DNA of 49,843 nucleotides, filler included, from Basidiobolus ranarum (taxonomy: Eukaryota): assembly GCA_040143965.1 (NCBI GenBank). It is 2 parts of 2 records of this genome, joined end to end, with 100 filler letters (N's around TTAATTAATTAA, not from the genome) between each part and the next. Parts side by side here need not be neighbours in the genome. Positions count along the whole stretch, not along the records: positions 25,003 to 49,843 come from JASJQH010007022.1; 1 more part is not named here. One strand, written 5' to 3'. The first letter of the stretch is position 1, and every line of letters begins with the position of its first letter. Below the pieces are notes generated by a model. It worked only from the letters and a program-made list of their open reading frames with translations. It was not told the origin of the DNA and did no database searches. This document shows positions 1-49,843 of the stretch, one piece after another. Both the position numbers and the translations under genes were made by a program.

Positions 1-134
1 CAGCCAACTGGACCCCCGGTAAGGACGTGATTGTCCATGTGAGTGTGAGCAATGAGGAAGCTGAGAAGGAGTTCCCCGGCTACAGACAAGTCAGACCCTA
101 CCTTCGTTTCGCTTCTCTACCAGCCGATGCTTAA
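1..134 (+). CDS. PRX1: 3' end of 1-Cys peroxiredoxin (Prx6/PRX1 family), 5' part outside the window
   Basis: Frame 3 reads ANWTPGKDVIVHVSVSNEEAEKEFPGYRQVRPYLRFASLPADA* with TAA at 132-134, matching the 1-Cys Prx C-terminal pattern (NWxPGxxVI...PYLR). Not in the ORF track. Confidence 0.85.
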   Translation, partial: ANWTPGKDVIVHVSVSNEEAEKEFPGYRQVRPYLRFASLPADA

Positions 135-632
135 TCCAGATGGCTGTACAAGCACTAAACTCTTTTAAGATGCATACATACATTCATACATAATAAATCA
201 ATTTCGCAATGCAGAACAATCCGATATACGTGACATTAGTAAAAGCCTAAAAAAAATTATGGGAATTTCAATGATTGGGAGAGATCCGCTGTCTGAACTT
301 TTGGTTAGTAAATCTTTGATTCAGGAACATATTATTCTGGAATCGGATGTTCCATTTCGGGTTTTGTCATCACGTTGATGCATGCAACTATATCCAGATA
401 ACTGATCTAAAACTAGTCTCAGTTTGAAAAGCTTTGAAAACCCTTCAGGTACACCACATGGAGACTGCGCATGAGCTTATTCCATGACAAGAATTTATTT
501 CCTTCATAAGAAAATCTAGGTATGAATCTCGCAGGGAGATTGAGCCAAACTAAGTATAAATACTGTTATAGTGTGCATATGCGTGCGGGAGGGTGGGTGT
601 GGTGTGTACGTATATATGTCTAAGAATGCAAA

Positions 633-2388
633 TTAAATGGATCCACCTAAGAGTGCGGTTCTTTCATTAGGTTTTTCCAGACTTCCTCGATGTTCCAGAA
701 CATCGGGGCGATTGGAGCTAAATAATCCTTTTGACCATTTTTTGTTTTCCGTTGGGATGGTCAGCAAGTCAGCTTTTTGGTTGGGGATCGTTGTGTTGAT
801 CGGACTATTAGTGTCCCCTTGAGCGGAACGACGACGTATCCACGGGTTGATGGCTCTTATTACTCTTACTTTTTTGGCTACGTCGACAAATACGTCGGTT
901 TCGTCGACAATCTCTTCCTGTATTATCTCTTCAAGTACATCTTCCAGAGTAATCACTCCGATAGGACTGAAGGGCTTAGCAGGGTCAATGACTTGCGCCA
1001 TGTGACCTGGTTCGAGAAAGGGATTGATTAATACAGTTCGACTTTATAAATATCCATGATATTTGAACTTACTTCCTCCTTCTTGGAATCTATTTAACAA
1101 ATCGAACAAGGACTCATCTAAATTAACCTTTGGGCTGTCGAAAATCTTCACCTCGCTGACAGGAACAGCATCTTCAGGATTAAGAAGGATCAAGTTCTAA
1201 GGGCGCGTGATGATGTTAAGTTATTGTTCCAGTGTAATTATGGAGACATTTGGCACTTACTTTTACCAACAAGACACCGATGATGTTGCTCTTCTCTCCT
1301 TTGAAGATCGGCACTCGACTATGCCCAGCACGTAAAATGTTGGTCATAGTTCTACGGTCCAACTTGGACTCATAGCTAAGGGAGAAAACGAACTTCATGG
1401 GGGTCATGACCTCCTTTACCGTCTTACTGCTCAAGTCCAAAGCTCCTTGGATGATGGTTACCTCGTCATGTGTCAATGAGCCACCTTGAGTGCTCTCATG
1501 CAAGGAAACAAGTTCACGGAGCTCTATACACAAATGGTTATGATGGGATACTAAAGGTAAAAGTAACGCCATATAAGGTACCTGCACGACGGTAAATCAC
1601 CCCATGATGTTCACCTAGAATCCAATCCAAAAGACATGCAATTGGGAATGCAACAATCCACTAAAGGAAATAATCAACAAGTTAATCTCTCTAGAACCCT
1701 TTCCATTGAAGATCATGTAACTTACCATAATCCAGATGAGAATACGAACAGGCCTTGAGAAATCAATTCAATCAATATAGAATCCTTCCTACTAGCTCAA
1801 ATGAAAATATTTACCAGGCGAAAAATGCTCCTACTCTCAGACCGTGGCGAGAACACACCGACTGAGGGATAATCTCACCAAACAGTACAATTAATCCGGT
1901 CGATACTAGGATGGCAGTTAAACCTCCACCACCAAATAAAGAGTCGAACATAATAGGAAGAGTTTCGTTCACCAATGTATTTGTCAACAACAAAGTAACT
2001 AACAAAAGATGTCCGTTTTCACGAATAGGTTGAATTCTTGCCGCGTACTTTTTTTGCTTTTCATCTCCAGAAGTAGCAAGGATGTGTAGATTGGTTTGGT
2101 CTAAGGACATTAAGCCCAGTGTTAAGCCTATAAGAAATAATTGGTCAACAAACGATTCATAAAGAATAGATCTACTTCAAACGTACCTGCTACCAAACCT
2201 CCTAACAGAACCAAAAATACTGCTACACCAAGGTACAACCAAAACATCGGCCCACTCCTAGCTAACTCCAGTTTTTCAGCATTAAGCAAAGGTGAATTGA
2301 TAGGTGCTGCCCATACGGCAACCATAGCCTTTGATATTAGTATGACTAAACCTGAACCTTTCAACAAGGGTAACCGGGGCGTACTCAT
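633..2388 (-). CDS. MAM3: DUF21/CNNM transmembrane plus CBS-pair metal-homeostasis protein (Mam3-like)
   Basis: Hand-spliced GT-AG exons 2388-2187, 2127-1815, 1753-1726, 1660-1582, 1524-1261, 1196-1073, 1006-633. Motifs GLTLGLMSLD, HLLLVTLLLTN, LFGEIIPQSVC, GHSRVPI, GVITLEDVLEEIIQEEIVDETD. Confidence 0.92.
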
Positions 2389-3249
2389 TGTTTATTGCGT
2401 AAGGAGACCAAAGGAACAAGAAGAGTTTAAATCGAAGTTACACTTTACACCCTGCACCATATGACCTTCAAATCGCTTAAATCACCCATTGAAAAAGAAA
2501 GCATCCCAATTCACAAATTCCCGAATGGATTGATTACGTTTAGATAAACCGGAATTTACTTGCACCATCTCCAACGTAAAACAATGGTTCGAAACCTCAA
2601 AACCGGTCCAGAAAATTTGTTAAATGAATTGATTTATTTACCAACACATACCAACACATCAAACTATCTTTACCTTATTAGGAACTCCTCCCTACTGGAT
2701 ATCTGGAAAATCTACTTGTCGCTAGACTAATCTATTACAATCTCGGGACAAATGGGATCAAAATCTGATTCATGCAGGCGCACATGGGAACACGGACTTC
2801 CAAAATTTCAGGATATGCATCGGAAGCTGAGGAAGTTAGGGTTAGAGAAGCAGGTGGAAAGGGATACAAGAAATAAAAGGGAATAAAGGGATACAAAATA
2901 AAGGATGAATCATCGTTGAAACTGGACTAAGTTAGGAAGATTTATCACGCGAACCGCTGCTTTAACACTACATACCAACTTTATCTCGATTAGGGCTTGT
3001 ACCACAGCTGAGTTATCTCATATATCCATAGATAATCGTTTCCATGCCCAGCAAGTACCACCCCATTGCGTTGTAAGTACTACCGCTAACATGATACAAA
3101 AATTGTGGTGTTTATTTTGAAGACAAATACATGTTCACGATTTACAAATAAAGATATCAACTGGGCGAATGAAGTATATCTGTTGTCCGAGAATAATTAA
3201 AAAAGGCATTCGGAAGGAGTGCAAGATGAAAAAAATTTCTTCCAGGCGG

Positions 3250-9360
<6,111 letters not shown>

Positions 9361-9983
9361 ATTTATGTTGGAAACTGACAATAAAACACACAAATCTAAA
9401 CTCGAGTTGGTGTAGTAGGTAATCAAGAATACAATTTATCTTTATATTCTTTCTCGAGATTACCAACGTACACTTGGCTTGGTAAAGGGGAAAATCTAGT
9501 TTTAATCAAAGAAAAAGTTAAAGGCCCTCGTGTTCTAATAGTAAACTTCTTAAACCGACAAAGGCCATCTGAACAATGTCATTAAAGTCCATCACCCGAA
9601 ATCCGAGATATCACGTGGATTGTCGCGCCTGTGATAACGACCTTCATAATTTTTTTCAAAATTCCATTTGGGAAGGATCGATAGGATTAAAGATAAATAG
9701 AAAACATTAAACATTGGCGATGATTTGTGCTATACAGATGTCCTGGAGATTTGTGCTAGTCCTAGGCGATACTAGATAATAAATTTGATCGATTCCCATT
9801 CATTCTCGTCATGCTTTTGTATCTAGCTACCAATGACACGTTATTCTCAGTATAAAGCATGGATGTTCACCAGGTCAGATGCAATAAGCCACAGCCTCTT
9901 ATACTGTAGCTTTGGTTAGGGCAGAAACTTTATTTTCTTATAGATTCTGATATTAGATCAACGATACATATCAAAATGCTTTA

Positions 9984-10885
9984 TTAACGGATTGTGACCA
10001 TAAGCTCACTCCAATCTTCAATGCTATAAACTACTTTAGATTGATGATATTCTCTAGCCTGTGATAGAGGCTTTAGTTCGATGTCATAAACTTGCAACTT
10101 CTTACGGAGAGACGTATTGTTTCCAACGACAATACCATAGTCAGCCTCAACTAAAATAGAACGTATATGAATATTTACGATGAAAGTTGATCAGATTTAC
10201 TTGCACACTTACGAAGGCATTCCAAATCAGTTGAAGAATCTCCAATATACATTGAGGCGGTTCCTTCAGGCTTGTGTAGTTTTTTGAAAGCCCTTAACTT
10301 ATCACCAGCAACCACAACACTCGGGAGAATATTTCCGGTAGAAGTACCGGTTTTGTCAAACTCTAAATCATTAGCAATAATAGAGAGTTCACCTTCTGAT
10401 ATCGATTTTAAAGCACCAGCAATCCAGTCTTTGGACCAGTTTACCGAAAGAACGTGAAGTTCTCGCTCACTATGCTTGGCATACTTTTTTAAAAACTCTA
10501 ACGAATGTGGCCTAAGCATAAGTTCACTACCACCTCTTCTTAATTCTTCTCGGGTCACTCCAGACAGAGCTAAGCCTTTACTTACACGGGCCAAAGAGCG
10601 CAACTCTACCTCTTTCAAAGCATCTAAAAAATAATAAAGCTGTTCCAAAGTTCCGTTTTGTGTAGGTTGGGGTGGAAGTTTTGCAGAATATTTGGTGTAG
10701 TCTTCCCCGTATGCCTCCTCAAAGTAAGACCAAGGTGGAATAGAGGAAACCTGTGTTGTGTTACGAGCCTCACGTACTTTATAAGCTGTCTTCGCCAAAG
10801 ATGAAATAGAATCTTGCTGGGATATAGTCTCATCAAAGTCAGTCACTAGCAAGCCAATTGGGCGAATTCTACATGCTGTAGCCAT
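9984..10885 (-). CDS. HAD-superfamily hydrolase (Cto1 / thiamine-phosphate phosphatase-like)
   Basis: HAD motif I DFDET, VLSVNWSKDWI, motif IV YIGDSSTDLECL. One intron, then an exon reading EADYGIVVG...IEDWSELMVTIR* (TAA 9986-9984). An alternative in-frame ATG lies at 10936. Confidence 0.8.
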
Positions 10886-11277
10886 GTTTCTCAAGTAAAG
10901 TAACGGCAACAAAACCGGTAGTTGAAATAACCTCATTTCAAAGGTTATCAGCTTCTTCTAAGTTGGTCTGATTAACTAATATAGCGAGCAAATTTGATTT
11001 ATGTCATATTAAGGCAAAAGAGAGGAACAAATGGTATACTGGTTATTTGCGTGATGAGCAAAATATTTATTGATTTAACATTAAACAAGAAAATATAGCC
11101 TCATCTAAAAAGGAAATATTTTTATGTTAAAGTGTAGTATAACATACATTCTCCGTATTGGCTAAAAATTGCTAAGAATGGGATTTGGGGTGATTTTTCC
11201 AGGTCAAGTGTTGAATATCTTGAAATTCCTCCACACCATTTCCCTAGCTACCACTTTAGTTTACAGCTGTAAGGACT

Positions 11278-12233
11278 ATGACACCTAGAAGAAATCGGGA
11301 GCCTTCATTAGTGACCACAGGATACCTCGTTATTTACAACGTACTATCTTGGTTTGCTTGGACTTATGTCCTCATGTGGACACTTGGCGAAGTATGGAAT
11401 AAATCTGGAGATTACACCCAGAATTGCAGCAAGATTGGCTGGACTCTGACTCTCGTACAAACCGGTGCTGTTTTAGAGGTAATAATCCGAACCATATTTT
11501 ACCAAAAAACTGTTCTAACTTTGCCTCCAATAGATCCTTCACTCCATCATAGGTAACTAGTACTGTGTTGTAAGCTAAATTAGAGCAACATTAATATTTT
11601 TGATATAGGTATTGTCCGCTCTCCAGTCTTAACTACCACCATCCAGGTATTCTCTCGAGTCATGCTTGTTTGGGGTATTCTTTTCTTATTCCCCATCCCC
11701 GAGGTAGGTTATCAAGAGACATTTCGTTGTCGGAAAATTCGCATAACGTTTTTCAACTTTTTTAGGTTCATGAACACTGGGCCTTTACAACAATGACTGT
11801 TGCTTGGTGCATCACCGAGTCGATTCGTTACTTGTATTATGCTTTGAATCTTTTAAATATTCAATCCAGTCTTCTTGTATGGGCACGGTATGGTTGTTTG
11901 ATTGTAAAGTCGATATTGTTATGATGTAATAACGTCAATTCATTGTATCGTAGCTATACTTTCTTCTATGCTCTTTACCCTCTTGGAGCTACCAGTGAAG
12001 CTATTCTCATATACCAGTCATTGAGTGCAGCCAAAAGTCTTAATATTTATTATTACTACTACCTTGTCTTCTTACTGTTCACATACCCTCCTGGTAAGCG
12101 TTAATTGATAGATTCGTATGAATTCATTGAAGCTCACATTTCTTTTATCTGCGTAGTGTTCCTTCATATGTACACGCATATGATGATTCAAAGAAAGAAA
12201 TATCTCTCTCCCAAGAGCAAAAAAAGCGAATAG
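11278..12233 (+). CDS. PHS1: Very-long-chain 3-hydroxyacyl-CoA dehydratase (PTPLA/HACD family)
   Basis: Spliced motifs YLVIYN, VQTGAVLE-ILHSIIGIVRSP (19-nt microexon 11534-11552), QVFSR, AWCITESIRYLYY, WARYTFFYALYPLGATSE, MYTHMMIQRKKYL. Lysine-rich ER-type C-terminus KSKKSE*. Confidence 0.93.
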
Positions 12234-12889
12234 GCAACAATAGAAGTCCTTTTCTCACTCCTTCAACTTGCTTCTGCTAACAGCAACTTTTGAATACAAG
12301 ATTCGAACCCCCATTTCTCTGGGCCCCATTGTTATTTATTCAAATGTCATAATTCAAATAAAAGAGGTTTTTATAGCGTTACTCGTGCGTGAATGGTATC
12401 ATTAGTAGGTTGTATACCGAGGTCTCGTCGAGATCACCAAAACGTTTTTTCGGTAATTGATTTACCAGTTTAATTAGCGACTTAATTACCGAAACGGCTC
12501 TAGATAGATATTTTTATAATCGAAGCAAATTGGTTCTTTCTAGAAATGCTTTCCAACACAGATAATATCATTGTGACTGGCTGGCTAACATTCGGTGTGA
12601 GATGATGTAAACACACAAAACATCAAACCGATCCGTTTAATAAATCCAATATGAGGCGCGTGTCAGACTGTGCAAGCAGTGCTGGTATCACTAGAATTGC
12701 TGATTACTGATTTTAGATAATTCTATTTTCTTCTGAATTCCTAACGTGAATGAAACTAGCTTTCCTTCCTAGACTATAAACCTACTTCTGAGAGTAAATC
12801 TTACTTGTCGTTTCATTAAACTTACTATTCTCCTCTCCCCTTTCTTTCCACTGTTTACAACCCAAAGTTCTGTTGAAATCTTCTTCGAA

Positions 12890-15791
12890 ATGAGATATGT
12901 TGACGTGTTTTTGGTATGTTTACTCGTTTTTTCTTTCGGGAACCCAATATTCATGACCATTATCTCGACAGAATGATAGGCCCAAAGAAAGCTTTGACCT
13001 TCTATCTAATCGACTAAAGAAAGCCAAGGTTTTAAACGAAGAAGTGGCCGACTTTTTCAAAGAAAGGTATACATTAGTACGGGATTTCTTCGAGTAAAAC
13101 CATGACTGAACCTCTCTTAAAAACCACTTTATGCCATAAGAGCACTTATTGAGGAAACATATTCCAAAGCTCTATTGAAGTTGGTAAATAAGAAATTTGT
13201 CTCAGATAAAACTACTCTTGGGTACGTCTTATATATTTATTATCTTCAAAGGAATAGAGATTTATTTCTACTTTTTTCACTTGTTCTCTTTCGTAACAGT
13301 ACTCTGGGTGCCGTCTGGGGTCAGATCGTTCATGAAGTACAAGAGACTAGCAATCTACACACTGACTTTGGTAAAAAAATATTGGAAGAAGTTGCTAAAC
13401 CACTTCGTGAATGTCATATGGTAGATTCCGAATGGAATGGTCTCAAGAGTGTAAGCCTATGGACAGAATTTCAAATGCTTAGAAATATCATTACTAATCA
13501 TGGTCCTTTGATAGCATGAGGCATCCATATCGAAGATAATTAAGGATTACGATGAAACCAACGCCAAAACGATCAAGGTTATTATTTCCTTTGAGCTAGT
13601 CAGTTAAATATCTATTAACGCCAAATATAGCACAAAAAAACCGCCGAAAAGAGCTCGGGGAAGAAGGCCATAACAACTGGTACATTACTAATGCAAACAT
13701 CATGAAATCCCCACAACTAAACCAAATCCACCTTTATGCAGCCAAGAAACTTGCTGAATCTTCCAAAGCGCTGGAGGATAGTATCCAAAGCTGGATGCAT
13801 GATGCTCCTGCCCTGTTCAATGTAACGGATAAATCAATATCTTTGCTAATTGACAAAATACTTACTATTTCAAAAGAAATACAACAAAGTTGATTCGACA
13901 AGACTTTCCTGTCTCAAGACTACATTTAGCAGATACGTGGAACTGGAAATTGAGCAGAATAAGGCCCAAATCCAGGTAAATAATCAATTATTTGCGATTG
14001 CATCATGGAAATACTCAAACACTCTGCTATAGCAACACGAGCAAACGTTGAACACCGTCCTTCAATTTAGTATCCAAGAAGAGCTCGATAGCTTTTGCGC
14101 TAATAAGCCACAGAATTTTGAAAGAATCGGTAATGATTCATGTGTACGTTCTCTTCGCTTTGACACAATGGCTGATTGCTCTCACTTTCAGTATCCATAA
14201 ATGAAAATGCTATAGCAACTGAGCCAGTTCAGCGCAGCAATGGGTTCGATCGAACTAATACGGACCACAGGTGAGTGTTTGAGAAATTTGGTGGCAGATT
14301 TGACGTCACCTAAATGCTAATCTTTCATTAGTGATAGATATTCGCAACCAGTTCAATCGAACACTTTTAATTTCGAGGAGCCTGTAAGTAATCCTACTAG
14401 TCTCTACATTTACCCACTCTGTATTTATATTGGTTTGTTTATAGACCAATCTTGCCATTGATAACAGTGACATCAATCCATTCCGTAACAATGGTCCTAG
14501 TGCACTACCTACAACTACAGTTGATTCAGAGGGATATTCTGTTCCTTCAACTGAATCTACTGCATGGACCCAGATGGCTGGAGAGCCAAATACCCTGTTG
14601 GCAGATGAGAATGAGGCCAATGGAGCCAGAATGAAGATTGATATTCAAGACAAGGTTATTACTGAAGAGCCTGCTGAGGCGTCCAAAGCTCTGACTCGAG
14701 TGAGCAGTACACTAAGATTAAAGAACACCATCAAGAGAAATACTCTTCGAGGTAGAAGGGATACTAGAAATAGAACCTCTTCTGTCGAGTGGTTGGAACG
14801 TAACAATTCAAATGGTACCCAAATCGCTCCTGGGACCACCATAACCACATCCTCGTTGGAGGCTCGCTTGGAATCATTAGATGGCGCTGCTAAATCTACT
14901 GATGCCAATGGTACATTTAAATTCCCTGACGCTGGACGTAACACTTTGGCGCGACGTGATAGCGTGATGCCAAGACTTTCAATGTTCCCATCGAACCTTA
15001 GTCTTTCTTCCGGCAATTCTGAACATACAGGCACCTCAGAAACTAACGGGTTAAATGGGTTTGTCTCTGAGGTTGTAAACGTTCTCTTTAACAACGGTCA
15101 AATCTCCAAGGTGTTTATCACCGGTGAAGTAAGTATCTCGGGGGCTTCCGTCAATCCTATCAAGATAGCCATCAAAGATGTCAAATCCTTTGAGCGTCTC
15201 ATTCCTAATCAAAACTTCATCTCGCCCATTGACGAAGAGACTGGTATTTACGAGTTAAACATTGGAGCACTGACTCAGAGTAACGTCTCTAAAGCCACCA
15301 TATTCAAGTACCAACTACACATTGATGAGGCACAGAGATCCCAGTATGTCCCCATACTTTTAAGCTCTGTATGGAAATGCGAAGAAACATTGACTTCTCT
15401 AGTAGTTACTTACCAAGCAAATCCTGATTGTCTGTTAAAGGGCAGCTTATCGGAAGCTTCCATTGTACTTCCCGTCGATGATAATGTTACTCATGTACAA
15501 TCCAAGCCATTGGGTGTTTGGAATGCAGAGAAACAACGTCTCTTGTGGCAAGTTGCAGATATCGATTTCAACTCGAATGAATCGCAAAAATTGCTTGCCC
15601 GATTTGAGACAAAGACTCAAGGACATCCTGCTTCAGTAGCAGCCAAGTTTACACATAAAGAAAGCATCCTGTCTCCAATGCATTTCGAACTAACCGATGT
15701 AGAGAATGGATCAGTAAATCTTCATTACAAGTTAACCACTGGAAAATATATCGCTGCCCCAGGTGGCGTTCCAAGTGGTATCTCGCAATGA
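12890..15791 (+). CDS. SYP1: Muniscin endocytic adaptor Syp1/FCHo (F-BAR plus mu-homology domain)
   Basis: Exon 1 12890-12913 (MRYVDVFL), then F-BAR start (LKKAKVLNEEVADFFKERALIEETYSKAL) over many small exons. Final exon carries a muHD (SEVVNVLF, ITGEV, FKYQ, VQSKPLGVWN...LLW, TTGKY). Confidence 0.88.
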
Positions 15792-16128
15792 GCTTGAGCA
15801 TATCTAACAATTCACGTTTTACTAAGTGTATATATATCCAATTCGTTTTCGTATTCTCAACCCTTATGAAAACACTTTTATATCTGCTCTCTATCCTTTT
15901 GGCTTTTATTTGGCTCTACTTTATTGCTCTAGAACGTCTTTCCCCTCTCCTTCTTTGTTGACTAACCCACCTTCTCCGTCAATCAGTATCTCAAATTTTG
16001 TGGTCCTTTTTTATTTGTTCGCCATTCTCAAAATAATACTTGCCCGGGACAACCCCAGAACGCATCACTGTTGATTTATTTTACAAGGTCTATGAGATCA
16101 TGATATTGTCTAATACTGAACAAAAGCA

Positions 16129-18239
16129 TCAACGAGCTTTGTCCTTCATTTTGGCTTCTACAAGAGCTACTGAACGATGTAAGCTGTATGGATGTACCCC
16201 CACTGATTTACTAGCAATCTCCAGCAATCTGGCGTATTGTGGATGGAAATCACCTAAAGGATCGAACATGTAGGAATAGGATACGTATTCATCTCCGGCA
16301 TCGATGTATTCAGTGTCTCTATCCCGATAAATAGAAGAAAGCTCATCGATAGATTGTGTGAGGTTTTTAGAGTAATCGAAGATTGGTGTTGATTCAGCAA
16401 CCTGGTGTATCGATTCGAAATGCCTCATAATCTCATCCTCCCCTTTCTCTCCTCCTTCTTTAACAAACTCTAGACAAAATTCAATAAATTCATCGATATT
16501 TTTCGACGCATATTCTCGGATATTGCTGTGATAAACGAATATAATCAGTTGAGATGACAGCGAGTAGTAGCAGAGGTAGTTTTAATGAGTAGATTACCTA
16601 TAATCACTGGGCACGTGTGTTCGAGAAATTTCATTCGTTTGATTGCTTATCATATGGAACCATTCGTGTACTTTTGGAAGATTTTCGATCGAATTTAATG
16701 GGTCGCCCGCTCTGAAAACATCAATCATTAATCCCTGCGTTGACAATGGAATAATGTAGGGGATCTGAGTTGAAGTACCTTGGTGTCTCATCCAACCCAT
16801 AAAATAGCTTCACAGAAGCCACTAGAGCACCCATGACTAAACAGCTAGGTGGAAGTTCTGCGTTATGTAAGTGCATGTTGAACTTGGACAATTCAATCAA
16901 TTTCATGGCATGAACGAAAAATTCAGCTAAAAATTCAATGGAATTAAATAATGTAACTATGATGCACCATATAACTGACATATTTACGTGGTAGCACAAG
17001 TTCTCTAACATAACGATACAGTATTGGTGGCGTGTTGATTTCGGGAATAACAATGGCAAACTTGGTTTCGTAAAATTTGGCAAACAGGCTAGCGGTTCGA
17101 TGCAATCTATCGCAATTCGGAATCGTCTATCATTTACAACAATGTTAGCAAATACACTGGTTGGCATTGCAACATATATTCATACCCTGGCGCGTAACAT
17201 CAAAGATTGCTCTTTGCTGATATGGATTAATAGTCTCTGAGGTAGTGTATTATAAGCCGTAAGGTAGGCCAACCGCTTACTGGATGCTAGTCTATTGAAT
17301 GGGTAAGTAATACATAAAAGGGGCTTCACTAGCATATATCGACGAACCTGTGAATATCAACGAGCAAAACTGGCAACCGTAGCCATTGTGCCCCTAGATA
17401 ACATAATATTAAGGACCATTCTAAGCGTAAGAGATCCTTTGGATCCAGTCCTGATGAACTAGAGGTTATGTCGTCAAATTCACTCTCGGGTATTTCTGTA
17501 GCTGATTCTAATAAAACTTCTTCAAGGTTATCTCCGTTGGTTTCGCCTGAAGGTTTATCGTAGGCGCGATCCACTTCATCTTCCAGTTTATGGATTTCGT
17601 CTTTATCACCATCTTCATTTTGTTTAATCCGGTTCAAAAACTGAACGTCACTTTCGTTTATAGTTAATCCAGCCTCTGACACATACAATGTCCACAGTTC
17701 TTGAACCACTTTCTAAAAAACCATTGTTCAATTAGTTCCCACTATAATTAAATAACTAGTAATAGATTCGATACCTCAAGTTCCGTAGGTAATCCGAATT
17801 CTGTGATCAAAGCATTCAGTTGCTTACGAAGAATAATTTGAAAACACTGGAATAAAAGGAAGCGACCACGTTCACCATACAAGACTATTTCGACAAAAGT
17901 TGGTTGGTAAATAATTTCCAAACATTAACTCTACTTCATAATGTTAGCCTATTTGCTAGCAAAATGGGTATATATTCGAACCTTCAACTTTCTTCTCTTC
18001 TTCATTGTGGTTCTGTCGTTTTTTTCTAGTTGTACGACCACCTCTTACATCCTCAATATCTAATTCTTCTTCTTGATGTCCCTATTGAAAATGGACTTTT
18101 AAGTTGGAAATCCTCTCGTCTAATGGGACAGTATTAAAAGATATACTTGAAGTTGATGACCAAATTCACAAATCATGAACCCAAGGTCATTTCTAAACCA
18201 TCGACGTGATTTACATATCGGGCAAGAAGGCTTTTTCAT
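16129..18239 (-). CDS. RRN7: RNA polymerase I core-factor subunit Rrn7/TAF1B
   Basis: N-terminal zinc ribbon MKKPSCPICKSRRWFRNDLGFMICEFGHQ, then LYGERGRFLLFQCFQIILRKQL, VVQELWTLY, LCYLGAQWLRLPVLLVDIHR, VKLFYGLD. Canonical introns. Confidence 0.85.
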
Positions 18240-18773
18240 TCTTGAAATCTAGAACGAACCTGGAACGGCGATACCTAGAAAGTTCAGCAGTGCTGTTGAG
18301 AAATAATTAACAAAAAAAAGGATGTTTTGTTCAGTTCATATTTTTCTTTCCTAAATCGGTATTTGAAGCTGTCACAAGATAGATTCTTGTCAACATCAAA
18401 CTAATCTCGATTATTGTTGTGATTAAATAGGAAAACAGTAATGAAATTTAAGCAATTCTATTGTGAATTTCCAGTAGTAAGTAGAATGAATGCTCTTGAT
18501 AGTGGCAGATGATGTCTCCTCCAATCAACAAATCCATTGTGATTGTAACTATGATGATCTGATATTAGATCATTATGTTGAACATCATGTGATGAGGAGT
18601 AACTTGAGTTAAATTGAATACTGCATTCAAGCTTGACAACAGGGAAATCGGTGACAAGCAGTCACTTTTATCTTAAAATACTTAATTGCTTAACCCTTAG
18701 ATTCTATTCGTTTGAGCGATTACACACAGCTCTCACCTTCACATAGATACTTTATTGATACCTATTAACTCTA

Positions 18774-20274
18774 ATGTCCAGACCCGCAGTTCCTCTTGAT
18801 AGTAACTTGTATCGCATTGCTAACCGTGCCAACGAATATTTTTCCAAAGCTTTATATAAGGATGCCGCTAATGAATACACCAAAGCGCTAACTCAAACAG
18901 CACCTGATTATGCCACAGTGGAATCTGAACTTTCTGAATTCGTCGCCTTGTTATTATCAAAAAGGGCTGCTTCTTATTGTAAATTGGAACAATATGATCA
19001 AGCTTTAAAGGATGCTATTGCTGTTACTCAATTAAAGCCAGAATGGAGTAAGGTTAGTCATATTAGAGGTATAATCTCATCGTATGGGGGAACTAGAGTA
19101 TTTTTTCAGGGGTATTTTCGCATGGCAGAAATTTTTCTTGCTCAACAGCAGTTTATCGAAGCCATAGCTTATTATGATAGAGCCTCAAATTACGTAAGTG
19201 GTTACTCTGAGAAACAATTCTAGGATTATTACTTACATGGTTCGATAGGATGCAGAAGATGTTGAGATTCGTATTGGAAAAGCCAGAGCAAAAAATATGA
19301 AGGAAGAAGACGATAAAGGTAAGTTACTTTCAAATAATTTTGAGACAGCAGCTTCTTATGTTAGCTCATTGTCTCCTTAGGCTTCATCTCAATTCAACTT
19401 CTGGCTGGTCGTGATATTGCGAACACATCCTCATATAATCCTATCCAGAATAAGATATTTGAATATGCAACGGAGATGCGCAACTTCATCTATCTCGTTG
19501 CTGACAAAGAGACTCGAGAATGTATTGTGATTGATGCTGTATGTGATTTATGCTCCTATAATATGCTACCACAAAAGTCGTACTAGTGATTAACGTTTAT
19601 TACTTAAAATTAGTGTTGGGATGCCACAGGAATCATAAGTATTATTGAGAAGCACAAACTCAAACTAGTAGGAGCTGTAGTATCGCACTATCACTTTGAC
19701 CATGTGGGTGGTGAGTTTTCTTCAAGTCCCTCATCATTCTGAAATTCGCAATATTCTTACAAAATCGTATGCGACAGGATATCCACCGCCTCCCTTCGAT
19801 CAACTTCCCATTCGGGTTTCTGGGCTCGCTACTATCCTTAAACGCTGGCCACATGTTAAAGCTTATATCCATAGTGCAGATATCAAGTATCTTCGAGAAT
19901 CTAACCCTGGAGTGGAAATTGAACGAATTATACCAACTTGTCACAATTTTACGCTTAAGTTGGGAGACAAGACTACCCTCTCGTTTATTCACACGCCAGG
20001 ACACACACCCGGCAGTCAGTGTATCTTCGTCAATGAAACGCGACTTTACTCCGGGGATACACTGTTCTTGGGCCATTGTGGAAGGTTGGATTTGCCAGGC
20101 GGTTGCAAGCATGAGATGTATGATACGTTGCAGAGTGTATTACGTCAGTTACCAGACGACGTGGTAGTCTATCCAGGTCATAATTATGGAGGGGCGTGGA
20201 CTACGATCGGTCAAGAGAAATGGTATGGGGTATTAAAAGAAATCTCTAGGGAGAAGTTCGAGGAGTCACGGTAA
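18774..20274 (+). CDS. TPR-repeat plus metallo-beta-lactamase-fold (glyoxalase II-like) fusion protein
   Basis: N-terminal TPRs (ANEYFSKALYKDAANEYTKAL; RAASYCKLEQYDQALKDA...KPEWSKGYFR) splice in frame to an MBL domain with NFIYL, DACWD, SHYHFDHVGG (HxHxDH, 19686-19703), HTPGHTPGS, SGDTLF, VYPGHNY. Intron 19711-19777 lies inside ORF 19696..20274. Confidence 0.85.
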
Positions 20275-20502
20275 ACTCAATATTACAGACCAAGTGAGCT
20301 CTTCCTGTACAATATATCTTGATTTTCTTATCTGTATGTCTCGTAGTAATGTCATTACTTGTCTATAACACTAAATCAAACAACTTTTGTGTACCAAACA
20401 AATCTGCCATAAACATATGTTTGAAAATGTTCCTGGAAGCCCATGAAGAGGATTGATTTTATTAAAAAATGTATAGCAACGACAAAAGTAAAATGTACAA
20501 AA

Positions 20503-21246
20503 TTATTTAACTGGGGGTGGGGCACTGAAAGGATTAAGTGGATTAGCCACAGGTGCTCTCATATAGGAAGCTTCCATCATATCAGTGAGTGGACGCTCAT
20601 TCTTAAAGAAGAATTGAAGAGAGAATTGTTTACTGTCAGGGTCCCAGTGAGTAAAGAACTTTCCTTCGCCTTTATCAATTTCGCGACTTTGAACCTTGAA
20701 AGCAATGGTTTCATATGGCTCTGCAGCGAATAATAAGTATTGATATAATCTATTTGGTGGCTCGATGCGTTGTTCGTAAGCGGACATAAAACGATGACGA
20801 GGATTTACTTCAGTGCCAACCTCGGGATATTGAATCTGAAAGAGTAATCCGAATTGACGAGTAACGGGATCTCTTACTTTAGTAACTTTGTAACCAGGAC
20901 GACCGATTTTGATGACATTCTTCTTGATCATGATTTGAGGCTGTGCGATCAGCCCTGGTTGAGCTCCAGATTCTTTGGCTTCTCTTGCCGCGCGTCGAGC
21001 CAAGTTGGTTTGATGCTTTTTTCCTTGAGTATGGGCAAGATAACTACCTTCGTTTGTATGAAGGGTTAAACAAAGTTTACATTCATATGAACCCAAATGA
21101 TTTTTCATAAAATAGGGATCCTTTGCCAAATCGATCGTTTCCAAAGCAAGTTTTCGTAAACGTTCTCTTCTATCCACGTTGGATTCTGAGTGTCCTGCTA
21201 CACCGGCAGAGCCAGGTTTAGAGCCAGCGCGATTCTGAAAATCCAT
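20503..21246 (-). CDS. SF3A2: Splicing factor 3A subunit 2 (SAP62/Prp11)
   Basis: Intronless 247 aa with MDFQNRAGSKPG, RRERLRKLALETIDL, zinc finger CKLCLTLH...HTQGKKH, KIGRPGYKV, FMSAYEQ, AAEPYETIAFK. Confidence 0.97.
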   Translation of the reverse strand: MDFQNRAGSKPGSAGVAGHSESNVDRRERLRKLALETIDLAKDPYFMKNHLGSYECKLCLTLHTNEGSYLAHTQGKKHQTNLARRAAREAKESGAQPGLIAQPQIMIKKNVIKIGRPGYKVTKVRDPVTRQFGLLFQIQYPEVGTEVNPRHRFMSAYEQRIEPPNRLYQYLLFAAEPYETIAFKVQSREIDKGEGKFFTHWDPDSKQFSLQFFFKNERPLTDMMEASYMRAPVANPLNPFSAPPPVK

Positions 21247-21761
21247 CCTCTTTACTTTTTATTTTCGAAGACTTTGGAGTGAATTACGTTAAAACACTAA
21301 GCTCGATCGTCAACCTAACTATCGTGCAAGGTTTTCTTCAAACAAAACACGTTACGCTATTGAGAGTCCAATGATGAATCCTGCAGTCATGTGATTAGGG
21401 GCATTGATTTTTTCACTTTTTTTTAGGTCAAGTGTGGAATCGATTTCCGATATTGAGGGAGAATTGGAATAATTTAGATTGACTTGTAATCACACAAGAT
21501 CGCCACTAGGTTGAGCAAGTCCAAGATATTGACCATCATTAGAATAACTACATATTGTTTAAAACTCTCAATCCAAGGAATTCCTATATTTTTAGATTGT
21601 ATGTAGTCAAATTTGGTAACAGATTCTATCAGCCCAGTTTTTAATTTAATAGTGGTCAGGCTTAGAGTCAGAGTGCTTAACGAACCAAACATTTTGGCTA
21701 CTGTAGCTCTTATACCTCGCATATTTGGGTATATTCTTAACGCTTTATCTGTGTGTAAGCA

Positions 21762-24700
21762 ATGGCTACTCCTATTAGAGACGAGGATGTACCTCGTCTC
21801 TTCGAAGAGCTCTTGGTACGTTCGTCTAACTTTACTAGGACATAAGGTTTTAGGAATACTAAGCAATAGGTTTGATGAATAGAATGAGATGGGGCTTGAT
21901 GATTCCAAAAAGGCTCCTCTTAGGATGCTTTCAGTTCAGCACAAAAAGAATATGCTTACAGCACAGAAAGATTTAAAAGCACAAGATGTACGTCATAACT
22001 TTAAAACTTCTAACGTTAAACGAAAACAGGCTAATTTTCAAGGATATTTAGGCAAGAAATCGGCGCTCAGGACGTTTTGATAGCATGCCTGAATTTTATA
22101 TTCGTAAACTAACCGAAGTGGATGTTCGGTATCTTTCAGTAAAAGACCTATCCTCGTTACGGGTTTCTTTGACCACTCAATCCCTAACGTAGGTACTTAC
22201 TAGAGAAGTTTAAAACGAAAGGTCTAACTGACAAACTATTTTTTCAGGTGGGTGAACCAATTCATACAGTCAAAAGGACTTCGACTGCTCTCAAATATCC
22301 TAGTTTCACTCAGTCACAAGCAAAAAAGGTAGCCTCATATTAAACCTTCGCCTAGCGAAGAAGTCGGTTTATTGACGACCATTTTTCTAGATCAAATTCA
22401 GACAACCAGATAGAGCATGAAGTTGTGCGTTGTTTAAAGGCGTTGTTTAACACTAAAGTAATTTTAGCGATTTATATCTTTAGCTTTGCTTTCCTATTTA
22501 ACTTATGCTCATTCTTGATAGTGTGGAATCCAAGACGCCTTGAATCAACCTAGATCTGTCACCAACCTTTGTTTCTCGCTGGATTCTCCACTTCTTAGTA
22601 CTCGAAAATTGGTAGTGGAGGTGATGATTTTCTTGTGCCATTACGAATTACCGGTTGGACTCAATCATGTGCTGAAAGGAATACAGACGGTGGAGCAGGC
22701 GCGCAAAGAGTACGAGCCGTTTGAGGCTTGGTTGAGACCTTTTGAATCGACTATTGATGGTCGTGGACGAATGGGTTCCCTATCCAGCTCTATCCAGCAT
22801 AATGATCACGACATTGTGGATTACACCGTAAGTAATTGATACTTCTCACCACAGTACTGTTTCTAACGCCTTTCATCTAGTTATCCAATTTGATCCTGCT
22901 CAACAGTATTGTTGGAAACTGCAGCGAAATAGAGCTAAGGATTCACATCAGAACCCAGATGAACGCAGCTGGTCTTCGTCGAGTCATTCGAGTATGTATT
23001 TATGTTCCTGATTCTAAAGTTCCACCGCATTAGCCTTACAATTGTTTATGATAGAAAGTAAAAACGTTTAGCAGCGAGGCCATAAACCTTCAGGTTTCTA
23101 AATATCTTTTCGAAGCGGAGCAAGATCTCTTGTATTTAATGGATGAGCACCCAGCAGAGGTTGATGATTCCTCTTCTATTATGGCGCCTTCATTGCCCGA
23201 TACTTCCGATCCGCTGGCCTTATTTCAAATGCTTCTATCTTCAGTTGAGCACACTCCTTGCTATAACCATTTCTTATCCATCCTACAGCATATGATTATG
23301 ATTCCTTCAGATCCTATAACCAAGTACGTAATACTCTAAATATCGCTTTTGTCCCATACTAATATTAATCCTTCCACAGGCAAAAGTTCTACAAATTGAT
23401 TGATAAGCTGGTGATGCAAATTATTCTTGACGATTCCGGAATGCCGCAGGATCTCTCGAGTGTATATGGTGTTTCTGTTGGTAATATCCTTTCTCGTTTC
23501 GGAAACGAAGACAAAATCGACGAATTGCAGGAAGAACTTAAAAATGCTAGGGTTGAAGCAGCAGAGGCCAACAAGAAGCGCACTGATATCGAGATGGAGC
23601 TCGGGATGATCAACGATGGTCTTTTTGGTAACATGAAGACGAGAATAGCTTCTCTTGAGGATATGTTGGTCATGTCACGAAACACAGTTGAACTTCAGAA
23701 GAGTCAGATTATTCAGTTGACTGAAGAGCTGGAGCGGATGAAATCTGGTAATTCGGGAGTACAGCATACAGCTCTTCCGTTGTTGGCATTTCCCACTGCG
23801 TTTTCGTTCCCAAATCCCGAAGATTACATGCCTTCATCTAACCACCAAAATAGTGGAGTAACTCCTCAAGACACATCCGAAAATTACTGGGGTTCTTCCA
23901 TCGTGTCAATGCCAAAGCCAGATTTGATCTATAATGCTGGGCCTACAAATTTCTCCAATAACGATGGTAACTCGGGACCAACGTCGCCCTTATACACCAC
24001 GTCGTTCCCTCAATTAGGGGGAGGATCCTCTGAGGCCTCTCTGCCTATCGTTCCACCCGAGTCACCTTATTCCTCCACCTTCCCCCACTATACTGGAGGC
24101 CTTTCTCCAGTCTCACCAGGTATGTCATTTCATATATTTTTATCACTAGTAAATTTAATTTATATTTATATCATGATTAGCTTCACATACCGATTTTCCT
24201 GGACAATATCATAATTCTCCATATCATTCAAACACTTCTCCAGTAGCTCCCGTAGCACCAGTGGCCTATGAGCCCATTGGGTCTGGATATGCTAGTGATT
24301 ATTATGGTGGCCATGGTGGTGCACCTCCGATGCCATACATCCCTCAGATTGGAGGGTATCCATTTCCCACTCTACCAAACCAAAGCTACGACTATAACCG
24401 ATATGATTGGAATCCCCCTTATAACCCCAATTCTTATGACAATTACGGCCCTCCGCCACCTATGCCTCAACCCGGACAGCAATTCCCGGGACATTATCTG
24501 CCAAGTATAGATTCCCGAATATCCGCTGGAACATCGGAGATGCCATATTATGATCCTATGTCTCCGTCTCTTCCACTACCACTTCCGCCTCGACCTCCTA
24601 CTAAAACCCAACCAGACTCACAAACTGAGGTTTCTCTAGATCAACATGGCGTTCTACCTGAAAACCCCAATGAGATGTCGCAATCTCACAATAGTACCCC

Positions 24701-24902
24701 AGATGTACTGAAGCCACCTTCTGAGAGTCAGATTCCACCGACTCCTTTACCTGAATCATCTGATATTGCTCCTCCGCCACCACCACCCCCTCTTATTGAT
24801 TTATTGAGTAGAAAGTTGACATTTATAGTTTTGTCAAGATGTAAACAAACTAACATGTAGAATATGTTAAGGAAGGTCCTAGGAACATGTGTGCAAAGTT
24901 TG
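21762..24902 (+). CDS. Diaphanous-related formin N-terminal part (GBD/FH3, coiled coil, Pro-rich FH1-like), truncated by the assembly gap
   Basis: Tentative exon 1 MATPIRDEDVPRLFEELL spliced to NEMGLDDSKKAPLRML. FH3 motifs LRVSLTTQSLTWVNQF, EVVRCLKALFN, RKLVVEVMIFLC, IDGRGRMGS, RIHIRTQMNAAGL, HFLSILQHM, then PPPPPPP near 24770-24790. No FH2 domain before the Ns. Confidence 0.8.
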
Positions 24903-25002
24903 NNNNNNNNNNNNNNNNNNNNNNNNNNNNNNNNNNNNNNNNNNNNTTAATTAATTAANNNNNNNNNNNNNNNNNNNNNNNNNNNNNNNNNNNNNNNNNN
25001 NN
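24903..25002. other. Assembly gap/linker: 44 N + TTAATTAATTAA + 44 N
   Basis: Exactly 100 bp with a central palindromic 12-mer (24947-24958) that places stop codons in all six frames, typical of an artificial contig joiner. Confidence 0.95.
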
Positions 25003-25770
25003 ATAGTCTGTAAACATAAATATATATGTTACATGTAATTTACGACTATTAGGGTTGGGGTTGGGGTAGATATCCCGTAGTATTAGCTATTATCATCAGG
25101 CAATAGATCAACATTCTATCAAACCAGAAAGGCAATGACTCAGTATGCGTTATATACATATATATATCACTCAATCAATACGAAATACTGGCCATGTTGC
25201 TAGCAAATGTATTGTTTTGTTCCGATTGATTTGCATGTTCATTAGATGTCTCACCATGCTTTTACATACCTCATCAGGTAAACTCGAATTGTTTGCAACC
25301 AATCAAAACACTCTTCGCAAATAAACTCTTTCGGAGGACTGTTTGCATGCGACTGTTTGTATGCACCATCTAAACTGAAGCTTAGTGAGATTTAAGTCGT
25401 GCCATTCCGGTGCAGTTATTCTCTTTTCCTCATTTACTATTTTTCCTAAGAATACATTATATTGTTTGAGTATTCGCCGAAAGTGATTATTCCGAATAAT
25501 ATAACTGCTATTTCTCATGATAACTTGCCCATTGAAATTCTTGCATTTCCATTTAGCTTTAAGTAGCACGATAGCCTTCTTTACTAATCCTCTTTGAGTA
25601 CCATATCACGCATCTTCATATATATCTGCTACTTTACTAGAGTATTGAAGCCATATTACACCCAAGTATCCCTTGCTCTTATAAAAACATCCTAGTATTT
25701 GCAACTACATCGTCTGCTCTGCATATTATCTATTTTTTATTGGTTTCTATCCTATTTTACAAGCATTTCA

Positions 25771-28700
25771 ATGGAAGAATTGATTTTGCCACCATCTCTT
25801 CCGTCTTTCATCTCCAAGCCCAAAGCTGCCTTTTCTTTCCCAGTTAATGGTAAGTCATATTCATTTGTAGTACCGAACTCTTTGGTATCTTTACTTATCG
25901 ATCGATTGCTGTAATTTTAAAGGTGAGGAGGAATGCAGAAAGAGTCCAACAAGCCCAAATTCTAGTAAATTAAAGCGTACGGTTGCTATACGGATGTTGA
26001 GAAATCCAAACCTTGGCAAAGAAGAGAAACCATCTGATAGAGAGTCACCTTTAGCTTTAAGACGTTCTGCATCTCTAGATAACCGAAAAGAGCTTACAGA
26101 TGACCTTCTCGTATCAAAAAACTCCAAATATAAAGATACACCTCTAAGAAGATCTCGTTCTTTTGCTGACACATTCGATCAGCCGCATATTATGCTAGAT
26201 CCAACACCCTGTGAGGTGACTACCAACCAAAAGCCTATGCCAAAAAAGTCACTACGTAGGAAGAAAGGTTTAGGTAAAGTGATATCATTGATCCTTAACT
26301 GTAAGTACCTTATAACTGATCTCTTTCTGTACAGTCTTAAACAAACGAATTTCAAGCAGTATACGTCGTGACAATGTGAGAAATGAAAACCATGTGATTG
26401 ATTGGAAGTCTCTTGCTGACTCTTACGACGACTATCATAGTGATAGTGAATCCTCTAAAGGGAGCATAAAATCAGCAAAGATCCGTAGTGATACGACAGA
26501 ATCTAATAACCGAGCCACCTTAACACCTCGAAGATCGAGATCCTTTAATGTTACAACCCAACGCTCTAACAAAAGTCATACATCATTATCACGAACACTG
26601 TCTACTCGTGAACAAAACCGAATTCATACCGAAAAGATTGGTATTTGGTCAAAGCGCTTTTTTGCTGACCGTGAGCCTTCCGCAGAACGGATTTCCGGAA
26701 TTTTAAAGAGTTGGACTACCAATAGTACGTCCTCCGTCTATTTGTCTAGTGTTGAGATGGAAACTGAGGCTGAATCAGACGATGAATCAGCTACTAAATC
26801 TCCTAAGAACTTCATCAGAAAGATGAGACACCTTAAGCCACGTGTGAGTAAGATACTAGTGCGCTATCCTAGATCAAAAACTATGAGCTGCGCAGAAGAA
26901 TCGGGTGAACCTTCAGCAATTCAAACAGTTGACAATGAAGGTTTATTTCCACCTGGAAAGGAAATCAAAATCAACAGAGTGCAGTTGAACATCAGAACTT
27001 CCATGGAAATGAGATTGACTAAAGAAAAACTCTGTAAAGTAGTTGTCGAGGGTGTAAATCAATCTATTACTGAGAAAGATCCTGAAACTCCATCCAACTC
27101 GGTGATACCAGAGATTGACAGATATCCTCAGCTTACGACAGATCTAAGTATGGAATTATGTGAAGAACCCGAGAATATGCCCAGTTTATCTACTTCTACT
27201 ATAGTAGATGGTTCCCTGCCCAATGCACCATCTCAGTCAAATTTATCTCCGGTGGACCAGGAGGAGTATTCTCAATCACCGCTCTCGCTTTCAGATGTTG
27301 GACCATCTTTCTTTTTGACTGCATTTTCTGATCGCTTAAATCTTCCGTTGGTAAATGAAAACTCGGTAGAACTAACCCAAAACACGAATGCGTTTAATAC
27401 TTTATCTTCCAAAGAAAAAAGTAGCGTCGAAACATTTGCTTCCGTTGAGACTGAATCTGACTTTTCTCCCAGCTCTCATCTGGGGCTTAACTCTTTGGAA
27501 TCAATCCCTCCAACAAGTGAAATTTATATCCCAGATAATAATGCTTGTGTTACTTCGCCTGCATTGGGAATAGAAGTCACAAACAAAATGGATTCCAAAT
27601 TAGAAATTAAAAATCTAACCTTAGATAGCAGCAACCGGAAATTTATTCAACGCGGGTTTTTAGGTAACTTGCGAGTCGATAGTAACATCCGAATCACAAC
27701 CAGTGCCACACTCAAAGCTCATACCAACTCTAACAAAATCATTCCCATCAAGAGCGCAACCTTTGCGAAAAACAATGTTTTCAAATCATCGCGAACTCAA
27801 TATGATAGTGATCAACTGCTCGAAAAGCAGGGTAAATCCAAGTCATCGGGAGAGAAAAGGGACGTATGCAAAACATTTAGTAACTTTCCTATACTGAATT
27901 CAGTAACTCCACTAGCGAATGAGCCATCCATATCGCGCAAAATAACACTACACGGTTTTACATATCAAATAGTCAACAGCAACGCCGTCAAACATCGCTA
28001 TCTCTTTTTATTCGATGATTTATTGGTGGTCACGAAACCAATTAGTAAAGAGGAGAATCGACATCTCGGACTTCATTCCCGCTTCTTAGTTAAGCACTGC
28101 ATCAGGACGAACTCGATTCACTTTAATGGAACTCGTGAACGAGTAGTTAAGAAGAACGAGAATAAATCCAAGAAAATAGAAGGAGAGCCTCATCCGATAT
28201 TTACGAATGCAGTTCGTAAATTTGAGAGCAACCCACAGACTGGCCTCATGTACATGATTGATAAAGCAACCTTGAAATCCGACCCAAATAGCATTGCCGG
28301 GTTTTTGCACAAGACACCGGAGTTGAGTAAGAAGCAGTTAGGAAGATTTTTGGGGATGGAGTGCAACCACGCCGTTTTAAATGCTTTCTTGGATAAATGC
28401 AAACTTTCCGGACTGAGAATTGACGATGCTTTGAGAGTATTTCTGGCGTCTTTTCGACTTCCGGGTGAAGGGGCTATAATCGACTATCTGGTTAGCACGT
28501 TTGCAAAACGCTGGCATAAAGCCAATCGGAATAGAATTGATTTTGACGTGGATACGTCTGTCAAGCTTTCATTCTTCATGATGGCATTGAATGCTGACCT
28601 ACACAACAAGAAGCGATCGTTGCGTGGTAAACTGGAGCTGCAGGAGTTTCTGACAAGATTTCAGGACTCCAACTCTGCCCTAGTAAATATTGCTGAAGAT

Positions 28701-29297
28701 TTGCTGACAGAAATCTACACATCTATCCGCAAAGACAAACTGGAGACGGCAGTGGATGAAGCAGCCTCAACGCTATCCATATCAGTGACGTATCCGGACA
28801 CTCAGCATCTGGGAGTAAATGAGTCGATAGAAATTGTAGTGGAGATCCCAGCACCTGACAAGAATTTCCGAATTAAGCCAATTGGTGATGGCTTGACGTG
28901 CGAGCCTAAGGTGTTGAACTTTATCCAAAGTAACCAGCAAACACTCAAAATCAGCTTCAATTCGGCTGGCCGGAAAAGTCTGACCTTAATCAAGCTGGGC
29001 TCACGTGGCAGGAAATACTCCAACATTCCCGGACGTGTGTTCATGATGGAACCCAATTATATGAAACACTCAATATTGCTGACTTTCCCGGCGGAAAAAA
29101 CCGACAAAAAGTTTTTATTTGGCTTTGCGAATCGAACCACCCGTGATCGCTGGTCGGAAGGGTTTTCCGGTATCAAGCCATCTGGAGACAGGTCACTAAG
29201 AAAACAACCAACCTCGAGAAACGAGTATGTCGAAGAGCTTTCAACCTGGACCGGCTACGACTTGGTGGAATATCTGACTAAATGTCCAAAGCACTAG
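25771..29297 (+). CDS. Sec7-domain Arf guanine-nucleotide exchange factor with long disordered N-terminus and PH-like segments
   Basis: Exons 25771-25849, 25923-26273, 26335-29297 are in frame. Sec7 motifs IAGFL...LSKKQLGRFLG, IDDALRVFLASFRLPGEGAIIDYL (Glu finger), LSFFMMALNADLHN, LLTEIYTSI. Confidence 0.85.
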
Positions 29298-29911
29298 GCT
29301 ATATTTACTATTAACAATAAGTGACTATATATATTCCATGTCCAACTCCCTGCCATAGAGGAATTATTACATGTTAATTCTCGGCCATAGAAGAATCATC
29401 CAATAAATAAGAAATACATCACAAAGACTGCTTCTGCTCTTGCCTGAATCATTTCAATCCCATCGAGCAGATCATCCATGTTGATTTAATGGATGCTTCG
29501 ATGCACAACTCACATTGTACACAAACATCGCCTTCTGTCGCATACATAAGCCTCTGTTTTACTCGCTTCCCTCACTTCCATCCAGAAATCTGTTCATCGC
29601 CAATTTAGCGTTATCAATTACCAAAACCAACCATCCACCTGGATTGGCCAACTATATATATATAAATATTTAAACCACCACTTCCTTCACTCACACATAT
29701 CGGCTCATCGTCACCAACCTAATTGGAGCTGGAAGCCTCATTAATTTCATCTCTTTTTTTCTGGTAAATAATGGATTGCCTGCTCTACCAATCATGCGAT
29801 GTTTAGAACTAACCTTGCTCAATTCTATTGGTATTTTGCAACTGGCCATTCGAACATAATTATTAGACAGAAGCGTTAGAAAAATCTACCTTGGAGGATA
29901 CTCTTTTTACT

Positions 29912-31579
29912 ATGTTCAACTTTTTAACAAGTATAACAATACTTGCAGTTTTGATTAATTTCATAGAATCCGGTTAGTTCTTCACAATACATAACACTCG
30001 ACTCATTTCGTAGTTAACCTTCCTTTCTTGACCAGCTTGTTTTTATGCGACCGATCCGGGTTGGTATGCTACTTCGAAATATCATTACCAGTTATCTGTG
30101 TGTCCTACCCAGTCCGAAAGTACTATTCTAAGTACCATCACTTTCCCAAGTCAGTACAAAGTAGAGACTTCACCCAGTGAGTGCAAACCAAATGGAGACA
30201 ATAGTTTTGAATGTAACAGTTCTGGAGATTTTATGTCTTTCGATTTATTCACACCTGATAATCTTAATGGTAAACCAAGTGTCACCGTTTTGGTTGAGAA
30301 AGAACTATGTGAATTCGCGACCTCTTGTTCAGCCGTTAGTAGTAAAAAAGACGATAGCGAAAGCAAAGACAATGGAATGATCAGCTTAGGTCCATTTGGA
30401 ACCTATCCTAAACCTGCCGCAATTGGTGGATTATGCGCATTTTGTTGCGTGATATTAATTGGTTCATATTTGGTATATAGAAGAAGTAGAATGTATAGTA
30501 GAAGAAGATCGGACGAACCAACCGAACGTAGAAATTTATGGCAATGGGTATGCGGCAGTAGTCGAAGACAAACTGGTAGTAGATTTAACAAACGTAATGT
30601 CGCTAATTCCAAGAAAATGAATACCGGAAATGTCGTATCCAAGAGGAATTTAAATTTACACCTAAATTTGGAGGAGGGAAATTCCAATTTACAACCTAAA
30701 AAACTCGATACTTTACCACTAGAGAGATTCTCGATTAATGAGCTGGGCTCAGGGGTGAAAAATATTCCTAGTTCTTCAGTTTTGCTCAATTTAGACGATG
30801 CCGTTCAGAAACCCTCACTGTCCGTAAAGAAAACAACCCATGTTCGTCGCGAACCCAGCACCAAAATTAGAAGTAAAGTTCATGAAGCAAAGTCTACCGA
30901 AAAACCCACTAGCTCGAAAACAATGAAACGAACTAAAGCAGCTCCGCATCCAATCGAAGATAAAACTGAGCATAGTTCCAAGCAACATCCCACAATCGCC
31001 ACTTCCTCTGAACAAGATAAATCACATCCATCGACAGCGAAAGTAAGCAGGTCCAAGACTACTAGGGATAATGTGAGATCTCAAAACCCTGCTCGTGAAC
31101 CTCAACGGTCAAGTACCACTAAAAGAAATAATCTAGAAAATCGACGTGTGACCAGTAACGATGACGATAAGCCTCTATCTCGCAACAAAAGTATAAAATC
31201 TTCTCAAAGCTATGATTCGGATAATACTCCACTTAAGCTCTACAAATCTAAGAGCGTCTCTACCAAACCTCGTAAGATTGAGGTGGATGAGAGATCTATT
31301 GATAGTAAGGATAATACTCCGTTGGGATTGATAGGACATAGTAAGTCCGTGAATGTTAGCAAGCCTACAAGTAACGTTCTTTCTAATAGTCAGCCTGACT
31401 CACCAGGCGATGATGATTTACCTTTGTTACACCCAACTCTAATTAAGCTGCGGGCTGCTCAGGAAAATACTCTTTTGCGCGATAGTAATGGTGCTTCCAC
31501 ATCTTCAAAAGAATCCTCAGTTGAGGATTTACATTACAGCGAAGAGATATTTGATATGTATAAAAACAACCATCAGTGA
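29912..31579 (+). CDS. Unknown type I single-pass membrane protein (signal peptide, Cys-containing ectodomain, TM, long basic Ser/Thr-rich tail)
   Basis: Exon 1 29912-29972 (MFNFLTSITILAVLINFIES) splices in frame to 30036. TM segment AAIGGLCAFCCVILIGSYLVY is followed by RRSR. Confidence 0.7.
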
Positions 31580-31939
31580 GCTCTTGTAAGTAGCTCTTCC
31601 TACATGTACCTTTTTTGTTTATCCATACCCTTCATCCCATCACCAAGTTTGTTGTATATTTTTCACATTGTTCTTCATAAATAAATAGCTATATGATAAG
31701 CTTAAAAAGAATGAGTAAATATCAGTAAATAATCGACGAAATATTTGGAATAGTGGGAAAATTGAACTGTCATGACAATTAAGAGCAAGCTACGTAATTT
31801 GCTCAATCGACAGATTCAATGATGCATATATAGTTACCGCGTAACCAGAAAAGTAAACCATTTCTTTTATCGCGAGTTGAAGTGTTTATACTTGAAGCGA
31901 ATAAGTCACCTACGTCGTCATTAACGTAGAAATCGCAAG

Positions 31940-34900
31940 ATGAATACGAAAGCGGCGAATACTAATGATATAGGTTCTTCTTTAACCCAGAAAGCCCCGA
32001 CCGAGCCTTTGATAAAGATATATAAGAAATATATTCTTGTAGTAATACTTTGTATATGGATTTTATTGACGAACATTGGGGGAATCTATTTATTCACCCG
32101 GGGTTTTTTACTTAGTCGGAAAGTACTTGATAATCAAAGCGAGTGTGAAGTAACTCCACTTGCTGGGCGTAGCCCCGCTTATGTAAATGCTGGGTCAGAT
32201 GCATGTTGGCACAAGCCCACCTTTAAGAAAGCGGTAGTGATCGTCATTGATGCATTGAGATTCGATTTTGCCGTTTATAACGAGACAAATAGTGAACCAG
32301 CCTATTATCAAAATAAGCTACCCATTATAGAAAAGTATTTGAAAGAGCAGCCGGAGAATTCTTTTTTATTTCAATATATAGCCGATCCTCCAACCTCTAC
32401 GCTTCAAAGATTGCAGGCTTTAACAACCGGGAGTCTACCCACATTTATTGATGTTGGCAATAATTTTGCTGGTTCAGCCGTACTTGAAGATAACCTTATG
32501 GATCAGCTAAAGAAACAAGGGAAAAGGATCACCTTCATGGGGGATGACACCTGGGTAACTATCTTCCCTGAAGTGTTTCGGCCGAACCACACGTTCCCGT
32601 TCCCATCTTTCAATGTATTTGACTTGCACACCGTAGATAATGGAATTCTATCCAGATTGGAGGACACCATTAATGGAGATGAATGGGATGTGCTAATTGC
32701 TCACTTCTTGGGAGTGGATCACTGTGGACATAGATTTGGCCCTAATCATCCGTCAATGAGTCAGAAGCTCACTGAAATGAACCAAATGATTGAAACCACT
32801 TTAAACCAAATTGACGATGAGACTGTGGTCTTAATTATGGGAGATCATGGTATGGACGCTAAAGGCGACCATGGTGGTGATAGTCCCCTGGAGGTCCAGT
32901 CAACATTATTTGTACACAGTCGAAAAGAAAGAAACTCTGCAAGACAACGCCAATTGTTGAATGAAGTGCATGGGGCCCTCAAGAGTTTGGATGACCACGA
33001 CCGTGACTGGGAGTCCTATACAAAGGAGTCTGATGGAGCCCATCGCACCATACCACAAATAGACTTTGTTCCTACTTTGTCGTTTCTCCTGGGCATTCCG
33101 GTGCCGTTCAACAATCTTGGAGCGGTGATTCCGGAGCTCTTTATACACACTGACGATGGGAGTGTTGGCAGTGGATTAAAGAACTTGCTTCAAATTACTC
33201 GAGTAAATGCACATCAGGTGTATCAATACGTACATGAGTACGCTCGTTTCTCAGCGGCATTTTCAGCTGAGGTTCTCAGTACGCTGGATTCTCTTTTTGA
33301 CCAGGCCGAAGTTGCTTTCGCTAATTTAGGAGACGATGAAATTGATAGCAGTAATTTCCAGAATGTATTTGTACTCTATAACCAATTTCTGCGGTATACG
33401 CTGAAGGCTTGTCGTCACATCTGGGCCCAATTTGACCTTACTTTGATTTCCATTGGCATTGGAGTTCTCCTTGCAGGTGTACTCTGTATCTTCATGCAAT
33501 TGCGCCGTAACACCAAACGCACAATATTCGATGTCCAGAGCTCGACCCTCATCAACATCGGGTTTGGTGCCTTTGCCGGGCTATTCCTTGGCGCAGCTGG
33601 ATTCTTAAAATCAGTTCCGTTCCTTGCCACCGATTTAGACATCTCCAATGCAGACTACTCTTTAATGGGGACATGCTTTGGCTCAATATGTGGATATTTA
33701 TTCGATCTCATCACTGCGGGATTCCCGGTACATCTTAACATTCCCACCTCCGGCACCTTCATCGGGATTGTTTTTGCTGTGATGCAGTGTCTGTTCTACA
33801 CATCAAACAGCTTTATTGTTCAAGAAGACAAGATCATCTTGGGCTTGCTACAGACGTTTGGAGCTATCGTGTTGATTCGCGCCTTGTCCATCAGCAATAT
33901 TGAAGCTCGATTGAGATTGATTTTCTTCGCGGTTACGTTCCTGATCATCAATAGAATTACTGGGTATTCCACCATTTGCCGTGAAGAGCAAGCGCCTTAC
34001 TGTGTGCCAACCTTTTATTCGGAAACGACCTCGACTGTTTCATCGCCACTGGTGATCGCAGTCCACTTCGCATTCTCCGTATTGATACCGTTTGTGTTTA
34101 AAGATGTTTACAGCCGAACCAAGAACTTCAATGATGTTGCAGTCATTTGGCTAAACTACGGTTTGAGATGCGGTCTATTAATATCGTCGACGTACTGGGC
34201 ATTGGATACCACCGAAACAACCAGCAATACTAACTACGGAATGCTTAAGCAACTGACCATTAGGTTTGGATTTGGCATTGCACTCATAGTCGGGATGAGT
34301 TGCTGGTATACCAATCCGGTATGTGTAGATGTTAAGGTGTTTAATACTCCCGGTGAATCTTCAGCTCAGAACAAGCCCGATGTGATCCAGAAACCCAACC
34401 GTACTGTCGTGGTATATGGATACTCCAATGCATATGGAAGCGCATACTTCCTCTTTGTCACCATCGTGTATCTATTCCTTGTCTTGGTACAAAAACCAAT
34501 GGGTGGCATCATGCTTGGTCTAGCAATGGTCCAGATAATCTGTACCCTGGAGATGTTTGATGTGGTTCGAGACCATGGCTTATTGTCCAAGAAATCTCGA
34601 ACTCCTCAACAGGAAATGAGCCACCCGCTTCCCTACCCAGGCTTTCTGGAAGCATGTGTGTTTGGGCTGTTGGGGCTCTTCTACTATTACGCAACTGGTC
34701 ATCAAGCCACTCTGGCATCCATTCAATGGTCAACTGCACTTATAGGATTAAGTGAAGCGAACTATCTTATCTCGCCAATACTAGTCTTCTGCAATACATT
34801 TGCTAGTCCCATCTTGTTCTCGATTGCCGTACCACTGGTGGTATTCTGGAAGGTGCCACCAAACAGGAGTAACAATCTGCCATTCTTCGGCACTCTAGGA

Positions 34901-35137
34901 AGACTTGTTTTCCAAAACTACCTCTACATGAGTCTAACCACACTAGTGATGGTCATTTCCGTGGCCGGATTTAGAAGACATTTAATGGTTTGGAAAGTGT
35001 TTGCGCCTAGGTTTATGCTGGCGGGGGTGACATTGATTACTTGTGAAGCCTTGCTGGTGGTTGTGGGGTTGATCTTCATTGGCTATAAAACCTTAAATGA
35101 GGTTCGATCCTTCTTTGGGCTAAGAAACTATCAATAG
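31940..35137 (+). CDS. GPI13: GPI ethanolamine phosphate transferase 3 (PIG-O/Gpi13)
   Basis: Intronless 1065 aa with VIDALRFDF, ADPPTSTLQRL...TTGSLPTF, FMGDDTW, DLHTVD, HFLGVDHCGHRFGP, MGDHGMD...GDHGG, TGHQAT, RRHLMVWKVFAPRF. Confidence 0.96.
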   Translation: MNTKAANTNDIGSSLTQKAPTEPLIKIYKKYILVVILCIWILLTNIGGIYLFTRGFLLSRKVLDNQSECEVTPLAGRSPAYVNAGSDACWHKPTFKKAVVIVIDALRFDFAVYNETNSEPAYYQNKLPIIEKYLKEQPENSFLFQYIADPPTSTLQRLQALTTGSLPTFIDVGNNFAGSAVLEDNLMDQLKKQGKRITFMGDDTWVTIFPEVFRPNHTFPFPSFNVFDLHTVDNGILSRLEDTINGDEWDVLIAHFLGVDHCGHRFGPNHPSMSQKLTEMNQMIETTLNQIDDETVVLIMGDHGMDAKGDHGGDSPLEVQSTLFVHSRKERNSARQRQLLNEVHGALKSLDDHDRDWESYTKESDGAHRTIPQIDFVPTLSFLLGIPVPFNNLGAVIPELFIHTDDGSVGSGLKNLLQITRVNAHQVYQYVHEYARFSAAFSAEVLSTLDSLFDQAEVAFANLGDDEIDSSNFQNVFVLYNQFLRYTLKACRHIWAQFDLTLISIGIGVLLAGVLCIFMQLRRNTKRTIFDVQSSTLINIGFGAFAGLFLGAAGFLKSVPFLATDLDISNADYSLMGTCFGSICGYLFDLITAGFPVHLNIPTSGTFIGIVFAVMQCLFYTSNSFIVQEDKIILGLLQTFGAIVLIRALSISNIEARLRLIFFAVTFLIINRITGYSTICREEQAPYCVPTFYSETTSTVSSPLVIAVHFAFSVLIPFVFKDVYSRTKNFNDVAVIWLNYGLRCGLLISSTYWALDTTETTSNTNYGMLKQLTIRFGFGIALIVGMSCWYTNPVCVDVKVFNTPGESSAQNKPDVIQKPNRTVVVYGYSNAYGSAYFLFVTIVYLFLVLVQKPMGGIMLGLAMVQIICTLEMFDVVRDHGLLSKKSRTPQQEMSHPLPYPGFLEACVFGLLGLFYYYATGHQATLASIQWSTALIGLSEANYLISPILVFCNTFASPILFSIAVPLVVFWKVPPNRSNNLPFFGTLGRLVFQNYLYMSLTTLVMVISVAGFRRHLMVWKVFAPRFMLAGVTLITCEALLVVVGLIFIGYKTLNEVRSFFGLRNYQ

Positions 35138-35222
35138 CGAGTAAGGACTAAGAACATGAAATAATGAAAATAGAATCCAAGCTATCTTCTGTGCTTTCCA
35201 TATGATTTATTAAAATGTACTA

Positions 35223-35292
35223 TTTATTGATCACTCGAGTACTTAGGTAGTCTCCAGTTTTTATTGATCACCCGAGTGCTTGAGTAGTCTCC
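35223..35292. repeat. Imperfect 33-bp direct repeat (period 37), followed by (CCTCT)n
   Basis: tttattgatcactcgagtacttaggtagtctcc (35223-35255) versus tttattgatcacccgagtgcttgagtagtctcc (35260-35292). Confidence 0.8.
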
Positions 35293-35826
35293 TCTCCTCT
35301 CCTCTCTATTCATTGATATTCGAGCAATGCTGCTTTGTTGTCATTATGGGTGTGGTGATAGCAGAAACAAGCATCAATAACACAAGGAGGGATCTGGTTG
35401 GTTAGAATATTATGATCGAGATCTTTAAAGTATTATCGATATATTGAAATACCAGTGATTAAATTAGCATATTAACGTCGCAATTACCCTACCAATATAT
35501 CGCATGCTGAATCGAGCATCAATCGATGGGTGGCATATGCATTGGAAGATGTTTGTCAAGAATATTAATGTGAATACTTCATTTCCCAATGTTTGTCCCT
35601 TGAGTGTTTGAGTTGTACAGTGGCGAAGAGATGCTAACTTTATTGTTTCGTTAATCTTCTACAATAGTTAAGATTTCTCCATTTCGTATTTTTTCCACTC
35701 AATTGATTCTCCCAAAATATATATTCTCTTTTCGTATTAACCCAACATTTCAAAACACTCTTATATACAAACGTACTTTATATCCACTTAGCTTAGTGTG
35801 TGTAGATCAGTCAGACTTTCAAACAA

Positions 35827-38800
35827 ATGTCTGCGCTTCTCGAACTAGACAAATTTCTTTCCAATCTAAAAAACCCTGGTATGAACACTGAAACTATAAA
35901 CAACATGACAGATTTTCTCCGATTTTTACTCAACTCCCATATATTTTACCCAACTTTCTCAACAAGTTCTTGACAAGAAGATTTTAGCCCTCGCTACTTT
36001 TGAACAAGCCAACCGTGACTCAAAACAAGAGTTCGAGGTATGTGACAACCTAACGAATAGTTTGATAACTTATGCGACCCTTACAAAATAAACTCAATTT
36101 CGCACGACAGTGGATTTAATCATATTCTTTTTCTCTTACTCTTAGTCTAAACAACTCGATGAGACGGTCGATGCGCTAATACATACGGTCAAGTCCCCGC
36201 AAATGAACCTCTGCCTTGCGGGGCTTTCTGCTACGGGTGCTCTTTTATATCAGTTCGAAGTATATTATCCCGCATATCTCAAACCTTATGCACCTTTACT
36301 CTTTCCTCATCTACTTGATCGCCTTGGTGATTCTAAGGAGAAAGTTAGAGAAGGTGCACTTAACGAACTAGTTGAGTTGTGGAAGACTGCCAGTTCCTTA
36401 CCTGACTCGCAGAACAATTCTCAGAAAAATTATGGAAAGGCTGCCGCTTTATATTTTGAAAAAGAAATGAAAACTCACGGGTTTAGTCATAAGACCTGGA
36501 GAGTTCGGGAGCAGGTAATGAATTTCGGATTTTATACTCGTAAGAAGTCGCTAACATCTGTGAATATTTGTATTGTTCTTAGGTTTTATCGTGGGTAGCC
36601 CAATGTGTCAACTCGATTCCTGACTTCAGTCTTAAGCCGTATGTCCCTTTCATGGTTAAACTTCTTGAAGATCCTCATGATTCCGTCCGAGAGGCCAGTA
36701 AAGAGGCTTTGGTCGTTCTATTTTCGTAAGTTTCTTGTAAATCTACCCAAGATCCCCCAAGGGTCGTTTGGAATAAAAACACCTAATATGATATTGAATA
36801 TCTTCTTTCCTGTAGATCGAGCCCTCTTCGTATGAGACATGACCTTGCCAAAGAACTTCAGAAACATAACATCCGTGGTACAATTGTTGACTCTATTTTA
36901 GCTAAGATTGAGGCCAATTCCAATTCAATCAGTTCTTCACGTCAAACGTCCGAAATTGAGTTACCTCAGAGCAATTCAATGGAACATGATATCGAAAATA
37001 ATGAACAGCAGGAGAAGTGGGAGATTGACTCTTCAACTACAGCAGAAGGTGATATATCACCACCGAATGGCAAAATCCATTCCGAAGTGAGTAAACCAAC
37101 TGCTCCAGCTATTAATACTGATAACGATGTCGAAATAGTGCATGTGTACAATTCGAAGGACCTCGAGAGCGAATTCTCCAATCTCCTACCCATTTTTAAA
37201 GGAAAGGAAACTGAGGATAACTGGGAATCTCGCGATCGCGCCTGGCAAAGACTGCGAGGAATCGTTCGTAGCGACGCACCAACTAGATATCAAAGTACTA
37301 TGGTCAATGGATTGCGAAGTGTCATGACACCAATAATGGACACATTGCACACTCTACGTACTTCACTGGCCCTGTCCACACTTAGCCTCGTCAATGATCT
37401 TTCTCACTATTTAGGGACTATGCTAGATCCTCATTTGGATCTTCTTCTTGGAAACCTGCTAAAACTAAATACGCAAACCAAGAAACTGGTAGCTCAAGCC
37501 TCTTTTGAGACGACTTGCTTATTGCTTCGCACAACATCCTACAATCATCGAACTTTAAATGTCATTACTATGGCAATGACTGATAAAAACGTTCAATTAC
37601 GTGGATTTGTTGTTGGATACCTGAAAGTTTTGTTGGAAGTGTTCGGTAACAAACGAGAGTTGTTTGAAAAGAATCATGGTATAGATTCCATTGAAGGTTG
37701 CATACGCAAAGGTGTAGTAGATGCCAGCCCTCAAGTTAGAGAAAATAGTCGAGAACTCTTTTGGGCATTCTGGAACATATGGAGAGCTAAAGGTGAAAAT
37801 TTGAAAAAGCAATTTGATTCTAGTACTCAGAAACAGTTGATACGTATGCGAGGCCAAGAAACAACTGATCTCTCACGCTGCCAATCTCCTGCAGCTGCTT
37901 CTACCTCAAGCCAAAGCAGTCGTAATAAATCTGGTCCTCGAATTGATATAACATCCCATGATGGAAGAGGACCTCCCAAGCGTAAAGCAAACCAGAATGA
38001 GGGATTATCTCTACCGAAGAGCCCAATCCCATCGAAACTACCTTCACCCACTTCAATGAATATACCTCGACTAGCCTCCCATGATGGCTCTAGCTTGACT
38101 TATTTCACCGAAAATAGCTTGGCTGCTCCAAGAGTACTACCACGAAGTACGTCGTCGATGTCTTTTACTCAGAGATGCGTTTCTCCCAAACTTGCGTCTC
38201 CTACCGGACACCCCCGTCGAGCTCAAACTCCATCATTTTCTCCTCCTTCAGCACACAGACTAAGATCAAAAACTCCTACTTTGTCACCACCAGGTGCTTC
38301 GAGGACGTTACGCTTAAATACGCCCACACTCACCCCACCTCGTACGTCGGCTGCACGGCCTCGCTCTCCTGGGATCGCTTCCCCAACTGTAGCAGGGAGA
38401 CGGACACCTGGTATACCCTCACCAAGTCGCCCTAATACCCCTTATATATCGGGACAGCGATCTGGTGCAGCTAGACCAATGACACCTGGAAACGTAGGAA
38501 CCGCATCGTATCTAAACAGACCTAATACTCCCCAAAATTCGTACGCACGCTCAAATACGCCTTCCAGATTGGCATCTCCTACGGTATCTACCAAATCCAA
38601 ACTTCCAAAGCCCACAACTATTGCACGCCCTGGAACGGTTTTCTCCAGACCTACCACGCCTCAAACTCTTCACCCGTCACCGCCACCATCATCCACAGGA
38701 TCATCCTCGCCTCGCAGAAGGTTTGGGACTGGGATGCCTAGTCGCCTTGATTATCAACTACGAAAGCTTTCTGTGATAGAACAGTTGAAGCACAGTGACT

Positions 38801-41144
38801 ATACTATCAGAACTGCGGGTATCAATAATCTATATCACATGTATACTTCCTCCCCCAATCCGACCGATATTTCACCGCCCCCTGGAAGTAAGACAGAGAA
38901 CAAATCACTTCCATCTCCACGAGTCCTAGCGCCTATTCTACTGACTTTATTCAGTGATACTCATCCCAAGGTGGTTGCGCAACTGGTCAGAACTGAAGTG
39001 ATGGATGTAATGACTCGAATAATCCCGTTGGAGCAACTTTTCCTGGCCGTTCTAAGCCAAAGCATGTCCCTCTCTTCCAATGAAGATACTCAGATCAATC
39101 ATCCAGCCCTTCCTATGCTCAAAGCGATTGTACCGGAAGATCAGGCACTTGATATACTTTGCATGACACTTCAAATCCTAAAGACTCCGGGAGGTTTACG
39201 AAACTCCGTCGCCTCATTAAGTAACATGACCACCGCCGAAAGAAAAAAGAGCGTTGTACGTGTTCTTACTTGGATGGGTGAGATTGCTGAACATGCATTA
39301 ATCTGGCAGAATGACCATATCCATGATGATGACGACGAAGATGAGACTATGTTCAGTGATAGAACTAGCATTGGAGAGAAAGCGTACCTCTACTTTTTAC
39401 AAGAGAAGAACATGAGGCACTACCTGTCTAAAATGCTTCCCTATTTGGGGTCTGTCCCTTCCACAGCACCAACATACCCATTACTCATTGATTTGATTAG
39501 AAAATTGATGCAACTGACGCCTGATATCTTTACCAGCGTATTGATCGAATGTGAACCAGCGGTAATTGAAAAACTAGAGATTGCTTTCGGTGGAACCTCC
39601 ATATACCCTAACAACAGCATTTACCATGAGAGCAAAGATGCTAATGAAGAAAACAATGTCGGATTTGTGGCCGGGGTTGACGGGAAAGTCGAGGAAGTTG
39701 GGAATAACAATTTATTAGGTTTGAAAAACTTTGAAAACAACCCAGACTCTATTCGAATCACCACTACCTCTAATATGCTAGCTAATCGTCTTGACGCAAT
39801 TAAGCTGGTACGTACTGCTAGTGCCTATGTATGCCTTTGCTGATGCTAATTATTGGATATTGATATAATAGGAATTAGAGCGTGATGAGGATCGTTTCGA
39901 GTCAAAGCTAAGTGAAGGCATCCCCCCGTCTTCTAATGAAATTGATTACTTCAATAGTGCAAATGGAAGTATTTCCCAAGTGATTCCCAAGTCAACCAAC
40001 AACTCCGATGCGAACTCACATCCGTGGAGTGACTCTCATGCCTCTGGCTTTCCAGATCGTAGACCAAGTGCATTTAAGCCCTCAGAAGAAGGTCGGTATT
40101 GGTTTTGGACATGTTTCTAGACGTATATGATTTAACGCCTTCCAATGAATAGAAGTTTCTTCGCCTTTCCCACCATTAGTCAATGAGCGCTACCAAATGG
40201 TCACCACTCTAATCTCTCGGCTAGGAACTGGTAATGCCGATTCGTTCACTTTTAGGAAGTTAATTCGTGCCTCCAGAGAGACTTCTACCGAGGAAAACCC
40301 TAGAGAGGCGCACGAGGTTTGGGGACAACATGGGATGTTCCATAATGTCATCACTGCTGTCCTCAGCTTTTTGCAGGGACCTTACGTATGTTGATTTCAG
40401 CTTGAATTACTACCATCTTGAATTTACATACTAAAAGATCGCTGATTGTTTAGCATCCTGAACAAAAAGAAAACTGTCTTTTGTTTGTCAAGCACTTACT
40501 TATGAATCAGGCCGCCTTTTTCCAGCCCTACGTTCGGGAGATCTTTAACCAACTGATGGATTGTAGAGCTAATGAATGGAACGAGGTAAGGGTTACTTCT
40601 CTGTGGTGATTTCTTGGATCCTTCATTTATGCCATGCCATTATGATTTCTAGGTGTGTAGTGCCGCTGAAGATGCATTGGATACTTTTGTGGCATATATG
40701 GAATATCATATAGCATTGGAGGTCACCTCTGAATGGCTGGATAAAGCGCTGAATGTAGAAGAAACTAATCCAACTGCTCACCAAGCGTGGTCTTCTGGAC
40801 CAAATCCCTTGGCCACCGCTTTCGATATAATCTCCCGATTAATTCGCCGCTATTCCGAGGAAGAAACATCCACATTGGCTAAAGAAGTGATGCCGTTGGT
40901 TATTAAGGTTTTTGTCTACCACATACTTTCTTTTTCTGTTGAGTCCTAGCAATATTAACGGTACATTTAGGGATTTCATGATTCGAGGCCTGAAGTGCGG
41001 AAGTCAGTGGTGGAAGTGGTTGTCTCACTTTATGATATTTGTGATCAATGGGTTATAGACGACTCGGTTATGCCAGACTTGACTCTATCACAAAGGAAAT
41101 TGGTCACATCTTATCTAGAGTTGAGTGGTAGCCATAGATTCTAA
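35827..41144 (+). CDS. STU1: CLASP-family microtubule-associated protein (TOG/HEAT repeats), Stu1-like
   Basis: TOG1 (LLDRLGDSKEKVRE, GFSHKTWRVREQ), CLASP_N (KETEDNWESRD, TLRTSLA, DASPQVRENSRELFW), S/P/R-rich linker, C-terminal HEAT exon GFHDSRPEVRKSVV...QRKLV ending TAA 41142-41144. Confidence 0.9.
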
Positions 41145-41518
41145 CTTTGTTGATTAATCTAAGTGTCGATGCAATTTCTCACCTGTAACTTGGAGTTGAA
41201 CTTTAGCAAGAGCTATCCATTAGTACGCTATTTTCACTGCGCCATTAGTACGCTTCTCATTATAAGTATATGTTTATAGTTACGGTCCAACCTTTCGTCA
41301 GCCACCTTTGCATCAATCAATTACTATGTGACTTCCCTCCCTCTCTTCCCACTTCCACACTCTCTTTCCTTGACTATCACTTTTCTGAATGATTCTTTCT
41401 TATTCACCAAACAATTATTACATCTAAACCATATGTAGAACAATCTCAACCTTCTCTTTTCACTAATACTTTACGTTAATATCAAGTTGTACTAATTGAA
41501 ATATAGCTGTGAAATATA

Positions 41519-41541
41519 CCTAACCCTAACCCTAACCCTAA
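41519..41541 (+). repeat. Interstitial telomere-type repeat CCTAA(CCCTAA)3
   Basis: cctaaccctaaccctaaccctaa seen directly. Degenerate copies near 41591-41610 and 41820-41830. Confidence 0.85.
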
Positions 41542-42095
41542 TATCCACTTTTGTATCTTTCTCCTGCCTAGTATCAACCAACCTCCCTCAACCCTATCCC
41601 TAGCCCTAAATGACTATATGGTAGATTTTACTAGAATGACTAACCTGAACCTCATCATCCTCATCCCCATCCTCATCCTGCTTGCTGGAGTCCTACTATT
41701 CCTCGCCTCCTAGTCATCGTACTAACTAAGAAAAATGAATTCTAAATAGAGAAATAGTATTAGATCTCCCTCCTTATCTCCCCTCGAGATTACCAATCAG
41801 GATTCGCCGAACCATCAAACCTAACCCTAGATACTACGATTCGTTATGCTGGAAAGTTACCATTACGAATAAAGTTGAATTAACAGCTCACTTTGATTGG
41901 GTGGTAGCATATGACATAAATTACCACTACTAGTTCGCTGACCATCGTACCAATTATATACTTGGCACCAATATATGTCGTAATCTCTATGACTTTTCTG
42001 TCAATTACTCAATCCACATTTCCATGAATATTATATTACCACCCAAATCCCCACGTGGTAGTCGTGATTTCAAAAATTAAATGCACGAGTTTAGG

Positions 42096-42146
42096 TGAAG
42101 ATTCTTGGTCTTTCTGGAAGGATCCACCTCAGGAGAGATTATATAT
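42096..42146 (+). promoter_or_regulatory. Heat-shock element (phased nGAAn array) plus TATA-like box upstream of Hsp110
   Basis: GAA(42097)nnTTC(42102)nn[ggt]nnTTC(42112)nnGAA(42117): 4 of 5 correctly phased pentamers. TATATA at about 42140, ATG at 42279. Confidence 0.65.
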
Positions 42147-42278
42147 GTGGAGTTGGTAACCAGCTAATTTCCTTGATAATTCTAACTTTTTTTTCGCAAA
42201 GTTATTTTTTTTTCGACTGTATAATTTCCCCTATTTTACGCTTTTACTCTCCTTTGTTGCGTAGACTTTACACACATC

Positions 42279-44736
42279 ATGTCTGTTGTTGGTACGTTTA
42301 CTTTTCCTAACAAATACTTTCCCCATTTAAACTTGTTTACTAACCCCATCCATAGGTATTGATTTCGGTTCTCTTCAATCTATTATCGCTGTTGCTAGAA
42401 ACAGAGGTATTGACATTGTCTGTAATGAAGTGTCAAACAGAGTGACTCCGTAAGTAATTCCCCTGGTCCACGTGTTGGTTCTAAGTCATAATAACTAACT
42501 TCAATGTTTCCTTAGTTCTTTGATTTCTTTCGGTCCTAAGCAAAGATTCCTCGGTGAGGCCGCTAAGACCCAAGAAGTTTCCAACTTCAAGAACACCGTT
42601 GGCTCCCTTAAGCGTTTAGCCGGTAGAGCTTTCGATGACAAAGAAATTCAAGAGATCGAATCCAAATTCATCAACGCTCAGCTTGTCGACGTCGATGGTC
42701 AAGTTGGTGTTAAAGTTAGATATGGCGAATCTGAGACCTCTTTCTCTGCCACTCAACTTGTTGCCATGTACTTGGGTAAATTAAGAGATATTGCTGCCGC
42801 TGAACTTAAATCTCCCGTCTCCGATGTTGTTATCTCTGTACCCGCATGGTTCACTGATTCTCAAAGAAAAAGTATTCTTGATGCTTCCGAGATTGCTGGT
42901 CTTAACTGCCTTCGTCTTATTAATGATACCACCGCCGCTGCTTTCGGTTATGGTATTACCAAGACTGATCTCCCCGAAGATAAGCCTCGTCATGTTGTCT
43001 TCGCTGATTGTGGTTATTCCTCTTTCACCGTCGCCGTCGTTGCCTTCAAGAAGGGACAATTGACTGTCAAGTCTGTCGCTTTTGATCGTCACTTTGGTGG
43101 TAGATACATTGACGAAGTATTGGTTAACCATTTCGCCGAACAATTCAAAGAGAAGTACAAGATTGATGTCAAGTCCAACCCTAAGGCACTTTTCCGTCTT
43201 CGTGCTGGTTGCGAGAAGCTTAAGAAGGTCTTATCCGCTAATACTCAAGCTCCTTTGAACGTTGAATCTATCATGAATGATATTGATGTTTCTGCCTTGA
43301 TGACCAGAGACGAATTCGAAGAACTTTGCCACGATATGTTGACTCGTATGGAGGATACCCTTAACAGAGCTTTGAAGGATTCTGGCTTAACTGTTGAGGA
43401 GATTGACACCATCGAAATGGTCGGTGGATCCACTCGTATTCCTGCTTTCAAGGAACGTCTCAGCAAGTTCTTCGGAAAGGAAATCAGTTTCACTCTTAAC
43501 CAAGATGAAGCCGTTGCCAGAGGTTGTGCTCTTCAATGCGCTGTTCTCTCACCTGTCTTCAAGGTTCGTGAATTCTCAGTTCAAGATGTTACCAGCTACC
43601 CCGTTAAGTTCACTTGGACCGCTTCTGACTCTGGTGCTGAATCTCAACTCGAAGTATTCAGCCACAACAACCCTGTTCCCAGCACCAAGGTTCTCACTTT
43701 CTACAGAAAGGATAGCTTTGACGTTGAGGCTTACTACTCCAACCCCGAGCTTTTGCCTCCTGGTGTCAACCCTTGGATCGGTAAGTACAGCATTAAGAAT
43801 GTTGTCCCCACTGCCGATGGTGAGCTCTCCACTGTAAAGGTTAAGGCTCGTCTTAACGTTCACGGTATCGTTAGCGTTGAAGGTGCTTACATCGCTGAAG
43901 AGATCATCAAGGAAGAGGAGGAGGAACCCACTCCTATGGAGACTGATGGTGAGAAGAAGGAAGAGGAGACCACCGAGGCCCCTGCTCCCAAGAAGGTCAA
44001 GAAGATCATCAAGAAGACTGAACTTCCAGTTGTCGGTGGTAACACCAATACTGACAAATCAGTAGTTAACAAGCTCAGAGAGCTTGAGAACGAAATGTAC
44101 GCAGCTGATAAATTGGTCGCTGATACCGAAGAACGTAAGAATGCTTTGGAAGAGTATGTTTACGATACTCGTAGTAAATTGGAATCCAAGTTCAAGGATT
44201 TCGTTGTTCCTGATGTCAAGGAAAGCTTCTCCAAGCAACTTTACGACACTGAAGACTGGCTTTATGATGAAGGTGAAGATGCCACTAAGAGTGTTTATGT
44301 TAACAAGCTTAACGAGTTGAAGGTCATCGGTGACCCAATTGCTCGTCGTTGCAGAGAATACGAGGAACGTCCTAGATCTGCTCGTAGTCTTCGTGAGACC
44401 ATCGAGAAATACGCCATTGAAGTTACCAGCAATGATCCTCGTTATGAACATATTCCCGAGGAGGAGAAGAAGTCCATCATTGACCGTTGCGAAAAGGTTC
44501 AAGCATGGCTCGCCGAGAAGATGGATCAACAAAGCGTCCTCACCAAAGTACAAGATCCCATTGTTACTTCTCAAGAAATCCTTAAGGAAAGAGATTCCTT
44601 GATCAACTTTGCCACTCCTATCCTCAACAAGCCTAAGCCCAAGGTCGAGCCACCCAAGGAGGAAGCCCCTGCCCCAGCACCCGAGAAGGCCGAAGACAAA
44701 CCTAAGGCTGACACACCCGAAATGGAGATTGATTAA
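42279..44736 (+). CDS. SSE1: Hsp110 / Sse1 (Hsp70-family nucleotide-exchange chaperone)
   Basis: Exons 42279-42291, 42356-42449, 42516-44736 give MSVVGIDFG...[18 protein letters not shown]. Also [41 protein letters not shown]-terminal MEID. Strong codon bias. Confidence 0.97.
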
Positions 44737-45161
44737 ATCCTAATCCAAACATCACATCGACATCGGGACTTCTTGCTTAGTATGATTTCATACTAGCACC
44801 AAATCATTCAACGAATCTGTTTTTCTTATAGTTTCTTTACGTTACGTTTCTTAAATGGACCTACACTCATTTATCGCCGACTTTATTATTAGAATTGTAA
44901 TCATTCCAACATTTCGACATTTCTTTGGCTACGCTCCTCATCACATGTGTTCTGTTAATAAAAAACCTACTCATCCATTGTGATCTTATTTGGTGTCTTC
45001 CAATCCTATTTATGCTTTTCCCTTCTAAAGAAACTTCTTGGAATGTTTCGTAGTCATACGTCATCAGATAATTGATTTAGTTTCTATATAATCTTCATTC
45101 ATCCATGATTGAACCTCTACACACTCACACTCACCGCGCTCTTATCCGTTTGAATCCGAAA

Positions 45162-45332
45162 ATGAACCGTGGTCCGATTGTTTTGACTATTGATGAAGTA
45201 GAATATTTACTAGATCAAGTACCACGACCAGATGCCGATGAAGAACAACTAGTGACGAAATTACGGGAGAAATTAGAGATATTATTAAGTGAATTACGTA
45301 AAAACGCCGAAGGATATTCTACTAAAGACTAA
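45162..45332 (+). CDS. Small (56 aa) helical protein of unknown function
   Basis: ATG in aaaATG context. MNRGPIVLTIDEVEYLLDQVPRPDADEEQLVTKLREKLEILLSELRKNAEG has amphipathic helix periodicity. AATAAA follows the stop. An upstream in-frame ATG lies at 45105. Confidence 0.65.
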   Translation: MNRGPIVLTIDEVEYLLDQVPRPDADEEQLVTKLREKLEILLSELRKNAEGYSTKD

Positions 45333-45468
45333 GACCCAAATAAATGCTTTATATAAACCATTCTACAAAACAAAAAACCAGAGGAAGAGGTATGTAATTA
45401 AGGAAGGAAAGTTGGAGTGGACTATTTATAGTTTCCAGAGAGAAGAAGGGAAATAAGTATTCTCTTTC

Positions 45469-45963
45469 TTAGACGATTTGTTGTGAGGGATAGGTATGAG
45501 TTTTCCCCATTTTAGGTACAAAGTGCTTTAGTGTACGTACTATTCGATTAAACCACAATCTTAAACGTGCTTTCCTTCTTCTACGTCCTATCATGGATAC
45601 TGAATCGTCCAAATCTTTACTAAAGTATTGTTGAGGATTTGGTAAGTCCTCTAAACTGTGGATGGAGGGAGGTCGAAAGGTTCTGTTTTCCGTTGAATGT
45701 AGCATCTCCTCTTTATCACTGAAAGAACTTTGTAAACTAACATATTGAACTACTCTAGCTCGTTTGGATTCTTTAGCGGGTGGCATCTAAATGAAGTTAA
45801 AAGTGAGAAAAAAATGATTCCAAAAAAAAAACCAATTCCAAAATTCCCTTTCTACCTGGGTATTATGAGCCAATAAATTCTCTTGTGTTAATGGTATGGC
45901 TTTGGGTGGTTTCAACTTCTTGGAAGTATCAGAACGTTTGGTTAAAGATAGAAAATTGGGCAT
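45469..45963 (-). CDS. Hypothetical 141-aa basic protein (two exons)
   Basis: The ATG at 45786 is directly preceded by a TTAG acceptor. Upstream exon 45963-45856 (MPNFLSLTKRSDTSKKLKPPKAIPLTQENLLAHNTQ, donor GTAGAA) joins in phase 0. Confidence 0.55.
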
Positions 45964-46483
45964 CTTGTTTGGTAGTTAATCTATTATAAAGTCGTTTATG
46001 AACCTAAACATATCCGCTTAATTGAAGATATCATGATTAAACTAAGGTTTCTCTACACATACCTGTACAGGAATTATAGAAGTAAGAGTCGGGTGTATAC
46101 AACAGCAAAGAGCAATAATGGGAGTATAAGGACAGAAAATACCCCATAAACTAAAGAAATTCTACGTCCAAGAGAATGGCTATAAACAAGAAAGACAAAG
46201 TGGTTCCAATAGTTCCTCAAAAGAATATATTGAGGGGCGGAAGAAATATCCAGTACCAGTATTGCATCGGAGTAGATCAAGTGTGAACTAACTGGTAACA
46301 TTAACCTGTGGTAATGTGTTACGAACGAGTATTTCGCATATTAAAATCAGTCTATATTGGGCTCTGTCCAGAAATATTCTTGAACTCTTCCTCACTTGCC
46401 ACGCCATACATCACATACTGCCCATTTCTACGCCCTCTATTTGCAGAATGCACGTGGTTAGAGCTGAAATAATCTTGATGCAA

Positions 46484-46557
46484 TGCAATTCAATAACACA
46501 ATCTCAATCTCAACCTCTGCAATTCAATAACACAATATCAATCTCAGTCTCAACCTC
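46484..46557. repeat. Tandem duplication of about 34-40 bp
   Basis: tgcaattcaataacacaatctcaatctcaacctc followed by tgcaattcaataacacaatatcaatctcagtctcaacctc. Confidence 0.8.
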
Positions 46558-46659
46558 GATCTCACTGGTTGCCCCATCTCTGCACAAAAAAATTTACCCC
46601 TATGTGGCTTGTACGGTACTTGCACAGCGCATTACCAGAAATCAACAATAACATATGGA

Positions 46660-46697
46660 TTGGTGCTGTACGGGTTGGTGCTGTACGGGTTGGTGCT
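46660..46697. repeat. 15-bp tandem repeat x2.5 just downstream of the DUF1853-like stop codon
   Basis: ttggtgctgtacggg ttggtgctgtacggg ttggtgct. Confidence 0.85.
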
Positions 46698-46724
46698 TCT
46701 TTTATCACAAAAGAAAATAAGAAA

Positions 46725-48164
46725 CTAAACAAAAGGCCATTCATCTCCAACAACAAATCCACGTGATACCTCGACCCAACTGCCCACCCATTGAGTATCA
46801 CTAGTTAGTTTACTACTCATGTCCAACATGAGATCACGTGACTCGTATTTGACATGAACCAACATAATGGATAAGCGAGTTGCGGAGAAATGTTGTTGAA
46901 GCATATCAAATGCCTTATCGGGGGTCACTAGTTCTATTGGACTCTCAAGTATGTGAGGGTGCGAGCAGAGAGGTGATGGTGGTTCACCCAAGGCAACGGT
47001 GCTATATGGCTCATCGACGAATATCCGTAATGGTCCCATGTAGTCATGCTTTGGGAGGAAAGCAATGAGATGACCACTAGGGATACACAACGATGGGTTG
47101 TCATTGATATGGGTCCATTTGAACTGGTGTGCCCATCCTTTCCAATGCTTAGAGTTCAGTTGGAATTGCCAGGACTCGGAAAGCTCAGGTGGGACGTTCA
47201 TCAAATTTTGGTCGCACCACATGGAATAGGGGTAGAAAAGACACCCTTTGACAAAGATTTCACTGTGCGTGGGTAGTGGGATATTGCCATGAAGTAAACT
47301 CTCTTTAGCTGAAGGATGTGTAGCAAGAATACAGGATGCACTAAAGCATTGTCGTGCTTTCCTTTCTAACGTATCACCTACAAGGGAATTAGTTTATTTT
47401 CAAACCAAGTGACATGGTTCCCCCACACTTACTTGATTTAGGTCCTTTGAACGAGTTTAACTGCAACTGACTTAACTCTTCGATTCTCTGACAGGAGCCC
47501 AACGTTTTCGCATCAAAGATGTAGTATTTGATGGCCACTTCCCAATGGGTGGCCCGAGTTGTTCCACCCTCATCTTCACATACTTCCTCAAAAACCAAAT
47601 CTAAATCCCCAATAGTTCTTCTGGTATTGGTCTTCTTCACCTTCTTATTGCCTTTCTTATACCCAGCAAAAGGTAACTCGGAAAGTGGTACCACCTCTGC
47701 TTCTATCACAGGAGGAGTATCGAACAATTGAACACAACTCCACACCGAACCTATCACCACTCTTTCACGTAACCAGAACTCCACCAACATAGCAAAGTAA
47801 CTTCCTAACCTATGAATAGCTTTCTGTTGACTCAAAAAAGTGTACACTGGAGTGGGATCTTCATCGAGGTCTAGATAGGTTCTTTTAAGAGTAAGAGAAA
47901 GCTCTGAATTACAACCCCAAAGGGTTCAAGAGTTTTTCTTACCTTCTAACCAACTTCTTGACCTTTCGTATAGTTTTAAGCTCCATTGATGGTTTACGAA
48001 ACCATGAGTACCTTGAAGGAAATCTTGAAAGAAAGGCTCTTCAGTTAAAACCCTGAAGCATTAATCTTAGTATATAGAAAAGTGTTCTTTGAAAAGAGAG
48101 AAACAAGGTACCAAGTTAAGTGTCTGACTACTTTATGTCTATAAATTCTACTTGTATGATGCAT
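46725..48164 (-). CDS. DUF1853-like protein (predicted PD-(D/E)XK nuclease fold), four exons
   Basis: Exons 48164-48112, 48052-47943, 47870-47433, 47377-46725, all GT-AG and frame-consistent. Motifs VRHLTWVL, WLEDLDEDP, RLGSYFAML..FWL, TIGDLDL, HWEVAIKYY, GP..SDTL..K, KGCLFYP, LN..HWKGW, EVSRGFVV..WP. Confidence 0.8.
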
Positions 48165-48999
48165 GATATTTCATATCAATTAACAAGTAAAACTACCTTT
48201 ATATCACTTCCATTCCCTTTTCTAGTTGGATTGAAAATTGATGTCCCAATTTCGTTCACTGGAAATTTTCATCATTACCTAATATAAATGCTAATTTGTT
48301 TGGCGAATGTTTGAAGAGGTCGTGATAGGATATTTTTTCACCGAATTAAAATCTATGATGTTTATCTCGTTTAGGAAGTCAGGTAAATGGTTGAATCATT
48401 TAAGATAGTAAGTTGTCCCAGTGGTTATATATCTTGGTATACCTACTTGAGATGCATAGCACATGTAATATGAGGGATTCTCTCATAGTTGGACCTCCAC
48501 AATATCTTATATCCTGAAGTCATGTTAGGTTTCATTTATTTCTGGAGATTAAAAACCACATTGCAGAGTATTAGACAAATGTATAAAGCTGTAAAGTTGA
48601 AGAAACAATTTATACTTGTATTTACATTATGAAATATTCAGTCTCTGAAGCAAGTACACCAAGAATATTTCATAGTATATAGTCTCAGAGTACAACTCCA
48701 GAAGATCTCAGTATGACTTCCTCTTTTGCTAGCAAAATAACACTCCAAAGAGTTACCATATATTTTGAGTCAATTTGGTAATATCTTTCAAGTTCATAAA
48801 TATACAAATGATGACAACTCCTTCCTCCAATCCCAAATTCCATAAATCAACTATGGGCCCCATATATTTACTCTAGAGAAATAACCAAAATCTTTGCAAT
48901 AACCTACACTTGGGCTTAGCCCTTAAGATCTCAAATGATAGAAATACATATTTCTAGAACTTAGATACAGATGTGTTGAAATTAGCTTTGCCTAAGCAC

Positions 49000-49740
49000 C
49001 TATATGATATATTGATTCAGGAGCCTCCCAACATTTCATTGATGAAAATATTGGCTTGTGGATTATGAAGAGATCCCAATTAGAAAGGTTTTCATAAGAG
49101 ATGACTGCCCATTGGATGCTATTGGAATGGAAACAATTCAAGTTAATTTGACTGGAGCTTCTGTAGAGAAAGTTATACTTTTAAGAATGTACTACATGCT
49201 ACAGATATTGGCAAGAATTCAATATCCATATGCAAGGCCATCTCAGAAGGGCAAAAAAATAATTTTGATAAGTCAAGATGCACCATCACTGATCACAATG
49301 GGAATTATTCAGCTTCTAGAGAAAAGGGTCAGAACTTATATAAACTTACACATATATATGATCAAATTTATTGATGATGATACAATACACACTTGGGTCC
49401 ACTCTCTATTTTTAGAGATTTTAAAACACTTGTTGAGACTGAAACTGGAACTAAAATAAAAAAAATACATGCTGTTGATGTGGGAGAATATATTTCAACA
49501 TTATTTACACACCTTTGCAAAGTTCATGGAGTTAAGCAAGAAACTACTGCCCCCTATTCACCTTTACAAAATAGAGTTGCTGCAAGAGCTAACAGGACTA
49601 TAATAGCAATGGCAAGGTCTATGATAAGTGCACAGAATTTATCTCATAACTTTTGGGTGGAATCTGCAGCTACAGCTGTATATCTGAAGCATAGGAATTC
49701 TACTAGAAGTCTGTCTAAGTCTGCACCATATCCAGCTGTC
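49000..49740 (+). mobile_element. Degenerate Ty1/copia LTR-retrotransposon pol fragment (protease, pre-integrase region, integrase core)
   Basis: *YIDSGASQHF (49005-49037), VLHATDIGKNSISI, FDKSRCTI, NLYKL, FIDD, KIKKIHAVDVGEY, TAPYSPLQNRVAARANRTI..MARSM, FWVESAATAVYL, in protease-then-integrase (copia) order. Frameshifts and stops present. Boundaries approximate. Confidence 0.88.
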
Positions 49741-49843
49741 ATGATTCTGATCTCGGCATACTGATCCACTGCATATGGAACTCTTCTATTATTAGATTAT
49801 GACATCATATCTACTGTGCCATCCCTTCTTGGCAATCTGGTGT

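Follow-up and report, generated by a model that had tools for sequence, protein, structure and literature searches.

DUF1853 is a protein family found mainly, as COG3782, in Gamma- and Betaproteobacteria. PMC3045609 assigns it to the PD-(D/E)XK phosphodiesterase fold by profile-profile comparison, describes an EXXXK motif, and names 3fov as its closest match; according to the same paper, the family also occurs in plants, algae and Phytophthora, inside proteins that exceed the bacterial ones in length. The third motif of the family, E-x-x-x-K, differs from the (D/E)-x-K of solved PD-(D/E)XK nucleases. In the literature found on DUF1853, no assayed member was found and the function is described as unknown, and a sequence search of solved structures gave no relative (best E 0.3). 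The fungal genus Basidiobolus, for its part, is known for its uptake of bacterial genes. Here we describe a DUF1853 gene of Basidiobolus ranarum and compare it with its bacterial counterparts and with the protein K493DRAFT_26836 (423 aa) of B. meristosporus CBS 931.73.

The gene lies on the minus strand of the window, which means here the whole stretch of 49,843 nucleotides of B. ranarum DNA that was analysed. Its parts are the following:

48112..48164, minus strand: exon 1, 53 nt; ATG at 48164-48162; residues 1-17, plus two bases of codon 18 (MHHTSRIYRHKVVRHLTW)
48053..48111, minus strand: intron 1, predicted, 59 nt, phase 2, GTACCT...TACTAAG...CAG
47943..48052, minus strand: exon 2, 110 nt, residues 18-54
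47871..47942, minus strand: intron 2, predicted, 72 nt, phase 1, GTAAGA...CTAG
47433..47870, minus strand: exon 3, 438 nt, residues 55-200; positions of motifs I, II and III
47378..47432, minus strand: intron 3, predicted, 55 nt, phase 1, GTAAGT...AACTAAT...GTAG
46725..47377, minus strand: exon 4, 653 nt, residues 201-417 and the stop TAG at 46727-46725

Once joined, the four exons amount to 1254 nt, that is, 417 codons and a stop, which is terminal and the only one. Read unspliced from the same start, the frame closes at codon 40, and the ORF listing on this strand contains just two pieces at the locus, 46725..47222 (165 aa) and 47389..47847 (152 aa). All three predicted introns are of the GT..AG type and preserve the reading frame; CTAAG or CTAAT is found shortly 5' of the AG in introns 1 and 3, and intron 2 contains a stop in frame, shortly 5' of 47925, the position at which the stop-to-stop frame of exon 3 starts. 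Exon 1 aligns both with the N-terminus of the B. meristosporus protein and with the bacterial VRDLAW block, the intron 1 junction leaves no gap in the alignment with B. meristosporus, and the translation of exon 2 aligns to residues 17-52 of that protein. Exon 4 carries Lys207 (47360-47358), KGCLFYPY, HWKGW and the C-terminal SRGFVVGDEWP. An initial annotation of this DNA had united the two ORF fragments, by way of three introns and four exons, into one open protein with recognisable family blocks. Every coordinate of it proved correct over the 417 codons, and VRHLTW|VL (across intron 1), RLGSYFAM, GDLD, HWEVAIK and SRGFVVGDEWP were all found. We conclude that, as read from its sequence, the locus is a genuine and intact nuclear gene of B. 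ranarum, with four exons and three short predicted introns of host type.

Pfam PF08907 (DUF1853; cut-off 25 bits) was scored on exons 3 and 4 separately, not on the joined protein, and each of the two exons passed the cut-off (37.0 bits, E 3.6e-9, and 30.7 bits, E 3.1e-7, respectively); the B. meristosporus protein reached 103.6 bits. When a profile was made from 115 non-fungal rows, the joined protein matched positions 6-312 of its 317 with a score of 164.5 bits. Against this profile free of fungal sequence, the first 81 residues, which depend on introns 1 and 2, scored 56.1 bits by themselves, compared to a maximum of 5.4 bits in 200 shuffles. In an alignment with 28 non-fungal rows, all 16 invariant columns were kept in the fungal rows too; of 68 columns with a conservation of 80% or more in non-fungal rows, the protein of the window keeps 48 and that of B. 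meristosporus 52. None of five DUF1853 proteins (two fungal, three non-fungal) was matched by the NCBIfam models. From these sequence comparisons, the protein, of 417 residues, belongs to DUF1853 (Pfam PF08907, COG3782) over its full length.

A B. ranarum protein has been deposited for this locus, K7432_004319 (336 aa), which equals residues 82-417 of the four-exon model letter for letter and splices intron 3 identically. It begins at an internal Met, and scores 98.2 bits against the non-fungal profile. Since it matches residues 82-417 only, the deposited model is short by 81 N-terminal residues (exons 1 and 2 plus the beginning of exon 3), precisely those that hold the conserved N-terminal blocks of the family. 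The four-exon model thus corrects the public gene model.

The B. meristosporus protein is colinear with the four-exon model over its full length, with 57% identity over 100% of exon 4 and 58% identity to K7432_004319, and was the sole close relative found. In a public source it already carries the tag 'DUF1853 family protein', and the finding is therefore not new as a record. The two fungal proteins have in common an Ala in motif I, GDLD, HWEVAIK, three inserts and a C-terminal GDEWPFV. With bacterial DUF1853 they share the Asp of motif II, the EXXXK, the helix Lys and the RGF..W block. They differ from it by motif I Glu changed to Ala, an invariant Gln changed to Ser, and GE-x-D changed to GD-x-D, and the B. 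ranarum protein is about 100 residues longer by virtue of its three internal inserts, its gene having three predicted introns. The lengths of 417 and 423 aa in Basidiobolus compare with a median of 319 aa for the best 80 of 421 bacterial loci.

The residues of the putative active site could then be placed on the model. Motif II, GDLD, holds Asp145 (47601-47599), in a column with 100% Asp; motif III, HWEVAIK, holds Glu165 (47541-47539) and Lys169 (47529-47527), and His163, Glu165 and Lys169 each stand in a 100%-conserved column (HWExAxK). Lys207, in the second core helix (DRLDxK), belongs to a column that is 99% Lys. The retention of the putative catalytic D (GDLD) and of ExAxK, put forward in the initial annotation, is thus borne out, and so is the loss of the Glu of bacterial RLGxYFExL: the motif I position is Ala81 (47793-47791), where 99% of the 115 non-fungal rows have Glu, and Ala is found in both fungi in place of the E or Q expected there. 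Two further substitutions concern both fungi: the Glu that precedes the motif II Asp (GExD) is replaced by Asp, and the Gln that is invariant (100%) in non-fungal rows is replaced by Ser. In the most likely mechanism, the protein would bind nucleic acid and cleave phosphodiester bonds by means of a divalent metal bound to Asp145 and Glu165, Lys169 and Lys207 playing an assisting part. The loss of the motif I Glu would alter the metal site, so that activity is perhaps weakened or changed and, taken together with the loss of the invariant Gln in both fungi, catalysis may be lost.

These substitutions bear on a first alternative, namely that the protein is non-catalytic and survives as a nucleic-acid-binding or scaffolding protein, or that the gene is drifting towards loss. 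Besides the changes of the 99% Glu and of the 100% Gln, 16 to 20 of the 68 conserved positions are altered, the stem leading to the two fungal proteins is very long (1.84), and identity between the congeners is just 57-58%. However, the frames are intact in both species (417 and 423 codons) and kept across all three predicted introns; Asp145, Glu165, Lys169, Lys207 and all other invariant columns are retained; and the altered positions are mostly common to both species, which fits a single early shift followed by constraint. We regard loss of catalysis or drift as possible, though somewhat unlikely.

Structure prediction was carried out for B. meristosporus K493DRAFT_26836 (pLDDT 82.0, pTM 0.83) and for a non-fungal homologue (pLDDT 94.3, pTM 0.92). 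The structural neighbours of both predicted models were weak, and most of them were PD-(D/E)XK nucleases; the best Z was 5.4 for the B. meristosporus model (rmsd 4.2 A over 114 residues) and 4.6 for the non-fungal one. Foldseek gave no match at E<=0.001 for either model, the best E being 0.067 and 0.013. The part of the B. meristosporus model that superposes is the central helix-strands-helix core, about residues 59-284, which superposes weakly on the nuclease cores of Card1 (6wxw), AF1548 (1y88), VRR_NUC (4qbn), UPF0102 (3fov), Hjc (1gef) and SduA (8ps4). The model differs from solved PD-(D/E)XK nucleases by an additional domain at the C-terminus (about residues 289-423) for which they offer no clear counterpart; a structure search with this domain, taken within the whole-protein model, gave weak, unrelated rows only.

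The three internal inserts of the fungal proteins were found in none of the 28 non-fungal rows. One of them stands out by its composition:

47617..47718, minus strand: insert specific to the fungi, set between two core strands at about residues 106-139; limits approximate

It is missing from 28 of 28 non-fungal alignment rows and ends in a basic run, YKKGNKKVKKTNTRR. Residues 101-142 of the B. ranarum protein include 8 K or R, and the equivalent 44 residues of B. meristosporus include 11; the B. meristosporus insert is about 9 residues longer, its sequence differs, and in the predicted model its block has a pLDDT of 53-66. A hidden intron within this insert was considered and rejected: use of the one GT..AG pair checked (89 nt) would break the frame, and the insert reads open in frame in both species. 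The basic insert may serve as a nuclear-import signal.

We turned to the distribution of the family. Among 1.84 billion representatives, 726 matches were obtained at E<=1e-3, and the only one at E<=1e-30 was the gene's own cluster; the next-best match scored 97.3 bits (316 aa), identity was 30-45% over matched stretches, and no other fungal or opisthokont relative was recognised. Word-based protein searches returned the two Basidiobolus proteins and three bacterial-size proteins, and no others. In prokaryotic genomes, 421 of 470 pattern matches encode DUF1853 relatives, and the best 80 of these 421 loci belong to Gamma- and Betaproteobacteria, Bdellovibrionota, Chlamydiales, Planctomycetota, Flavobacteriales and SAR324. 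The best identity to named bacterial genomes was 28-34% (tblastn). The 30 nearest clusters of the ESM Atlas were all DUF1853, and the three listed among them were 96-100% bacterial. These results agree with the description of the family as mostly bacterial in the initial annotation. Two scans of metagenome contigs, with 52 and 595 pattern matches, yielded 0 relatives of the fungal clade. In the databases searched, DUF1853 is thus restricted to Basidiobolus within fungi.

A quick, unrooted IQ-TREE analysis was performed on 117 rows, among which the plant, algal and Phytophthora DUF1853 proteins did not figure. The two fungal proteins group together (support 100) on a stem measuring 1.84 changes per site, and they join an open backbone with a support of 27; they have no supported sister group, bacterial or other. 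From this pair to the nearest non-fungal row, the distance is 3.49 changes per site, compared to a median of 2.95 between non-fungal pairs. With so long a stem on an unresolved backbone, the tree designates no donor clade and, being unrooted, it does not give the direction of transfer either; a bacterial origin therefore rests on distribution. A homologue of 362 aa with a fungal-like insert after the EXXXK was considered as a representative of the donor lineage and discarded, with 26% identity and no grouping with the fungi; it was absent from the prokaryotic species genomes searched.

The old horizontal acquisition proposed in the initial annotation is therefore plausible only: the patchy distribution and the host-like introns, codons and neighbours speak for it, whereas the tree offers no donor clade. 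Overall, the best explanation is probably a DUF1853 gene of bacterial origin in Basidiobolus, which gained introns and encodes a predicted nuclease, and the direction of transfer is most likely from a bacterium to Basidiobolus. The gene would have entered the Basidiobolus lineage before the split between B. ranarum and B. meristosporus. It would then have gained introns, adopted the codon usage of the host and diverged strongly, acquiring three insertions, one of which would be a disordered basic loop.

A second alternative dispenses with direct bacterial import: DUF1853 may be an old eukaryotic gene lost in nearly all fungi, or may have come from a plant, an alga or an oomycete. The plant, algal and Phytophthora members, as described in PMC3045609, resemble the Basidiobolus gene in being eukaryotic and longer than bacterial ones, and the fungal branch matches the deepest non-fungal splits in depth and joins no bacterial clade. 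On the other hand, the search of 1.84 billion representatives revealed no longer and closer relative, the best match after the gene's own cluster (97.3 bits) being of bacterial size, and the extra length of the fungal proteins consists of three internal inserts, seen in none of the 28 non-fungal rows, not of added domains. Such a history also needs many independent losses across fungi. Weighed in this way on the sequences compared, a eukaryotic source appears unlikely.

The initial annotation had also raised the possibility of a defence factor, and placed the gene directly beside transposon-derived DNA. The element in question is the following neighbour, outside the gene:

49046..49764, plus strand: decayed Ty1/copia-like pol remnant; Pfam matches all sub-threshold

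Its Pfam matches come in the expected order, all below threshold (Pol_BBD E 0.0058, rve 0.047, rve_3 0.023). The transposon signal is thus a weak one, and lies about 0.9 kb upstream of the gene. An immune or genome-defence nuclease of eukaryotes, descended from a bacterial anti-phage system, would be in keeping with this decayed retroelement and with the presence of SduA/Shedu, Card1, Can2, HamA and McrC among the weak structural neighbours. The latter, however, mirror the common PD-(D/E)XK core only (Z<=5.4), and PADLOC (5027 models) matched 0 of 5 proteins (2 fungal, 3 non-fungal), as was the case with NCBIfam. In 30 bacterial loci, the neighbours (105 ORFs) were of the housekeeping type and differed by lineage (Fur, Lon-substrate-binding, DUF3501, glycerate-kinase-like DUF4147/MOFRL, nitroreductase, folE2), and none of them was seen to be a methylase, helicase or ATPase partner. 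The suggestion of a defence role is already weakly contradicted by these data, and we hold such a descent to be very improbable.

The surroundings of the gene are those of a host chromosome. The same window contains INO80-type, SF3A2, Sec7, PIGO/PIGG, CLASP and Hsp70-family genes, and the neighbouring Hsp70-family gene has a like intron (66 nt, GTAAGT..ACTAAC..TAG, 42450-42515). The GC3 of the gene is 0.416, compared to 0.373 and 0.465 in two neighbour genes; its codon use correlates with that of the two neighbours at 0.54 and 0.74, and theirs with each other at 0.56. The B. meristosporus protein is encoded on a contig of 137.5 kb. By its introns, codon use and host neighbours, the gene is integrated in, and adapted to, the host chromosome. 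Bacterial contamination or an assembly artefact, which the bacterial size of the nearest non-Basidiobolus relatives (bacterial where named) might evoke, is refuted for practical purposes by the three host-type predicted spliceosomal introns, the core eukaryotic genes that flank the gene on the same contig, the host-like codon usage and the 57%-identical copy on the 137.5-kb contig of a second Basidiobolus species.

What does this gene tell us about Basidiobolus? If of bacterial origin, it adds one more well-documented case of bacterial-gene uptake, intact, with introns of host type and set among core fungal genes; one supplementary file of PMC11291939 contains 0 mentions of PF08907 or DUF1853. 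As such, it illustrates gene borrowing by this genus in a fairly ordinary way, and opens no long-standing question. A bolder reading would be that a bacterial PD-(D/E)XK enzyme was domesticated in Basidiobolus, gaining introns and a disordered basic loop, with the loop serving for entry into the nucleus or as a nucleic-acid clamp, and the remodelled metal site being put to a lineage-specific processing of DNA or RNA in the nucleus. We consider such a domestication distinctly doubtful; were it true, the fungus would possess a nuclear DNA- or RNA-processing activity without counterpart in other fungi. For the family, the gene provides a natural variant that lacks one predicted catalytic residue and keeps the others, and the Ala81 variant may help to decide which residues matter once DUF1853 is assayed. 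Since bacterial DUF1853 has no characterised member either, a first function for the family could, on the bolder reading, come from the fungal protein.

The four exons predicted in the initial annotation lie on the minus strand and were rejoined as follows:

Exons of the DUF1853 gene
48164-48112, minus strand, exon 1
48052-47943, minus strand, exon 2
47870-47433, minus strand, exon 3
47377-46725, minus strand, exon 4

Spliced, they gave 1254 nt in which 417 codons precede the terminal stop and no other stop occurs, as expected of the uninterrupted frame that had been proposed. The mechanical ORF list indeed contained two fragments only at this locus, 46725..47222 (165 aa) and 47389..47847 (152 aa). 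The introns (59, 72 and 55 nt) start with GTACCT, GTAAGA and GTAAGT, all end in AG, and CTAAG or CTAAT is found near the 3' AG in introns 1 and 3; their G+C content is 0.31 to 0.40, compared to 0.30 to 0.45 for the exons. Read without splicing, the frame reaches a stop at codon 40, and the frame of exon 3 closes just upstream of 47925, within intron 2.

Membership of the family was assessed by scoring exons 3 (145 aa) and 4 (216 aa) separately against Pfam PF08907 (DUF1853, gathering score 25), which gave 37.0 bits (E 3.6e-9) and 30.7 bits (E 3.1e-7). Against a profile built from 115 non-fungal homologues, the spliced protein scored 164.5 bits over positions 6-312 of 317, and the assignment to DUF1853 was thereby borne out. 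The N-terminal 81 residues by themselves scored 56.1 bits on this profile, compared to 5.4 for the top of 200 shuffles, so that exons 1 and 2 are backed by homology, beyond their splice signals. We conclude that B. ranarum has a genuine DUF1853 gene at this locus, intact and interrupted by introns.

Two features of its surroundings were seen by eye. A short upstream frame of nine codons, stop included (48174-48148, minus strand), begins with an ATG at 48174 and runs in a different frame across the main start codon at 48164. Just 3' of the stop codon, region 46500-46720 carries short direct repeats, namely two to three copies of a GCACCAACCCGTACA-like unit of about 15 bases and a duplicated GAGATTGAGATTG...TTATTGAATTGCA stretch.

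Exon 4, used as a query against named proteins, returned one match, K493DRAFT_26836 of B. meristosporus CBS 931.73 (P0001; 423 aa, 57% identical), which is encoded on a 137.5-kb contig and carries the label 'DUF1853 family protein'. Searching with P0001 added the deposited B. ranarum protein K7432_004319 (P0002, 336 aa), which is identical, letter for letter, to the four-exon translation from residue 82 to residue 417. This deposited version has intron 3 spliced out but begins at an internal Met, leaving it 81 residues short; it scored 98.2 bits on the non-fungal profile. As far as the databases show, the gene is common only to B. ranarum and B. meristosporus.

Bacterial contamination can be excluded for practical purposes, since the gene has eukaryotic neighbours and its composition is host-like: its GC3 is 0.416 (0.373 and 0.465 for two neighbours), and its codon use correlates with theirs at 0.74 and 0.54, compared to 0.56 between the neighbours themselves. 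Other genes of the window encode DBINO/SNF2 (INO80-type), HAD, muniscin, SF3A2, Sec7, PIGO/PIGG, CLASP and Hsp70 family proteins. The Hsp70-family gene and the retroelement-like segment on the other side of the DUF1853 gene are located as follows:

Features flanking the DUF1853 gene
42279-44736, plus strand, Hsp70-family gene (HSP70 profile E 1.7e-154) with two short 5' introns
49046-49764, plus strand, at best a decayed remnant of a copia-type pol (Pfam, sub-threshold, two frames)

One Hsp70-family intron (66 nt, 42450-42515, GTAAGT..ACTAAC..TAG) resembles those of the DUF1853 gene, and its removal restores the reading frame; the other directly follows ATGTCTGTTGTTG at 42279. Between the two genes, a 105-aa open frame (45469-45786, minus strand, MPPAKESKRARV...) has no Pfam match, and the same holds for open frames 23369-24214 and 24177-24860. 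The filler joining the two parts of the window consists of two 44-N runs (24903-24946 and 24959-25002) with 12 bases between them. The gene had been described as directly beside transposon-derived DNA. Matches in copia-type pol order were found (Pol_BBD, E 0.0058; rve, 0.047; rve_3, 0.023), but all are sub-threshold and the segment lies upstream, about 0.9 kb from the start codon; it is at best a decayed retroelement remnant.

The distribution of relatives outside Basidiobolus was explored by phmmer with P0001 against 1.84 billion representatives. There were 726 matches at E<=1e-3, 121 at E<=1e-10 and 1 at E<=1e-30, the latter being the gene's own cluster; the runner-up (316 aa) scored 97.3 bits (E 7.7e-23). 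Nearly all of the best 150 of the 726 matches are 280 to 360 aa long, and the 20 looked up among these 150 were all metagenome proteins without names. Pattern matches in prokaryotic genomes (one per species) numbered 470, of which 421 encode relatives. Among these 421 loci, the best 80, with 23 to 34% identity to the fungal protein, belong mainly to Gamma- and Betaproteobacteria (Moraxellaceae, Thiotrichaceae, Gallionellaceae/Nitrotoga), with a few in Bdellovibrionota, Chlamydiales, Planctomycetota, Flavobacteriales and SAR324. The 30 nearest ESM Atlas clusters were all DUF1853, and the three shown were 96 to 100% bacterial. Two scans of metagenome contigs, using patterns from P0001 and from the alignment of the two Basidiobolus proteins, found no relative.

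A metagenome protein of 362 aa (P0006) was the only listed match aligning in one stretch (fungal residues 143-421); both in it and in the fungi, an insert follows the EXXXK motif and the helix Lys is preceded by DTL instead of DRL. It was rejected as a possible donor lineage, being only 26% identical, not sister in the tree and absent from prokaryotic species genomes.

A quick IQ-TREE analysis (LG+C20+F+G4) was run on 117 rows: the two fungal proteins, 75 of the 80 named-locus proteins and the 40 unnamed representatives that ranked best among those of 280-520 aa. Loci L026, L027, L029, L051 and L061 (<280 aa) and unnamed representative P0036 (199 aa) were left out. The fungal pair (support 100) sits on a stem of 1.84 changes per site, which joins an open backbone (support 27) with no supported sister group in this unrooted tree. 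From the fungal pair to the closest non-fungal row the distance is 3.49, compared to a median of 2.95 for 1500 random non-fungal pairs, 15.7% of which are at least 3.49 apart. With no root in the tree and no named eukaryotic members among its rows, it is the distribution, rather than the topology, that argues for a bacterial origin. On that basis, the gene was most likely acquired from bacteria long ago, and the tree points to no particular donor. The old horizontal transfer suggested initially agrees with the patchy, bacterial-type distribution, but the tree adds no supported sister group to it. PMC7466969 has horizontal transfer into Basidiobolus in general as its subject. Judged by titles and passages, none of the papers retrieved by full-text search for DUF1853 (3), PF08907 (2) or COG3782 (1) concerned fungi, and one supplementary text file of PMC11291939 listed neither PF08907 nor DUF1853.

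Bacterial gene context was scanned over up to two ORFs on each side of 30 diverse loci (105 ORFs). No partner gene was conserved across lineages in these loci. Five loci of one gammaproteobacterial clade, Thiotrichaceae-like (L005, L028, L031, L044, L067), all have a Fur-family regulator after the DUF1853 gene, with a flanking LON substrate-binding-domain protein in four and DUF3501 in four; this synteny is absent from the other 25. DUF4147/MOFRL (glycerate-kinase-like) occurs in three (L002, L011, L066), immediately upstream on the same strand and nearly abutting, while nitroreductase was found in two and folE2 with GATase in two. The family gives the impression of a gene that stands alone and is passed on mostly by vertical descent; PMC3424549 gives DUF1853 function as unknown and its context as conserved only within bacterial families. 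The proposed role as a defence factor found no backing: none of five proteins matched in PADLOC, nor in NCBIfam, and no methylase, helicase or defence-type ATPase was present among the 105 neighbour ORFs.

Aligning the 2 fungal proteins with 28 non-fungal ones left 16 columns without variation, fungi included, among them the motif II Asp, the motif III His-x-Glu-x-x-x-Lys and the helix Lys, in line with the putative catalytic D and ExAxK first recognized as retained. PMC3045609 describes the DUF1853 motifs and the E-x-x-x-K peculiarity as seen here. Of 68 columns with at least 80% of one residue among the 115 non-fungal rows, the window protein keeps 48 and that of B. meristosporus 52. The loss of the Glu of bacterial RLGxYFExL, pointed out in the initial annotation, is common to both fungi:

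Some of the changes common to both fungal proteins, relative to 115 non-fungal rows
motif I Glu (99% conserved) to Ala81
invariant Gln to Ser
VRDLAW to VRHL(T/A)W
SP to EE or GE
GExD to GDxD

Compared to their bacterial counterparts (median 319 aa in the best 80 of 421 loci), the fungal proteins have about 100 extra residues, contributed by three internal inserts absent from all 28 non-fungal rows. The first covers approximately residues 106-139 of the window protein and has a basic run at its end; K/R number 8 between residues 101 and 142 of this protein and 11 over a 44-residue stretch of P0001. This insert may have a role in nuclear import or nucleic-acid binding.

AlphaFold2 models of P0001, built on the 30-row alignment described above, and of the non-fungal homologue P0003, built on another alignment, had pLDDT 82.0 and 94.3, and pTM 0.83 and 0.92. 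In the P0001 model, the first insert has block pLDDT of 53 to 66, and the third (residues 333-346) is the sole stretch below 50. Foldseek gave no PDB match at E<=0.001 for either model (top rows, respectively: SduA, E 0.067; Card1, E 0.013). Exhaustive VIA-align, in which Z <8 is not decisive, reached Z 5.4 for P0001 (Card1 6wxw, rmsd 4.2 A, 114 residues) and 4.6 for the non-fungal model. The weak structural rows are mostly PD-(D/E)XK nucleases aligned to the central core (AF1548, VRR_NUC, UPF0102 3fov, NucS, Hjc, TnsA, FokI, FAN1, MGME1, Exo5, HamA, McrC and R2 endonuclease), and sequence searches for a solved relative gave none (best E 0.3). The models are consistent with, but do not prove, a PD-(D/E)XK fold for both proteins. 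The gene probably encodes a metal-dependent protein that cleaves or binds nucleic acid and whose active site is altered.
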